Below the pieces are notes generated by a model, which was not told the DNA's origin, did no database searches, and worked only from the letters and a program-made list of their open reading frames with translations. DNA of 64,000 nt, taken from assembly GCA_965207305.1 (NCBI GenBank), contig CBDBMB010000002.1:303344-367343 (forward strand), given 5' to 3'. The position numbers and the translations under genes are program-made. This document shows, in pieces, positions 1-64,000 of the stretch; within the stretch, counting starts at the first letter, position 1, and every line of letters begins with the position of its first letter. This stretch comes from Dehalococcoidia bacterium (GTDB taxonomy: Bacteria > Chloroflexota > Dehalococcoidia > Lucifugimonadales > JAGWBF01).

Positions 1-156
1 CAGAAGCTCCGTCTCCCTGCCGTTGACCTCGGCCATCACCTGGATGCACACGCCCTGGTCGGGATTGCTCGCCCCGACCTTGCCGCCGTCGATGTTACGG
101 TGTTGAAGGGCGAACTCCACCGTGCCGGCGTTTATCCTGGTGCTTCCGATCTCCAT
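1..156 (-). CDS. hypothetical protein, first 52 codons only (gene continues beyond the left edge)
   Basis: Minus-strand ATG at 156-154, a few nt after AAGGAGGGG (rev-comp of 160-170). Translation is MEIGSTRINAGTVEFALQHRNIDGGKVGASNPDQGVCIQVMAEVNGRETELL with G/C-rich third positions. It is absent from the ORF track because no stop lies in the window. Family not recognised. Confidence 0.4.
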   Translation of the reverse strand, partial: MEIGSTRINAGTVEFALQHRNIDGGKVGASNPDQGVCIQVMAEVNGRETELL

Positions 157-295
157 GGTCCCCTCCTTCGCAGCGTTCTTGCCAATATCATTGTGTCAAT
201 AGTCATTATAGGACTGGAGGACGGCTTCCGCAAACGAGGGGGACCTGTCGTTGCCATGAAGAACACGTTTGCAGTATCCCCCTTGGCGAACTGCC

Positions 296-380
296 CAACC
301 CGTCGTTCCGGCGAAGGCCGGAACCCAGGGGTGTGGCCGGGGGTACGTGGATGCCTGCTTGCGACGGCATGACGGAGAGG
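296..380. repeat. REP-like intergenic hairpin element, copy 1 (unit plus degenerate inverted unit)
   Basis: CCCGTCGTTCCGGCGAAGGCCGGAACCCAGGGGTG (299-333) contains the perfect hairpin TTCCGGC-GAAG-GCCGGAA (306-323). A degenerate inverted unit GGATGCCTGCTTGCGACGGCATGACGG lies at 349-375. Near-identical units occur at 15792-15830 and 20777-20816. Confidence 0.8.
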
Positions 381-510
381 GGCGCTGTGGGGTGTTGCCA
401 TTGCGTGGAGGCTCGGCTCTCGGCTGCCTGAGGGCGAAGGGGCGCGGCAAGGCGAGGGGTACGGGGAGCCGAGTGTGCCGGGCAGGGATGGCCCGGCGGG
501 CCGTGTGCGC

Positions 511-1815
511 CTACGTTGGGGCCAGGGCCTCCACTCCCTTGGAGTAGATGGTGCGCAGGTGGGCCGTGACGAAGGTGCCTATCATCAGCCATATGAAGAT
601 CAGCCCGGTCCCGCTCAGGAGGAAGCGCGCAGTCATCCATGACAGGTCCATCAGGACTCCGTTCACGGCGTTGAACCCGCCCATTGCGCCCTGGGAGTGC
701 CACGTGTTGGCGCTCATCACCCGCCCCCGCAGCCCGTCGGGCGTGATGAACTGGACCATGCCGTGGCTGAGGGTCATGAACCCCGCCGTCATGGCCCCCA
801 TGAACGCAGCGGCGGCCATGGCCGTGGGCACGCTGAAGGTGAAGCTCAGCATCATTGGGGCCGCGCCGCTGAGCAGCCCGAATCCAAGGAACAGCTTGCC
901 CCTGATGCCCGGGTCCTGGACCCGTGCCAGGCTGAGGTTCCCTATCATGGAGCCGCCGCCCACGGCTATCATCAGGTAGGTCGGGCCCTCGAACACCCCC
1001 TGCTCCGACAGCATCCTCAGCTCGGTGCGGGAGAAGAATGGGAACACCGACTCGAAGGCCATGGTCAGGGCGCAATGGAGCACCGTGAGACCCACCAGGT
1101 ACAGGAGCAGAGGGTGGGTGTAGATGTACCTGACCCCCGCCACCAAGTTGAACACGGCCCCCCGGCCCACGTCGATGATGCCCCGGGAGACCGTGCCGAT
1201 GGTGGCCACCTGGAACCATCCCACCGCGTACAGGGCGGCGGGCATGAAGAAGGCCGGCTCGGGGTCGGCGAAGCGGATCACGGGCAGGGTCACCAGGGGG
1301 CCCATCATGCGGGAGCCCTGCTGCATGAACTGGCTCAGGGCCACCGCGTTGAGCAGACGCTCCCGGGGCACCAGGTTGGGCAGCAGGGCCTGGTTCGTGG
1401 GAAGCTCCGTGGCCCGGATGCAGCCATTGAACACGGCCAGTATCAGGATGTGGTACTCGTTGATGAGGTAGCCGTCCGAGTCCCCACGGAACAACAGCAA
1501 GGCCAGCAGCACGGTGTGGGCCAGGTTCAGCGCGTAGGTGACGGCCAGGACCCTGCGGCGGTCGAACCGGTCGGCCAGCAGGCCTGAGAGGGGCGTGACC
1601 ACCAGGCTGGGCAGGAGGGCCGCCATGGTCGCGAACCCGACCCAGGCGTTGGACTCGGTCATCCGGTAGACCAGGGCGCCCCGGAGGACGATGAGCGCCC
1701 ACGCCGCCGACTGGGATGTGGCAGTGGCTATCCACAGGCGCCGGTAATCGGGGTAGGCCAGGGACGCGAAGAACCCTGGTTTCTCCGATGGCTGCCGGTT
1801 ATCGTCTTGTTCCAC
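511..1815 (-). CDS. MFS transporter (EntS/MFS_3-like)
   Basis: 434-aa ORF with GTG start, about 12 hydrophobic segments and an MFS loop motif LSGLLADRFDRRRVL. Confidence 0.85.
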   Translation of the reverse strand: MEQDDNRQPSEKPGFFASLAYPDYRRLWIATATSQSAAWALIVLRGALVYRMTESNAWVGFATMAALLPSLVVTPLSGLLADRFDRRRVLAVTYALNLAHTVLLALLLFRGDSDGYLINEYHILILAVFNGCIRATELPTNQALLPNLVPRERLLNAVALSQFMQQGSRMMGPLVTLPVIRFADPEPAFFMPAALYAVGWFQVATIGTVSRGIIDVGRGAVFNLVAGVRYIYTHPLLLYLVGLTVLHCALTMAFESVFPFFSRTELRMLSEQGVFEGPTYLMIAVGGGSMIGNLSLARVQDPGIRGKLFLGFGLLSGAAPMMLSFTFSVPTAMAAAAFMGAMTAGFMTLSHGMVQFITPDGLRGRVMSANTWHSQGAMGGFNAVNGVLMDLSWMTARFLLSGTGLIFIWLMIGTFVTAHLRTIYSKGVEALAPT

Positions 1816-1934
1816 TCACACCGTCGGGTTGCCTAGGCTTGCAGGTCACGAGGAGAGCCCCAAGGGATTGTACCAGACTGCTCCAAGGCCCAACAACCGG
1901 ATGCCTTCTGTTCGACAATCGCGCCGCCGGCAAC

Positions 1935-2474
1935 TCAGGGCGCGCCGTCGGGCTCGGTGATGTAGCCCGCCAGCAGCATGACCAGCTCCACCATGAGGAG
2001 CTTGTTCCAGGCCATGCTCGTCCGCAGGGCGAGCTCGGTATCCTCCATCTCGCGGAGGAGCAGGTCTGCGATGGCGGACTGGACGAAGGAGATGGTGCCA
2101 ATCATGTGCCGCGACGGCACCGGCCCCAGGTGCTCCCGGTGGGCCGGCGGGTAGCCGTGGCTTATCCCCATGGCCAGCAGGTAGCCCGCGAAGCGCTCGT
2201 CCAGGTCGCAGGCCGCGGTCTCCCTGAGCCACCTGATCAGCGTGTGCTTGCGCCGGGCCAGCCTCTCCTCGTCCACCTCGCCGGTCTCGGTCAGGAAGAA
2301 CTTCCGGGCCTGGGGATATGCCATGAAGTGGTCGTACACCGCGTCCGTCAGGGCCTTGGCGTGCTCGTCGATCATGGGGGCGCTGGCCCGGACGAGCCCC
2401 TTGGCGTCCTCGTCGAGGCCCACGAAGGAGGCCATCTCCTCCATCCTCGCGGGCCAGTTGACCACGTACCTCAT
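1935..2474 (-). CDS. stand-alone protoglobin / globin-sensor-domain protein
   Basis: 179 aa; GGAGG lies 6 nt before the ATG. The layout resembles the globin-coupled-sensor globin domain (MEEMASFVGLDEDAKGLV..., DAVYDHFMAYPQARKFF, candidate proximal His in GISHGYPP). No output domain is fused. Confidence 0.65.
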   Translation of the reverse strand: MRYVVNWPARMEEMASFVGLDEDAKGLVRASAPMIDEHAKALTDAVYDHFMAYPQARKFFLTETGEVDEERLARRKHTLIRWLRETAACDLDERFAGYLLAMGISHGYPPAHREHLGPVPSRHMIGTISFVQSAIADLLLREMEDTELALRTSMAWNKLLMVELVMLLAGYITEPDGAP

Positions 2475-2629
2475 GGCCGGCCTCCATTCGAGAGATGAAG
2501 GGGGGACAGATGGACGGGCGGGTCAAGGCGGGAGCTGACAGCGATGGCAGTCATGGCCGTACCGATGGTAGACCGGGCCCGAAGACGGTGTCAAGGCTGC
2601 TTGGCGCCGCCCGAACCCGCTGCGTTAGC

Positions 2630-2659
2630 TTGACAATGACTCGCTTCCCGTCCAATACT
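2630..2659 (+). promoter_or_regulatory. candidate sigma70-type promoter of the small-subunit/amidase operon
   Basis: Perfect TTGACA (2630-2635), 18-nt spacer, AATACT (2654-2659), about 70 nt upstream of the ATG at 2731. Confidence 0.45.
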
Positions 2660-2662
2660 GTG

Positions 2663-2717
2663 CTCATCCCAACGCTGTACTCATCCACCGTACTCATCCC
2701 TCGTCCTGGACTCATCC
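2663..2717 (+). promoter_or_regulatory. four direct CTCATCC repeats in the leader
   Basis: CTCATCC at 2663, 2680, 2693 and 2711 (three of them as GTACTCATCC or GGACTCATCC). They lie between the putative -10 and the AAGGAGG RBS. Confidence 0.6.
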
Positions 2718-2730
2718 AAGGAGGTTGCCG

Positions 2731-2934
2731 ATGTCGACTCAAGGTCCCGGGAGCATATCCATGGACGAGTTCAGGCTGATGGCCGAGAGGGCAGGCCTGG
2801 GGCTCACCGAGAGCGAGCTCGAGGAGCTGAAGCCCCTTTACGAGCTGTACCTTCCCCACATCGAGAAGCTCCACTCGGTGGAGCTGGGCGCCGAGGAGAT
2901 AAGCCTCTCCTTCCAAGCCGACTGGCCGTCCTAA
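2731..2934 (+). CDS. GatC/AtzG-like small protein (putative amidase partner subunit)
   Basis: 67 aa; AAGGAGG lies 6 nt before the ATG. MDEFRLMAERAGLGLTESELEELKPLYELYLPHIEKLHSVEL matches the GatC N-terminal pattern (L-A-R-L-x-L-T/S-x-E-E-x-E ... L). A paralogue is at 7579-7773. Confidence 0.7.
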   Translation: MSTQGPGSISMDEFRLMAERAGLGLTESELEELKPLYELYLPHIEKLHSVELGAEEISLSFQADWPS

Positions 2935-3063
2935 TGGCCGGGGCGGGAGAGGCCGGCTTCCCGGGTCCCCTCGTGAAGGGGCCTGAACGCCGAGGTCCCT
3001 TCTCCCATCCGGCTGCACCTTGCCCATCTGGTTGCACCTTGAACGAAATTGGGGGTGAAGAGA

Positions 3064-4470
3064 ATGGCCGGCGCCGACACCAACCTGTGCTACCTGACCA
3101 TAGGCGAGGCCGGCGGCCTGATACGCCGGGGCGAGCTGTCCCCCGTCGAGCTGACGCGGGCGTTCCTGGACCGCATCGAGGCGGTGGACGGGAGGCTCCA
3201 CGCCTTCATCACGGTCCTGGCCGACGAGGCCCTGGCCGAGGCCCGCGCGGCGGAGGCGGAGATCCTCAAGGGTGAGTACCGGGGCGCCCTGCACGGCATC
3301 CCCCTGGCCCACAAGGACCTGTACGATACGGCCGGCGTGCGCACCACCTCGGGGTCCCGGGTGGATGAGCACCGGGTCCCCTCCGAGGACTCTACCGTCA
3401 TCGCCCGATACCGTGAGGCCGGGAGCGTGCTGCTGGGCAAGCTCAGCATGCACGAGTTCGCCCTGGGCGGCCCGGACTTCACCACCCCCTTCCAGCCGGC
3501 CCGGAACCCCTGGAACCTGGAGCACATCCCCGGCGGCTCCAGCAGCGGCTCCGGCGCCGCGGTGGCCGCCGGGCTCTGCATGGGCGCCCTGGGCTCCTGC
3601 ACCGGCGGCTCCATACGGGGCCCCGCGTTCCTGTGCGGCACCGTGGGGCTCAAGGCCACCTACGGCCGCGTGAGCCGGGCCGGCGTCGTGACCCTGAGCT
3701 GGTCCCAGGACCACTGCGGCCCCTTGACCTGGACCGTGGAGGACACCGCCCACATGCTCCAGGCCATCGCGGGCCACGACCCCAGGGACCCCACCAGCAG
3801 CCGGGCCCCGGTGCCAGACTACTCCCTCTCTCTGCGGGAGGACGTCCGCGGGCTGGTGGTCGGAGTCCCCAGGGACTTCTTCTTCTCCCCGAACCCGGCG
3901 GTCAGCGGGGAGGTCCAGTCCATCGTCGAGAAGGTCCTGGTGGACCTGGAGGGCCTGGGGGCCAACCTGACGGAGGTGAGCATTCCCAGCCTGGAGTACG
4001 AGCGGGGAGTCAACTCGGTCATCATGCTCTCAGAGGCCTTCGCCTTCCATGAGAAGAACCTGCAGACGCGGGCCCACGACTTCGGCGAGATGGTGCGGGA
4101 ACGGTTCCGCCTGGGCGGTCTTCTGAACGCCAGCGACTACGTGCAGGCCCAACGGGTCCGCCAGGTGATAAAGCGGGAGACGGCCGAGGTGATGAAGGGG
4201 GTGGACGTGCTGGTGACCCCCACCATGACCCAGCCGGCGGCCAGGATGGACGTCTACGACCCGGCGTCTACCATGCATGGCCCCAGTTTCACCGCGCCGT
4301 TTAACATAACCGGACTTCCGGCCATGTCGGTGCCCGCGGGGTTCACGGCCGACGGCCTGCCCGTGGGGATGCAGGTGGTGGGCAAGCCCTTCGACGAGCC
4401 CACGGTGTTGCGGGTGGGCCACACCTACGAGCGGCACGCCCGCTGGTACGAGCGACGCCCGCCGATCTAG
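3064..4470 (+). CDS. amidase-signature family amidase (GatA/AtzE-like)
   Basis: The ORF track gives 3049..4470 (TTG start); the ATG at 3064 has a GGGGG RBS. It has the AS motif GGSSSGSGAAVAAG and KDLYDTAG (catalytic Lys region). Confidence 0.9.
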   Translation: MAGADTNLCYLTIGEAGGLIRRGELSPVELTRAFLDRIEAVDGRLHAFITVLADEALAEARAAEAEILKGEYRGALHGIPLAHKDLYDTAGVRTTSGSRVDEHRVPSEDSTVIARYREAGSVLLGKLSMHEFALGGPDFTTPFQPARNPWNLEHIPGGSSSGSGAAVAAGLCMGALGSCTGGSIRGPAFLCGTVGLKATYGRVSRAGVVTLSWSQDHCGPLTWTVEDTAHMLQAIAGHDPRDPTSSRAPVPDYSLSLREDVRGLVVGVPRDFFFSPNPAVSGEVQSIVEKVLVDLEGLGANLTEVSIPSLEYERGVNSVIMLSEAFAFHEKNLQTRAHDFGEMVRERFRLGGLLNASDYVQAQRVRQVIKRETAEVMKGVDVLVTPTMTQPAARMDVYDPASTMHGPSFTAPFNITGLPAMSVPAGFTADGLPVGMQVVGKPFDEPTVLRVGHTYERHARWYERRPPI

Positions 4471-4504
4471 GACCGGCACTCTCCCAACTCACAAGGAGGG
4501 ACCC

Positions 4505-5380
4505 ATGAGACCCACCACAAGGCTGCGGCAGATGCTCCGGGAGCCCGGCATCATAGTGGCGCCGGGGGCCTACGATTGCCTCACGGCCAAGATCATCGAG
4601 CGGGTGGGGTTTCCCGCCATATACATGACCGGCAGCGGCACCGCCGCCTCCCGGGTCGGCGAGGCCGACCTGGGCATGGCGACCATGACGGAGATGGTCG
4701 CCAACGCCGCCAACATCGTCGCCAGGGTGGACCTGCCCGTCATCGCCGACGCCGATACCGGCTACGGAGGCATCCTCAACATCCACCGGACGGTGCGCCA
4801 GTACGAGCGGGCGGGGGTGGCCGCCATCCACATCGAGGACCAGGACGTCCCCAAGCGGTGCGGGCACCTGGACGACAAGGTGGTGATCCCGGCCGATGAC
4901 ATGTGCCAGAAGATCCGCGCCGCGGTGGACTCCCGCACCGACGATGACTTCGTGATCATCGTGCGCACCGACGCCCTGGCCGTCACCGGGCTGGAGGACA
5001 CCCTGAACCGCTGCCAGGAGTACGTGAAGGCGGGCGCCGACGTGTTGTTCATCGAGGCCATCCGCACGCCCGAGGAGATCGACCGGGTCACCCGCGAGTT
5101 CGACGTCCCCCTGCTGTACAACTTCGTGGAGAAGGGGAAGTCGCCGCTGATCCCAGCCCCCGAGCTGGCGGAGCTGGGGTTCAAGATCGTCATCTACCCC
5201 GGCGCCGCCATGTTCACCGTCTGCAAGGTCATCGGCGGTGTGATGGAGCACCTGAAGACCCACGGCACCACTGAGGCGCTGCTGGACGACATGGTGAGCC
5301 CGGTAGAGTTCTTCGAGACCGTGGGCCTCTCGGAGATGCTGGCCTTCGACGCCCGGTTCGCCCCCGTGCCGCAGCCGTAG
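4505..5380 (+). CDS. isocitrate lyase / PEP mutase family enzyme (methylisocitrate lyase / carboxyvinyl-carboxyphosphonate phosphorylmutase-like)
   Basis: 291 aa; AAGGAGGG RBS. Motifs IYMTGSG, ADADTGYG and IEDQDVPKRCGH are typical of the family. Confidence 0.85.
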   Translation: MRPTTRLRQMLREPGIIVAPGAYDCLTAKIIERVGFPAIYMTGSGTAASRVGEADLGMATMTEMVANAANIVARVDLPVIADADTGYGGILNIHRTVRQYERAGVAAIHIEDQDVPKRCGHLDDKVVIPADDMCQKIRAAVDSRTDDDFVIIVRTDALAVTGLEDTLNRCQEYVKAGADVLFIEAIRTPEEIDRVTREFDVPLLYNFVEKGKSPLIPAPELAELGFKIVIYPGAAMFTVCKVIGGVMEHLKTHGTTEALLDDMVSPVEFFETVGLSEMLAFDARFAPVPQP

Positions 5381-5415
5381 GGCCGTTTCCCAGTCAGGCG
5401 CTCAGCCGGGTTCGA

Positions 5416-6117
5416 TTACCTGGATCGTGGTGCGGCTGGAGTTGGAGAACAGCCATGCCCCGCTAGCAGGGCCTTTAGCCGGGGCAGCAGTCTGGGTATG
5501 TACTCGTGGATGACATCCCAGGTGGCGTCGTCGTCAATGGACCAGCACCGGTGAATGACGTCGTTACCCGTCTTTGCGATTCTGCCCCACGGGATTTGGG
5601 AGTCCGCCTCGCGCACCGCCTTCGGGACGTTGGTGGCCGCTTTGCCCATGAGGGTGAGATTGTGCATGACGGCGTAACGGGTGCGCATGTCGGTCACGAA
5701 CGCGGCCTGGTCGAGTCCGGACGTGTACTCCAACACCCTTCCGCAGGACTCGATCATATCCTCGACGTAGAAACGCCACTCCCGGGTTGGCTGCGAACCC
5801 GTGTCAGGCATGGGCATCCCCTCTTTTGAGAGGTCGATAGCCTCCGCTTGGACGTAGGGGCGCACCTCCTGGCGCAGGGTTTTCTCGGTAGCCAGGTCAA
5901 CCGGGTGGCCCAGCAAGTCTTCGAGATAGGCCTGCGCCTCGAACAAGCGCTTCGACCCCATAGGGCCGTCGAAGCGGGCCAGTATGTCAACGTCGCTGGC
6001 TTGTGTTGCCTGGTCGCGGGCGTAGGAGCCGAAGAGCGCCAGGTGGGTAACGCCGAACCGCTGGGCCAGAGTATCCTTGTGCGCCCGGAGGAGGGTCAGC
6101 ACCTCATCCCTGGTCAT
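5416..6117 (-). CDS. fused nucleotidyltransferase (MNT/MntA-like) and DUF86 HEPN (HepT-like) protein
   Basis: Single 233-aa frame. The N-terminal part has LALFGSYARDQATQASDVDIL (GSxxR...DxD NTase motif). The C-terminal part has the DUF86 pattern YAVMHNLTLMGKAA...IPWGRIAKTGNDVIHRCW. An internal AGAGGGG plus ATG sits at 5811-5817. Confidence 0.75.
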   Translation of the reverse strand: MTRDEVLTLLRAHKDTLAQRFGVTHLALFGSYARDQATQASDVDILARFDGPMGSKRLFEAQAYLEDLLGHPVDLATEKTLRQEVRPYVQAEAIDLSKEGMPMPDTGSQPTREWRFYVEDMIESCGRVLEYTSGLDQAAFVTDMRTRYAVMHNLTLMGKAATNVPKAVREADSQIPWGRIAKTGNDVIHRCWSIDDDATWDVIHEYIPRLLPRLKALLAGHGCSPTPAAPRSR

Positions 6118-6145
6118 TGCCGCGCCCCTCTGCCCCCGGCCCCGC

Positions 6146-7579
6146 CTACCCCTGGTCGACCAGGGCCGGGCGGCGGCCCCGGGCGGGGGACACGGCCTCG
6201 TAAGCGCGGCCCACCCGGAACAGGGTCGTCTCGTCGAAGGGGCGGCCGATGATCTGCAGCCCTATGGGCAGGCCGGCCCCGCTGAAGCCGCAGGGTACAC
6301 TGATGGCCGGGAAGCCGGTGGCGTTGCTGGGCTGGGTGCACCGGGACACGATACCCGAGCCCGGGCCCCGGACGGGTTGCTCCACGTCGCCGATGCGCAG
6401 GGTCTCCTGGTCGATGCGGTGGGCCGGGTTGGGCATGGTGGGCGTTGCGATGAAGTCGACCTGCTGCAGCACCCGTGCGTGCTCCTCCTTCAGCAGGCGT
6501 TGGACCTTGAGGGCCTTGGCGTAGTGGGTGCCGAGGACGAACTGGCCCCCCAACGTGCGGTACAGGACGGTGGGGCCGTAGTCCTCCCGGTTGGACTTCA
6601 GGTAGGGCTCGTGGGCGACCATGCTGTCCGCCATGAAGGAGAAGCGCATGGCGCCATGGTACCTGAGCGAGGGTATGCTCACCTCCACCGGCTCCGCTCC
6701 CAGCTCCTCCAGCGCGGCGATGGCCCGGCGCACGGTCTGCTCCACCTCCGGGTCCAGCAGGTCGAAGTAGTAGTTGGACGGGATGCCCATCTTCAGGCCC
6801 TTGACTCCCCTTTCCAGGTCCGCGGTGAAGTCGGGCACCGGGACGGGCACCGTGCTGGGCTCCAGCGGGTCGTAGCCCGCCATGGCCTGGAGCACCAGGG
6901 CGCTGTCCTCCACCGAGCGCGTCAGGGGCCCGATGTGGTCGCCGTTGAAGCTGGTGACCAGCAGGCCCCGCTGGCTGACGCGGCCGAAGGTCTGCTTGAG
7001 CCCGACTATGCCGCAGTAGGAGCCCGGGCCCCTCACGGAGCCCCCCAGGTCGGTGCCCAGGGAGGCGAAGGTCACGCAGGCCGCCGCGTTGGCACCGCCG
7101 CCGCCGCTGGAGCCCCCGGCCACGTGGTCCAGGTTCCACGGGTTGTGGACCGCCCCGTAGTGGGCGTTGATGGACGTGGGCCCGGCGGCGAACTCCTCCA
7201 GGTTCTCCTTGCCCAGGACTATCGCCCCGGCGTCCTTGCATAGCCGCACCACGTGGGCGTCCTCGTCGGGCACGTGGTCGGCCAGCACCTTGGAGCCCAC
7301 GGTGGTGCGGATGCCGCCGGTGGCGATGTTGTCCTTGATGCCGATGGGAATGCCGTGCAGCGGCCCCCGGTAGTCGCCCCGGGCCAGGGCCTCCTCGGCC
7401 TCCCTGGCCTGCCTGCGCGCGTCGTCGTGGAGGATGGTGATGAAGGAGTTGATGGTCGGCTGGAGCCGGTCGGCCATGGCCAGCGCGGCCTCGGTGACCT
7501 CCACGGGGGAGACCTCCCCGGCCCTGATCCTCGGGGCAAGCTCGGATATGGTGAGCCTGGCAAGCTGCGTGTCTGCCAT
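6146..7579 (-). CDS. amidase-signature family amidase (GatA/AtzE-like), second copy
   Basis: 477 aa with GIPIGIKDNI and GGSSGGGGANAAA motifs. Its start overlaps the stop of the upstream small ORF by 1 nt (TGATG). Confidence 0.9.
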   Translation of the reverse strand: MADTQLARLTISELAPRIRAGEVSPVEVTEAALAMADRLQPTINSFITILHDDARRQAREAEEALARGDYRGPLHGIPIGIKDNIATGGIRTTVGSKVLADHVPDEDAHVVRLCKDAGAIVLGKENLEEFAAGPTSINAHYGAVHNPWNLDHVAGGSSGGGGANAAACVTFASLGTDLGGSVRGPGSYCGIVGLKQTFGRVSQRGLLVTSFNGDHIGPLTRSVEDSALVLQAMAGYDPLEPSTVPVPVPDFTADLERGVKGLKMGIPSNYYFDLLDPEVEQTVRRAIAALEELGAEPVEVSIPSLRYHGAMRFSFMADSMVAHEPYLKSNREDYGPTVLYRTLGGQFVLGTHYAKALKVQRLLKEEHARVLQQVDFIATPTMPNPAHRIDQETLRIGDVEQPVRGPGSGIVSRCTQPSNATGFPAISVPCGFSGAGLPIGLQIIGRPFDETTLFRVGRAYEAVSPARGRRPALVDQG

Positions 7580-7773
7580 CAGGACTCTCCCCCTTCCTGG
7601 GCCCTCAGCAGCCGGCCCGAGAGCACGGCGGACAGGTCCAGGTCTCCCAGGGCCTCCACCTCCCGCGTGTAGGCGTCCACCTCCAGCCGCACCAGGGCCA
7701 GCTCTTCGTCGGTCAGCTCGAAGCCCTGGTAGTCTCGTATCATCGCCCTGAGGGTCTCGTCAGTGATGTGCAT
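7579..7773 (-). CDS. GatC/AtzG-like small protein, second copy
   Basis: 64 aa; GGGAGG lies 8 nt before the ATG. ITDETLRAMIRDYQGFELTDEELALVRLEVDAYTREVEALGDLDLSAV parallels the GatC N-terminal half. Confidence 0.7.
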   Translation of the reverse strand: MHITDETLRAMIRDYQGFELTDEELALVRLEVDAYTREVEALGDLDLSAVLSGRLLRAQEGGES

Positions 7774-7953
7774 GGATACAACCTCCCAAGGTCCCGCCGG
7801 ACGCTGGGAGTGTAATTCAGGGGCGCGGCCAAGTCAATCGAGGACCGTCCGCGCCGGGGGCCGCGCTTGCCGCTTCCGTGAGGATGGAGTATCTTGTACC
7901 AGACTTGCCCCACACGGCGTGCGGCGTCACACTTCACCCAGGAGTTTCCGACC

Positions 7954-8925
7954 ATGAAGGCAGCACACCTGGCCGGTCCCAAGCGCTTCGAGATGGTGGA
8001 CGCGGAGATGCCCGTCGCCCGGGACGGGGAGTGCCTCATCAGGCTGGAGTGCGTGTCCATATGCGGCAGTGACATCCGGCACGGGTACGGGGACTTCCAT
8101 CCCGAGGAGGAGTACCCCCTCATCCTGGGCAAGCCCTGCCACGAGTGCGCCGGCACGGTGGTGGAGAGCCGCACCGACGAGTTCAGGGAGGGACAGCGGG
8201 TCATCGTCCTGCCCGAATCGGACAAGGGCGGTCTCGTCGAGTACATCGCATCGGCCCCCGGCCGCATGATAGGTCTGCCCGACCACGGGGACCTGGCCGA
8301 GTGGGTCATGTGCCAGCCCTCGGGCACCGTCCTCTACTCGTGCCAGCAGATGGGCAGCGTGCTGGGCAAGAACGTGGTGATCATGGGACAGGGCGCAATC
8401 GGTCTGTCCTTCACCATGCTGACGGCCAAGCAGGGGGCCCTGAAGGTGATCGCGGTGGACCCCCTGGACAACCGCCTGGAGCTGGCCAGGGAGCTGGGAG
8501 CCACCCACACCATCAACCCAGACCGGGAGAACGTGCTGGAGGCGGTGGCCGAGCTGACACGGGGTGAGGGCGCGGACGTGACCGTCGAGGCCGCGGGCTA
8601 CCCGGACACCCTGGACCTGGCCTTCCGGCTGGTCCGCCAGCACGGCAGGGTGGTGATATTCGGGATGCAGTCCGACGACATCCTGCCCGTGGACACCAGG
8701 CCGTGGATGCAGCTACAGCCCACCATCATCCCCACCACCGGGGCGCGCACGGCGAACCCCACGCTGCACATCGAGAGCATCGTCGAGCTCACGGACCGGG
8801 GCTGGATAGACCCCTCCAGGATGATAACCCACCGGATGGGCTTCAACGCCGAGGACATCAACCGGGCCTACCAGATGTACGAGGAGCACACGGACGGCAT
8901 CGTCAAGGTCGTCATGACCCTGTAG
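7954..8925 (+). CDS. zinc-dependent medium-chain alcohol/polyol dehydrogenase
   Basis: The track ORF is 7894..8925; the ATG at 7954 follows an AGGAG RBS. Motifs are ICGSDIRHG, CHECAG and the GxGxxG-like MGQGAIGL. Confidence 0.85.
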   Translation: MKAAHLAGPKRFEMVDAEMPVARDGECLIRLECVSICGSDIRHGYGDFHPEEEYPLILGKPCHECAGTVVESRTDEFREGQRVIVLPESDKGGLVEYIASAPGRMIGLPDHGDLAEWVMCQPSGTVLYSCQQMGSVLGKNVVIMGQGAIGLSFTMLTAKQGALKVIAVDPLDNRLELARELGATHTINPDRENVLEAVAELTRGEGADVTVEAAGYPDTLDLAFRLVRQHGRVVIFGMQSDDILPVDTRPWMQLQPTIIPTTGARTANPTLHIESIVELTDRGWIDPSRMITHRMGFNAEDINRAYQMYEEHTDGIVKVVMTL

Positions 8926-8973
8926 GGCCGGGGCGCCTATCCAGGGAGGCCCGGGGAGGCCAGGTGAGCCCTG

Positions 8974-10113
8974 CTACCCCTCGGAGGCGAAACGCCCGAG
9001 CTTGAACAGCCCCAGGTCGTGCCCCGTGTGTCCCCTGGTCGCCAGGTCCGCCATTATCTCCCCGACCACGCTGCAGAACTTGAAGCCGTGGCCCGAGAAG
9101 CCCGCGGCGATGGACACCTGGGGCAGGTCCGGGTGGACGTCCAGGATGAAGTGCTCGTCCGGCGTGTTGGTGAATATGCAGGTCTTCAGCATGGTGGCCG
9201 GCCCCGAGGCCTGGGGGAAGCAGCGGTCGGTGAAGTCCCGGAGGACCTTCTCGTCCACCGCGTTGGGCTGCCGGTCCATGGTGTCGGGGTCGACGGCCTC
9301 GGAGAGGTGGTGGAACCGCCCCACCTTGAACCCGGGCACCCCGAACACCGGGAACCCGTAGTACTTTTCGGTCTCGGACACGGCCACGTTGAACACGGGA
9401 AACACCGATGGGGTGAACAGCTCGGGCCGCAGGGGTTGGAACCAGCCCAGCACCTGCCTCTCCGGCGTCAGGAGGTTGTCCAGCTCCGGCAGCAGCCGCC
9501 CCGTCCAGGACCCGCCGCAGACGACCAGCCGCCCCGCGGAGTAGGTCCCGCGCTCCGTCCGCACCTCCACTCCTTCTCCCCTGGGCTCCCAGGACAGCGC
9601 CCGCTCGCGGCCGTGCACCTCGCCTCCCGCCGCGACGGCTGCGTTCACGTGGGCTACGATGCATTTCTCGGGTATCAGGAACCCGCCGTCGGGCTGGTAG
9701 TTGGCCAGCGTTTCCTCGGGAAGGTTGTACCCGGGGAACCGGCGGGCCAGCTCCCTGCTGGTCAGCAGCTCATGGGGGAGGTCGTGGGTCTCGCAGGACG
9801 CCACGGAGCCCCGGATCACCGAACCCTGCGGCGGCCCGGCGTCCACCGAGCCGGTGGTGACCAGCAGGGTTTCTTGAGCTTCCTTCTCCAGGTCCCGCCA
9901 CAGCTCGAAGGCCCGGCGGAGCAGGGGAACGTAGGAGGGGTCCTCGTAGTAGGCCAGGCGGATGATGCGCGTGACCCCGTGGGAGGAGCCCATGTCGTGG
10001 GGGATGTCGTACCGCTCCAGGCCCAGCACCTTCAGGCCGCGCCGGGCCAGGTGGTACAGGGCCGCGCTGCCCATTCCCCCCACGCCCAGCACGATGGCGT
10101 CATACGAGGGCAT
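8974..10113 (-). CDS. FAD-dependent amine oxidase (monomeric sarcosine / N-methyltryptophan oxidase-like)
   Basis: Start MPSYDAIVLGVGGMGSA (dinucleotide fold) after a GGAGAG RBS. C-terminal GFSGHGFKFC is typical of the MSOX/SolA family. Confidence 0.8.
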   Translation of the reverse strand: MPSYDAIVLGVGGMGSAALYHLARRGLKVLGLERYDIPHDMGSSHGVTRIIRLAYYEDPSYVPLLRRAFELWRDLEKEAQETLLVTTGSVDAGPPQGSVIRGSVASCETHDLPHELLTSRELARRFPGYNLPEETLANYQPDGGFLIPEKCIVAHVNAAVAAGGEVHGRERALSWEPRGEGVEVRTERGTYSAGRLVVCGGSWTGRLLPELDNLLTPERQVLGWFQPLRPELFTPSVFPVFNVAVSETEKYYGFPVFGVPGFKVGRFHHLSEAVDPDTMDRQPNAVDEKVLRDFTDRCFPQASGPATMLKTCIFTNTPDEHFILDVHPDLPQVSIAAGFSGHGFKFCSVVGEIMADLATRGHTGHDLGLFKLGRFASEG

Positions 10114-10258
10114 TTCTCTCTCCGTATCGTCGGGATGTGGCCGCTTGTCGAACAAAAGGCTATGCCACCGACGCCGGGAAGTCAAGGAGCGCCGGGGCTG
10201 GCGTGCGCCGCCGGGGACGTGCTATCGTGTACCCGGAATAACGGCGGGAGGACACGAC

Positions 10259-10681
10259 ATGGCCAAGATAAAGCACATCGCCATCGCCACCCAGGACGCG
10301 GACAAGACCGCCCGGTTCTACATCGACGTCATGGGCCTCAAGGAGGCGGGGAAGATAGACAGCGCCAACGCCTCCGGATACTACCTGACCGACGGCAACA
10401 TCAACATGGCCATACTGAACTTCAAGAACGACCAGGTGGCCGGCCCCGAGTACGGCGTCGGATACAGCGGCATCCACCACATCGGCTTCGAGGTGGAGGA
10501 CCTGGACGAGGTGTCCGGCAGGCTGGAGGAGGCGGGCTCGAAGCCCCGTGACGAGATCAACAAGGCCCTGGGCGTCGGCATGGACGGCCCCCGTCACGCC
10601 AACGTCGAGGTCAAGTACGGCGGCCCCGACGGCGTCATCATCGACGTGTCCCAGACGGGCTGGGTCGGGACCGGCGGCTAG
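10259..10681 (+). CDS. VOC/glyoxalase-family protein
   Basis: MAKIKHIAIATQDADKTARFY..., GIHHIGFEVEDLD; GGGAGG RBS. The track ORF 9962..10681 has a spurious N-terminal extension. Confidence 0.8.
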   Translation: MAKIKHIAIATQDADKTARFYIDVMGLKEAGKIDSANASGYYLTDGNINMAILNFKNDQVAGPEYGVGYSGIHHIGFEVEDLDEVSGRLEEAGSKPRDEINKALGVGMDGPRHANVEVKYGGPDGVIIDVSQTGWVGTGG

Positions 10682-10724
10682 GGCGCCCGCAAGGCTTCCC
10701 CAGCCTGGATGAGTTGCTCCGGGC

Positions 10725-11438
10725 CTATCCCAGGTGCTTGTTGAAGAAGGCGATGGTCCTGGGCCAGGACTCCTCCACGACGGCGGGGCGGTGGTCCGTG
10801 GGGTTGGTGTGGTCCATGAAGGAGTGTCCGGCCCCCTGGTAGTTGTGGAACTCGTGGTCCTTCCCCAGCCGGGTCAGCTCCGCGTCCAGCTTGCGCATGT
10901 CATCCTGTGACGGGTTGGCGTCGGTCACGCCGAAGTGGAACAGGACGGCTCCCTGTATCTCCGCCGACCTACCGAAGGGCGTGGCCGTGACCCCTTCGCC
11001 CCACGGGACCATGATGTTGCCCCCGTAGTAGGGCACCGATGCCTGGAAGGCGGAGTTTGCCGCGGCCATCAGCCAGACGACCCGTCCGCCCATGCAGAAG
11101 CCCACGATGCCCAGCTTCTCGCCCCGGATGGACCTGTGGCCCTGGAGGAAGTCCACGGTGGCGTTGACGTCCACCTCTATCTGGCCGTCGTGGAGGCGCT
11201 CCCACGGAGGGGCCGAGCGCAGGGGGCTGTCCTCGGGGATCCGGTGGAACAGGTCGGGCGCTGCCGCGGCGAATCCGTCCCCCGCCAGCTTGTCGGCCAT
11301 GGCCCTGGTGAACTGGTCCACCCCGGAGCCATGGTGTATCACCACGACCCCTGGAAAGGGACCGGACCCGCTGGGCACGCTGACGTACATGTCCATCTTG
11401 TCCCCGTCTACCTGAATGCTCTCCCAGAACGATGGCAT
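10725..11438 (-). CDS. dienelactone hydrolase family protein
   Basis: 237 aa; AAGGAGG RBS. The GFCMGG nucleophile elbow with Cys is typical of DLH. Confidence 0.85.
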   Translation of the reverse strand: MPSFWESIQVDGDKMDMYVSVPSGSGPFPGVVVIHHGSGVDQFTRAMADKLAGDGFAAAAPDLFHRIPEDSPLRSAPPWERLHDGQIEVDVNATVDFLQGHRSIRGEKLGIVGFCMGGRVVWLMAAANSAFQASVPYYGGNIMVPWGEGVTATPFGRSAEIQGAVLFHFGVTDANPSQDDMRKLDAELTRLGKDHEFHNYQGAGHSFMDHTNPTDHRPAVVEESWPRTIAFFNKHLG

Positions 11439-11472
11439 GGCGTCCTCCTTGTGCCCGGTTGCCGGGCCTCGG

Positions 11473-13038
11473 TTATTGGGTCCTAATCAGGTCCGCCACC
11501 CGCTCGCCGATCATGAGGCTGGTGGCGTTGGTGTTGGCCCGGATCACGTCCGGCATTATGGAGGCGTCGGCCACGCGCAGCCCCTCGACTCCGTGGACCC
11601 GCCCGTGCTGGTCCACCACCGCCGTGGGGTCGGTCGACGGCCCCATCTTGCAGGTCCCCGACACGTGGTAGCAGGTGCGGGCGTTCCGCAGGAGCCACGC
11701 GTCCAAGGCGGCGTCGGTGGCCAGGTCGTCGTCGGTGGGGGTGATCCGCCCTGCCACGACCTTCCCGAGCTGGGGTCCCTCGGCCATGCGCACGTGCAGG
11801 CGGACCGAGTCCCGCATCCGCTTGATATCGAAGGGGTCGGCCAGGTACCTGAAGTCCATGTGCGGCTGGGTGTGAGGGTCCCTGGATGTGAGGGAGAGAT
11901 CTCCCGCACCCACGGCCAGGTAGAGGCCGCAGTTGATGGACACGCCCTCGCCCTCCAGGGCGCTGCCCCCGTACTTGACCCTGGAGGCGAAGTTGGAGGG
12001 GTTGATGACCATGTCCTCCGGCAGGTCCGAGCCCTCGGACGTGTAGCGGAGGATGACGTGCTGGCGGGTGCCCTCGGGGTGGAGCTGTACGCCGTCGCGC
12101 ACCGCCAGCACCACGGGCACGGCGGAGTGGTCCCGCATGTTCCCGCCTACGCCGGGGGACGCATGGACCACTGGAATGCCCAGGGACCGCAGGCTGTCGG
12201 CGGGCCCCACTCCCGAGAGCATCAGGAGCTGGGGGGAGCCGACCGCGCCGGCGGAGAGGACGATCTCGCCCCCCTCGACGGTGAACGTCTCGCCGCCGCT
12301 CTCCACCTCCACCCCCACCGCCCTGTTGCCGTCGAAAAGGACCCGGGTGACGTGGGCGTTGGCGCGGATGGTGAGGTTCAGGCGGTGGCGGTTGGGGTTG
12401 ATGTAGGTGAGGGCCGTGCTCTGGCGGACGCCGTCCACGTTGTTCTCGCACCGGGGGCTCAGGCCGGTGTGCCGCGGATGGTTCACGTCCGGGTGCTCGG
12501 GGAACCCGGCGGCCAACGCGGCCTCGTAGAAGGCCTCGGAGAAGGGGTACCAGCTCTCCCTCTTGTGCCTGTGGACGCGGATGGGGCCGTCGGAGCCGTG
12601 GTACTTGGCCTCTATCCCCGCCGTACCCACGTCCTCGTCGGTCTCCATCTTCCTGAAGTAGGGCAACACCCTTTCGAAGGACCACAGGTCGTTCCCGGCG
12701 GCCGCCCATGCGTCGTAGTCGGCGGGGACTCCCCGGAAGAACATCGGGCCCGGGCCGTTGTGGGCGCTGCACCCTCCCATGACCTTGGCCCTGGGCACCA
12801 GCATGGGCTCTTCCAGCTGTGGCGTGGCGATGCCCACGTAGTTCCAGCTATGGCCCGCGTCCTTCTGGAAGGCGGCCTCGGTGGTGCTGTACTTGAGGTC
12901 GTCGGGCAGGTGCTCGAAGTCCGGGTAGTCGGGGCCCGCCTCCAGCAGGAGGACGGACCGGCCCGGGTCCTCGGACAGCCTGGTTGCCAGGACGCCCCCG
13001 CCGGAGCCCGCCCCCACCACTATGACGTCGTACTTCAC
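11473..13038 (-). CDS. GMC family oxidoreductase (choline dehydrogenase-like), copy 1
   Basis: GTG start at 13038 gives VKYDVIVVGAGSGGG. C-terminal HVSGTCKMGP and ADASIMP are present. The start overlaps the upstream stop (TAGTG). Confidence 0.85.
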   Translation of the reverse strand: MKYDVIVVGAGSGGGVLATRLSEDPGRSVLLLEAGPDYPDFEHLPDDLKYSTTEAAFQKDAGHSWNYVGIATPQLEEPMLVPRAKVMGGCSAHNGPGPMFFRGVPADYDAWAAAGNDLWSFERVLPYFRKMETDEDVGTAGIEAKYHGSDGPIRVHRHKRESWYPFSEAFYEAALAAGFPEHPDVNHPRHTGLSPRCENNVDGVRQSTALTYINPNRHRLNLTIRANAHVTRVLFDGNRAVGVEVESGGETFTVEGGEIVLSAGAVGSPQLLMLSGVGPADSLRSLGIPVVHASPGVGGNMRDHSAVPVVLAVRDGVQLHPEGTRQHVILRYTSEGSDLPEDMVINPSNFASRVKYGGSALEGEGVSINCGLYLAVGAGDLSLTSRDPHTQPHMDFRYLADPFDIKRMRDSVRLHVRMAEGPQLGKVVAGRITPTDDDLATDAALDAWLLRNARTCYHVSGTCKMGPSTDPTAVVDQHGRVHGVEGLRVADASIMPDVIRANTNATSLMIGERVADLIRTQ

Positions 13039-14582
13039 TAGCGGCCCTCCTTGATGAAGTCGGCGATGCGCTCGCCGATGAGTATGGTGGTGGCGTTGGT
13101 GTTTGCCCGGGTGACGTTGGGCATGATGGAGGCGTCCGCCACCCGCAGGCCCTCCAGCCCGTGGACACGGCCGTACTGGTCCACCACCGTCATGGGGTCC
13201 GATGCGGGCCCCATCTTGCACGTGCCGCTCAGGTGCTGCGACGTGGTCACGTTGTTGCGCATCCAGGCGTCCAGGGTGTCGTCCGATTCCAGGTCGGCGT
13301 CGGTGGGCTCCAGGCGCTCCTTGATTATGTCCCTGTAGGCCTCCTGCTCCACCACGTCCAGTATGATGCGCACCCCGTCGCGGAGACGCCTCAGGTCCGA
13401 GGGGTCTTCCAGGAACCGGTACACCAGGCTGGGTTGCACGTGGGGGTCCGGCGACGTCAGCTTCACCTCGCCGGACCCGGCGGCCAGCTCCAGCACGGCG
13501 GAGAGGCGGAAGTCCTCGCCGGGATAGGTCAGGTCCCCCATGGGCGTGGAGAAGGAGTTCGCCACGGTCTGCATGTCGTTCCGCAGGTCCGAGCCCGGAG
13601 CCGTGTAGCGCAGGCCCACCTGGGACCTGGGGGCGCTGTAGTCCATGGGGAAGCCGTCCCTGGCGCTGAACCGGACGGGCACCTGTGGATGGTCCCGGTA
13701 GTTTTGGCCGACCCCGGAAAGGCCGTGGACCAGGGGAACGCCCACCTCGGCCAGGTGCTCCGGCGGCCCCACCCCCGACAGCATCAGGAGTTGGGGAGAG
13801 GCGATGGAGCCGCTGGACAGGACGATCTGCTCACCCTCCACCGTGAACCTCTCGCCGCCGCTCTCCACCTCCACGCCCGCGGCCCGCCTTCCCTCGAAGA
13901 TGATGCGGCGCGCCAGCACGTTGGGGCGGATGGTCAGGTTCAGCCGGTGGCGCACCGGGTTGACGTAGGCCAGGGCCGTGCTTATGCGCAGCCCGTCCAC
14001 GTTGTTCATGGGTATCGGCCCGACCCCGGTGGAGTCGGGGTTGTTCATGTCCTCGTCGGCCGGGAAGCCGGCGGCGACGCACGCCTCGTAGAAGGCGGCC
14101 TGCAGGGGCTCCCACGTCTCCCTCTTGTGGCGGCGGACGGTGGTAGGGCCGTCGGTGCCGTGGAAGTCGTCGTGGATGTCCTGGTCGGTCTCCATCTTGC
14201 GGAAGTAGGGGAGGAGCTTGACGTAGCTCCACTCGTCGTTGCCCTGGGCGGCCCACGAGTCGTAGTCCTCGGGCAGCCCCCGGAGGAAGACCTGGCCGTT
14301 GATGGCGCTGGTGCCGCCCATCACCTTGCCCCTGGGCACCAGCATGTCCCCCGGCCGGTCGTGCCTGGGCTTCCCTACGAAGGCCCAGTTGTGGGCCCCG
14401 GTCTGCAGGGACGCCAGCTCCGAGCTGTAGCCGTCCTTCAGGTCCTCGGGGAGCTGGTCCACGTTGGGGTAGTCGGGCCCTGCCTCCAGGAGGAGCACCG
14501 ACCTGCCGGGGTCCTCGGACAGGCGCGCGGCCAGGGCGCACCCGGCGGAGCCGGCGCCTACGATAACGACGTCGTACCTCAT
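13038..14582 (-). CDS. GMC family oxidoreductase (choline dehydrogenase-like), copy 2
   Basis: ATG at 14582 after GGGAGG gives MRYDVVIVGAGSAGC. HLSGTCKMGP and ADASIMP are present. Confidence 0.85.
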   Translation of the reverse strand: MRYDVVIVGAGSAGCALAARLSEDPGRSVLLLEAGPDYPNVDQLPEDLKDGYSSELASLQTGAHNWAFVGKPRHDRPGDMLVPRGKVMGGTSAINGQVFLRGLPEDYDSWAAQGNDEWSYVKLLPYFRKMETDQDIHDDFHGTDGPTTVRRHKRETWEPLQAAFYEACVAAGFPADEDMNNPDSTGVGPIPMNNVDGLRISTALAYVNPVRHRLNLTIRPNVLARRIIFEGRRAAGVEVESGGERFTVEGEQIVLSSGSIASPQLLMLSGVGPPEHLAEVGVPLVHGLSGVGQNYRDHPQVPVRFSARDGFPMDYSAPRSQVGLRYTAPGSDLRNDMQTVANSFSTPMGDLTYPGEDFRLSAVLELAAGSGEVKLTSPDPHVQPSLVYRFLEDPSDLRRLRDGVRIILDVVEQEAYRDIIKERLEPTDADLESDDTLDAWMRNNVTTSQHLSGTCKMGPASDPMTVVDQYGRVHGLEGLRVADASIMPNVTRANTNATTILIGERIADFIKEGR

Positions 14583-14621
14583 TGTCCTCCCATCGGGGCC
14601 CTCCCGCGGGGCCCGGCCGGG

Positions 14622-14648
14622 CCCGTTGTCCAAGCCCCGTTGTCCAAG
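14622..14648 (-). promoter_or_regulatory. tandem 13-nt direct repeat in the GMC operon leader
   Basis: CCCGTTGTCCAAG at 14622-14634 and 14636-14648 (perfect copies, 1 nt apart). They lie between the -10 at 14684-14689 and the start codon at 14582. Confidence 0.6.
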
Positions 14649-14683
14649 AGGGCCGGGGGCTGCGCGCCGCGGGCTTGGCCCTC

Positions 14684-14692
14684 ATTATAGCA
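14684..14692 (-). promoter_or_regulatory. extended -10 promoter element TGCTATAAT (minus strand)
   Basis: The rev-comp of 14684-14692 reads TGCTATAAT. The same 9-mer occurs at 34101-34109 (+) and 54361-54369 (-). Confidence 0.5.
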
Positions 14693-14824
14693 AACGGCCA
14701 GGGCCAGGGGGCTATCGAGATGCCGGAGGGCCGTGGTAAGGCCGGGCACAAGGCGCCCTTTTTCTCATATAATGACGAGAGATAGGCCCCTGGGGCCGCA
14801 CTTTGGGTTTCGAGTAGGACCCTC

Positions 14825-15850
14825 ATGAAGATATGCTCTCTCATCCCCAGCGGCACCGAGATCGCCTTTGCCCTGGGCCTCGGCGACCAGGTCGTGGGGG
14901 TCACGGACATCTGCGACTACCCGCCCGAAGCCGCGGCCAAGTTCGTGGTCAGCCGCAGCCTCGTGGACCCGTCGGTCCTCTCCAGCGACGAGGTTGAGCG
15001 GCGCATGAAGGAGCTTGCCGACGAGGGCAGGCCCACCCACGAGGTCGACGCCGGTTGGCTGGAGAGGGAGAGGCCGGACCTGGTCCTGACCCAGGACGTG
15101 TGCGCCCTGTGCGACGTGGATGCCTCCCAGGTGCGGGAGGCCGTGGCCGCGTGCAGCATTCACCCCAACGTCGTGGTCCTGAGCCCCAAAACGGTTTCGG
15201 GCATCTTCGCTTCCATCCGGGAGGTGGGGCAGGCGGCGGGCGTCTCCGCCAGGGCGGAGAGCCTGGTCTCCGACCTGCAAGCGCGCCTCTACAGGACCAC
15301 GGCCGCTGCGGCCAGGGCCACGAGGAAGCCCGAGGTATTCTCCCTGGAGGGTGTGAACCCGTTGGTCGTCGGCGGCCACTGGATTCCCGAGATGAAGCTG
15401 CTGGCCGGCGGTAGGGACCGCTGGTTCTCGCCGGGATGTCCCGCAGCCCGCCTGGAGTGGTCGCAGGTGCTGGAGGCCGACCCCGAGGTGCTGCTCCTGA
15501 CCCTCTGCTCCTCCGACCTGGCCCGGGGCCTGAGGGAGGCCGGCTGGCTCGCCGACCAGGAGGGTTGGTGGGACCTGAGGGCCGTTCGCAGCGGCGAGGT
15601 CTACATGATCGAGCACGTGTACTTCAGCAGGCCCGGTCCCCGCGTCATCGACGGCATCGAGATACTGGCCCAGCTCATGCACCCGGACCTGTTCTCCGGA
15701 CTCGTGCCCCCGGAGACCGTGCTGAAGCTGGAGCCCGGGCCCTCCCCCGGCGCCTCCGGGGACCTGGCCGACCGCTTTCGCCCCTACCCAACCCGTCTTT
15801 CCGGCGAAGGCCGGAATCCAGGGGTGGGGAGCGGACCATCCAGAGGCTGA
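14825..15850 (+). CDS. BtuF/TroA-like periplasmic-binding-protein-fold protein without signal peptide
   Basis: MKICSLIPSGTEIAFALGLGDQVVGVTDICDYP (class III PBP N-terminus). There is no hydrophobic leader and no adjacent permease or ATPase. The last roughly 50 aa are low complexity and read into REP copy 2. Confidence 0.7.
   Translation: MKICSLIPSGTEIAFALGLGDQVVGVTDICDYPPEAAAKFVVSRSLVDPSVLSSDEVERRMKELADEGRPTHEVDAGWLERERPDLVLTQDVCALCDVDASQVREAVAACSIHPNVVVLSPKTVSGIFASIREVGQAAGVSARAESLVSDLQARLYRTTAAAARATRKPEVFSLEGVNPLVVGGHWIPEMKLLAGGRDRWFSPGCPAARLEWSQVLEADPEVLLLTLCSSDLARGLREAGWLADQEGWWDLRAVRSGEVYMIEHVYFSRPGPRVIDGIEILAQLMHPDLFSGLVPPETVLKLEPGPSPGASGDLADRFRPYPTRLSGEGRNPGVGSGPSRG
15792..15830. repeat. 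REP-like hairpin element, copy 2
   Basis: CCCGTCTTTCCGGCGAAGGCCGGAATCCAGGGGTGGGGA with hairpin TTCCGGC-GAAG-GCCGGAA (15799-15816). It lies inside the 3' end of the 14825..15850 ORF. Confidence 0.8.
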
Positions 15851-15955
15851 GAGGGCCCCGCGGCCCGGCCTTCAGCCCTACTCCTCCGGAGGCCCGGCCC
15901 CCCAAGGGTCACCAGGATCGGGCTTGCTCCTTGGGGGACTTTCGCGGCGGTCTGA

Positions 15956-18067
<2,112 letters not shown>

Positions 18068-18079
18068 GGCCATCCGGCA

Positions 18080-18637
18080 ATGCGGCTCATCGTAGGCCTG
18101 GGCAACCCCGGCAGAAGATACGCCAACAGCCGCCACAACGTGGGGTTCCGGTGCGTGGAGCACATGGCCCGGGAGTGGAACGTGCCCTTCAGGGAGAGGC
18201 GCAAGCTGGCGGCCCTGGGCCGGGGCTCGGTGGACGGGCACGAGGTGGTCCTGGCCAAGCCCAGGACCTTCATGAACGACAGCGGCGCCGCCGTGGCCTA
18301 CCTGCTCACCCGCTTCGCATCCAAACCCGGCGACCTGCTCGTAGTTTACGATGAGATGGACCTGCCCCTTGGCAAGGTGCGAATCCGCAGGGGCGGCAGC
18401 GCGGCGGGACACAACGGCGTCCGGTCGGTCATCGACGCAATCGCAAGCCAGGAGTTCCCCAGGATCAGGATGGGTATCGGCAAGGCCCCCGAGGGCATCG
18501 CCGGCATGGACCACGTCCTGAAGCCCTTGAGATCAGACGAGCGCGGTGTCATAGAGGAGTCGGTGACGATGGTGGAGCAGGCCGTGCGGTGCCTGCTGGA
18601 TGAGGGGATCGAGACGGCAATGGGCAGGTTCAACTGA
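18080..18637 (+). CDS. pth: peptidyl-tRNA hydrolase
   Basis: MRLIVGLGNPGRRYANSRHNVGF and GHNGVRS motifs; 185 aa. Confidence 0.95.
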   Translation: MRLIVGLGNPGRRYANSRHNVGFRCVEHMAREWNVPFRERRKLAALGRGSVDGHEVVLAKPRTFMNDSGAAVAYLLTRFASKPGDLLVVYDEMDLPLGKVRIRRGGSAAGHNGVRSVIDAIASQEFPRIRMGIGKAPEGIAGMDHVLKPLRSDERGVIEESVTMVEQAVRCLLDEGIETAMGRFN

Positions 18638-18651
18638 CAGGCCCTCGGCGG

Positions 18652-20712
18652 ATGGGCGGCGGCCCCGGACGGTTGGGCACGACGACGCGGCTCGGGGCCC
18701 TGGCGGCGGGCGCGGCGTACCTGCTTGCCGCCGCGGCCGTGCTGCTTGCCGCCTGCTCGGATTTGGGACGCACCCCGGCTGGCGAGACGCCGCCCCCCGC
18801 GCCGCCCGAGGTCTCATCCCCCAGCCCGGAGGCATGGCCTTCTCCCACCATCGTACCCGGCGATGCGCCCACGGTCGGCGGGGCGTCGACGCCCGCGCCC
18901 ACCTCCCCCGGCCCCGGCCAGCCGCGGACGCCCTCCGCCGGCCGGCCGTCCACGCCCTCCGTCGACCCCACCGGCGCCCCAGCCACCTCCCGGGTCTTCC
19001 CCGCCCCCCCGGAGAGGGACCTATACCATCTGACGGCATCTCTGGTGCTCAAGAGCAGCGACCCCATACCCCGGGTGGTGAACGTCGAGCCCGTCAGCTA
19101 TGCCGAGGGACGGGTGGACACCTTCTGGCTGACGGACCTCAGCGACGTCAGCAACTACCAGAGCGAGGCCACACTGGCCCTGGTGAGCCCCCACGCCTAT
19201 TGGTACGTGGAGGAGGGGCTCCGGGTGTCCCGGGACGATCTGGAGAAAGCGGCAGAGGCCTTCGAGGGGCAGATATACCCCCGGGTCACCGCCGCGTTCG
19301 GCACCGAGTGGGTGCCCGGGGTGGACAACGACCCCCACCTCACCATCCTTCACGCCCGGCTGAGCGGGGCCGGTGGCTACTTCTCCTCCGTGAACCAGTA
19401 CCCGACGCTGGTCCGTGAGCATAGCAACCAGCGCGAGATGATATACATGTCGTCGGGCCTAAGGGTCGGCTCCCGCCAGTACCTGGCCGTCCTGGCCCAC
19501 GAGCTGCAGCACGCCATCCACTGGAACGCCGACCCCTCCGAGGAGACGTGGGTGAACGAGGGCCTGGCGGAGGTGGCGACAGCCGTCGCCGGATACGAGA
19601 CCCTGAGCCCCCGGGCCTTCCTCCAGTCCCCCGGCGGCTCGCTGGTCAACTGGCCTTTGGACGGTTTCAACAGCGTCCACTACGGCGCGGGCAACCTGTT
19701 CTTCGAGTACCTGACGGGCCACTACGGGACGATGGAGGACATCGTCCTTCTGGTGACGGAGCCGGCGGACGGCATACGGGGCGTGGACGCCTACCTGTCC
19801 AGGCTGGGCTACGACGTCACCTTTCGAGACGTCTTTGGCGACTGGACCGTGGCCAACTACCTGGATGCTCCCAGCGGGCCCTACGGCTACCCGGACAGAG
19901 AGGTGAGCGTCCACGCCGACGGGCGGATGGACGAGCCCGGGATACGGACGTCATCCATCGACCAGTACTCGGCCGAGTACACGGCCATTGACATAATCCA
20001 GGGCGACGTGGTGGTCCGCTTCCAGGGAGATGCGGCAGTGCCCCTGGTACCGGACCCGCCCGAGGGTGCCGGCTGCTGGTGGAGCAACCGCGGCGACTCC
20101 ATCACCTCCACGTTGACCCGGGAGGTGGACCTGACCGGGGCCGGGGACGCCATGCTACGGTACGACGTCTGGTTCGACATTGAGGAGGACTGGGACTACG
20201 GCTACCTGCAGGTCTCCACCGACGGCGGCGAGACCTGGGACATCGTCGCCACCCCCGCCTCCTCGACGCACGACCCCGTGGGCAACAGCTACGGCCCCGG
20301 CTACACAGGCCGGAGCGACGGCTGGATCGACCAGCAGGTGGACCTGGGGGCCTACTCCGGGGAAGCCGTGCTGGTGCGGTTCAGCCACGTGACCGACGAC
20401 GCCATCAACGGCCTGGGGTTCTGCGTCTCCGGCCTGTCCCTCGGGGGCGGACCGCTGCTGGACAGGGACGGCGGTTGGGAGGCCGACGGCTTCGCCTGGG
20501 TCGACGGCCCCATCCCCCAGGAGTACGTCGTGCGGGTCATAGAGGTGGGCGAGGAGGTCCGCGTGCGGGAGATTCCCCTGGATGGGGACAACCGAGGCGA
20601 TCTCACGGTCACCGGCCTGAAGGACCTGGACGATCTGGTGGTGGTGGTCGCGGCCCTGGCCCCGGGGACGCTGACGCCGGCTTCCTACACGCTGACAGTC
20701 GCCCGGCCGTAG
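18652..20712 (+). CDS. putative lipoprotein zinc metalloprotease (HEXXH...E gluzincin-like) with C-terminal beta-rich domain
   Basis: Signal peptide with an LLAAC lipobox, then a Pro/Ser/Thr-rich linker. HELQHAIH is followed by NEGLAE. The C-terminal YLQVSTDGGETWDIV segment resembles InhA/M6-type accessory domains. Confidence 0.6.
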   Translation: MGGGPGRLGTTTRLGALAAGAAYLLAAAAVLLAACSDLGRTPAGETPPPAPPEVSSPSPEAWPSPTIVPGDAPTVGGASTPAPTSPGPGQPRTPSAGRPSTPSVDPTGAPATSRVFPAPPERDLYHLTASLVLKSSDPIPRVVNVEPVSYAEGRVDTFWLTDLSDVSNYQSEATLALVSPHAYWYVEEGLRVSRDDLEKAAEAFEGQIYPRVTAAFGTEWVPGVDNDPHLTILHARLSGAGGYFSSVNQYPTLVREHSNQREMIYMSSGLRVGSRQYLAVLAHELQHAIHWNADPSEETWVNEGLAEVATAVAGYETLSPRAFLQSPGGSLVNWPLDGFNSVHYGAGNLFFEYLTGHYGTMEDIVLLVTEPADGIRGVDAYLSRLGYDVTFRDVFGDWTVANYLDAPSGPYGYPDREVSVHADGRMDEPGIRTSSIDQYSAEYTAIDIIQGDVVVRFQGDAAVPLVPDPPEGAGCWWSNRGDSITSTLTREVDLTGAGDAMLRYDVWFDIEEDWDYGYLQVSTDGGETWDIVATPASSTHDPVGNSYGPGYTGRSDGWIDQQVDLGAYSGEAVLVRFSHVTDDAINGLGFCVSGLSLGGGPLLDRDGGWEADGFAWVDGPIPQEYVVRVIEVGEEVRVREIPLDGDNRGDLTVTGLKDLDDLVVVVAALAPGTLTPASYTLTVARP

Positions 20713-20776
20713 CGCACACGCGGCAACCGCCGGGAGAGCCCCCGCTGCTACACCAGCCCCGCTTTGGCTCTCAGCC

Positions 20777-20816
20777 CCCGTCGTCCCGGCGAAGGCCGGG
20801 ACCCAGGGGTGGGGAG
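20777..20816. repeat. REP-like hairpin element, copy 3
   Basis: CCCGTCGTCCCGGCGAAGGCCGGGACCCAGGGGTGGGGA. The hairpin TCCCGGC-GAAG-GCCGGGA (20784-20801) differs from copies 1 and 2 by a paired T>C / A>G change that preserves the stem. Confidence 0.8.
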
Positions 20817-20834
20817 GGCACCCCACCCCGTTTT
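20806..20834 (+). terminator. candidate intrinsic terminator after the metalloprotease gene
   Basis: GGGGTGGGG-AGGGCA-CCCCACCCC (9-bp perfect stem) followed by GTTTT. Confidence 0.5.
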
Positions 20835-20863
20835 CGTGGCATTCCGGGTGGAGGCAGGCCCCC

Positions 20864-21448
20864 TCAGCCTACGTGCTTGGAGAGCATGGCCCGTATCTCG
20901 GCCACCGAGTGACGCATCCACTCGGCGAACCGCTCCTGGTTCAGGGGGCGGGCCAGGACGCGGACCCGCTGCTCGTCGGCGTCGGGGTTCTCCCGCTTCA
21001 CGCGCTCCTGGATCTCGTCCATCTCCCGGTCGGCCACGGCGGGGCGCTCTATCCAGTGGTCTATGTACTCGTGGTCCCCGGTGTAGAACACCACCGCCGG
21101 TATGGAGGCGTACTTTCCCTCTTTGAGGAACTCGTTCATGATGTCCATGTGGGAGTCCCTGGGGAATACCCGCATCTCGAACCCGCCCGCCTCGGCGATG
21201 CGGGCGGCCACGGGCATGCCCCGGTACACGTCGGGGCACCAGTCCTCGCCGATGACCATCATCTTGGCCGGGCCGCCCGCCTGGCCCGCGGCTTGTCGGA
21301 AGAACTCCGCGTCGTCCTCGTCGAGGTGGAAGGTGTCGTACAGCTTCTCGAACCAGCTCTTGTTGAGCTTGATCTGGTCCACGTATTCCTGGTAGGTGAA
21401 CCCGCTGGCGAACCTCTCCGGAGTCACCACGCTAGTCTCTCTGGCCAT
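20864..21448 (-). CDS. thioredoxin-fold protein (single-Cys WCxD type)
   Basis: The ATG at 21448 follows AGAGGAGGA. It has the EDWCPDV motif and is 194 aa. The track ORF extends to 21490. Confidence 0.7.
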   Translation of the reverse strand: MARETSVVTPERFASGFTYQEYVDQIKLNKSWFEKLYDTFHLDEDDAEFFRQAAGQAGGPAKMMVIGEDWCPDVYRGMPVAARIAEAGGFEMRVFPRDSHMDIMNEFLKEGKYASIPAVVFYTGDHEYIDHWIERPAVADREMDEIQERVKRENPDADEQRVRVLARPLNQERFAEWMRHSVAEIRAMLSKHVG

Positions 21449-21520
21449 GTCTCCTCCTCTTTGGATGGACTGGGCGGTGGACTTTGACACAAAGTCGTGT
21501 CTTGGATGGCCTTGCGGCCG

Positions 21521-22486
21521 TCAGGGGCGGGCGCCGAACCCCTCGGTGGTGCTGTACCTCTCCCTGACCATCTGCTCGGGCAGGTACTTCTCCTCCAGCT
21601 TCTGGTAGTGCTGGAAGTCGCCCATGGTGTGGTGGTTCTCGGTGGGGTGGCCCCTGGTCAGGCGCTCCAGACGTAGCTGGGCCTGCTCCTGGTTGTCCGC
21701 CAGGTCCTTGAGGAAGTCCCACTCGGCGTACATGGCCGCGTGGATGGCCCCCAGGCTTATGAAGATGAACCTGTACCCCATGTCGGCCAGGTCCTTGAAA
21801 GATGGCGGGTCCTCCAGCACCGACCAGCTCAGGGAGGAGGAGTAGTTGAAGGCCATGGGGGTGCCGGGGAAGGAGCCCTGTATCTCCCGGGCGAACACCT
21901 CGGCGTCGGCCAGGTCCGTGCCCGGGAACTCGGACCACACCATATCGGCCCCGGCGTCGGCATAGCGCTTGCCCCGGTCGATGGCCTCCTCCAGGCTGCC
22001 GCCCACCGCGCTGACGGCGTCGGTGCGGGCGATTATGAAGAAGTCGGGGTCGGACTTGGCCTCGACGGCGGCCCTTATCTTCAGGACCGCCTCCTCTACG
22101 GGTATGCAGTACTTCCCAGCCAGGTGGCCGCAGCGCTTGGGGAGCCGCTGGTCCTCGATATGTATGCCGGCCACGCCCGTCCGCTCGTACTCCTGCACCG
22201 TCCGCTGGGTGATCAGGGCGTTGCCGTAGCCATCGTCGGCGTCGGAGATGACCGGGAGGTCCGTGGCCGAGACCATGTTCTTGGCCCAGCCCGTCATCTC
22301 GGTCATGGTGGGAAACCCCAGGTCGGCCCTGCCCAGGTGGCCCAGCGCCGACGAGAGCCCGCTCATGTATACGCACTTGAGCCCCACGGCCTGGGCTATC
22401 TTGGCCTGCAGGGGCGTGAACATGCCCGTGGTGAACACGTACGGCTCCGAGGCCAGAAGCCTGCGAAACTCGGCGCTCTTGCTCAT
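21521..22486 (-). CDS. isocitrate lyase / PEP mutase family enzyme, second copy
   Basis: The ATG at 22486 follows GAGGAGGG. Motifs: VYMSGLS, SDADDGYG, IEDQRLPKRCGH. Confidence 0.85.
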   Translation of the reverse strand: MSKSAEFRRLLASEPYVFTTGMFTPLQAKIAQAVGLKCVYMSGLSSALGHLGRADLGFPTMTEMTGWAKNMVSATDLPVISDADDGYGNALITQRTVQEYERTGVAGIHIEDQRLPKRCGHLAGKYCIPVEEAVLKIRAAVEAKSDPDFFIIARTDAVSAVGGSLEEAIDRGKRYADAGADMVWSEFPGTDLADAEVFAREIQGSFPGTPMAFNYSSSLSWSVLEDPPSFKDLADMGYRFIFISLGAIHAAMYAEWDFLKDLADNQEQAQLRLERLTRGHPTENHHTMGDFQHYQKLEEKYLPEQMVRERYSTTEGFGARP

Positions 22487-22562
22487 AGTCCCGGTCCCTC
22501 CTCGTTGGTCGTTGCCCGTGCCCTCGAGTCCCCGGACGGCCACGCCGCCCCTAGGCCAGCGC

Positions 22563-22775
22563 TCACCCCACCTCGCCCTCGAAGCCTATCTCCACGCGGC
22601 CGTCGGGATGGATGATGGTCGGCGCCGAGTCCGAGTACTCCAGGAGCTGGTCCAGCCACTCCTGGTTGTCGTCCACCTGGCGCTCCTCGTATTCGATCCC
22701 CTGGAGAGCCCACGACTCTCGCAGCTTGATGCAGGTGGGTCAGGTGGCCAGTGTGTATACGATGGGCTTGTCCAC
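22563..22775 (-). CDS. glutaredoxin/NrdH-like redox protein with in-frame TGA (candidate selenocysteine, U-P-T-C motif)
   Basis: GTG at 22775 lies 5 nt after GGAGG. Translation is MDKPIVYTLAT-[TGA 22742-22740]-PTCIKLRESWALQGIEYEERQVDDNQEWLDQLLEYSDSAPTIIHPDGRVEIGFEGEVG, ending at the stop at 22563. G/C third-position bias holds on both sides of the TGA. The gene is not in the ORF track because the TGA splits it. Confidence 0.65.
22701..22724 (-). other. candidate bacterial SECIS hairpin
   Basis: The mRNA can fold as CUG-C-GAGAG / UCGUGGG / CUCUC-CAG (8 bp, one bulge, G-containing 7-nt loop). It starts 16 nt after the UGA. Confidence 0.4.
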
Positions 22776-23238
22776 GGCGGCCTCCGGAAGGGGTGCAGGC
22801 TGGCGGCGGCGGGAGCGCCCCTCGAGGCCCCCCGGCTCGTAACGCATGGTAGCACGGGGCTACGGGCGTGGCAAGTGAGCCGGCGCTCCGGCCGGCCACG
22901 GGTGAAGAGGCGGCTATAGCCCGACCAGCTCGATGCGGTTTTTCCGCTCAGGCCTGTCGAGGGTGGCGTCCGGGCCGGCACGTTGTGACAAGCATCGGGC
23001 GAGATGGGCCCTGTCTTAGTAAAGGTCCTCTCGCTTGAGGCTCAGGCCCTTGGGCCACCTGGCTGTGGGGTGGACGGGCCACACCTCGTCGAGGCTGGGC
23101 TTGGGAGCGGGTTCCGGCTGCTCCTGCTCCTTATCCATCGGTGTCTGGTCTTGCGTCATCTCGACCCTATTGCAGTCAGTTCGTACAGGCCAGTCGAGCA
23201 TGTCGATCGAGGAGGGAAGCTTGAGCCACCGCCCGATC

Positions 23239-24588
23239 CTACGCCAGGGACTTCAGCAGCCTGATCTCGTCCGACAGCAGCCTTGGCGTGAGGAAGTTGG
23301 CGCGTATGTGCTTGCGGCCGTTTTGGCCCATCCTCCGGGCCTTGGCTGGGTGTTGCAGGAGGTGCAAGACCCTCTCGGCGCACTCCTCGATGCTGTCCAC
23401 CAGGTAGCCGTCGCGGCCGTCTTCGAGCTGGAGGGGTATCCCTCCGGCGCGGCCCGCCACGACGGGGCTGCCCTTCCACAGGGCCTCGGACACCACCAGC
23501 CCGAACCCCTCCCGTATGGACTTCTGGATCACCACGTCGGAGTAGCGTTGGAAGGCGTTGACTTCGATGCTGCTGGCCGCCGTGTAGTTTGTGAACAGGT
23601 AGATGTCGGTGTCGCCCCGGGTGGCCTCGACCACCTGGTCGTATATCCGCCAGCCCTCCGGGTCGTCCATGGCCAGGTGCCCCAGCATGGCGAGCTGGAG
23701 GCCGGGCATCTGCTCCCTGACCATCCTGTACGCCTGTATCACGCCCATGGGGTCCTTCCACGGGTCGAAGCGTGACACCTGCGTGACCAGGGGCCTGTCC
23801 GGGTCGATGCCAAGCCAGTTGACGATCCGCCTGCAGAGGTCCTTGCTCAAGGAGAGGTTCTTGGGGCTCAGCGGGTCGATGGCCGGGGGTATCAGGGAGA
23901 CCTTGTCCCGGGGGACGTCCGGGGAGACGTAGGCATCCATGGTGAACACCATGGCGTCGTAGGGCTCCGTGTACGGCCGCAGGAAGTTCCACACCGCGGG
24001 ACTGGGCGCCGAAGTGTCGATGTGGCAGCGCCAGACCCACCTGGCCCCCGCGCCGCCGTGAAGCGCCCTGATGGGCAGGGGTTGGGGGTCGTGGACCACC
24101 ACGAAGTCGTAGCCGTCATCCAGGCGCCGGGAGTTCCGCTGGTTGGTGGCCAGGTAGGCGTCCCGGCCGGCGTCGTCCAGCTCGTACGATCCGCCCTGGA
24201 GGGCGTTGTGGAAGCCCTTGGTCACGTTGAAGAAGGGGTCGTCGCCGCGGATCGTCTTCCAGTGGGCGTCGATGCCCAGGCTCCTGAGTAGTGGTACGTG
24301 AGAGCGCAGCAGCTCGGCGACGCCCCCTCCGTAGGGCGTGGAGTTCAGCTGGAGCACCCGGGCCCCCTTCAGGTCCGACGCCAGCTCCTTCAGGGCGTCC
24401 ACCGTGTCCCGTCCGGCGGCGGACGCATAGCTCTCGATGGACAGGTCCCCAACACGCACACTGTCCAGCCCTTGAGCGGAGATCTCGTTCAGGAGCTCTA
24501 CCGACGCCTCTCGAGAAGCTCCGTTGTTCCTGGGGGAGAGACCGGTTGCGATTGTGACGCCATCGGTCCCGGTTACGGCTTCCGACAC
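23239..24588 (-). CDS. GT4 glycosyltransferase, trehalose-synthase (TreT)-like
   Basis: 449 aa. LNSTPYGGGVAE and HWKTIRGDDPFFNVTKGFHNALQG are typical of the TreT-type N-domain. The C-terminal half is GT1/GT4-like (EGFGLVVSEAL). The exact start is uncertain. Confidence 0.7.
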   Translation of the reverse strand: MSEAVTGTDGVTIATGLSPRNNGASREASVELLNEISAQGLDSVRVGDLSIESYASAAGRDTVDALKELASDLKGARVLQLNSTPYGGGVAELLRSHVPLLRSLGIDAHWKTIRGDDPFFNVTKGFHNALQGGSYELDDAGRDAYLATNQRNSRRLDDGYDFVVVHDPQPLPIRALHGGAGARWVWRCHIDTSAPSPAVWNFLRPYTEPYDAMVFTMDAYVSPDVPRDKVSLIPPAIDPLSPKNLSLSKDLCRRIVNWLGIDPDRPLVTQVSRFDPWKDPMGVIQAYRMVREQMPGLQLAMLGHLAMDDPEGWRIYDQVVEATRGDTDIYLFTNYTAASSIEVNAFQRYSDVVIQKSIREGFGLVVSEALWKGSPVVAGRAGGIPLQLEDGRDGYLVDSIEECAERVLHLLQHPAKARRMGQNGRKHIRANFLTPRLLSDEIRLLKSLA

Positions 24589-24833
24589 TCAACACCCCTT
24601 CTTCCTGACCGTCTACCCTGCTGCCAGAATCAAGATACCATACCACACAAGTCAACAAGGACCGCAACGACTCAGCGGCGGAGATTTGCCCGTTCCGGCG
24701 GAGGCTGGAGCCGGGCGGCCGGGGCCCGGGTCCACCCATGTTGACCGGGCTCTCGCCTCGATGGTAGCCTGACCTATGCCGGGAGCCCGGCTGGGCGCCG
24801 CACGCGCCCTTCACGAGCCGTGGAGGAGGTAGG

Positions 24834-25595
24834 ATGGCCGATATGAGGCAGAACCGGGTCAAGAGGGTCCTGAGGGAAGGCGGGTGCGCCGCCGTACTGG
24901 GTGGGGGGCCCAACAGCCCCGACGTCATCGACTACATGGGAGAGTCGGGCTTCGACGGCATGTGGCTGGAGACCGAGCACGGCTCCCTGACCTGGGAGCA
25001 GGTGGCCCACATGACCCGCGCCTGCGACCTGTGGGGCGTCACCTCCGTCTGCCGCGTCAACAGCAACGAGCCCTGGCTCATCACTAGGGCCCTGGACGTG
25101 GGCGCCACGGGCATCGTCGTGCCCCACGTCAACAGCAAGCAGGAGGCCGACCGGGCGGCCAAGTCGGCCAAGTACGGCCCCGAGGGGTACCGGGGCATGT
25201 ACACCGGGCGGCAGTCCTACGGCGTTGCCGACTACTTCCGCAGGTCCAACGAGGAGACGTTGGTGGTGGCCCTCCTAGAGGAGACGGAGGCCGTCGACAA
25301 CCTGGACGAGATACTGTCGGTGGACGGCATAGACGTGTACTTCATGGCCCCGTCGGACCTGGCCCAGACCATGGGACATACGGGCCAGCCGCGACACCCG
25401 GAGGTGCTGGCGGTCATCGACCGGTGCATCGAGCGCATCACGGCGGCGGGCAGGGTCGCCGGGGCTCTGGTGGCCGACGACACGGTTGAGGGGTACATCG
25501 AGAAGGGCGCGCGCTTCTTTCTGACCAGCTGGCTCCCGTGGCTCAGCGGCGGCGCGAGCGGGTTCCTCTCCAAGGTCCGGGCCAAGGGCGGCTGA
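24834..25595 (+). CDS. HpcH/HpaI family aldolase
   Basis: 253 aa; GGAGGAGG RBS. The FDGMWLETEHG and GIVVPHVNS patterns are present. Confidence 0.85.
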   Translation: MADMRQNRVKRVLREGGCAAVLGGGPNSPDVIDYMGESGFDGMWLETEHGSLTWEQVAHMTRACDLWGVTSVCRVNSNEPWLITRALDVGATGIVVPHVNSKQEADRAAKSAKYGPEGYRGMYTGRQSYGVADYFRRSNEETLVVALLEETEAVDNLDEILSVDGIDVYFMAPSDLAQTMGHTGQPRHPEVLAVIDRCIERITAAGRVAGALVADDTVEGYIEKGARFFLTSWLPWLSGGASGFLSKVRAKGG

Positions 25596-25696
25596 GCCGT
25601 GGCCCTGGCCCGCTCCGCCCCGGCCCGCTCCGTATGCGGGGCCGAGCGGTCAAGTGACAACGTGACGGGCCCGGCGGGCCCGGAAAGGCGGACAAC

Positions 25697-26677
25697 GTGG
25701 CTACTCTGGTGACCGGCGGGACCGGTTTCGTTGCCAGCAACATCGTCAGGACACTGGCCCAGCGGGGGCACGAGGTGGTGTGCTTCGACCTGGTGCCGCC
25801 CAACGACCTGGTGAAGGCGTACCATTCGGAGCACTCCTCGTCCATCACCTACGTCCAGGGGGACATCCTGAAGCCCGCGGACCTGGAGGGGGCCGCGGCC
25901 GGCCGCGGCGTCACCAAGATCGTCCACGCCGCCGTGTTCACGGGCATCCGCAGGGACATCGAGCGGGACCGCAGCCGCTCCATCGTGGACATCAACGTCA
26001 CGGGCACGGCCAACCTGCTGGACCTGGCCACCACCCTGTCCATGGAGAGGTTCCTGTACGTCAGCTCCGGGTCGGTGTATGGCGAGGGACTCGACCCGGC
26101 TGGCATCCTTCAGGAGGAGATCCAGCTATACCCACACACGCTGTACGCCTCCACCAAGTACGCCAGCGAGCTGCTCACCCGCCGCTATGGGGAGCTGCAC
26201 GGGTTCCCGACCGTGAGCACGCGCCTCAGCTCCCCCTACGGCCCCATGGAGCGGGTCACCGGCCACCGGGCCGTGATGTCCGTCCTGTACGAGTGGACCC
26301 GGGACGTGGTCCGCGGCGACGCGATACGTCTCGGCGACCGCACCGCCAGCCGGGACTACACCTACGTGGCCGACACCGCCTCGGCCATCTGCTCCATACT
26401 CGATGCCCCGTCCCTGTCTTACGGCGAGTACAACATCGCCTCCGGCTATGCCCCCACGCTGGAGGAGATCGCCCGGGCCATGAAGGAGGCCAGGCCGTCG
26501 GTCCAGATCGTCGACGACCCGGGCCACCAGGAGCAGAGCCTACGCCCTGACACGGCCCGGGGCTGCATGGACGTGACGCGCCTGCGGGAGGACGTGGGGT
26601 TCCGGCCGGCCTACGACCTGGTGTCGGGCATCAGGGAGTATCTGGAGTGGCGGGAGGCCTCGGGCTTCCGGGACTGA
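25697..26677 (+). CDS. NAD-dependent epimerase/dehydratase family protein
   Basis: GTG start. VTGGTGFVASN is a Rossmann motif and YASTKYASE is the YxxxK motif. Confidence 0.85.
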   Translation: MATLVTGGTGFVASNIVRTLAQRGHEVVCFDLVPPNDLVKAYHSEHSSSITYVQGDILKPADLEGAAAGRGVTKIVHAAVFTGIRRDIERDRSRSIVDINVTGTANLLDLATTLSMERFLYVSSGSVYGEGLDPAGILQEEIQLYPHTLYASTKYASELLTRRYGELHGFPTVSTRLSSPYGPMERVTGHRAVMSVLYEWTRDVVRGDAIRLGDRTASRDYTYVADTASAICSILDAPSLSYGEYNIASGYAPTLEEIARAMKEARPSVQIVDDPGHQEQSLRPDTARGCMDVTRLREDVGFRPAYDLVSGIREYLEWREASGFRD

Positions 26678-26716
26678 CCGCTCTGCGCCCCTAAGCTTGG
26701 GCCCTACGCCTTGGCC

Positions 26717-27646
26717 CTAAGCTTGCGGCGGAGGGGCCGGGGCCGGGTTGGGCAGTTCGACGCCTATGGTGGCCGGGAACACCCGGACCAGGTCCTCCAC
26801 GCTCCACCGCCCCTCGGCATGGATGGTCTTCACCGGCTCCGGCTCGTTGAGGAGGCTCACCAGGCCGCCGGCAACGTGGAACACGTGCCCGTTGACGTGG
26901 CCCGCCTCGTCCGACGCCAGCCAAACGGTGAACGGCGCCAGGTCGTCTGCCTCTCCGCGCACCGCCTCGGTGGCGTCCCCTCCGCCTCCCGATATCCCCC
27001 GTTGCGAACGCAGGTCCCGCGCCGCACCGGGCACGCTCACGATCATGCGGGTGGAGGCGCTGGGGGAGATGGCGTTGGCCGTGACCCCGTAGCGGCCCAT
27101 GTCCCTGGCCACCACCCGGGTGAACCCGGCGATGCCGTCCTTGGCCGCTCCATAGTTGGCCTGTCCGGAGTTTCCGTAGAGCCCCGAGGTGGAGCTGAAG
27201 GTGATGACACGCCCCGACCGCTGCTGCCGGAACAGGATGCAGGCGTGCTTCACCACGGCGAAGGTGCCCTTCAGGTGCACGGCGATGACGTCGTCCCACT
27301 CCTGCTCGGTCATGTTGAACACCATGCGGTCCCGCAGTATGCCGTGGCACGTGACGACGACGTCCAGCTTGCCGAAGGCGTCGACGGCGGCCTGGACCGC
27401 CGCCTCTCCTCCCTCCATGGTGGCCACCGACTCGTGGCAGGCGACGGCGGAGCCGCCCGCCTCGGTTATCTCCCGGACCACCTGGTCCGCCGGGGTGGCG
27501 TCGGCCCCCGTCCCGTCTATGTTCACACCCGGGTCGACTACCACGACCCTGGCCCCCTGGGCGGCCATGAGCAGGGCGATGCCCCTCCCGATGCCCCGTC
27601 CGGAGCCGGTGACGATGGCTACCTTGTCCTGGACCAGACCCTCCAC
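26717..27646 (-). CDS. SDR oxidoreductase (MFE-2 / 3-hydroxyacyl-CoA dehydrogenase-like), copy A
   Basis: GTG start after GGGAGG. Motifs: TGSGRGIGRG and NYGAAKDG (YxxxK). The 5' two-thirds are nearly identical to copy B. Confidence 0.85.
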   Translation of the reverse strand: MEGLVQDKVAIVTGSGRGIGRGIALLMAAQGARVVVVDPGVNIDGTGADATPADQVVREITEAGGSAVACHESVATMEGGEAAVQAAVDAFGKLDVVVTCHGILRDRMVFNMTEQEWDDVIAVHLKGTFAVVKHACILFRQQRSGRVITFSSTSGLYGNSGQANYGAAKDGIAGFTRVVARDMGRYGVTANAISPSASTRMIVSVPGAARDLRSQRGISGGGGDATEAVRGEADDLAPFTVWLASDEAGHVNGHVFHVAGGLVSLLNEPEPVKTIHAEGRWSVEDLVRVFPATIGVELPNPAPAPPPQA

Positions 27647-27734
27647 GGCGGGTCACCTCCCGTTCTGGGCTTCACCTTTATGGCCTCCGCGACTCCATAG
27701 CCATTCCGGGCCGTAGGCTAGGCATTCATGGCCC

Positions 27735-28655
27735 TCAGGACGTCGGCGCTGGGGCCGGGTTGCCGATGCCCCGGGTGAGGTAGTCCCGGGCCAGGGGCGC
27801 CAGGACGTCCAGGGACCACCGGCCGTCATTGTATATGCAGCGTTCCGGCCTGGGCTGGGACATCAGGGCCACGTCGCCCCCATAGACCAAAAAGGTCTGG
27901 CCGTTGACGTTGGAGGCGTAGTCGCTGGCCAGGTACACCACGAAAGGCGCCACGTCGTCTGGGTCGGCGGTGCCCAGGTCCTCTTCGCCGGCGATGCCGG
28001 CCACGCCGCCCTGGGCCCTGATGGCGCTGGCCGAGGCCGGGATGTTGCCGATCATGCGCGTCTGCGCCCTGGGCGCGATGGAGTTGGCGGTCACGCCGTA
28101 GCGTCCCATGTCCCGGGCCACGACCTTGGTGAACCCGGCTATGCCCGACTTGGCGGCGCCGTAGTTGGCCTGGCCCGAGTTGCCTACCAACCCCGATTCG
28201 GAGGTGAAGGTGATGACGCGTCCCGACCGCTGCTGGCGGAACAGGATGCAGGCGTGCTTGACCACCGTGAAGGTGCCCTTCAGGTGCACGGCGATGACGT
28301 CGTCCCACTCCTGCTCGGTCATGTTGAACACCATGCGGTCCCGCAGTATGCCGTGGCAGGTCACGACGACGTCCAGCTTGCCATAGGCGTCGATGGCGGC
28401 CTGGACCGCCGCCTCGCCCCCCTCCATGGTCGCCACCGACTCGTGGCAGGCGACGGCGGAGCCGCCGGCCTCGGTTATCTCCCGGACCACCTGGTCCGCC
28501 GGGGTGGCGTCGGTCCCCGTACCGTCCACGTTCACGCCCGGGTCGACTACCACGACCCTGGCCCCCTGGGCGGCCATGAGCATCGCCACTCCCCGGCCGA
28601 TGCCCCGTCCGGCGCCGGTCACCACGGCCACCTTGTCTTTCACCACGTCGGGCAT
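27735..28655 (-). CDS. SDR oxidoreductase (MFE-2 / 3-hydroxyacyl-CoA dehydrogenase-like), copy B
   Basis: The ATG at 28655 follows GAGGAG. Motifs: TGAGRGIGRG and NYGAAKSG. Confidence 0.85.
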   Translation of the reverse strand: MPDVVKDKVAVVTGAGRGIGRGVAMLMAAQGARVVVVDPGVNVDGTGTDATPADQVVREITEAGGSAVACHESVATMEGGEAAVQAAIDAYGKLDVVVTCHGILRDRMVFNMTEQEWDDVIAVHLKGTFTVVKHACILFRQQRSGRVITFTSESGLVGNSGQANYGAAKSGIAGFTKVVARDMGRYGVTANSIAPRAQTRMIGNIPASASAIRAQGGVAGIAGEEDLGTADPDDVAPFVVYLASDYASNVNGQTFLVYGGDVALMSQPRPERCIYNDGRWSLDVLAPLARDYLTRGIGNPAPAPTS

Positions 28656-28722
28656 GTCACGCTCCTCGTTGCCGGGGCCCGCCAGCCGGGGCCCCTCCAC
28701 GGGCCCAGACCAGGGGGCTCCC

Positions 28723-29151
28723 CTACGGACCTTGGCGGGGCAGCCGCACGGTGGCGGTCCCCCTGGTGGTGTTCTCCCCCTTGCCGTTCTCCAGCCAGAC
28801 GTCGCAGTCCACCAGGTGCTCGCCGTCCTGGACGTACTTCCGCGTCACGGTGCCTTTGCACACCAAAGTGTCCCCGGGCACGTCCATGCCCCGGTACTGG
28901 CACGACAGCCTCTTGAGGGCGCCGTCCTCGCCCGCCCAGCCGGTCACCAGCTGGGCCAGGAAAGCGTTCTTCAGGGCCCCGTGGATGATCTGGCCCGGAA
29001 GCTCGTTGGCCTGCGCGTAGTCCTTGTCGTAGTGGATCTCGTAGAAGTCCCCCGACGCCCCCGCGTACTGCACCAGTTGCCGCGTCGTGGGGCGCTTGAC
29101 CAGGGGCGGTATCTCCGCCCCCTCCTCCACGTCATTCCAGAATACACTCAT
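28723..29151 (-). CDS. MaoC-like (R)-hydratase hot-dog protein
   Basis: 142 aa from the ATG at 29151. YAGASGDFYEIHYD is a hydratase-2-type motif. The track ORF 28723..29373 has a spurious extension. Confidence 0.8.
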   Translation of the reverse strand: MSVFWNDVEEGAEIPPLVKRPTTRQLVQYAGASGDFYEIHYDKDYAQANELPGQIIHGALKNAFLAQLVTGWAGEDGALKRLSCQYRGMDVPGDTLVCKGTVTRKYVQDGEHLVDCDVWLENGKGENTTRGTATVRLPRQGP

Positions 29152-29192
29152 TGCTTTCCCCGACTTGGGCGCTCCCCCGAGTGGTCGAACGG

Positions 29193-29648
29193 CTAGTAGT
29201 AGATCAGCGTGTTCCGCTGGGTGGCAACCAGCTCGCCAAGCTGGTTGGTGTAGGTGAACTCCAGGACTGTGAACAGCATCGTCCCCAGCCTGCCGGACCT
29301 CTCCCATAGGTCGGCGATGCGAACCACGCCGGTGACGCGGTCCCCCACCCGCACGGGCTCGAAGTACTCCCAATCGCTTCCCCCGTCCAGCAGCCTCTCG
29401 AAGGGCGAGTCGGGGAGGGTGGGACGCTCCAGCCGGAGGGAGCGCAAAAAGGTGGGTGGCGCCACCAGGCTACCCAGCCGGGTCTTCCGGGCGGCCGCCT
29501 CGTCGTTGTACAGGGGGCTGGGGTCCCCCACCGCCTCGGCGAACCGGGCCACAGCGCCCTTCTCCACATCGAGGGTCGCCGGCCCCGATTGGAGGCCCAG
29601 CGCCCGCTGGCGCACCTCATCCGTAAGGAATTTGTTCTCCGAGGACAT
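29193..29648 (-). CDS. MaoC N-terminal-type (FAS1-like) hot-dog protein
   Basis: 151 aa from the ATG at 29648 (MSSENKFLTDEV...DPSPLYNDE...). It is the last segment of track ORF 29193..30806. Confidence 0.75.
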   Translation of the reverse strand: MSSENKFLTDEVRQRALGLQSGPATLDVEKGAVARFAEAVGDPSPLYNDEAAARKTRLGSLVAPPTFLRSLRLERPTLPDSPFERLLDGGSDWEYFEPVRVGDRVTGVVRIADLWERSGRLGTMLFTVLEFTYTNQLGELVATQRNTLIYY

Positions 29649-29725
29649 TGGACTCTGGGAGACCCCCCGGCTTCGTGTCGCCTGGAGTGTACAAGGGGGC
29701 CCCAGGGGTGTCAAGGCAGCGCCGG

Positions 29726-31912
<2,187 letters not shown>

Positions 31913-32115
31913 CTGGTATGGGAGCGGGGCGCCTGCGGGGTGCACGTATACTCTACTTGCCATCCGTCGGCGGGACAAGGGCCCCGTGCCGCTCCAGGCC
32001 GAGTGTGGACAGACCCATTCGGGTTGACTATCATGGTTCCCAGAGAGGCTCCCGGCGGGGCCTCCGAAGGCGGCCTGTAACACCGACGGCAAACGGGGCC
32101 GCGGAGGTGACGAGG

Positions 32116-34068
32116 GTGGTAGAGCAGACCGGCAACATCGACGCACTGCTCCAGGAGGAGCGCAGGTTCCCGCCTCCCGAAGAGTTCGCCCGGAAGGCGA
32201 ATATCCGGGACCCTGGGGTCTACGACGAGGCCGACAGGGACTTCGAGGGGTTCTGGGCCCGCTTCGCCGAGGAGCTGCACTGGTTCAAGAAGTGGGACAA
32301 GGTGCTGGAGTGGGACCCGCCCTTCGTCAAGTGGTTCGTGGGCGGCAAGACCAACGTCGCCTACAACTGCCTGGACAGGCACCTGGGCGCCCGGCGGAAC
32401 AAGGCCGCCCTGGTGTGGGAAGGGGAGCCCGGCGACTGGAAGGTGTACACCTACTGGGACCTCCACCGGGAGGTGTGCAAGGCCGCCAACGCCCTGAAGA
32501 GCCTCGGGGTCCGCAAGGGCGACCGGGTCACCATCTACCTGCCCATGGTCCCCGAGCTGGCCATCGCCGTGCTGGCATGCGCCCGCATCGGCGCTCCCCA
32601 CAGCGTCGTCTTCGGGGGCTTCAGCATCGAGGCCCTGCGGGACCGCATCAACGACTCCCAGGCCAAGGTGCTCATCACCGCCGACGGGGGCTACCGCCGG
32701 GGCAACGTCCTGGCCCTGAAAGGGAACGCCGACGCCTCCCTGGAGGGCGCCCCCACGGTGGAGAAGGTGCTGGTGGTGCGGCGCACCGGCACCGCGGACG
32801 ACCAGATGGTCGCCGGCAGGGACGTGTGGTGGCACGACCTCGTCGACGCCCAGTCCGCCAGGTGCGATGCCGAGCCCATGGACGCCGAGGACATCCTCTA
32901 CCTGCTGTACACCAGCGGCACCACCGGCAAGCCCAAGGGCATCGTCCACACCACCGCGGGCTACATGGTGGGGACCTACGCCACGGCCAAGTGGGTGTTC
33001 GACCTCAAGGAGGACGACGTCTACTGGTGCACCGCCGACATCGGCTGGGTCACGGGCCACAGCTACATCGTGTACGGCCCCCTGGCCAACGGCGCCACGA
33101 CGGTCATGTACGAGGGCTCCCCCGACTACCCCGACCGGGACCGTTTCTGGGCCATTGTCGAGAAGTACGGCGCCACCATCTGCTACACAGCCCCCACGGC
33201 CATCCGGACCTTCATGCGCTGGGGCGAGGAGTTCCCCAGGAGGCGCGACCTCTCATCTCTGCGGCTGCTGGGCAGCGTCGGAGAGCCCATCAATCCCGAG
33301 GCGTGGATGTGGTACTGGCAGAACATCGGCGGCGGCCGGTGCCCGGTGGTGGACACGTGGTGGCAGACGGAGACGGGCCAGATACTGATAGCACCGCTGC
33401 CCGGCATCACCACCCTCAAGCCCGGCTCGGCCACCAGGCCCTTCCCCGGCATCCAGGCCGAGGTCGTGGACGAGGCCGGCGCCCCCGTGGGCGCCGGACA
33501 GGGCGGCTACCTTGTTCTGAGGAGGCCGTGGCCGGGAATGCTCCGGACCATATACGGCGACCCCGACCGGTACGTGGAGCAGTACTGGTCCCGCTATCCC
33601 GACACCTACTTCACCGCCGACGGCTGCAAGAGGGACGAGGACGGCTACTTCTGGCTTCTGGGCCGCGTCGACGATGTCATCAACGTGTCCGCCCACCGCA
33701 TCTCCACCATGGAGGTGGAGAGCGCCCTGGTGGACCACGAGGCCGTGGCCGAGGCGGCCTCCATCGGCAGGAGCCACGAGGTGAAGGGCCAGGCCGTCGT
33801 GGCCTTCGTCACCCTCAAGGAGAGCGTACCGGCATCCGACGCCCTGGTCGCCGAGCTGAAGCAGCACGTGGCCGCCAAGATAGGCCCCATCGCCAGGCCC
33901 GACGACATATTCTTCACGGCGGAGCTGCCCAAGACCCGCAGCCAGAAGATCATGCGCCGCCTCCTGCGGGACGTGGCCGAGGGCCGGGCCCTGGGCGACA
34001 CCACGACCCTGGCCGACCCGGCGGTGGTGGAGTCGCTGAAGGCCCAGTACGCCGACGACGACGAGTAG
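32116..34068 (+). CDS. acs: acetyl-CoA synthetase
   Basis: GTG at 32116 lies 8 nt after GGAGG. The AMP-binding motif [11 protein letters not shown] and the C-terminal [11 protein letters not shown] are present; 650 aa. Confidence 0.9.
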
Positions 34069-34100
34069 CGCCGGCTGCCGTGGCACGGCCCCCCGGCCGG

Positions 34101-34109
34101 TGCTATAAT
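34101..34109 (+). promoter_or_regulatory. extended -10 promoter element TGCTATAAT
   Basis: TGCTATAAT lies 68 nt upstream of the TTG start at 34177. Confidence 0.5.
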
Positions 34110-34136
34110 CAACCCAAACTCAACCTGGTCCCGGGC

Positions 34137-34162
34137 ACGTAGAAGCCGGGCGGACGTAGAAG
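34137..34162 (+). promoter_or_regulatory. direct repeat ACGTAGAAG x2 in the leader
   Basis: ACGTAGAAG at 34137-34145 and 34154-34162, between the -10 and the AAGGAGG RBS. Confidence 0.6.
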
Positions 34163-34176
34163 AAGGAGGGTGACCC

Positions 34177-36474
34177 TTGGACTCTAACTTAGTGCTGTCC
34201 CAGGTGGATTACGACGTAGTCGGCACCAGGCCCGTCCGCCCCGACGGCGTGGACAAGGTGACCGGCCGGGCCCAGTACGGGGCCGACATCAAGCTGATGG
34301 GCCTCCTCCACGGGGTCGTGGTCCGGAGCCCCCATGCCCATGCCCTCATAAAGTCCATCGACACCAGCGCGGCGGAGGCGCACCCCGGCGTCAGGGCCGT
34401 CGTCACCGGCAGGGACCTCCCCCAGGACGGCTCTCCCGAGGTCCAGGTCCCCGGCTGGAAGTACAACAGGTACAAGAGCAACAACATCCTGGCCGGCGAC
34501 AAGGTGCTCTACGAGGGGCACGCCGTCGCCGCCGTGGCGGCCATCGACCCCAACACCGCCGAGGAGGCCGCCGCGCTGATAAAGATGGAGTACGAGGAGA
34601 TGCCCCCGGTCATGACCGTGCGGCAGGCCATGGAGCCCGACGCACCCCTGCTCCACGACGACCTGTTCACCGACGAGCTGGGGGAGAGGGCCGACAAGCC
34701 CAGCAACGTGGCCCAGCACTTCCGCTTCGAGATGGGGGACCTGGAGAAGGGCTTCTCAGAGGCGGACCTGGTGGTGGAGCGGGAGTTCGAGACGGCCTCG
34801 GTGCACCAGGGGTACATCGAGCCCCACTCGGCCACGGCCCTGTGGAACATGGACGGCCGGCTGAACGTCTGGTGCTGCACCCAGGGGCCCTTCTCGGTCA
34901 GGGACGACCTCTCCCAGCTGCTCGCCCTTCCCGTGTCCAACATCAAGGTGACTCCCATGGAGATAGGCGGCGGGTTCGGCGGCAAGATACCCGTCTACCT
35001 GGAGCCCCTGGCCGCCCTGCTATCGAAGAAGAGCGGGGCCCCAGTCAAGCTGACTATGACCCGCGCCGACGTCTTCCAGTCCTCGGGCCCGGCCCCGGGC
35101 TCGTGGATGAAGATCAAGGTTGGCGTCACCAAGGACGGGAAGATCACTGCATGTCAGGCCTCCATCGCCATGGAGGGGGGCGGCTATCCCGGCGCCAGCG
35201 TCGCCCCGGCCGTCAACTGCGCCTTCGCCTGCTACGACTACGCCAACGGGCAGGTGGACGGGTACGACGTGGTCGTCAACAAGGCCAAGACGGCTGCCTA
35301 TCGCGCTCCCGGCGCCCCCCAGGCCGCCTTCGCCGTTGAGACGGTGATGGACGAGATCTGCAGGAAGCTGAATATGGACCCGCTGGAGTTCCGGCTCCTC
35401 AACGCCGCCAAGGAGGGCACCCGCAGGGTTGAGGGCCCCATCTTCGCCCGTGTGGGCAACGTGGAGGTGCTGGAGGCGGCCAAGGGCCACGACCATTACA
35501 ACACTGCCCTGGACAAGGGACCCAAGGACGGCAAGTACCGGGGCCGCGGCGTCGCGTCGGGCTTCTGGTTCAACATCGGGTTCCAGTCCAGTTGCACCAT
35601 AACCGTCAACTCCGACGGCAAGGTGAGCCTCATCGAGGGGTCGGTGGACATCGGAGGGACCAGGGCCTCCATCGCCATGCAGGCGGCAGAGGTGCTGGGC
35701 ATCCCCTACGAGGACGTGAAGCCCACGGTGGTCGACACCGACTCCATCGGCTACACGGCCCTCACCGGGGGGAGCCGCGTCGCCTTCGCCAGCGGCTGGG
35801 CGGCCATCGAGGCCGCCGAGGACGTGAAGCGGCAGATGGTGGAGCGCGCCGCCAAGATATGGGACACGTCGGTGGACGAGGTCGAGTACGTCGACGGCGG
35901 AGTGTCCCACCGCTCGGACCCCGAGCTCCGGATGAGCTTCCGGGAGCTGGCGGGGCAGTTCGTCGAGGCCATGAGCCAGGGCGGGTCCATCATCGGACGG
36001 GCCAGCGTCGACCCCAGGGGCGCGGGCAACGCCTTCGCCACCCACATGGTGGACGTGGAGGTTGACCCCGACACCGGCAAGGTGGACGTGCTCCGCTACA
36101 CGGCGGTCCAGGACGCGGGCAAGGCCATCCACCCCAGCTACGTCGAGGGCCAGATGCAGGGCGGCGCGGTGCAGGGCATCGGCTGGGCGTTGAACGAGGA
36201 GTACTTTTTCAACGACCAGGGCCGCATGATGAACTCCAGCCTGTTGGACTACCGGATGCCCACCAGCCTGGACCTGCCCATGATCGACACCGTCATCGTG
36301 GAGGTGGCCAACCCGGGCCACCGGTTCGGCGCCCGGGGCGTGGGAGAGGTGCCCATCGTGCCCCCCATGGCCGCCGTGGCCAACGCCATCCACGACGCCA
36401 TAGGCGTCCGCATGGATACCCTGCCCATGAGCCCCGGCAAGATCCTCGAGGCCCGTTGGAAGAACGGGGGATAG
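34177..36474 (+). CDS. xanthine dehydrogenase / aldehyde oxidase family molybdopterin-binding large subunit
   Basis: 765 aa; TTG start 8 nt after AAGGAGG. An a/b-hammerhead-like N-terminus is followed by Mo-binding domains (GGGFGGK, GVGEVP). Confidence 0.85.
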   Translation: MDSNLVLSQVDYDVVGTRPVRPDGVDKVTGRAQYGADIKLMGLLHGVVVRSPHAHALIKSIDTSAAEAHPGVRAVVTGRDLPQDGSPEVQVPGWKYNRYKSNNILAGDKVLYEGHAVAAVAAIDPNTAEEAAALIKMEYEEMPPVMTVRQAMEPDAPLLHDDLFTDELGERADKPSNVAQHFRFEMGDLEKGFSEADLVVEREFETASVHQGYIEPHSATALWNMDGRLNVWCCTQGPFSVRDDLSQLLALPVSNIKVTPMEIGGGFGGKIPVYLEPLAALLSKKSGAPVKLTMTRADVFQSSGPAPGSWMKIKVGVTKDGKITACQASIAMEGGGYPGASVAPAVNCAFACYDYANGQVDGYDVVVNKAKTAAYRAPGAPQAAFAVETVMDEICRKLNMDPLEFRLLNAAKEGTRRVEGPIFARVGNVEVLEAAKGHDHYNTALDKGPKDGKYRGRGVASGFWFNIGFQSSCTITVNSDGKVSLIEGSVDIGGTRASIAMQAAEVLGIPYEDVKPTVVDTDSIGYTALTGGSRVAFASGWAAIEAAEDVKRQMVERAAKIWDTSVDEVEYVDGGVSHRSDPELRMSFRELAGQFVEAMSQGGSIIGRASVDPRGAGNAFATHMVDVEVDPDTGKVDVLRYTAVQDAGKAIHPSYVEGQMQGGAVQGIGWALNEEYFFNDQGRMMNSSLLDYRMPTSLDLPMIDTVIVEVANPGHRFGARGVGEVPIVPPMAAVANAIHDAIGVRMDTLPMSPGKILEARWKNGG

Positions 36475-36738
36475 ATGACCGCGGTCTTCATACCCACCAT
36501 GCTGCAGCCCCTGAGCGGGGGCGTGAAGCAGGTCGACATCGAGGCCAGGAACGTCCGGCAGATCATCGATGAGCTTGAGCGGCTCTACCCGGGCATGAAG
36601 GAGCGGCTGGTGGAGGACGGTCGGCTGCGCCCCAACGTGTCCGTGGCCGTGGACGGGGAGGTCGCCCGCATGGGCCTCCTGGAGAAGGTGGCCGAGGCTA
36701 GAGAAATCCATTTCGTCCCCGCCATCGGCGGGGGATAG
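36475..36738 (+). CDS. MoaD/ThiS-family ubiquitin-like protein (C-terminal GG)
   Basis: 87 aa ending ...HFVPAIGGG. The ATG directly abuts the upstream TAG (TAGATG). Confidence 0.75.
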   Translation: MTAVFIPTMLQPLSGGVKQVDIEARNVRQIIDELERLYPGMKERLVEDGRLRPNVSVAVDGEVARMGLLEKVAEAREIHFVPAIGGG

Positions 36739-36861
36739 GCCACTCGCTCGATCCGTGTTCTGCCAGGTGCCCATCCCCCGGTGGGCGGGGGTTCCTTGCC
36801 CGCGCGCAGCGCGGGGTGGGAGGGCGGGCCAAAACCTCGGGGGAGGGGCCGGGTACGACGA

Positions 36862-38115
36862 CTAGGCGCCGGGGCCCTCGTACCGCTTGAACACCAGACA
36901 GGCGTTCTGCCCGCCGAAGCCGAAGGCGTTGGACAGGACGACCCGCACGTCCTTCTTCCGGGCCTCGTTGGGAACGTAGTCCAGGTCGCACTCCGGGTCC
37001 GGGAACTCGTAGTTCACCGTGGGGTGTATCACGCCGTCGGTGATGGACCTGATGCAGGGCACCGCCTCCAGAGCCCCCGCGGCCCCCAGCGAGTGGCCGA
37101 TCATGGACTTGGTGGAGCTCACAGGTATGCCGCCCGCCAGCTCTCCGAAGAGGCGCTTGATGGCCGCGCTCTCCACGGCGTCGTTCAGCGGCGTCGACGT
37201 CCCGTGGGCATTGATGTAGTCGACCTCGTCCAGGCCTACCCCCGCGTCCTCCAGTGCCATGGCCATGGCCGCGACGGTGCTCTCGCCCGACTCCTCGGGT
37301 TGCACCTGGTGGTAGGCGTCGCTGCTGCACCCGAACCCGGCGACCTCGCACAGTATCGCGGCCCCCCGGGCCAGGGCGTGCTCCTCGGCCTCCAGGATCA
37401 TCACCACCGCGCCCTCGGCCGGTACGAACCCGTCCCTCTCGGCGTCGAAGGGCCTGCTGGCCCTCTGAGGCTCGTCGTTTCGCGTGCTCAGGGCCTTCAT
37501 CACCGCGAAGCCGCCCAGCCCGAGCTGGCTGATGCCCGCCTCCGTCCCGCCGGTGAGCATGATGTCGGCTGCGCCCCGGCGGACCACCTCCAGGGCCTCT
37601 CCGATGGCCTGGTTCGAGGCGGCGCAGGCCGTGGTCACCGTGGAGTTGTAGCCCTTGGCGCCCACCGTGCGGCTCACGTTCGCCGCGGCCATGTTGGGCA
37701 GTATCATCGGGAAGAAGTAGGGGGAGATGCGCATCCCGCCCTTCTCCACCAGCACCCGGCAGGTCGCTTCGATGGTGGGGAACCCGCCGTTCCCGTTGCC
37801 CAGCATCACGCCGGCCCGGTGGGCGTTCTCCGCCGATAGCTCCAGGGCGGCGTCCTCCAGGGACATCAGCGCGGCGGCCACCCCGAGCTGGGAGAAGCGC
37901 GCCATCCGCCTGGCCTCTTTGCCGGTCATGAACTGGCCGGGGTCGAAGCCCTTCACCTCGCCGGCGATCCTGCACGTGAAGTCGGTGGGGTCGCACAGGG
38001 TCATGGGCCCTATGCCGGATACCCCCGCCACCAGGTTCTTCCAGAACTCTTCCGCCGTCAGCCCCAGGGGCGTGACCGCTCCCAGTCCCGTGACGACCGC
38101 CCTGCGTCTATCCAC
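36862..38115 (-). CDS. fabF: beta-ketoacyl-ACP synthase II
   Basis: 417 aa; active-site TACAASNQAIG, HGTSTPLND and GHSLGAAG. The GTG start lies 3 nt after the folC stop. Confidence 0.9.
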   Translation of the reverse strand: MDRRRAVVTGLGAVTPLGLTAEEFWKNLVAGVSGIGPMTLCDPTDFTCRIAGEVKGFDPGQFMTGKEARRMARFSQLGVAAALMSLEDAALELSAENAHRAGVMLGNGNGGFPTIEATCRVLVEKGGMRISPYFFPMILPNMAAANVSRTVGAKGYNSTVTTACAASNQAIGEALEVVRRGAADIMLTGGTEAGISQLGLGGFAVMKALSTRNDEPQRASRPFDAERDGFVPAEGAVVMILEAEEHALARGAAILCEVAGFGCSSDAYHQVQPEESGESTVAAMAMALEDAGVGLDEVDYINAHGTSTPLNDAVESAAIKRLFGELAGGIPVSSTKSMIGHSLGAAGALEAVPCIRSITDGVIHPTVNYEFPDPECDLDYVPNEARKKDVRVVLSNAFGFGGQNACLVFKRYEGPGA

Positions 38116-38118
38116 GGC

Positions 38119-39531
38119 TCACCTACGGTCCCTCCCTCCGACGGCGGCGTTGCGCCGTCGGGCCAGGTCAGGATACAGCTCTGGCTCGATTCCCAGGATC
38201 GACTCCCGGGCCTCGGCCGCCACGAAGAGGGAGCCGGTGGCCAGCACCAGAGAGCCCGGCTGGGAGTCCTGTATCGCCCGGGCCACGGCCTTGCCGACCC
38301 CCTCGACAGCGATCACCTCCAGGCCGGCCCTGGCCTGGCGGAACGCCTCGGCCACCTCCTCCGCGGGCCGCGACCTGGGATGCCGGGAGCGGGTGGCGAT
38401 TACCCGGAGAGGCGTTTCGGGACAGGTCCCGCCGATGGCGGCCAGCTCGCGCACTATCGCCGCCATGTTCTTGTCCTCGGAGACTCCAACCACCAGGGAG
38501 ACACGTTGGAAGTCCAGGTACTCCCGCAGCGACCGCCTGAGGCGGGCCGCGGAGTCGTCATTGTGCGCCCCGTCGCACACCACCAGGGGCGAGGAGCTCA
38601 GCACCTCCATGCGGCAGGGCCACGATACTCCCGCGAACCCCCGGGCCAGGGCGTCGGCGGAGACCTGGACCCCCGCCTCCCGCAACGACTCCAGCACCGC
38701 CACCGCCACGGCGGCGTTTTCCTGTTGGTGCCCGCCCAGCAGCGGCATCGTGAACCGGTGCTCTCCCAGGCGGCCTCGGATCGTCAGTTCCTGGCCCCAG
38801 CTCCCGTGGGAGTCCCTGGTCCAGGTCACCTCCTCGCCGGCCTTGATCAGCCGCGCGCCTCGCTCGCGGCATACGGACTCGATCACGGCCATGGCCCCCG
38901 GGGCCTGGGGCGCGGTAACCACGGTGGCCCCGTCCTTGATTATACCCGCCTTCTCCCCCGCGATGGCCTCTATGGTGTTTCCCAGGACCGAGGTGTGGTC
39001 CAGGCTCAGGGAGGTGATGGCGCACACGGTGGGCTCCACCAGGTTGGTCGTGTCCAGCCTGCCCCCCAGGCCCACCTCCACCACCTGCACGTCGGCCCGG
39101 GCCCTGAAGTGGAGGAAGGCCATGGCGGTCACCGCCTCGAACATCGTAACCTCGCCATGCCCCGCGTTCTCGCCCACCCACTCCAGGTGCGGCCACACGC
39201 CCTCCACCAGGCCGGCGAGCTCGGCCTCGGACACGGGGCTGGAGTCCAGCCTGATCCGCTCCCGGAAGGTGTGGAGGTGAGGGGACGTGAACAGGCCCGT
39301 GCGGTATCCCTGGCACGACAGGACGCTGGCGCACATGGCGGAGGTGCTCCCCTTGCCCTTGGTGCCCGCCACGTGGACCGTGGGCCGGCCCAGGTGGGGG
39401 TCGCCAAGCCGGGAGAGCAGCGCCCCGATCCGGGACAGGTCGTACCGGATCCTGGTTCCCTTAGAGAAGGCCACCCGCTCGTAGTCGATCAGGCCCAGAA
39501 GCCGGTCGAGGGCGTCGCTGTACTCGATCAA
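38119..39531 (-). CDS. folC: folylpolyglutamate synthase / dihydrofolate synthase
   Basis: HVAGTKGKGS P-loop and Mur-ligase layout; TTG start as in the track. Confidence 0.85.
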   Translation of the reverse strand: MIEYSDALDRLLGLIDYERVAFSKGTRIRYDLSRIGALLSRLGDPHLGRPTVHVAGTKGKGSTSAMCASVLSCQGYRTGLFTSPHLHTFRERIRLDSSPVSEAELAGLVEGVWPHLEWVGENAGHGEVTMFEAVTAMAFLHFRARADVQVVEVGLGGRLDTTNLVEPTVCAITSLSLDHTSVLGNTIEAIAGEKAGIIKDGATVVTAPQAPGAMAVIESVCRERGARLIKAGEEVTWTRDSHGSWGQELTIRGRLGEHRFTMPLLGGHQQENAAVAVAVLESLREAGVQVSADALARGFAGVSWPCRMEVLSSSPLVVCDGAHNDDSAARLRRSLREYLDFQRVSLVVGVSEDKNMAAIVRELAAIGGTCPETPLRVIATRSRHPRSRPAEEVAEAFRQARAGLEVIAVEGVGKAVARAIQDSQPGSLVLATGSLFVAAEARESILGIEPELYPDLARRRNAAVGGRDRR

Positions 39532-39538
39532 CCCATTC

Positions 39539-40489
39539 CTAGCCGTCTCTGATATGGGCCGGCATGGAGCCGGTGAGGGCCGTCTTCAGCGCGTCCCGGA
39601 GGCCTATTTTCTTCACGTAGTCTATGTTGCCGGCCACCGGCCTGGGCCTGAAGCCGAAGGTCTCCTCTACCGTGTTCAGCCCGGCGACGTTGGGGATGGC
39701 CATGGAGCGGAGCTGGTCTTGGGTCGCGAGGGCTCTCCCAGTAAGGGCCGCCATGGCCCTGATTGCCGGGCGCATGAAGCGCAGGGGGACGTGTACCCTG
39801 AGGCGCCGTACCCCGCAGGTCCGGGCTACGGTGCGCACCAGGTCGTCCAGGGGCAGGTGCTCGGGGCCGCCCAGCTCGATCACCTTGCCGATGAGGTCTT
39901 CCCGCCCGGCAGTCTCGGCGAGGCAGCGGGCCATCTCGTCTACGGCCAGGGGCTGGAACCTGTTTCTCCCCGTGCCCGGTATCGGGACGATGGGGAAGGC
40001 CTTGGCCAGGCTGGCCAGGAGGTTTACGAACTCGTCCCCCGGACCGAAGATGATCGACGGCCGCAGTATCGTGTAGGGCAGTCCGCTGCCTATGACGGCC
40101 TGCTCTCCCTGCCACTTGCTGTACAGGTAGGCGTAGCTCGGGTCGTCGCGGGCGCCCAGGGCGCTCTGGTGGATGAAGTGGCCCACGCCCGCTCCTGCGG
40201 CGGCCTCCACCACGTTGGCTGTCCCCCTGTGGTTGATCCCGTCCAGGGTGAGGGAGCCCCGCTCCCGTATGATGGCTACCAGGTGCACGACCACGTCCAC
40301 GTCGTAGAAGGCCGCCCTCAGGGCCGCGGGGTCGAGCACGTCGCCGTAGTGTACGTCCAGGTTGCTGCCCAGGACGCTTTCGCTGCCCGGCGTGCGTACG
40401 AAGCACCGGACCTCGACGCCTCTGGCTAGCAGGGCCTTGACCACCTCCCTGCCCACGAACCCGGTGGCCCCGGTGACGAGTGTGACCAT
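39539..40489 (-). CDS. atypical SDR, NAD(P)H-binding (NDUFA9/NmrA-like)
   Basis: MVTLVTGATGFVGREV Rossmann motif; 316 aa. Confidence 0.8.
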   Translation of the reverse strand: MVTLVTGATGFVGREVVKALLARGVEVRCFVRTPGSESVLGSNLDVHYGDVLDPAALRAAFYDVDVVVHLVAIIRERGSLTLDGINHRGTANVVEAAAGAGVGHFIHQSALGARDDPSYAYLYSKWQGEQAVIGSGLPYTILRPSIIFGPGDEFVNLLASLAKAFPIVPIPGTGRNRFQPLAVDEMARCLAETAGREDLIGKVIELGGPEHLPLDDLVRTVARTCGVRRLRVHVPLRFMRPAIRAMAALTGRALATQDQLRSMAIPNVAGLNTVEETFGFRPRPVAGNIDYVKKIGLRDALKTALTGSMPAHIRDG

Positions 40490-40573
40490 GGAGCTCTCGG
40501 CTGCCTCCCCGCTTCCTCGAGGGCGCCCGCCCCCTGTGGCGGCGCAATGCGCAGCCTATCAGACCCCCCTTGG

Positions 40574-40624
40574 GGTGTCAACGAAGGGGCGGTGTCAACG
40601 AAAGGGCGGCGTCAACGAGGGGAC
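40574..40624. repeat. 17-nt tandem repeat x3 upstream of the SDR-folC-fabF genes
   Basis: GGTGTCAACGAAGGGGC (40574-40590), GGTGTCAACGAAAGGGC (40591-40607) and GGCGTCAACGAGGGGAC (40608-40624). On the minus strand each unit carries TTGAC(A/G). Confidence 0.8.
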
Positions 40625-40657
40625 CGGCGCAGGGCGGCGGGGAGCGGGGCCCAGGGG

Positions 40658-41863
40658 TTATCGGTCCCCGAAGGTGAACGTGTAGAGCACGAACTGGTCC
40701 GAGTCCACGTGCAGCTCCAGCTCGTGGGTGGCCACCTCGGGGCCCCGCACCACGTTGTACATCCTGGCCTCCTGGGCCTCGAAGTACGTGCGCCCCGTGT
40801 CGTCGACCAGGATGTCGTCGCCCCGCAGCCCCTCGGGTATGGGCCCGCCGTCCAGCACCGCGAACACCGGGAAGGACGGGCCGTCGTCGGGCCGGATCAC
40901 CGCGTTGACGCTGGCCGCCTTGTACTTCAGGGCCACGTAGTCTTCCAGGTCCTGGGTGCTACGCCCGTGCCGCACGCTCTCGGTGTCGAAGTACCACGCA
41001 CCGTGCAGGACGAACTGTCCCTCCTGTCTGGACCCGTCGTCCTGGTAGAGCCCCTCCCGGTCCCCCGCTGGAAGCTGGTTTCCCAGGTACTCGCCTCCGG
41101 CCCATCCCAGGCCGGCGTACAGCTCCCTGGTGGTGCGGGTGCGCGGACCGCGCGTCTCGATGGTCCCGCCGATGTCGATGCCGGATATGTCGTACCCGGC
41201 CCTGGCCAGCGCCCCCTGTATCATCCTCTCGGTCTCGTCGTAGGCGCCCTCTCCGATGTGGTCGTAGATGATCCGGCCGTGGTGGTCTATGAGGAACTTG
41301 TGGGGCCAGTACCGGTTGTTGTAGGACCACCAGGTCCTGAAGTCGTTGTCCATGGCCACGGGCCACGTGACGCTCTCTCGCACTATGGCTTCACGGACGC
41401 CGTCCACCCGCTTCTCGAACTCGAACTCGGGAGAGTGTACTCCGACGATGACCAGGCCCCGGTTGGCGTATTTGCTGTTCCAGTCCCGTATGTACGGCAG
41501 GGTCCTCAGGCAGTTGATGCAGGTGTAGGTCCAGAAGTCGATGAGCACCACCCGGCCCCGGAGCTCTTCCATGGTCAACGGCGGGGTGTTGAGCCACTTG
41601 ACGATGCCGCTGAACTCGGGGGCGTCGGGCCAGGGGCCCGGGGCCAGGGTCGGCGCCTGCGTCGGGGGCGGGGTCGCCGTCGGGGCCGGAGTGGCCTCCG
41701 CCGGTTGCGAGCCCGGGAACCCTGAAGCCGGGGCCCCGGACGTTGGGGACCGTGCGGGCTCCTCCGTCCCCCCGCACGCGGCGGCCGCCAGCAGCAGCAC
41801 CGGCAGAATCGCCAGCGCCGCCGCCGGAAGCAACAGTGTTCTAGCCGGGGAGCGTTTCGTCAT
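40658..41863 (-). CDS. exported thioredoxin-fold protein with DipZ-like C-terminal domain, copy 1
   Basis: The ATG at 41863 gives MTKRSPARTLLLPAAALAILPVLLLAAAAC, a signal or lipoprotein-like leader. WTYTCINC is the CxxC redox motif. The C-terminal roughly 200 aa form a beta-rich domain. Confidence 0.75.
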   Translation of the reverse strand: MTKRSPARTLLLPAAALAILPVLLLAAAACGGTEEPARSPTSGAPASGFPGSQPAEATPAPTATPPPTQAPTLAPGPWPDAPEFSGIVKWLNTPPLTMEELRGRVVLIDFWTYTCINCLRTLPYIRDWNSKYANRGLVIVGVHSPEFEFEKRVDGVREAIVRESVTWPVAMDNDFRTWWSYNNRYWPHKFLIDHHGRIIYDHIGEGAYDETERMIQGALARAGYDISGIDIGGTIETRGPRTRTTRELYAGLGWAGGEYLGNQLPAGDREGLYQDDGSRQEGQFVLHGAWYFDTESVRHGRSTQDLEDYVALKYKAASVNAVIRPDDGPSFPVFAVLDGGPIPEGLRGDDILVDDTGRTYFEAQEARMYNVVRGPEVATHELELHVDSDQFVLYTFTFGDR

Positions 41864-41904
41864 CGGTCCACCTGCTAATACGGCCGGCGGGGCCGGACAG
41901 ATTC

Positions 41905-42861
41905 CTAGTTCAGCACTGCCAGGAGGCCCATCTCCAGCTCCTCCGCCGAGGCAAACCCCTCGTACTTGGCGGAGATGAGGCCGTCCCGGTCCAGGATGAA
42001 CACCCACGACTCGTTGAGGTACCCCTCCGCCCGGGTTATTCCCCAGTCCTCCACGATGGGAGAGTACCGGGCGTTGTCCAGGTCCCCCTGTATGGCCGCG
42101 GGGTTGTCGTAGACCTCCACGTGAATGAAGTTGGCGTCGTCCCGGTACTTGTCCTTGACCATGCTGACCGTGTCAGCTTGGGGGCCGCAGGTAGGGCTGG
42201 TGCAGGTCCCCGGGCTGGAGAAGACTATCATGGTCGGGTCGGCGTTGGCAACGGCCTGGTCTATGGTGGAGGTGTAGAGCTGGGGGTCGGGAGTGGACCA
42301 GGTGGTCAGCTCCTCCAGGCTTCCGTCCCGCAGGGTCTTGTTGTCCCCCCGGGGGGGCGGCGAACCCAGGCGGGGGGTGTGGGTGTCTTCCTTCACCACC
42401 AACGGGATGCGCGCCGCCTGTCTGTCATCCCCCGGCACCATGACCTCCAGGTCCCACCTGCCCGGCCTGTCGAACTCCAGGCTCGTGGCGTAGCTGGCGC
42501 GGACGCCGTAGGGCCAGACGAAGTATTGCGCGGTGGCCGAGCCCCCGGCCACGGGAGTTGACCCGTCCTCCGGCAGGTAACGGGACGTGACCGAGACCTG
42601 GGGCGCGGTGACGAAGCCCGTCGGCCCCTCCAGCAGGAAGGATATGCGGTTGCGGGCCAGGCCCAGGTCCGTGGTGGCCAGGATGGGCGTGATCTCCGGC
42701 TGGGGCTCTTCCGTGTCCGCCGCGATGGGGACGCCGGAGGTCTCGGGAGTCTCGGGCTCGTCGGCGTCGTCCCAGGGCTGGAGGACCAGGATGGTCAGCG
42801 AGACCAGCAGGGCGGCGATGGCCACCACCCCCGTCAGGACGAGCGCCAGGGTCTTCTTCAC
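41905..42861 (-). CDS. membrane-anchored thioredoxin-fold protein (CX4C, TlpA/SCO-like)
   Basis: GTG start and an N-terminal TM helix (LALVLTGVVAIAALLVSLTILVL). The FSSPGTCTSPTCGP motif lies in the C-terminal domain. Confidence 0.55.
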   Translation of the reverse strand: MKKTLALVLTGVVAIAALLVSLTILVLQPWDDADEPETPETSGVPIAADTEEPQPEITPILATTDLGLARNRISFLLEGPTGFVTAPQVSVTSRYLPEDGSTPVAGGSATAQYFVWPYGVRASYATSLEFDRPGRWDLEVMVPGDDRQAARIPLVVKEDTHTPRLGSPPPRGDNKTLRDGSLEELTTWSTPDPQLYTSTIDQAVANADPTMIVFSSPGTCTSPTCGPQADTVSMVKDKYRDDANFIHVEVYDNPAAIQGDLDNARYSPIVEDWGITRAEGYLNESWVFILDRDGLISAKYEGFASAEELEMGLLAVLN

Positions 42862-42938
42862 CGGCTTTTCCCATCGCGGGTCGCGGTCATCTCATCCATG
42901 ATGCGAACGCCGTCCGTCCGGGTGTCGCGGCGGCCGGG

Positions 42939-44237
42939 TCACGGCCCCTCCGCGTAGGAGCCGAATGTGAAGGCGAAGACGCCGAAACGGTCGGAGTCGC
43001 TGCTGAGCATCAGGTCGTGGCCGCCGTACTCCTCCAGCCGCACCAGGTTGTACATGCGGGGCTCGTTTATCTCGAAGAACGTCCTCCCGTCGTCTTCCGA
43101 CTGCACGTGGAAGCCCCGGGCGTCCTCGGGGACCGGCTCCGAGTCCATGGTCAGGTAAACGCGGATGGGCTCGCCGCCGTCGAAGTCCGTCACCACGTTG
43201 ACGCTGGTGCCGTGGAAGCGCAGGGCTATGAAGTCCTCCAGGTTGTCCGTCTGACGCCCGTGGGTGAGGCTCTCGGCGCCTTTTATCCACGAGCCGTTCA
43301 GGTACAGGAAGTGGTTGCGGTACTCGTCGGAGGGGGTGTAGTCGTACGGCATGTCCAGGGGGGCGGAGTAGTAGTCCGGGTTGGCGATGTAGGCCCCCCG
43401 CACGGCGAAGTTCCGCACGTAGCCCGCGTACAGCTCCCTGGTCTGGCCGGTCCCGTCCCTCTGGTACGCCCGTCTGTCGGGGTCTGGCCCGGGGTCGGTG
43501 CCCGGGGCGATGGCCGACACGTCGGCGCCCGCCTCGGTGAGCAGCTCGCGGATCAGCTCCTCGGTCTCGTCGTACGCGCCCTCTCCGAAGTGGCTGTACC
43601 GGATGATGCCGTCCTTGTCTATGAGGTACTTGGCCGGCCAGGCCCGGTTGTTGAAGGCGAGCCAGGTCTCGAACTCGTTGTCCTGGACTACGGGATACTG
43701 TATGCCGTGCTCCTCGATGGACTTCTCGATGTTCCCCCTCAGCTTCTCGAACTCGAACTCGGGCGAGTGGACTCCCACGATGGTGAGCCCCAGGTCCGCG
43801 TACCGGTCGTGCCATGCCGTCAGGTAGGGCAGGGTGCGGATGCAGTTGACGCAGGTGTAGGTCCAGAAGTCGATGAGGACCACGCCGCCCCGCAGGCTTT
43901 CGATGGTGAACGGCTCCGTCTGTATCCAGCCCGAGATGCCCGCCAGCTCCGGCGCGGCGCTCCCCACCGTGCCGGGCGTCGGGGTGATGGTCGGGGGCGC
44001 GGCGTCCTCGGCCCCGGCGGTCTCCTCGGGCTCCGGGGTGTCCGTGGCCGGCGGCAGCGGGGTGGGGGTCGGCTGCGCGGTCGCCGTGGGCTCGGGCGTG
44101 TGGGTGGGTGCCGTCGTGGCCGTCGGCTCTGCCCGGGCGCATCCCGCGGCCAGGGCGGCCAGCGCCGCCAGTGCCACGATCGCCGCGGCCAGAACCGGGA
44201 TGGGTCGTCCCCAGTTAGTACAAAAAGACGGGTGCAT
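42939..44237 (-). CDS. exported thioredoxin-fold protein with DipZ-like C-terminal domain, copy 2
   Basis: The ATG at 44237 gives a leader ending ALAALAAGC, followed by a Pro/Thr-rich linker. WTYTCVNC is the redox motif. It is a paralogue of 40658..41863. Confidence 0.75.
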   Translation of the reverse strand: MHPSFCTNWGRPIPVLAAAIVALAALAALAAGCARAEPTATTAPTHTPEPTATAQPTPTPLPPATDTPEPEETAGAEDAAPPTITPTPGTVGSAAPELAGISGWIQTEPFTIESLRGGVVLIDFWTYTCVNCIRTLPYLTAWHDRYADLGLTIVGVHSPEFEFEKLRGNIEKSIEEHGIQYPVVQDNEFETWLAFNNRAWPAKYLIDKDGIIRYSHFGEGAYDETEELIRELLTEAGADVSAIAPGTDPGPDPDRRAYQRDGTGQTRELYAGYVRNFAVRGAYIANPDYYSAPLDMPYDYTPSDEYRNHFLYLNGSWIKGAESLTHGRQTDNLEDFIALRFHGTSVNVVTDFDGGEPIRVYLTMDSEPVPEDARGFHVQSEDDGRTFFEINEPRMYNLVRLEEYGGHDLMLSSDSDRFGVFAFTFGSYAEGP

Positions 44238-44492
44238 GTCGTCTCCGTGCGAGTCCGGGTGGGTGTTCGGTCCAGGGCGCCGTCGGACTAAGGATACCAC
44301 GGCGCTCTTGCCGGTCCACTAGCTACTACGCAGACCGGCCGCCCTTGTATCTCTCCCGCGCGGCCCTTGTCCCCGCCTCCGCACGGATTGCCCTGGCGTG
44401 TTGTCGCCTCCCCCCGCGCCGCGTATACTACTCCCATCGGCGGCCCGGTTGACCGAGGACCCACGACCCCACCCGGTGTGCAGGGGGAAGTC

Positions 44493-45488
44493 GTGAAAGT
44501 AGACATACACTGCCACTACGTTCCCAAGAAGGCCATCGAGCGCCTGGAGAAGTACCCGTCCAGCTACGGGGTGCGCCTGGCCGAGGCCGTCAGCGGCGGC
44601 CGGTGCCTCTGCTTCGACTACGGCCTCCGCGTTCGGCCCTTCTCCATGTTCCCGGACCTCCTGGACCTGGACAGGCGCGTCGGCGAGATGGACCGCCTGG
44701 GAATAGACCGGCAGGTGATCTCGGTGTGGACCGACGCCTTCGGGTACGGCCTGCCGCCCGCCCTGGGGGCCCGCTGGATTAGGGCCATAAACGACGCCCT
44801 GTTCGAGGAGATACAGGGCCACCCGGGGCGGCTGTCGGCGATGGCCGCCGTCCCCCTCCAGGACGCCGACCTGGCCGCGCGGGAGCTGGAGTACGCGGTC
44901 AGGGAGCTGGGGGCCAACGGCGCCGTCATCGCCGCCAACGTGGCGGGCACCAACCTGGGCGACGCTCCACTGGACGGCTTCTGGGCCGCTGCCGTGGAGC
45001 TGGGCGTGCCGGTGTTCATACACCCCGATGAGCCGGTCCCGCCTCCCAGGGCCGCCAAGTACAACCTCAACCCCCTGGTCCACTACACCTACGACACGAC
45101 CATCACCGTCGGCTCCCTGATCTTCGGCGGGGTGCTGGACCGGTTCCCCGGCCTGGACCTCGTCCTCTCCCACGGCGGCGGCTACTTCCCGTACCAGGCG
45201 GGCCGTTTCGACCGGATCTACCGCAACATGGCCCCCGAGGACGCCCCGGGGCAGCCTCCTTCCCACTACCTGCGGCGGTTCCACTACGACACCATCCTCC
45301 ACTACGCACCCGCGCTGAAGTACCTGAGGGACCGGGTGGGAAGCGACCGGTTGCTGCTGGGCAGCGACTACCCCTTCCCGCCGGCGGACCTGGACCCCCT
45401 GGGAAGCCTGAGGGACGCCGAGTTCTCGTCAGACGAGATCGAGGACGTCGGCGGCAACAACGCGCGCCGCCTGTTCAAGCTGGCCTAG
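44493..45488 (+). CDS. amidohydrolase-2 family protein (ACMSD-type decarboxylase/hydrolase-like)
   Basis: GTG at 44493 gives VKVDIHCHYVP (HxH metal motif); 331 aa. The upstream part of the track ORF is spurious. Confidence 0.75.
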   Translation: MKVDIHCHYVPKKAIERLEKYPSSYGVRLAEAVSGGRCLCFDYGLRVRPFSMFPDLLDLDRRVGEMDRLGIDRQVISVWTDAFGYGLPPALGARWIRAINDALFEEIQGHPGRLSAMAAVPLQDADLAARELEYAVRELGANGAVIAANVAGTNLGDAPLDGFWAAAVELGVPVFIHPDEPVPPPRAAKYNLNPLVHYTYDTTITVGSLIFGGVLDRFPGLDLVLSHGGGYFPYQAGRFDRIYRNMAPEDAPGQPPSHYLRRFHYDTILHYAPALKYLRDRVGSDRLLLGSDYPFPPADLDPLGSLRDAEFSSDEIEDVGGNNARRLFKLA

Positions 45489-45528
45489 CGGCCCGCCCAA
45501 GCCGATGCTCGCGTAGTAAGGAGGAGTC

Positions 45529-46350
45529 ATGCTCAGGATATCGATCGACCCCACCTTGGAGATGGCCTACGAGGACGACGACTTTACCGATCCCTGGAAG
45601 AAGTCCGAGGTGGTGGTGTACCAGCACTGCAACACTGGCAGCAGCCGCATGTACTACGCCTGGGTCCCCACCATAGCCCGCCACTACCGGTTCATACGGG
45701 TCAACCGCAGGGGCCAGGGAGGGTCCACGGTGCCCCCTCCCGGCCGCCACTGGACCCTCAAGGAGTGGTCCGGCGAGATGGGGACGTTCCTCGACCGCCT
45801 GGGCATCGACAAGGTCCACGTCATCGGGGAGGCAACGGGCTCCTACGTCTGCCTCCAGTACGCCTACGACCACCCCGACCGCGTCCACAGCCTCACGATG
45901 ATAAACGTGGTGCCCAACGAGGAGGACTCAAAGCTGGCCGAGCGGCCGGGCATGCGGGACTGGGGGCCCCTTCTGGAGCGGGGCTTCGAGGACTGGATCC
46001 TGGGCAGCAACCCGGAGCGGTTCGACGCGGACGTCGACCCCGACCTGGTCCGCTGGCACGCGGAGGAGAAGCTGAGGCAGCCCCACGGCGTATCCATCGA
46101 GGTCATGCAGGGCATGGGCGCGCACATCCTCCGGGACGTCCCGGAGATGTTCGTCAACCTGAAGGTCCCATCCCTGGTGATCACCGGGGAGTCGGGCATC
46201 ATCCACAACCCGGAGACGGCCAGGCGTGTCCAGGAGATGGTCCCAGACTGCAAGGTGGCGGTCATCGACGGCGTCTTCGGCTACGTTGCCCACGTGGCGC
46301 CCGAGCGGTGCGCCCAGGCATGGCTGGAGTTCGCCCGGGGCCTGGCGTAG
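45529..46350 (+). CDS. alpha/beta-hydrolase-fold protein with non-canonical nucleophile elbow (GEATG)
   Basis: 273 aa; AAGGAGGAG RBS. The usual GxSxG position reads VHVIGEATGSY. Confidence 0.7.
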   Translation: MLRISIDPTLEMAYEDDDFTDPWKKSEVVVYQHCNTGSSRMYYAWVPTIARHYRFIRVNRRGQGGSTVPPPGRHWTLKEWSGEMGTFLDRLGIDKVHVIGEATGSYVCLQYAYDHPDRVHSLTMINVVPNEEDSKLAERPGMRDWGPLLERGFEDWILGSNPERFDADVDPDLVRWHAEEKLRQPHGVSIEVMQGMGAHILRDVPEMFVNLKVPSLVITGESGIIHNPETARRVQEMVPDCKVAVIDGVFGYVAHVAPERCAQAWLEFARGLA

Positions 46351-46353
46351 ACG

Positions 46354-48420
46354 TTGCGTCTGGGCATCGACATCGGGGGGACATTCACCGACCTGACGGG
46401 CCTGGACGAGGCCACCGGCGAGATGTTCCACCTCAAGACCCTCACCGACCCGCAGCAGCCCGTCCGGGCGGTCTGGGAGGCCCTCCAGGGAGCGGGCATC
46501 GACCCCTCGGCTCTCACGAGGCTCTCCCACGGCACCACCATCGGCATCAACGCCATCGTCGAGCGCAAGGGCGCGCCCACCGCCATCGTCACCACCCGGG
46601 GGTTCCGGGACATCCTGGAGCTCAGGCGCAGCGCCCGCACCCACGTGCTGGACCCGCTGATGGACAAGCCCTACACCTTCGTGCCCCGGCGCTGGAGAAT
46701 GGAGGTCGACGAGCGGGTCGCCTGGGACGGCAGCGTTTCCCGCCCCCTGGACCCTGCCGAGCTGGAAGCGGTCCTGGAGGACCTGGCCGCCCGGGGCATC
46801 GAGTCTGTGGCCGTGTGCTTCCTGCACTCCTACGCCAATCCCGCCCACGAACGCCAGGCCGGAGAGGTGCTGACCCGGCGCTTTCCCGGGCTGTACCATA
46901 CCCTTTCATCGGAGATCGTGCCGGCCCTGGGCGAGTACGAGCGCACCAGCACGGCGGCGCTGAACGCCTACGTGCATCCCGTGGTGCACAGGTACCTGAC
47001 GGACCTGGAGGGCAACCTCAGGGAGCGCGGCCTCGCGACGCCCCTCCAGGTCATGCAGTCCAACGGCGGCGTCATGACGGCCCGGGAGGCGGCCCGGCAC
47101 CCGGTGCACATCCTGGAGTCGGGCCCGGCGGCGGGCTCCATCGCCGGCGCCCGCGTCGCGGAGCTCTTGGACTTGGAAAACGTGGTGACCTTCGACATGG
47201 GCGGCACCACCACCAAGGCCTCGGTGATCGAGGCAGGCACGCCCCTGTCCACCGTGGAGTACGAGCTGTTCGAAGAGCCGAACAGGCCCGGGAGCGGCTG
47301 GCCCATTCGTGTCCCCATGATAGACATCGTGGAGGTGGGTGCCGGCGGCGGCACCATCGCCTGGCTGGACGACGGCAACAACCTCCAGGTGGGCCCCCAG
47401 AGCGCCGGGGCCCTGCCCGGTCCCGTGTGCTACGGCAGGGGCGGCGACCTGCCCACGGTGACCGATGCCTACGTCGTGCTGGGCAGGCTGGGCTCCCTCC
47501 TGGGCGGCGGGCTGCCCCTGGACGTGGAGGCCGCCCGGCGTGCCCTCGCCGAGAAGGTGGCGCGGCCCCTGGGCATGACCGTGGAGGAGGCCGCCGCCGG
47601 GGTCTTGGAGATAAACGATACCCGGGCCGCCGACCTTCTCCGGGAGATGACCATCTCCCGGGGCCGCGACCCCCGGGACTTCACGCTGGTCGCCTTTGGC
47701 GGGGCGGGGCCTCTCGTGGCGGCCTACGTGGCCTGGGAGGTGGGCATGGCGGCGGCGGTGGTCCCCCCGGCCCCTGGCAACTTCTCCGCCGCGGGCCTGC
47801 TGCTGGCCGACGTGGTCCACGACGCCATGCGCACCTACACTGTAGCGCTGGACGAAGCTGACCCGGACCGAGTGGGCTCCCTGCTGCGTGAGATGGTCGG
47901 GGACCTGGCGGAGGACCTGGAGCGGCAGGGGGTCGGCGAGGGCCAACGACGGTTCGAGCTCGGGGCCGACATGCGCTACACGGGCCAGTTCCACGTGATA
48001 AACGTGCCCGCCTCCGGAGCGGCGGTCGACCGGCGGTCCTTCGAAGAGATGGCCCAGGCCTTCCACCGGGAGCACCAGCGGCTCTTCACCTATCAGCTCC
48101 CCGAGGAGCCCCTGGAGCTGGTGAACCTGCGGGTCCGGGCCGTGGGCGTCCTGGAGAGGCCCGTCGCCCCTCAACTGGCCCCCGGTGAGGCCGGTGCGGC
48201 CCTCCTGGGGACCCGCCCCGTCTACTTTGGCGAAGAGGGCGGCCGCGTGACCTGCCCCATCTACGACAGGGCTGCCCTGGCCGCCGGAGCGTCCCTGACC
48301 GGGCCCGCCATCCTGGAGGAGACCACGTCGACGACCCTGGTGCCTCCCGGGTGCGGCGCATCGGTGGACGGCTACGGCAACATACTCATCAGGCCAGTCG
48401 ACCCGGGAGTGGGCGCATGA
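46354..48420 (+). CDS. hydantoinase/oxoprolinase family, A (HyuA-like) subunit
   Basis: TTG start gives LRLGIDIGGTFTD (ASKHA-fold N-terminus); 688 aa. Confidence 0.85.
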   Translation: MRLGIDIGGTFTDLTGLDEATGEMFHLKTLTDPQQPVRAVWEALQGAGIDPSALTRLSHGTTIGINAIVERKGAPTAIVTTRGFRDILELRRSARTHVLDPLMDKPYTFVPRRWRMEVDERVAWDGSVSRPLDPAELEAVLEDLAARGIESVAVCFLHSYANPAHERQAGEVLTRRFPGLYHTLSSEIVPALGEYERTSTAALNAYVHPVVHRYLTDLEGNLRERGLATPLQVMQSNGGVMTAREAARHPVHILESGPAAGSIAGARVAELLDLENVVTFDMGGTTTKASVIEAGTPLSTVEYELFEEPNRPGSGWPIRVPMIDIVEVGAGGGTIAWLDDGNNLQVGPQSAGALPGPVCYGRGGDLPTVTDAYVVLGRLGSLLGGGLPLDVEAARRALAEKVARPLGMTVEEAAAGVLEINDTRAADLLREMTISRGRDPRDFTLVAFGGAGPLVAAYVAWEVGMAAAVVPPAPGNFSAAGLLLADVVHDAMRTYTVALDEADPDRVGSLLREMVGDLAEDLERQGVGEGQRRFELGADMRYTGQFHVINVPASGAAVDRRSFEEMAQAFHREHQRLFTYQLPEEPLELVNLRVRAVGVLERPVAPQLAPGEAGAALLGTRPVYFGEEGGRVTCPIYDRAALAAGASLTGPAILEETTSTTLVPPGCGASVDGYGNILIRPVDPGVGA

Positions 48421-50477
48421 GGCCCGTCGCCGGGGACATCGACTCCATCACCGTCGAGGTGGTGCGCAACCGCCTGGAGTCCATCGTGCGGGAGATGGGT
48501 GAGGTGATCCTCCGCACCTCCCGCTCCTCCGTCGCCCACCACGGCCGCGACTTCTCCTGCGGCATATTCGACGCCCGGGCCGAGATGCTGGCCTTGGGCA
48601 CCTCCATCGCCATACACATCTTCCCCGTGGGCTTCCAGCTCCGGGCCCTGCTCGCCCGCTTTGGAGGCGACATCCTGCCCGGAGATATCTTCGTGGGCAA
48701 CGACCCCCGGGACGGCGGGCTGCACCCCAACGACGTCCTGCTGGCTGTGCCCGTGTTCTACGACGACGAAATGGTGGCCTTCTCCACCACCAGGGTCCAC
48801 CACTACGACGTGGGGGGCATGGTCCCGGGCAGCATATCGGGCAACGCCACGGAGATGTACCAGGAGGGGCTGCGCATACCCATCATACGCATGGGCCGGG
48901 ACAACGAGATCGACCCCAACATCATGGACCTGATCCTGAACAACGTGCGCGTGCCCGTCGAGATGCGAGGCGACCTGCTGGCGCAGCTTGCCGGCTGCCG
49001 GGTGGGCGCCCAGCGCATCACGTCCATGGTCGAAAGGTACGGCAGGGAGCGGGTGCGGCGCATCTGGAGCGGCGTGCTGGACTCCTACGAGCGCAGGTGC
49101 AGGGCGCTCATATCCCGGCTCCCCAACAGGACGCTGGTCCACGAGGGGTACCTGGACAGCGACGGGGTCGCCCCCGGCCACCTGCGCATCAGGACCGTGG
49201 TCCGCATCGAAGACGGCGGCGTCACCGTGGACTACACGGGAAGCTCTCCTCAGACGGGCGGGCCCAACAACGTGACCCTGCCCATGGGGGCATCCTACGG
49301 GTTCATGGGGGTGAAGGCCGCCCTGGACCCCAGCGGCCCCATCAACTCCGGCTACCTGCGCCCCATCCGGACCATCGTTCCCGAGGGGACGATCCTCAAC
49401 GCCATGGCCCCCGCTGCCGCCGGCGGCCAGCAGGAGGTCGGCCAGGCGGCCATCTCGGCCATGGTGGCTTTGGCCGAGGTGGTGCCCGAGCGCGTCTCCT
49501 CCGAGGAGGGCTCCTCCACCCACCACATGACCTGCTCCGGCGCCGACACCCGTTTCGGGAGTCCCAGGCCCTTCATCTTCTACGGGTCCGACCCTGGAGG
49601 GGGAGGCGCCCGGGCCGACCGCGACGGCATGGACTACGTGAGGCCCATCCGGTCGGGCAACACCAACGCCCGGGGCATCGAGGTGCTGGAGAGGGCCTAT
49701 CCCCTGACGTTCCTGGGCATGTCCCTGCGTTCCGACTCGGGGGGGCCGGGCAGGTTCCGCGGGGGCTTGGGGACGGTCCGGGAGTACCGCATCCCCTCGG
49801 ACGGCACCTTCTCGCTGATGGGAGAGCACGCCATGATCCCCCCCGCCGGGGTCTTCGGCGGTTACCCGGGGGCCCTCGCGCGGTTCGAGGTCCTGAGGGA
49901 TGGGGAGACGGTGCCCATCTCCCCGGTGCACGGCAGCAAGGCCACCGCCTTTCCTCTGAAGGCGGGGGACGTGCTGCGTATCTGCAGCCAGGGCGCTGGC
50001 GGCTGGGGCGACCCCCTGGAGCGGGAGCCTGGCCGGGTCCTGGACGACGTCCTGGACGGGCGGGTGTCCCGGGCTCAGGCCGCCGACCTGTACGGGGTCC
50101 TCCTCGACGACGCGGGAGAGGCGGTAGACCTGCCGGCTACCCTCCGGAAACGGAGGGACTTGGCCTCGGCCCGCCTGTACCTCAGGGCTGCCCGGGGCGG
50201 CGGGCCCGAGTTCCACATGGGAGTCAGGGTGGCCTGGGTGGGCGAGGCTGCGGCCCGGCGCATCGGCGCCCCGCCCTACGGTACGCACCGCTTGGCCGAG
50301 GGCTTCGCCCGCCCCCTCTCCGACAATCTCCAGCCGGCCCCCTTCAGGTTCAGCGTCGCTGTCCTGCCGCACTTGGCCGAGGACGCCATCGAGTTGGACC
50401 GGGAGGCCTGGGAGGACCTGGGACTGGGTCACGGGGACCGGCTTCTGGTGAGGCCCCTATGGTCCCCGGACTGCTAG
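48417..50477 (+). CDS. hydantoinase/oxoprolinase family, B (HyuB-like) subunit
   Basis: The ATG at 48417 overlaps the hyuA-like stop (ATGA). MRPVAGDIDSITVEVVRNRLESIVREMG is a typical HyuB N-terminus. Confidence 0.85.
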   Translation: MRPVAGDIDSITVEVVRNRLESIVREMGEVILRTSRSSVAHHGRDFSCGIFDARAEMLALGTSIAIHIFPVGFQLRALLARFGGDILPGDIFVGNDPRDGGLHPNDVLLAVPVFYDDEMVAFSTTRVHHYDVGGMVPGSISGNATEMYQEGLRIPIIRMGRDNEIDPNIMDLILNNVRVPVEMRGDLLAQLAGCRVGAQRITSMVERYGRERVRRIWSGVLDSYERRCRALISRLPNRTLVHEGYLDSDGVAPGHLRIRTVVRIEDGGVTVDYTGSSPQTGGPNNVTLPMGASYGFMGVKAALDPSGPINSGYLRPIRTIVPEGTILNAMAPAAAGGQQEVGQAAISAMVALAEVVPERVSSEEGSSTHHMTCSGADTRFGSPRPFIFYGSDPGGGGARADRDGMDYVRPIRSGNTNARGIEVLERAYPLTFLGMSLRSDSGGPGRFRGGLGTVREYRIPSDGTFSLMGEHAMIPPAGVFGGYPGALARFEVLRDGETVPISPVHGSKATAFPLKAGDVLRICSQGAGGWGDPLEREPGRVLDDVLDGRVSRAQAADLYGVLLDDAGEAVDLPATLRKRRDLASARLYLRAARGGGPEFHMGVRVAWVGEAAARRIGAPPYGTHRLAEGFARPLSDNLQPAPFRFSVAVLPHLAEDAIELDREAWEDLGLGHGDRLLVRPLWSPDC

Positions 50478-50815
50478 TCCGTGACCCCTTTGGCGGCCGG
50501 CCCCGGCGAGTAAGCCGCCACCATCTCCAGCCTTCGAGACATCCGGTCCTCCGTAGTCTCGAGGTCGTATTGGCCTTGTAGTCCCATCCAGAACTCCGGT
50601 GAGTTCCCGAAGAAGCGCGAGAACAGCAGGGCTGTCTCCGCGGTGATGGAGCGCCGTCCGTGGACTATGGAGTGAATCCTGCGGGCGTCTACGCCGATGG
50701 CCTTGGCCAGCCGGTACTGGGTGATGTTCATCGGACGGAGAAACTCCTCGTTGAGGATCTCACCCGGATGGATCGGTGGTAGCTTCTCCGGGTCTTGCGT
50801 CTCTCTGGTTGACAT
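50474..50815 (-). CDS. HigA-family XRE helix-turn-helix protein (no cognate HigB)
   Basis: IHPGEILNEEFLRPMNITQYRLAKAIGVDARRIHSIVHGRRSITAETALLFSRFFGNSPEFWMGLQ. AGGAGG lies 5 nt before the ATG. The gene is 32 nt downstream of ligD. Confidence 0.8.
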   Translation of the reverse strand: MSTRETQDPEKLPPIHPGEILNEEFLRPMNITQYRLAKAIGVDARRIHSIVHGRRSITAETALLFSRFFGNSPEFWMGLQGQYDLETTEDRMSRRLEMVAAYSPGPAAKGVTD

Positions 50816-50847
50816 CGTGGCCTCCTGCCGTCAGCGGTGGTAGTCCG

Positions 50848-53565
50848 TTACACCGCCTCCTCCAGCAGCCGTCGCAGGTCGTGCTTGGCCGCCAGGATGC
50901 CTGACCATAGGTCTCCAACCTCTCTGAGCCGGTCCGGAGTCGTCTGGATGGTGAAGTCCGTGGGGTAGACCCGGTCCAGCTCCTCCCACCGCAGGGGGGT
51001 GGACACCGGCGCGTTGGGCGCGGGTCTCAGGGAGTAGATGGATGCCATGTTCTTGGTGCGGACGTTCTGGTTGTGGTCCAGGAATATCTTGCCCGAGCGC
51101 TTGCTCACCGTCCACTCCATCGTCACGTCCTGTGGCAGGTGCTGCATGAGGAACCGGCCTATGAGCTGGCACGTGCTGCGGGTCACCGGGTAGCCGTACT
51201 GCCTCAGTACGGGCACGTAGATGTGGAGGCCCGTCTTTCCCGACGTCTTGATGAAGGACGACAGGGAGAGTTGGTCCAGGATGTCCTTCAGCTCCCGGGC
51301 CACCTCCACAGTCTTGGAGAAGGCCCGGCGGTTCAGCTCGGGCTCGTCCCCCGACTTCTCCTTGCCCGAGTAGATGTAGGGGTCCAGGTCGAAGACGATG
51401 AAGTCCGGGTAGTTCAGGACGCTGGCGTCAATCGCCTCCTTGGACCCGGTGAAGGTGGTGGGCAGGTGGGCCGCGTCGGGGAGGTGGGTAACCCGGGACA
51501 GCCACGGGTGCAGCTCGATGCTGGCGAGCTGGGCCAGCCAGACCAGCGTGGGCAGGTTGTTGGCCATAATGAAGTCGCCGTCCCCCTCGTTGTGGGAGGA
51601 GTACAGGCGTACCGTCTCCACGAACTCGGGCCGCTTCAGATCCGAGTGCTTCTGGTAGAAGCTCCCTTCGTGTATGCCGTTGGGGTAGCGGGTGAACGTC
51701 AGGGGGCGGTCCTTCAGGTGGGGTAGCAGGAGGTCGCTGGCCTCCAGGTAGTGCCGGACCAGGTCCCGCTTCGTGTAGGGTCCCCCGGCGCCGCTCTCGG
51801 GCCACAGCGCCTTGTTCAGGTTCGTCAGCCCGATGCGGTGGCCCGAGACCGTCAGGAGGAGCTTGTCCTGCTTCCCGGAGAGCTGCTCCAGCAGGGCGGG
51901 CACGTCGTCGACGGCCTGCGCCGGGTGGTCCCCGGGGGCCGTGGCCGGCGCGGATGTCACCGTCTCCTCGGCGCTCCGGGTGACGGACCCGGCGTCCACG
52001 TCCGTGCGGAGTCCAAGAAAGACAGGGGCGCGGAGCCGGTCGGCATGGGTCCACTCGGCGAACTTCACCCTCGCCACCAGGAGGGGCCGTACCCAGGCGG
52101 CCTCGGTGGAGTCCACCTCCGGGTCGGGCGCGAAGGGGCTGCTGTCTGCCGCTATGGCGTCCAGGGATGCCCTCAGGGTCTCCAGGGAGCGGGAGTCGAA
52201 GCCGCTGCCCACCCTGCCGGCGTACTTCAGAGCTCCGTTTTCGTAGTATCCCACCATCAGGGAGCCGAAGGTGGAGGCCCGGGAGCCGGTCCCGGGCGTA
52301 TAGCCGCCGATGACGAGCTCCTGCTCCCGCACGCCCTTCACCTTGAGCCACGAGGCGCTGCGCCGCCCGGGTTCGTAGATGCTGTCCCGCTTCTTGGCCA
52401 CCATCCCCTCCAGGCCCAGCTCCGAGGCGGCCCGGTAGAAGGTCTCGCCCTCGCCGTCGATGTACTCCACCTGCCGGACGTGGTCGCCCCCGATCAGCGC
52501 CCGGCCGAGGGCCTCCTTGCGTTGGAACAGGGGGACGCGGCGCAGGTCCCTTCCGTCGACGTGGAGCATGTCGAAGGGATAGTAGGCCAGGACCGCGTCT
52601 TCGGCGGGACGGTCCACGGACCGGGGTTCCAGGTGCATGGTCTGCTGGAGCAGGCCGAAGTCGGGATGGCCCTCGGAGTCCAGGGCCACCAGTTCCCCGT
52701 CCAGCACCAGCTCCCCCTCGGGCTGGACCTCCAGCTCTTGGACTATCATCGGGACGGCGGAGGTCAGGTCGTTGCCGTTCCGGCTCAGGAGGGTCACGTT
52801 GCCCCCCTGGATGAACGCCAGCACCCGGTGCCCGTCCAGCTTGGGCTCGAACAGCCAGTTGGGGTGGGAGAAGGGCCTGTCCGCCGTCCGCGCCAGCATC
52901 GGCTTCATCCTTGCCGGGAAGTCGCCGGGCGTGCCCAGCGCGGACAGTGCGGCGCCGCTGGAGGCCGGCTCGGGAAGCCGGCCCTCCTTCAGGTCCTCCA
53001 GCGTGAGGCCCGACTGTACCGACCGGTCCTGGTCCACCAGGTCGTGCTCCGTGTCCACGTGCTCGTCCCGGTGCTTGATGAGGAGCCAGTCCTTGGGGTT
53101 TCTGGAGGTGCGCACCAAGGTCCAGGACCCCTTGAGCTTGCGGCCCCGGAGGGTGAAGGAGAGCTTCCCCCTCTCCAGGTCCGCGCGCATGCGCTCCTCG
53201 GACTCCTCCTTGTGCCCGAAGGAGAGGCCTCCCTCGTCGGGAGAGTAGGCGCCCGTGTCCCACACGATGACCTGGCCCCCGCCGTAGTTGCCGTGGGCTA
53301 TCACACCCTCGAAGGTGGCGTACTCCAGGGGGTGGTCCTCCACGTGAACGGCCAGGCGTTTCTCCTTCGGGTCCGCCGAGGGGCCCTTGGGCACCGCCCA
53401 GGACTTGAGGACCCCGTCCACCTCCAGACGAAAGTCGTAGTGGAGCCGCCTTGCCGCGTGCTTCTGGACCACGAACCGCAGGCTTCCTCCGCCGGACCTC
53501 CCGTCTGCGGGGGCCGGCTCCCGGGTGCGGGAGAAGTCCCGCTTGCTTCGATACTCCTCCAGCAT
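50848..53565 (-). CDS. ligD: multidomain NHEJ DNA ligase D (phosphoesterase - ligase - polymerase/primase)
   Basis: The ATG at 53565 gives MLEEYRSKRDFSRTREP...FVVQKHAARRLHYDFRLE (PE domain). EPKLDGHR is the KxDG motif of the ligase domain. The C-terminal Pol domain has FIVFDLDP. Total 905 aa. The track ORF 50848..54435 carries a spurious 290-aa extension. Confidence 0.9.
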   Translation of the reverse strand: MLEEYRSKRDFSRTREPAPADGRSGGGSLRFVVQKHAARRLHYDFRLEVDGVLKSWAVPKGPSADPKEKRLAVHVEDHPLEYATFEGVIAHGNYGGGQVIVWDTGAYSPDEGGLSFGHKEESEERMRADLERGKLSFTLRGRKLKGSWTLVRTSRNPKDWLLIKHRDEHVDTEHDLVDQDRSVQSGLTLEDLKEGRLPEPASSGAALSALGTPGDFPARMKPMLARTADRPFSHPNWLFEPKLDGHRVLAFIQGGNVTLLSRNGNDLTSAVPMIVQELEVQPEGELVLDGELVALDSEGHPDFGLLQQTMHLEPRSVDRPAEDAVLAYYPFDMLHVDGRDLRRVPLFQRKEALGRALIGGDHVRQVEYIDGEGETFYRAASELGLEGMVAKKRDSIYEPGRRSASWLKVKGVREQELVIGGYTPGTGSRASTFGSLMVGYYENGALKYAGRVGSGFDSRSLETLRASLDAIAADSSPFAPDPEVDSTEAAWVRPLLVARVKFAEWTHADRLRAPVFLGLRTDVDAGSVTRSAEETVTSAPATAPGDHPAQAVDDVPALLEQLSGKQDKLLLTVSGHRIGLTNLNKALWPESGAGGPYTKRDLVRHYLEASDLLLPHLKDRPLTFTRYPNGIHEGSFYQKHSDLKRPEFVETVRLYSSHNEGDGDFIMANNLPTLVWLAQLASIELHPWLSRVTHLPDAAHLPTTFTGSKEAIDASVLNYPDFIVFDLDPYIYSGKEKSGDEPELNRRAFSKTVEVARELKDILDQLSLSSFIKTSGKTGLHIYVPVLRQYGYPVTRSTCQLIGRFLMQHLPQDVTMEWTVSKRSGKIFLDHNQNVRTKNMASIYSLRPAPNAPVSTPLRWEELDRVYPTDFTIQTTPDRLREVGDLWSGILAAKHDLRRLLEEAV

Positions 53566-53570
53566 GGCGG

Positions 53571-54284
53571 CTAGGCCGGCGTGCGCGCCTCGAGGCTCGC
53601 TTCGAGCTGCCTGACGAACGCCGGCCCAGTGCCCTTCTCCTCGTGCTTGAAGTAGACGAAGACGTCCTTCCAGTCTTTGGAATGGTCCAGTATCGCCTCC
53701 GCCCAGGAGTCGATGTCCTCCTGCTGGTAGCTCTCGTCCCGCAGGCGGAAGTAGCCGAAGTCGGCCGTCGCCTCCACGGGCGTTGTCATTCGCTCGCTGT
53801 CGGCTATGCACATGGCGACGTTGGCGGACCTGAGCCTGCGGAACACCTCCTCCGAGTGCCAGGAGGCGTGGCGAAACTCCATCGCCACCCGCAGGTCGGG
53901 CGGCGCCCAGTCCAGGAACGAGTCCAGCGCCTCCGTGTCCGCCCTGAACGACGGGGGCAGCTGGAAGAACAGCACCCCCAGCTTGTCGCCCAGGGATCGG
54001 GCGCGAAGGCTGAAGGCCTGGATCACCTCCCGGCAGTCCTTCAGGCGAGCGTCGTGGGTTATGCGCCTCGGGGCCTTTAGGGTGAAGGTGAACCCCTCCG
54101 GCGTGGCGGCCCTCCAGCCCTCCACCGCCTTCTCGCTGGGGAACCGGTAGAAGGTGTAGTTGATCTCCACGGTGGAAAACTGCTGTGAGTAGTAGGGCAG
54201 CATCTTGCTCGTGGGGAGGTCGTCGGGGTAGAAGCTCCCCTTCCATTCCGGGTAGTTGTATCCGGATGTGCCGATGAATATCAT
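53571..54284 (-). CDS. DUF72 (YecE-like) family protein
   Basis: MIFIGTSGYNYPEWKGSFYP...FFQLPPSF...; GGAGGGAAG RBS. The stop lies 5 nt before the ligD ATG. Confidence 0.85.
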   Translation of the reverse strand: MIFIGTSGYNYPEWKGSFYPDDLPTSKMLPYYSQQFSTVEINYTFYRFPSEKAVEGWRAATPEGFTFTLKAPRRITHDARLKDCREVIQAFSLRARSLGDKLGVLFFQLPPSFRADTEALDSFLDWAPPDLRVAMEFRHASWHSEEVFRRLRSANVAMCIADSERMTTPVEATADFGYFRLRDESYQQEDIDSWAEAILDHSKDWKDVFVYFKHEEKGTGPAFVRQLEASLEARTPA

Positions 54285-54307
54285 CTTCCCTCCGGTGCCG
54301 GGCCGGC

Positions 54308-54350
54308 TGCCGGTGGTGGTGCCGCCACGCGGCGGCGTGATGCCGGTGGT
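54308..54350 (-). promoter_or_regulatory. leader element of the DUF72-ligD operon: direct repeat - hairpin - direct repeat
   Basis: TGCCGGTGGT at 54308-54317 and 54341-54350 flank the palindrome GCCGCC-ACGC-GGCGGC (54321-54336). Confidence 0.55.
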
Positions 54351-54360
54351 TCAACCTACA

Positions 54361-54369
54361 ATTATAGCA
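54361..54369 (-). promoter_or_regulatory. extended -10 promoter element TGCTATAAT (minus strand)
   Basis: The rev-comp of 54361-54369 reads TGCTATAAT, 77 nt upstream of the DUF72 ATG. Confidence 0.5.
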
Positions 54370-54506
54370 GCACCCACCCCTGGGGCCATTGGTCACACAA
54401 GGGGTTTTTGAAGGCCGGCAGGCCCATCCCCCCATCGCTTCGAGGCCGGTTGACCCCCTCGACGGCGGTCGTATATGCTGGTGCCAGGCTCTACGGACGG
54501 AAGAGT

Positions 54507-55517
54507 ATGGCGGTAGTCCAATCCAGGGTCTCCCGGGGTCTGCCCGCGACGGTGAAGCCGATGCTGGCCCGCCTTGCCCGGCACCCCTTCGACTCCACCG
54601 AGCACTTCTTCGAGCTCAAGTGGGACGGCATCCGGGCCATGGCGTTCCTCGAAGAGGGCCGCCTCCGGCTGCTCAGCCGCACCTCCCGGGACATCACCGG
54701 CAGCTTTCCAGAGCTTGCGGACCTGCCCGGCCAGGTGGGCGCCCGCGGCGTCGTGCTGGACGGTGAGCTGGTGTGCCTGGACTCGGACGGCCGCCCCAGC
54801 TTCCCCCTGCTCCAGAGGCGTCTGGGCGCGGCGGGCCGCAGGGGCGGGCGGGACAACCCGGTCCACTTCATCGCCTTCGACCTCCTCTACCTGGAGGGTC
54901 GTTCGGTCATGTCGGAGCCCCTGTACAGCCGGAAGAGACGCCTCCACGAGATAGTCCGGCCCAGCGACCTGGCCCAGGTCTGCGACCTCGTCGATGGGGA
55001 TGGGGCCGCCTTCTTCCAGGCCACCTGCCAGCACGGCCTGGAAGGCATAGTGGCCAAGGAGAAGTCCAGCCCCTACCTGCCCGGGAGGCGGAGCCGGCAC
55101 TGGCTGAAGGTGAAGCGCGTCCGTGAGTCGGAGTTCGTCATAGGCGGCTACACGTTTTCCGGGGGCAGGCGGGGCGCCTTCGACAGCCTGCTGCTGGGGC
55201 TGTACGACGACGACAGGCGGCTGGTGTTCGTGGGGCAGGTGTCCGCGGGACTATCGGGGGCCGCCGCCAGGGACTTGGGCCGGGACCTCCAGCGTATTCA
55301 CGTCGAGGAGTGTCCCTTCCGCTCCCTCCCCCGGGTCCGGCGGCTGATGTTCTGGTGCCGGCCCCAGGTCGTCTGCCAGGTGGAGTACGGCGAGTTCAGC
55401 GAGGACGGCGAGCTGACCTATCCCATGTTCAAGGCGCTTCGGGACGACAAGTCTCCCGGAGACTGCGTCGTCGCCGACGCGCCGGGGTGGCCGAAGCTGC
55501 TGGCGGACTTCGCCTGA
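54507..55517 (+). CDS. stand-alone ATP-dependent DNA ligase (LigD ligase-domain-only / LigC-like)
   Basis: The ATG at 54507 gives ...KPMLARLARHPF..., and ELKWDGIR is the KxDG motif; 336 aa. A candidate promoter TTGACC (54450-54455) - 16 nt - TATATG (54472-54477) lies upstream. Confidence 0.85.
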   Translation: MAVVQSRVSRGLPATVKPMLARLARHPFDSTEHFFELKWDGIRAMAFLEEGRLRLLSRTSRDITGSFPELADLPGQVGARGVVLDGELVCLDSDGRPSFPLLQRRLGAAGRRGGRDNPVHFIAFDLLYLEGRSVMSEPLYSRKRRLHEIVRPSDLAQVCDLVDGDGAAFFQATCQHGLEGIVAKEKSSPYLPGRRSRHWLKVKRVRESEFVIGGYTFSGGRRGAFDSLLLGLYDDDRRLVFVGQVSAGLSGAAARDLGRDLQRIHVEECPFRSLPRVRRLMFWCRPQVVCQVEYGEFSEDGELTYPMFKALRDDKSPGDCVVADAPGWPKLLADFA

Positions 55518-55520
55518 TGG

Positions 55521-55563
55521 GCGCACGTGCGCGGTTTGACCAAATTCGGGTGGCCCGTACACT
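55521..55563 (+). promoter_or_regulatory. 12-bp perfect palindrome plus candidate promoter upstream of ku
   Basis: GCGCACGTGCGC (55521-55532), then TTGACC (55536-55541) - 16 nt - TACACT (55558-55563). Confidence 0.4.
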
Positions 55564-55657
55564 ATTCTCGGGCGGGCCGTTCGTGGTGAAATGGGTCCGT
55601 GGCTGGCGGGTGAGTGGGTAGACTCCACCGGTTGGTGGTCTTTCAGGAGGTACACCC

Positions 55658-56548
55658 ATGGCCAGAAGAGCGATATGGAGAGGCGCGGTGAGCTTCGGGA
55701 TGGTGGCCATCCCCATCAAGCTGTACACCGCCACCGAGAGCAAGGACCTCTCCTTCGTCACCCTGCACAAGGCGTGCGGGAACCGCATCCGCCAGAAGCG
55801 GTACTGCCCGTACCACGAGACCGAGGTCGAGGCCTCGGAGATCGTGCGCGGCTACGAGTACGCCAAGGAGCAGTACCTGGAGATGGAGCCGGCGGACTTC
55901 GAGAACCTCCCCGTGCCTTCCACCCACGTCATAGAGATCACCCAGTTCGTGGACCTGGGAGACATCGACCCCATCAACTTCGAGCGCTCCTACATGCTGG
56001 AGCCCGAGGGCGTCGGGGTCAAGCCCTTCTACCTGCTCAAGCAGTCCCTCGAGGACAGCGGCAGGGTGGCCATCGCCAAGGTCTCCCTGCGTCAAAAGGA
56101 GCACATATGCTGCCTTCGCCCCTACCAGAAGGCCATCTCCATGCACACGATGCACTACCCCGACGAGATCCGCGGGACCAACGAGCTGGACCTGCCCGAG
56201 GAGAGGATCGCCATCACCGACCAGGAGATGGGCATGGCGTCCATACTAATAGACCAGCTCACTGCGCCCTACCAGCCGGAGATCTTCCAGGACGAGTACC
56301 GGCTGGCCCTGGAGCGCACCATCGAGGGGAAGCTCACCGCCCAGCAGCCCGTGACCGCCGCCCCGCCACCGCCCAAGGGCAAGGTGAGCGACCTGATGGA
56401 CGCGCTGAAGGCCAGCATCGCCGCGACCAAGAAGGCCGAGGCCGCGCCCCCCGGCCCGCCCGCCGAGTCGCCTGAGCCGCCCACTGAGCCAGAAGAGGCG
56501 CCGGCTCCCAAAAAGCGCCGCTCCAGGGCCAAAGCCAAGTCTGGCTAG
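55658..56548 (+). CDS. ku: Ku DNA end-binding protein
   Basis: MARRAIWRGAVSFGMVAIPIKLYTAT is the canonical bacterial Ku N-terminus. AGGAGG RBS. The tail is Lys/Ala/Pro-rich and basic. Confidence 0.95.
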   Translation: MARRAIWRGAVSFGMVAIPIKLYTATESKDLSFVTLHKACGNRIRQKRYCPYHETEVEASEIVRGYEYAKEQYLEMEPADFENLPVPSTHVIEITQFVDLGDIDPINFERSYMLEPEGVGVKPFYLLKQSLEDSGRVAIAKVSLRQKEHICCLRPYQKAISMHTMHYPDEIRGTNELDLPEERIAITDQEMGMASILIDQLTAPYQPEIFQDEYRLALERTIEGKLTAQQPVTAAPPPPKGKVSDLMDALKASIAATKKAEAAPPGPPAESPEPPTEPEEAPAPKKRRSRAKAKSG

Positions 56549-56574
56549 ACAAGACCCCAAGAGAGGTGTTCGGC

Positions 56575-56931
56575 ATGGGGACCTTCAGATGGCCGGTGCG
56601 GATTGCCAGCTTGGACGGCCAACAGACCCGTGACATTGAAGCAACGGTGGATACCGGCGCGGCTTACACCACGCTGCCCGGCAGCCTGTTGCGGGAGCTG
56701 GGCGTTGCTCCCTCGGGGAAGCGCCGCTTCCTCTTAGCCGATGGACGCCGCATTGAGATGGACTACGGACAGGCGTGGGCTACGATAGACGGCGAGAGCG
56801 TGACAACCCTGGTGGTCTTCGGCGAAGACCGCTCCCCGCCTCTGCTGGGAGCCTACACCCTGGATGGGCTGGCCCTGGCGGTGGACCCGGAAGCTCAACG
56901 CCTGGTGCCCACCCACATGATCCTTTACTAG
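56575..56931 (+). CDS. retropepsin-like (clan AA) aspartic protease, single domain
   Basis: 118 aa from the ATG at 56575 (GAGAGG 8 nt upstream). It has the DTG signature in ATVDTGAAYTTLP and is of homodimer-sized length. It lies 26 nt after the ku stop. Confidence 0.65.
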   Translation: MGTFRWPVRIASLDGQQTRDIEATVDTGAAYTTLPGSLLRELGVAPSGKRRFLLADGRRIEMDYGQAWATIDGESVTTLVVFGEDRSPPLLGAYTLDGLALAVDPEAQRLVPTHMILY

Positions 56932-56984
56932 GGCCGGCATCCCTGGGGCCGCGGCGGGTCCTCCCAGGCTGGTCGCTCCCCCGC

Positions 56985-57818
56985 CTAGCCCAGGGTGATG
57001 CCGGCGTCCCTCGCCAGACTGCGGATGTGGGCGACGCCCTGGAGCGTGTCCTCGTAGCCCAGGTGCTCCACCTGCAGGGTGACGTCCCGCCCCAGCCCGT
57101 CCAGCCGGCGAAGCGCCGTCGCCAGGTCCATCAGGCCCGTCCCGGGGATGGACTCGTCCACGTGGACGATGGTGTTCCCGCCCCCGGACATCACCACGTC
57201 CTTGGCGTGCAGGCCCACTATCCGGTCCCCCAGCCTGTCGAAGACGTCGTTCACCAGCTCCGTCGTCCTGTAGACCATCTCCGGGCTGGTCAGGTTCACG
57301 ATGTCGATGAGGACCTTCAGCCGGGGGGAGGGCACCGAGGCGAGCAGCTCCTCCACCCGTTCGATGGAGAACAGGGGGCTCATGTAGTGGGGATGCGCGG
57401 CCACGTCCATCCCGGCGCCCTCGGCCTCGGCGGCCAGCTCGGCGACGGCCCCTATGCACCGGCGCCACGTCTCCTCCGTCCACATCCGGGGAGTAGCCCG
57501 GTCGCACACGATGTTGAACCCGACGAAGGCCGCGCCCATGGTCCCGGCGTGCCGTAGCTGGCGCCTGTAGTCGGCCATCGCTGCCCGGTGCTCCTCGGGC
57601 ACCGCCGACGCGAAGTCGAAGCGGAACTGGACGTACTCGCCCACGCGCAGGCCGTGCTCGTCCAGGAACGCCCGGGCCTCGGCCACCTTGCCGTCGGGCC
57701 AGTCCTCGGGAACGTGCGAAGCGATGGCGGTGCACTCCAGCTCCCCGGCCTTGCGCAGCATGTCGGCCCGGGACTCGGCGTCGTCGCCCAGGGCCACGGG
57801 CGGGCACATGACTATCAT
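56985..57818 (-). CDS. sugar phosphate isomerase/epimerase (xylose-isomerase-like TIM barrel)
   Basis: 277 aa. The pattern of conserved acidic and His positions (HAKD, QVEH) is typical of the AP-endonuclease-2/TIM family. Confidence 0.65.
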   Translation of the reverse strand: MIVMCPPVALGDDAESRADMLRKAGELECTAIASHVPEDWPDGKVAEARAFLDEHGLRVGEYVQFRFDFASAVPEEHRAAMADYRRQLRHAGTMGAAFVGFNIVCDRATPRMWTEETWRRCIGAVAELAAEAEGAGMDVAAHPHYMSPLFSIERVEELLASVPSPRLKVLIDIVNLTSPEMVYRTTELVNDVFDRLGDRIVGLHAKDVVMSGGGNTIVHVDESIPGTGLMDLATALRRLDGLGRDVTLQVEHLGYEDTLQGVAHIRSLARDAGITLG

Positions 57819-57909
57819 GGCGTGTCTCCTGGCAGAGTGTCTCTACGGCCTTTGGGTGGGGGTTGCCGCTCTCACGACCGGTTGGCCCGGCCCGTGCCGC
57901 AGGCCGGAG

Positions 57910-58824
57910 CTAGCCGTTCTGGCGCCCGGCGTACCAGTCGATTATCTCGGCCCCCGTGGCCTTCCAGACCTGCTCGCGGCCCGCGACGTGGGCCAGGATG
58001 CGCTCCAGGTACTTGAGTCGATAGGGCTGGCCCATTATCCACGGGTGGATGCTGTACACGAGGGTCCGGCCGTTCTGGGCGCCTTCCCTGTGCAGAACGT
58101 CGAAGGTGTCCGTGGCCGCCTGCGCGTACTCGGTGATGGGCATGTTGCGGATGCCCAGGACCGTATGGTCGTCCAGCTCGGTGGTGACCGGCAGGGAGTA
58201 CAGAGCGCCGCCGTCGACCTTCATCCGGTATGGCTGCTCGTCCACCGTCCAGTCGCACACGTAGCGGATGCCGTGCTCGGCCAGCAGGTGTGGCGTACGC
58301 CTGGACTCGCTGTACTCGACTCCGAGCCATCCCGAGGGTCCCCGTCCGGTGGCCCGTTCGATGGCCCCGACGCACCTGGCTATGTGGGCCCGCTCCTGCT
58401 CCTCGGACATCTCCGAGGTGATGAGCCGGTTGGCGCTCACCCCGTGGCCGATGACGTCCCAGTCGCGCTTCATCACCTCGTTGACCAGGAAGGGATTGGT
58501 CTCCGCGATGACGGCGTCCATGGCGGCCGTGGCCCTCATGCCGTACCTGTCCAGGAGCTTCATGATGCCGAATATGCCCACCCGGTTGCCGTACTCACGG
58601 TGGGAGGCCCGGGTGATGTCCGGGAAGGGGCGCATGCGGGCCGGGCCGTACCTGCGGTTGAGAGTGAACGCGTCCTCGGGCGGCTTCAGCTCGTAGTGCT
58701 CCAGGTTGACGATGACGCAGAAGGCCACCCGCGCTCCGTCGGGCCACGTGAGGGGCTCCCTGGCCGCCATCGACGAGAACGGGTAGAAGTCGTGGTCCAT
58801 CCCCGGTTGCCGTGCGGCGGTCAT
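57910..58824 (-). CDS. polysaccharide deacetylase family protein (PuuE-like), copy 1
   Basis: The ATG at 58824 overlaps the upstream stop (ATGA). It contains PLTWPDGARVAFCVIVNLEHYE and is 304 aa. Confidence 0.65.
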   Translation of the reverse strand: MTAARQPGMDHDFYPFSSMAAREPLTWPDGARVAFCVIVNLEHYELKPPEDAFTLNRRYGPARMRPFPDITRASHREYGNRVGIFGIMKLLDRYGMRATAAMDAVIAETNPFLVNEVMKRDWDVIGHGVSANRLITSEMSEEQERAHIARCVGAIERATGRGPSGWLGVEYSESRRTPHLLAEHGIRYVCDWTVDEQPYRMKVDGGALYSLPVTTELDDHTVLGIRNMPITEYAQAATDTFDVLHREGAQNGRTLVYSIHPWIMGQPYRLKYLERILAHVAGREQVWKATGAEIIDWYAGRQNG

Positions 58825-59843
58825 GCCTCTGGCTCCCGTCGCATATCTTGGGGACCGGGACCCGGGCTCTGGGGGGCCGGGTTCAGGTCCTGCCGCCGCT
58901 CCTCCAGGTATGCCACCACCGTGTCGTAGTAGTTGTCCATGTAGTACTCGGCGATCTCCTCGGCCGTCGTCTTCCACACGCCGTCGTGGGACAGTATGTA
59001 GGTCAGGATGTCGTCCAGGTGCTTGATCCGGTGGGGGGCCCCTATCCAGTAGGGGTGCAGGGCGATGCACATGACCCGGCCGCTCTCGGCGCCCTGCTCG
59101 TAGAGCATGTCGAACTGGTCCTTGCAGATCTGGGCGAAGTACGGTGCGTCGTTGGCGGACTCGGCGACGGCGGCGCTGTCGTTCATCTCCAGGGTGTAGG
59201 GCAGGGAGATGAGGCGGCCCGACTTCACCTTCAGAGGGAAGGGCTGGTCGTCGTGGCACCAGTCCGTGTGGTAGATCAGGCCGGCCTCGGCCATCAGGTC
59301 GGGCGTGTTCACTGTGGCCGATATGGCGGGGCCCAGCATCCCCTTGAGCCGCTTCCCCGTATGCCTCTTCAGCGTCTCGACGCAGTCCACGAAGAAGCGG
59401 CGCTCGTCCTCTTCGCTAACGCCGTGGAGGGTGCGGTTGTTGTAGATGCCGTGGGACATGTAGTCCCAGTCCCGCGCCACCATGGCGTCTCTGATCTCGG
59501 GGAAGTGGTCCAGCACCGCCTCGTTGAGGGAGGCCGTGCAACGCATGTCGTGTTTGTCGATCACCTCCAGCATGCGCCAGAAGGCCACCCGGTTGCCGTA
59601 GTCCCGGGTCCTGTACCACTGGAGGTTGGGCGTGGGAATCCCGGCCCCCACGAACCCCGGAGGCCTGCTGGCGGCCGGCGGGTCGTACTCCAGGTACTCC
59701 ACGTTGGGCGACAGCCAGAAGGCGACCCGGGCGCCTCCCGGCCACCGTATCACCGGCCTGTCTATTATGGGAGAGTAGTCGAACCACCTGTTCACAGTCC
59801 CGGACCTCGCGTGTGCTGGAGTCGCCTGCGTCCTGCCCAACAT
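58821..59843 (-). CDS. polysaccharide deacetylase family protein (PuuE-like), copy 2
   Basis: 340 aa; contains PVIRWPGGARVAFWLSPNVEYLEYD. It is a paralogue of the downstream gene. Confidence 0.65.
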   Translation of the reverse strand: MLGRTQATPAHARSGTVNRWFDYSPIIDRPVIRWPGGARVAFWLSPNVEYLEYDPPAASRPPGFVGAGIPTPNLQWYRTRDYGNRVAFWRMLEVIDKHDMRCTASLNEAVLDHFPEIRDAMVARDWDYMSHGIYNNRTLHGVSEEDERRFFVDCVETLKRHTGKRLKGMLGPAISATVNTPDLMAEAGLIYHTDWCHDDQPFPLKVKSGRLISLPYTLEMNDSAAVAESANDAPYFAQICKDQFDMLYEQGAESGRVMCIALHPYWIGAPHRIKHLDDILTYILSHDGVWKTTAEEIAEYYMDNYYDTVVAYLEERRQDLNPAPQSPGPGPQDMRREPEA

Positions 59844-59848
59844 ACTAC

Positions 59849-59875
59849 GGCATGCAGCACAGGTTTGTCATCCGC
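59849..59875. repeat. left copy of the 26-nt direct repeat flanking the RHH-PIN cassette
   Basis: GGCATGCAGCACAGGTTTGTCATCCG compared with GGCATGCAGCCCGGGTCTGTCATCCG at 60661-60686 (23 of 26 identical). Confidence 0.75.
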
Positions 59876-59932
59876 ACTCGTTGAGCCGAACGACCCGAAC
59901 ATACAGAGGCAAGAGTACAGATAACGACGTAG

Positions 59933-59947
59933 CAACGATCGTTGACA
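59933..59947 (+). promoter_or_regulatory. 12-bp perfect palindrome overlapping a TTGACA -35 box upstream of the RHH antitoxin gene
   Basis: CAACGATCGTTG (59933-59944) overlaps TTGACA (59942-59947) in a locally AT-richer stretch. Confidence 0.45.
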
Positions 59948-60000
59948 GGAGTCCGCAATTGGTGCACCATCTGAGTAAGACTCGATAACAAGAGGTTGGC

Positions 60001-60258
60001 ATGCCGCGAACTACCAAGACCATCACCTTCTCGTTGTCGCCGGAGATGGCGGAACGCGTGGACCAGGTGATAAGCCAGCACGGCAGGTCCAGGAGCGAGT
60101 TTCTGCGGGAGGCGTTGCTCCGTTACATCGAGGAGTGCGAGTGGAGACAGCTGCTCCAGTACGGCGAAGAGAAGGCCAGGGAGAAGGGCCTCGGCCCTGA
60201 GGACGTGGCCCGCTTGGTGGAAGAGCACAGGGCCGAAGTCAGCTCGTCCCGGGCGTGA
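60001..60258 (+). CDS. ribbon-helix-helix (CopG/VapB-like) antitoxin
   Basis: 85 aa. KTITFSLSPEMAERVDQV...RSRSEFLREALLRYI is an RHH signature. Confidence 0.8.
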   Translation: MPRTTKTITFSLSPEMAERVDQVISQHGRSRSEFLREALLRYIEECEWRQLLQYGEEKAREKGLGPEDVARLVEEHRAEVSSSRA

Positions 60259-60656
60259 GAGTGGTCCTGGACACCAACGTTATCGTCTCCGGTCTGAATT
60301 TCCCTGGCAACGAGCGCCTCATCCTCGAGCTGGCCCTGAGGGGACGGTTCGATCTTTACCTCTCCCCCTTCATCCTGAACGAGGTTGCGGAGGTGCTCGG
60401 GGGCAAGTTCGATTGGGACGAAGAACGCTCGTCCCACGCTCTCAGGACTCTGGCGGATGCTGCCACGGTGCTCGACCCCCCTGGGCTCCCGGAGGTGATC
60501 GCTGGCGGCCACGCCGATAACCGTATCCTGGATTGTGCGGCGGCCGCGAACGCCGACTACCTGGTCACCGGCGACCGGCGGCATCTGCTGCCACTTGGGG
60601 AGCATGAGGGAGCGAGAATCCTCAACGCTCCCCAGTTCTTGTCTACCATGCATTAG
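60255..60656 (+). CDS. PIN-domain toxin (VapC-like)
   Basis: The GTG start overlaps the RHH stop (GTGA). VVLDTNVIVSG and LVTGDRRHLL carry PIN acidic residues; 133 aa. Confidence 0.8.
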   Translation: MRVVLDTNVIVSGLNFPGNERLILELALRGRFDLYLSPFILNEVAEVLGGKFDWDEERSSHALRTLADAATVLDPPGLPEVIAGGHADNRILDCAAAANADYLVTGDRRHLLPLGEHEGARILNAPQFLSTMH

Positions 60657-60660
60657 GCAA

Positions 60661-60687
60661 GGCATGCAGCCCGGGTCTGTCATCCGG
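60661..60687. repeat. right copy of the 26-nt direct repeat flanking the RHH-PIN cassette
   Basis: See 59849-59875. This copy contains the TGA stop (60682-60680) of the DUF123-like gene. Confidence 0.75.
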
Positions 60688-61066
60688 CGGCGCCTATCAG
60701 CATTCCTGGAACCGAGACGGCATTCATAGGCGGAGACACAGTGTCGGGGAAGAAGACCAGGTGGCTCGGGCACCGGCAGTCAGAAGCGCCGAATCCAGGC
60801 ACGGGTATCCGGGATCCGGGGGCGGAGAGAACGATCCGGGCCCAATGGCACTCCAGCCGTTCGGGCCCTTCACGCCACCACACCCAAATGGGGCAGGACA
60901 CCTCTGTAAGCGCGTCGATATGCCAGCGGAGGCGTTTTCCCTGGGTCAGGTGCCGCCCGACGCGCCCGGCCAGGCCATTCAGGGCGCTGCCCAGGTAGAA
61001 GTAGGACCCTTTGGCGTAGGTCGCTGGACCCAGACTGCCCGCCGTCAAGATATGGGCGTCGTCCAA
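60680..61066 (-). CDS. GIY-YIG superfamily protein (DUF123-like); start codon unresolved
   Basis: GSYFYLGSALNGLAGRVGRHL...RLRWHIDAL...FGASDCRCPSHL matches the DUF123 pattern. Family-like sequence (GGTYALLFRLDD) continues in frame upstream of the TTG at 61066. That stretch has no ATG, GTG or TTG back to the in-frame TGA at 61219-61217. Confidence 0.6.
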   Translation of the reverse strand: MDDAHILTAGSLGPATYAKGSYFYLGSALNGLAGRVGRHLTQGKRLRWHIDALTEVSCPIWVWWREGPERLECHWARIVLSAPGSRIPVPGFGASDCRCPSHLVFFPDTVSPPMNAVSVPGMLIGAAG

Positions 61067-61205
61067 TCGGAATAGAAGGGCGTAGGTGCCTCCGGCCGAA
61101 GGCAGTACACCAGGGGGGAGACGTCCGCCGGTCTTTCCACACGGGCTCCGCGCCGGTGGGATCCGGCAGCCCGAGACTCCGGCGCCCGACGACGTATCCA
61201 GGCCT

Positions 61206-62114
61206 CTAGCCGCTCCTCACCTCGATGCCCGCGTCCTTCAGGACGCCGCGCAGCCGGTCCAGCACCTCTCCCTGCTCCTCCAGGGTCCGGTTGTCCACCT
61301 CGTACCCCTTGCGGCCGTCTCCCCGGACGACCCCCCTGTCGCAGATGTCCACTATGAACTCCTGCACCTGCTTGCCCGTTGGGAGAAGGTCGCGGCCAGC
61401 CAGCTTGGATAGGGCGGTCACCAGCCCATAGCAGCCCCAGTCCGAGGAGCGTCCCAGGACCGGCTTCGTGGACGGTACCACTGCCGGCTCAGCCAACGGG
61501 TGGGGGAGGTCTCCGATGAACGGGGCGAAGTTTCCCATCCCCAGCTCGTTGCCCGCGTCCCCCACGGCCACCGTGTGGGGATGGTTCTCCAGCAGGTAGT
61601 CCAGCTTCGCGGTGAACTCGCTGATGTCCCAGCCCATCATGTTCAGGTAGCGCCGCTCCCGGGTCAGGCCGCACCGCTCGGTGGAGATCACCACCGAGGG
61701 CTCCTTCTCCTCCAGCAGCTTCCTGCTGTAGTTGTCGCTCTCCTTGAAGTCGGCCATGGGGAACTCGACGTAGTCCTCGGCGCCCGGCACCCCGTCGAAC
61801 ACGAAGCTGAACCACTGGTCGGCCACGTAGGTCACGTGGAAGTCCAGCGCCCTCAGGGCCTCTCCCAGGAAGTAGGCCCCCGGCGGACCGTCCGTTTCCA
61901 CGGAGCCGCCCTCGGGCAGCGGGAACTTGTACGGGACGGGGATGAAGAAGCCGGTGATGATCATGGCCCGGTTGGGGTGGTCCAGCATGAACCGGGCCGC
62001 GTCCTCCATGTAGTCGGAGGCCAGGTAGGGCCTGAGCTCCACCAGCCGGGGGGCGGGTTTGCCGCCCCGCACTCCGCCTATCAGGTCCAGGGCGATGTCT
62101 TCTATGGCACCCAT
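61206..62114 (-). CDS. DUF4392 (D-glutamate cyclase-like) domain protein
   Basis: 302 aa; AAGGAGAGG RBS. ETDGPPGA and VAVGDAGNELGMG segments are characteristic of the family. Confidence 0.7.
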   Translation of the reverse strand: MGAIEDIALDLIGGVRGGKPAPRLVELRPYLASDYMEDAARFMLDHPNRAMIITGFFIPVPYKFPLPEGGSVETDGPPGAYFLGEALRALDFHVTYVADQWFSFVFDGVPGAEDYVEFPMADFKESDNYSRKLLEEKEPSVVISTERCGLTRERRYLNMMGWDISEFTAKLDYLLENHPHTVAVGDAGNELGMGNFAPFIGDLPHPLAEPAVVPSTKPVLGRSSDWGCYGLVTALSKLAGRDLLPTGKQVQEFIVDICDRGVVRGDGRKGYEVDNRTLEEQGEVLDRLRGVLKDAGIEVRSG

Positions 62115-62195
62115 GTCGCACCTCTCCTTTGGCTCATGGTCCGGCCGTCGCCGGATATGGGACCGAGGGGCCCTCGCCTGGCCCGGCGGCCTTGT

Positions 62196-62942
62196 CTACG
62201 CCGCCACCCGCTCCCTCATCAGCACGCCGCCGCCCTGGATGGGCTCCGTGACCTCCAGGGCCCTCATGCACGCCCAGAAGGTGGCCTGGTTGGCCGTCAC
62301 CACCGGCTTGCCCGTCGCCTCTTCTATCGCCTCGATGGACTCGGCCGCCCCCTTGAACGCGGTGCAGCTCATAAAGATGGCCTCCGCCTCCGGGCGGTCC
62401 ACGCTGAGGGCCAGGTCCATCGCCACCCCCGGCGGGAACTGGTTGTAGTCCATGGGATATTTATCGCTGTCGACGGGCTGGAAGTTGACTATGTCGAACC
62501 CGGAGTCGGTGTAGTACTGGCGCAGCCTTTCGTTGACCTCCGCCGGGTAGGGGGAGCAGGCGGCGATCTTCGTCACCCCCAGCTCCTTCAGGGCGTCGGC
62601 CACCGCCTTGGCCGTAGCGACGGTCCTCACCCCGCCCGACACGCCCTGGATCTTGTCGATGATCTGGGCATCGTAGCCCACGCCGTTGAGGAAGCTGCCG
62701 CTGGTGCAACCGAAGGCCATCACGTCCAGCGGTACCTGGGCCATGGTACGGGCCGTGTCCTCGATGTGGTCTCCATAGGCCTGGAGGGCCTCCACCAGGT
62801 TCTTTGGCGGGGTCGGCGGGGAGTACATGCGGTTCACGTGGACGCGCACCGAGTCCGGCAGCCAGCGGTCGAAGTCGTCCTCCATGGTGGTGTTGGCGGG
62901 GGGTACCATCAAGCCGATTCTCTGCTTTCCGTGGAGAGGCAT
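62196..62942 (-). CDS. Asp/Glu/hydantoin racemase superfamily protein (maleate isomerase / arylmalonate decarboxylase-like)
   Basis: The ATG at 62942 lies 4-5 nt after AAGGAGGA. Two catalytic-type Cys motifs are present: FGCTSGS and MSCTAF; 248 aa. Confidence 0.8.
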   Translation of the reverse strand: MPLHGKQRIGLMVPPANTTMEDDFDRWLPDSVRVHVNRMYSPPTPPKNLVEALQAYGDHIEDTARTMAQVPLDVMAFGCTSGSFLNGVGYDAQIIDKIQGVSGGVRTVATAKAVADALKELGVTKIAACSPYPAEVNERLRQYYTDSGFDIVNFQPVDSDKYPMDYNQFPPGVAMDLALSVDRPEAEAIFMSCTAFKGAAESIEAIEEATGKPVVTANQATFWACMRALEVTEPIQGGGVLMRERVAA

Positions 62943-63127
62943 CGCTTCCTCCTTCTTCTGCACCCTCGGGCTTTTGTACTCTCGGGGTGCGGTTTTGGGG
63001 AGTTTAGCACGCGAGCCCTGGACGGTCTAGGCCGCCGGGCGGGTCGCGTGTATAATACGGAGACTGTAAACCGTCCGTGCCCGCGGCGTTTCACGGGCGG
63101 TCAAATACGATTCCGGGAGGTGAGTCG

Positions 63128-64000
63128 ATGTCCGAGTTCCGTGGCGTGTACCCCGCCTTCCTGACCCCCATGACGCAGGACGGAGGGCTGAACGAGGCGG
63201 CCTTCAGGGAAGTGATGGAGTTCAACATCCAGCAGGGCGCCCACGGCTTCTGGGTGGCCGGAGGCACCGGCGAGAGCGTTCTCCTGGACGATGCGGAGAA
63301 CATGCGCATCGCCGAGATAGCCGCCGACCAGGCCAGGGGCAGGATAAAGAACATCATGCACGTGGGCTCGCCGACGACGCTGCGGTCCGCCAGGATGGCC
63401 GAGCACGCGGCCAAGGCCGGGGTGGACGCCATATGCTGCGTGCCGCCCTACTTCTACGGTCGCAGCGACGACGAGATGGTGGAGCACTACCGGGTCGTGG
63501 CCGCGGCCGCGGACCTGCCCTTCTTCGTGTACAACATCCCCAAGGCCACCGGCGTCGAGGTTAAGCCGGACCTCATGCGGAAGATCCAGGACCAGGTCCC
63601 TCAGCTAACGGGGCTCAAGCACTCGCCCATGGACATCTCCAACATCCGCACCTTCGCGAAGATGGGACTGAGCTGCTTCGTGGGCCACTCCCACCTCATG
63701 CTGCCCGCCCTCACCATCGGCGCCGTCGGTTGCATAGACGGGCCGCCCAACATAGCCCCCGAGCTGTGGGTGGAGCTTTGGGACGCCTATGTGGCCGGCG
63801 ACCTGGGGCGGGCCGAGGAGGCCCAGGACAAGGCGACCAACCTCAACCTTTTGGTGGACAGGTTCGGCCTGCACGCTACCGTCAAGGCGGCCATCGGCGA
63901 GCGGCTGGGCATCGACTGCGGGGCCCCGCGCCCGCCCGGGCGGCCCATCAGCCCCGAGGGCAGAGCCGAGGTGGTGCGGACCCTGGCCGCGTTGGGCATA
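63128..64000 (+). CDS. dihydrodipicolinate synthase / N-acetylneuraminate lyase family aldolase (3' end outside the window)
   Basis: The ATG at 63128 follows GGGAGGTGA. Translation is MSEFRGVYPAFLTPMTQDGGLNEAAF...WVAGGTGES...GLKHS (Schiff-base Lys). The frame stays open to the window end, so it is missing from the ORF track. Confidence 0.85.
   Translation, partial: MSEFRGVYPAFLTPMTQDGGLNEAAFREVMEFNIQQGAHGFWVAGGTGESVLLDDAENMRIAEIAADQARGRIKNIMHVGSPTTLRSARMAEHAAKAGVDAICCVPPYFYGRSDDEMVEHYRVVAAAADLPFFVYNIPKATGVEVKPDLMRKIQDQVPQLTGLKHSPMDISNIRTFAKMGLSCFVGHSHLMLPALTIGAVGCIDGPPNIAPELWVELWDAYVAGDLGRAEEAQDKATNLNLLVDRFGLHATVKAAIGERLGIDCGAPRPPGRPISPEGRAEVVRTLAALGI

Follow-up and report, generated by a model that had tools for sequence, protein, structure and literature searches.

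The question raised by this locus is whether a stretch of a Dehalococcoidia genome in which the mechanical ORF list holds only Arg/Pro-rich shadow ORFs, as the sequence-only reading had remarked, encodes a selenoprotein, and if so how many of its in-frame TGA codons are read as selenocysteine (Sec) and where the protein ends. We analysed the locus within its window, the whole 64-kb stretch of DNA under study. The earlier reading had proposed a hidden glutaredoxin (Grx)-like selenoprotein on the minus strand with Sec at the attacking Cys and a downstream SECIS-like hairpin, ending at 22563. Both the attacking-position Sec and the hairpin downstream of it stand, but a second Sec site was overlooked. 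The codon at 22565-22563 had been taken for the stop, so the G-U-A-L-A tail, the TAG stop and a second hairpin were missed. We conclude that 22775-22551 of the minus strand is very probably a functional gene encoding a 74-residue, minimal-fold Grx-like oxidoreductase with two selenocysteines. The features of the locus are collected in Table 1.

Table 1 Features of the probable Grx-like selenoprotein locus and its neighbours (positions are those of the window)
Feature	Position	Strand	Basis or remark
Putative promoter TTGCCA-17 nt-TACCAT, TG before the -10 hexamer	22846..22874	minus	Consensus match only
Shine-Dalgarno sequence GGAGG	22781..22785	minus	5-nt spacer to the GTG start at 22775-22773
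Grx-like selenoprotein CDS	22551..22775	minus	74 codons plus stop; layout common to 165 related loci
First in-frame TGA, read as Sec12, attacking position of U-P-T-C	22740..22742	minus	Sec/Cys pairing in homologues
SECIS-like hairpin 1, within the CDS	22701..22724	minus	Folding, pairing within the clade, enrichment in Sec forms
Second in-frame TGA, read as Sec71 in G-U-A-L-A	22563..22565	minus	Sec/Cys pairing, fixed tail
True stop TAG	22551..22553	minus	Sequence and homologue layout
SECIS-like hairpin 2, 3′ untranslated region, directly after the TAG	22534..22550	minus	Folding, covariation, specificity to Sec forms
PEP-mutase/ICL-family gene	21521..22486		Separates the Thioredoxin_9 and Grx-like genes in the window's lineage
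Thioredoxin_9 (PF14595) gene, single-Cys motif DWCPDV	20864..21490	minus	Pfam 7.8e-26; start codon uncertain

The minus-strand frame reads VDKPIVYTLAT-TGA(22742-22740)-PTCIKLRESWALQGIEYEERQVDDNQEWLDQLLEYSDSAPTIIHPDGRVEIGFEGEVG-TGA(22565-22563), and the second TGA is followed by GCG CTG GCC TAG. The frame does not end at 22563 as had been supposed but continues through Ala-Leu-Ala to the TAG at 22553-22551, and translation of this tail is supported by the comparative data. The predicted product is thus M/V-DKPIVYTLAT-U-PTCIKLRESWALQGIEYEERQVDDNQEWLDQLLEYSDSAPTIIHPDGRVEIGFEGEVG-U-ALA (74 residues). We could locate both the GTG start at 22775 and the GGAGG 5 nt upstream that had been described for it, and the corresponding position in the relatives L006 and L007 is ATG or GTG, matching the start in the window. 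A promoter-like site lies about 70 nt upstream of the start codon (one found against 0.1 expected). The G/C bias at third positions does continue on both sides of the first TGA, GC3 being 0.8 over the 10 codons before it and 0.9 over the 30 codons after it.

With Sec replaced by Cys the product matches Pfam Glutaredoxin (PF00462) with 32.3 bits against a gathering score of 22.9. The Grx part of the proposed Grx/NrdH identity is thereby retained while the NrdH part is rejected: TIGR02194 gave 18.6 bits against a cutoff of 85.75, and the neighbours are Thioredoxin_9 and PEP-mutase rather than nrd genes. As in glutaredoxins, the U/CPTC motif opens helix 1 and TVP/APT precedes strand 3, and the top fold matches are Grx. 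An AlphaFold2 model of an all-Cys homologue (pLDDT 91.8) has the order beta-alpha-beta-alpha-beta-beta and is without a C-terminal helix, its best matches in the PDB being cGrx1 (7c10/7c12), the A. fulgidus Grx (3ic4), BC3987, mycoredoxin and NrdH.

Comparison with 130 unique homologues from 165 loci bears on both TGA codons. The first falls, as the sequence-only reading had it, at the first Cys of a CxxC motif; this column holds TGC/TGT in 102 of the unique homologues, with motif CPTC or CPAC, and TGA in the other 28, with motif UxxC or UxxS. At the second, C-terminal column 115 homologues have TGA and 15 have Cys. Written as first Cys, second Cys and C-terminal position, the patterns among the 130 proteins are CCU (86), USU (18), CCC (15), UCU (10) and CSU (1). 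USU forms, for example L012, are without any Cys, so that the two Sec residues are the only possible internal redox pair there. The C-terminal Sec or Cys is followed by exactly three codons and then a stop in 127 of the 130, the exceptions being the two-residue tails of L051, L156 and L160. The 15 unique Cys forms run on through the same three residues before they stop, and positions +2 (I/L/V) and +3 (G/A) of the tail are conserved as amino acids while all synonymous codons are used. Beside the GUALA of the window, the terminal motif has variants such as GUEIG and GUHIA. On a tree of the family we counted at least six independent switches between Sec and Cys at the first site, each accompanied by its own hairpin. 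Every member of the GUALA clade, to which the window gene belongs, has TGA at the first site. General criteria for bacterial selenoproteins used in Sec/Cys-pair searches are summarised in PMC13188914, and the locus shows what they describe, namely a Sec/Cys pair, TGA-containing homologues elsewhere and a conserved, selected frame downstream. The encoded protein almost certainly contains two selenocysteines, and it is actually the C-terminal site that is better supported than the active-site Sec.

Public annotation treats these genes differently. Pipelines had been expected to leave such a locus unannotated, and homologues with TGA at the first Cys are indeed called as fragments of 43-53 aa while the others end at 70 aa. 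The 129 database homologues retrieved are named "glutaredoxin" or "hypothetical" and in no case selenoprotein, and all 129 end at the C-terminal TGA or are cut to fragments. The clade is widespread in Dehalococcoidia/SAR202 and its selenoprotein status is unrecognised in the public annotation retrieved. That every gene caller stops these proteins at Gly (70 aa) would agree with a protein having a single Sec, in which only the first TGA is recoded. On that reading the TGA at 22565-22563 would really end translation, and the hairpin beyond it would serve as a terminator, in mRNA stability or in regulation. GC-rich hairpins after stops are moreover a common arrangement. The Cys forms with the same three-residue extension, the fixed length of the tail and its conservation at the amino acid level despite synonymous codon variation argue against such a stop, as does the best NCBIfam match, a Uxx-star selenoprotein family to which the C-terminal U aligns at model position 68 of 70.

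The second hairpin also bears on this point. It consists of a stem GGGCGGC (22550-22544), a loop GUG (22543-22541) and a stem GCCGUCC (22540-22534), and as an isolated element folds with -12.6 kcal/mol (z = -2.8). Of the Sec forms 92 % have a strong hairpin at the true stop, compared with 4 % of the Cys forms and 16 % of shuffles. The 3′ region of Sec forms has a minimum free energy of -12.2 kcal/mol and that of Cys forms one of -5.7 (Mann-Whitney, p = 2e-7), this test and the percentage contrasts between Sec and Cys forms being uncorrected for phylogenetic relatedness. Among 119 sequences there are 85 distinct stems. A gap-free alignment of a single clade has 91 % pairing and double (compensatory) changes at all eight pairs, a level reached by none of 500 shuffles; slid registers gave 26-47 % pairing. 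A MAFFT alignment of all 3′ regions, in which sub-lineages are shifted by about two columns at the hairpin, was excluded from the pair counts, which used per-sequence anchoring, with the same treatment for shuffles and Cys forms, and additionally the single-clade alignment. Folding of the single 3′ sequence over 41-81 nt is not distinctive (z = -0.09 at 81 nt), which would suit a single-Sec protein, although such folding is uninformative at this GC content and was weighed for neither side. As an intrinsic terminator it was rejected for lack of a U-run, UUUU occurring within 10 nt of the stem in only 4 of 119 members, and no terminator-like site was found in 22300-23000. With the hairpin following the Sec forms and not the Cys forms, we consider it very unlikely that the second TGA is the stop codon and favour its decoding as Sec71.

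Hairpin 1, proposed earlier at 22724-22701, is likewise present and folds as CUG-C-GAGAGUC/GUG/GGCUCUC-CAG, with a lower stem CUG/CAG, a bulged C, an upper stem pairing 22720-22714 with 22710-22704 and a GUG loop at 22713-22711. As an isolated element it has -11.3 kcal/mol (z = -2.6), but the wider region of 53-66 nt, folded as a single sequence, is no better than shuffles (z = -0.28 and z = +1.29 (66 nt)). At this chance level in DNA of 68 % GC the hairpin taken by itself is not beyond chance, and its support comes from comparison with relatives. Of the Sec forms 61 % have a strong hairpin after the first site, compared with 19 % of the Cys forms and 16 % of shuffles, and among 21 clade members 87 % of cells are paired against 30-55 % in slid registers. 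Covariation is modest, with compensatory changes at 2 of 10 pairs and a count of such pairs not above shuffles, and part of the conservation could derive from the conserved E/Q-S-W-T peptide encoded there. The spacing used in bSECISearch-type predictions places a small, G-containing apical loop about 16-37 nt after the UGA. The GUG loops of hairpins 1 and 2 begin 29 and 22 nt past the U of their respective UGA codons. Neither hairpin was matched in Rfam at the gathering threshold or at a permissive E-value, and Rfam appears to be without an applicable bacterial SECIS model.

We found no tRNA-Sec, selA, selB or selD within the 64-kb window; the search for sel genes covered 20 genes with Pfam and used tblastn with approximate E. 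coli SelD and SelB probes, which had no match there. This would fit a decaying relic, in which a lineage that once used Sec has lost the machinery from the source genome and translation now stops at the first TGA, 11 residues in. In one relative, L014, the remains of a decayed SelB-like sequence lie close to the gene, so sel genes can decay in this group; the Grx-like gene of L014 is itself intact, and the fragment may be the remnant of a duplicate. The state of the reading frame speaks against a relic. Codons 13-70, downstream of the first TGA, are under purifying selection (dN/dS 0.04-0.26). Copies of the gene 96 % and 93 % identical occur in the MAGs JAGWBJ01 and OZ2199xx. Compared with L006 and L007 the window gene has a dN/dS of 0.04-0.14 at a dS of 0.11-0.18. 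Its two TGAs, its two hairpins, the ribosome binding site and the start are all intact. It has zero frameshifts and zero extra stops, and the layout is kept in 21 of 21 distinct clade members. Loss of function is accordingly very improbable, and we retain the reading as a functional selenoprotein gene.

Components of the Sec machinery are linked to the gene in relatives. In two lineages, represented by L042/L106 and L163, ARAGORN predicts a tRNA-Sec 47-70 nt upstream of the gene on the same strand, and these match Rfam RF01852 with 68.9 and 77.6 bits. In L011, a 77 %-identical relative, a SelD with TGA at its Cys17 column is encoded 1.8 kb from the gene. Dehalococcoidia MAGs have been reported among the most selenoprotein-rich bacteria (PMC13326102). 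With sel genes absent from the window, we infer Sec decoding in the source organism from these relatives.

An altered code, a suppressor tRNA or near-cognate read-through could in principle give Cys, Trp or Gly at the TGA codons, or these codons could be sequencing or assembly errors for TGC/TGT, from which TGA differs by one base. Codes in which TGA is a sense codon occur in some uncultured bacteria, which lends such a reading some plausibility. However, of 38 coding-like ORFs in the window 11 end in TGA, which indicates the standard genetic code, and the same TGAs recur in dozens of independent assemblies and metagenomes. They align with Cys columns only, are accompanied by Sec-specific hairpins, and in relatives the gene is linked to a bona fide tRNA-Sec and a selenoprotein-type SelD. 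We regard non-Sec decoding or error as extremely improbable beside decoding as Sec. A paper considered as support for UGA-to-Cys recoding (PMC5424206) concerns SepRS/SepCysS and is irrelevant here. A further TGA at 38121 was considered as a hidden selenoprotein and rejected, lying between two coding-like ORFs as the ordinary stop before a FabF-like gene, and no other TGA-ending gene in the window has a short tail with a hairpin.

In 149 of 158 loci a Thioredoxin_9 homologue follows on the same strand, no more than 700 nt downstream, its single-Cys motif being DWCGDV in 81 and DWCPDV in 45. Judging from this co-location, the monothiol Thioredoxin_9 protein is likely to be the redox partner of the Grx-like protein.

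Among characterised proteins the selenoprotein cGrx1 of Clostridium (Alkaliphilus) oremlandii resembles the product, both being small Grx proteins in which Sec is the attacking residue of a U-P-x-C motif. It is the best PDB match both by structure (TM 0.76-0.78, rmsd 1.4-1.9 Å) and by sequence (E = 5.6e-9), although the identity is only about 31-32 %. It is not known to have a C-terminal Sec tail. It is tied to MsrA reduction and glutathione, whereas the family described here is paired with Thioredoxin_9. That cGrx1 is natively a selenoprotein, with U(C)PXC as its active site, is documented (PMC7642778). The "Grx" and "Grx-like" UxxC selenoprotein classes of Zhang & Gladyshev are the closest known kind beside cGrx1, and a Grx-like UxxC family was counted earlier in ocean metagenomes (PMC2398784).

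The C-terminal Sec relates the locus to the UXX-star Grx-like (seleno)proteins, covered by the models NF041212 (subfamily), NF041114 (family 1), NF041211 (family 2) and NF047338 (family 3) and reviewed in PMC13188914, which cites Zhang & Gladyshev 2008 and Haft & Tolstoy 2025. Proteins of both groups are about 70 aa long and have a Grx fold, and their C-terminal Sec stands so close to the true stop, a few residues ahead of it, that the SECIS must lie beyond the CDS. Family 1, or "distant Grx-like protein 1", has two Sec residues and a UxxT motif (PMC13188914), its second Sec lying at the N-terminal redox motif; it is devoid of a resolving Cys, in which it resembles the USU forms of the present family. 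The best NCBIfam match is NF041212 (E = 1.7e-11), residues 5-71 aligning to model positions 2-68 of 70, coordinates that would place U71 on the third-from-last position of the model. All scores of the window protein lie below the curated cutoffs (NF041212 44.2 against 66, NF041114 29.2 against 72, NF041211 31.8 against 100, NF047338 21.3 against 97), and its relatives score 41.9-48.0 against the cutoff of 66 for NF041212. The groups differ further in their tails, U plus two residues in UXX-star and U plus three here (U-A-L-A-stop in the window), in the first motif, UxxT there and UPTC, UxxS or CPxC here, and in that the present clade is of Dehalococcoidia/SAR202 with a conserved Thioredoxin_9 partner. 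The locus belongs to a known kind of protein, the concept of a Grx-like protein with two Sec residues, one of them close to the C-terminus, having been published before; judged by its sub-cutoff scores and U-x-x-x tail it appears to be a variant distinct from the described families.

We propose that translation would start at GTG 22775 and that SelB/Sec-tRNA(Sec), brought by the hairpin at 22724-22701, would insert Sec12 at the UGA at 22742, giving a U-P-T-C active site as in the native selenoprotein Grx1 of C. oremlandii. The hairpin at 22550-22534, past the true stop, would then direct insertion of Sec71 at the UGA at 22565, after which Ala-Leu-Ala would be added and translation would terminate at the TAG at 22553. 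The constant distance of 12 nt, made up of three codons and the stop, would set hairpin 2 at the spacing that a bacterial SECIS needs. In the all-Cys homologue model, DSSP gives beta-bridges for residues 50-51, the TV preceding the cis-Pro, and for residues 71-72, where the Cys/Sec lies. On the basis of this model and its DSSP strings, the flexible G-U-x-x-x tail may fold back on the TVP/cis-Pro edge beside the active site, where Sec71 could serve in resolution or as a relay by bonding to residue 12, as a diselenide if this is Sec and as a selenenylsulfide if it is Cys. For USU forms a diselenide linking Sec12 in the active site to Sec71 in the folded-back tail would be the sole internal couple, while in the UCU form of the window it would compete with a Sec12-Cys15 selenenylsulfide. 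This role of Sec71 is modelled on the C-terminal GCUG tail of mammalian thioredoxin reductase, in which a flexible Gly-Cys-Sec-Gly tail shuttles electrons between a buried dithiol centre and the substrate. That enzyme shares with the family a flexible tail that bears Sec close to the C-terminal end and a SECIS past the stop, too little coding sequence being left after the UGA, and is a functional analogy only. Its flavoprotein fold is unrelated and its SECIS type and machinery are eukaryotic, and by analogy the tail here would partner the CxxC, UxxC or UxxS site of the same small domain.

With the Grx-like double selenoprotein already published as an idea, the finding extends rather than overturns known biology. 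Since all 129 homologues retrieved end at the TGA or are fragmentary, it points to a whole selenoprotein family of Dehalococcoidia/SAR202 being missed or mis-ended in annotation. Members of this group abound in the deep ocean, in groundwater and in sediments. A model combining G-[UC]-x-[ILV]-[AGE]-stop with a 3′ hairpin would mend hundreds of records and improve selenoproteome counts. In the textbook view bacterial SECIS elements sit inside coding regions, and the placement of the SECIS past the CDS in this family contradicts it. The family offers more than 100 natural, covarying bacterial SECIS elements at a constant spacing of 12 nt, their starts falling at the true stop codon or within it, as data for minimal SECIS geometry. 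Repeated switching of the active-site Cys to Sec, loss of the resolving Cys and a C-terminal Sec together suggest a possible intramolecular diselenide, which is rare in nature. We suggest tentatively, as a possibility that we hold to be somewhat doubtful, that a natural diselenide oxidoreductase and its obligately linked Thioredoxin_9 protein would form a very low-potential selenium relay specific to Dehalococcoidia/SAR202, encoded with a SECIS that is wholly 3′ untranslated.

The gene is read on the minus strand from a GTG start codon behind a Shine-Dalgarno sequence, giving the frame VDKPIVYTLAT-TGA-PTCIKLRESWALQGIEYEERQVDDNQEWLDQLLEYSDSAPTIIHPDGRVEIGFEGEVG-TGA. The start, ribosome binding site, frame and TGA coordinates of the sequence-only reading were each matched on the minus strand, and the mechanical ORF list agrees that only Arg/Pro-rich shadow ORFs are listed here. 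With TGA replaced by Cys the product passed the Pfam Glutaredoxin model (32.3 bits against a gathering score of 22.9). The same reading had proposed a single selenocysteine (Sec) and placed the stop at 22563, but the TGA at this position is followed by GCG CTG GCC TAG and the product could therefore end G-U-A-L-A, an ending borne out by the three-codon tail and the Cys forms of the homologues. Its first Sec was right, while its gene end was wrong and the second Sec and an element in the 3′ UTR were overlooked. A single promoter-like site lies within 22300-23000.

Features of the glutaredoxin-like (Grx-like) locus and of related stretches in the window and in homologous loci
Feature	Sequence	Position	Strand	Remark
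Promoter-like TTGCCA-17-TACCAT	window	22846-22874	-	extended -10 TG; ~70 nt 5′ of the Grx-like start codon
Shine-Dalgarno GGAGG	window	22785-22781	-	5 bases, then GTG start at 22775
First TGA	window	22742-22740	-	Cys1 column
Hairpin after first TGA	window	22724-22701	-	-11.3 kcal/mol as isolated element
Second TGA	window	22565-22563	-	C-terminal column
3′ hairpin GGGCGGC-GUG-GCCGUCC	window	22550-22534	-	-12.6 kcal/mol
PEP-mutase/isocitrate-lyase-family gene	window	21521-22486	-	inserted between Grx-like and Thioredoxin_9 genes
Paralogue of the preceding gene	window	4310-5380	+	
Thioredoxin_9 gene	window	20864-21490	-	same strand as Grx-like gene
AhpC/TSA (peroxiredoxin-like) + Thioredoxin_10 protein	window	42939-44318	-	459 aa; a further thiol-redox gene; no in-frame TGA
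Sec candidate, 369-codon coding-like ORF ending APAPTS-TGA-Gly-Pro-stop	window	27735-27737	-	rejected; next hairpin weak (score 10)
Homologue of the L014 HExxH protein	window	18652-20712	+	
SelD homologue	L011	6006-7064	-	TGA at Cys17 column, 7016-7014
SelB-like N-terminal GTPase fragment	L014	7577-7717	-	decayed; …GTASHIYHGKS…, then stops
Pro/Thr-rich HExxH protein	L014	5300-7462	-	720 aa; adjoins SelB-like fragment
Thioredoxin (PF00085), tRNA-Sec, Grx-like U-x-x-x-stop gene, Thioredoxin_9	L042 (SAR202 MAG)	3479-4876	+	four genes on the same strand, a compact redox cluster

In an initial set of four loci, the window (GUALA-stop) and the homologous loci L001 (GUEIG-stop), L002 (GUHIE-stop) and L005 (GUYIA-stop), the TGA always precedes three sense codons and then a stop; L001 has a TGA in the first-Cys column as well. 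Scanning species-representative genomes and metagenomes added 160 loci; those that are genome-derived and taxonomically named are nearly all from Dehalococcoidia, SAR202 or other Chloroflexota, and the window's protein shares 96 % identity with that of L006 and 93 % with that of L007. Every locus was translated in frame and the 130 unique proteins were sorted by their residues at the first Cys, second Cys and C-terminal columns (U denoting Sec/TGA), giving 86 C-C-U, 18 U-S-U, 15 C-C-C, 10 U-C-U (the type of the window) and one C-S-U, so that the column of the first TGA holds Cys or TGA throughout. In 127 of the 130, exactly three codons separate the C-terminal U or C from the stop. The other three have two codons (G-U-A-I-stop in L051, G-C-F-I-stop in L156 and L160), which is the layout of the described UXX-star families and links these to the clade of the window.

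All-Cys forms run through the same tail (…MISCYIA-stop, …MISCNIG-stop), which shows it to be translated. Its second residue is Ile, Leu or Val and its third Gly or Ala, with all synonymous codons in use at each, so that it is the peptide that is under selection. Both TGAs therefore form classical Sec/Cys pairs with the homologues. On a neighbour-joining tree built with the three Sec/Cys columns masked, parsimony required a minimum of six Sec/Cys switches at Cys1, four at the C-terminal column and eight Cys/Ser switches at Cys2. The window falls in a "GUALA" clade, all members of which have TGA at Cys1. The reading of this clade as pseudogenes is ruled out by dN/dS values of 0.04-0.26 downstream of the first TGA (window against twelve clade members).

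In Sec forms a GC-rich stem starts at the stop codon or one to two bases inside it, capped by a small loop with G first (e.g. GGC, GUC, GGA, GUG or CGUGN) that begins at a median of 21 nt past the U of the UGA. The mean folding energy of nt 12-48 is -12.2 kcal/mol in Sec forms versus -5.7 kcal/mol in Cys forms (p = 2e-7), and a strong simple hairpin is present in 92 % of Sec forms, the figures for Cys forms and shuffles being 4 % and 16 %. The stems are diverse, with 85 distinct among 119 sequences. When 45 distinct sequences belonging to one sub-clade are aligned without gaps, 91 % of cells are paired, against 26-47 % in slid registers, and compensatory double changes occur at each of the eight pairs; compensatory cells number 39 versus 10.8 ± 2.6 in shuffles, none of 500 shuffles scoring as high. 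The hairpin is not a transcription terminator: none is predicted here, and UUUU follows only four of the 119 stems. Most Cys forms lack a hairpin after the stop; the all-Cys form L021 carries GGUGGC-AUA-GCCACC right after its TAG, possibly what is left of an earlier SECIS whose G-containing loop has been lost.

The hairpin proposed after the first TGA is present (z = -2.6 as an isolated element), but in its wider context the fold does not surpass that of shuffled copies of this sequence (68 % GC), and by itself it is thus not beyond chance. The clade of the window shares xxAGUC-GUG-GACUxx, with lineage-specific stem compensations (GAGAGUC/GGCUCUC, GGGAGUC/GACUCUC, GCGAGUC/GACUCGC, GCCAGUC/GACUGGC), and 87 % of cells are paired versus 30-55 % in slid registers, although only two of ten pairs show double changes. 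Strong hairpins follow the Cys1 codon in 61 % of Sec forms; for Cys forms the figure is 19 % and for shuffles 16 %. Separate Cys-to-Sec switches elsewhere in the family have differing hairpins in the same place, as expected of separate SECIS origins. Support at this site is real, yet it falls short of that for the 3′ hairpin, since the element sits in conserved coding sequence. Both hairpins of the window have a C-GUG-G triloop.

No tRNA was found in the window, and no sel gene among the 20 genes scanned or by tblastn probes. Relatives show direct linkage: the homologous loci L042/L106 (SAR202) and L163 carry tRNA-Sec on the strand of the Grx-like gene, 47-70 nt upstream of it (ARAGORN anticodon TCA; Rfam RF01852 68.9 and 77.6 bits, gathering score 47). 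L011, with a protein that shares 77 % identity with the window's, has a SelD homologue 1.8 kb from the Grx-like gene, shortened to 317 aa in the ORF list; with TGA at the Cys17 column, this SelD has the selenoprotein form known for selenophosphate synthetase. The SelB-like fragment in L014 may be a remnant of an earlier sel gene neighbourhood. TGA ends 11 of the 38 coding-like ORFs in the window that have 150 codons or more, and the genetic code is therefore standard; TAG ends 27 and TAA none, a TAG majority unusual even at 68 % GC. Dehalococcoidia MAGs with 46-49 selenoproteins are listed in BSepDB (PMC13326102).

An AlphaFold2 model of the all-Cys homologue P0011 (74 aa, 45-sequence alignment, pLDDT 91.8) has a minimal β1-α1-β2-α2-β3-β4 glutaredoxin fold that lacks the usual C-terminal helix. 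In the PDB the closest entries, in fold as in sequence, are Clostridium oremlandii cGrx1 (7c10/7c12), other small Grx proteins, BC3987, mycoredoxin and NrdH. DSSP assigned two-residue bridges at 50-51, the "TV" preceding the cis-Pro, and 71-72, position 71 being the Cys/Sec position; from the model we infer that the tail folds back next to the active site. The "TV" edge is where the glutathione cysteine binds in Grx-glutathione complexes. As the U-S-U forms (e.g. L012) have zero cysteines, a Sec12-Sec71 diselenide is their sole possible internal redox pair. Diselenide chemistry is plausible for the window's product, too. In 149 of 158 loci a Thioredoxin_9 gene, its motif DWC[GP]DV holding a single Cys, lies downstream on the same strand at a distance of no more than 700 nt; the shared 3′ flank suggests that the insertion ahead of it in the window is confined to this and L006-L008. 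The product would be a two-Sec thiol/selenol oxidoreductase whose C-terminal Sec may act as a resolving or relay residue and have the Thioredoxin_9 protein as its partner. That the tail is fixed at three codons is probably due to the spacing demanded by the 3′ SECIS.

The top NCBIfam match is not a classical glutaredoxin but NF041212, "Uxx-star family glutaredoxin-like (seleno)protein", in which Sec lies a few residues before the end, as in G-U-A-L-A. Scores of the window's protein and its relatives are 42-48 bits where the cutoff is 66, and they fall further under the cutoffs of the family models; unlike UXX-star, their clade is Dehalococcoidia-centred, with a three- rather than two-residue tail and its own conserved partner gene. 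The U-P-T-C site matches the U(C)PXC motif of cGrx1, a native selenoprotein (PMC7642778). Grx and Grx-like UxxC proteins that contain Sec were known by the mid-2000s (PMC2398784, PMC13188914, the latter also listing family 2 and a HUGP/GUXX-star fusion), so the concept has precedents. Of the 129 homologues retrieved from databases none bears a selenoprotein name, most ending early at 70 aa; the clade may already figure in Haft & Tolstoy 2025. Both TGAs are predicted with good confidence to encode Sec in this lineage. The gene, with two predicted Sec residues and two SECIS-like elements, the second in the 3′ UTR, is a clean case of use for annotation and for SECIS geometry.
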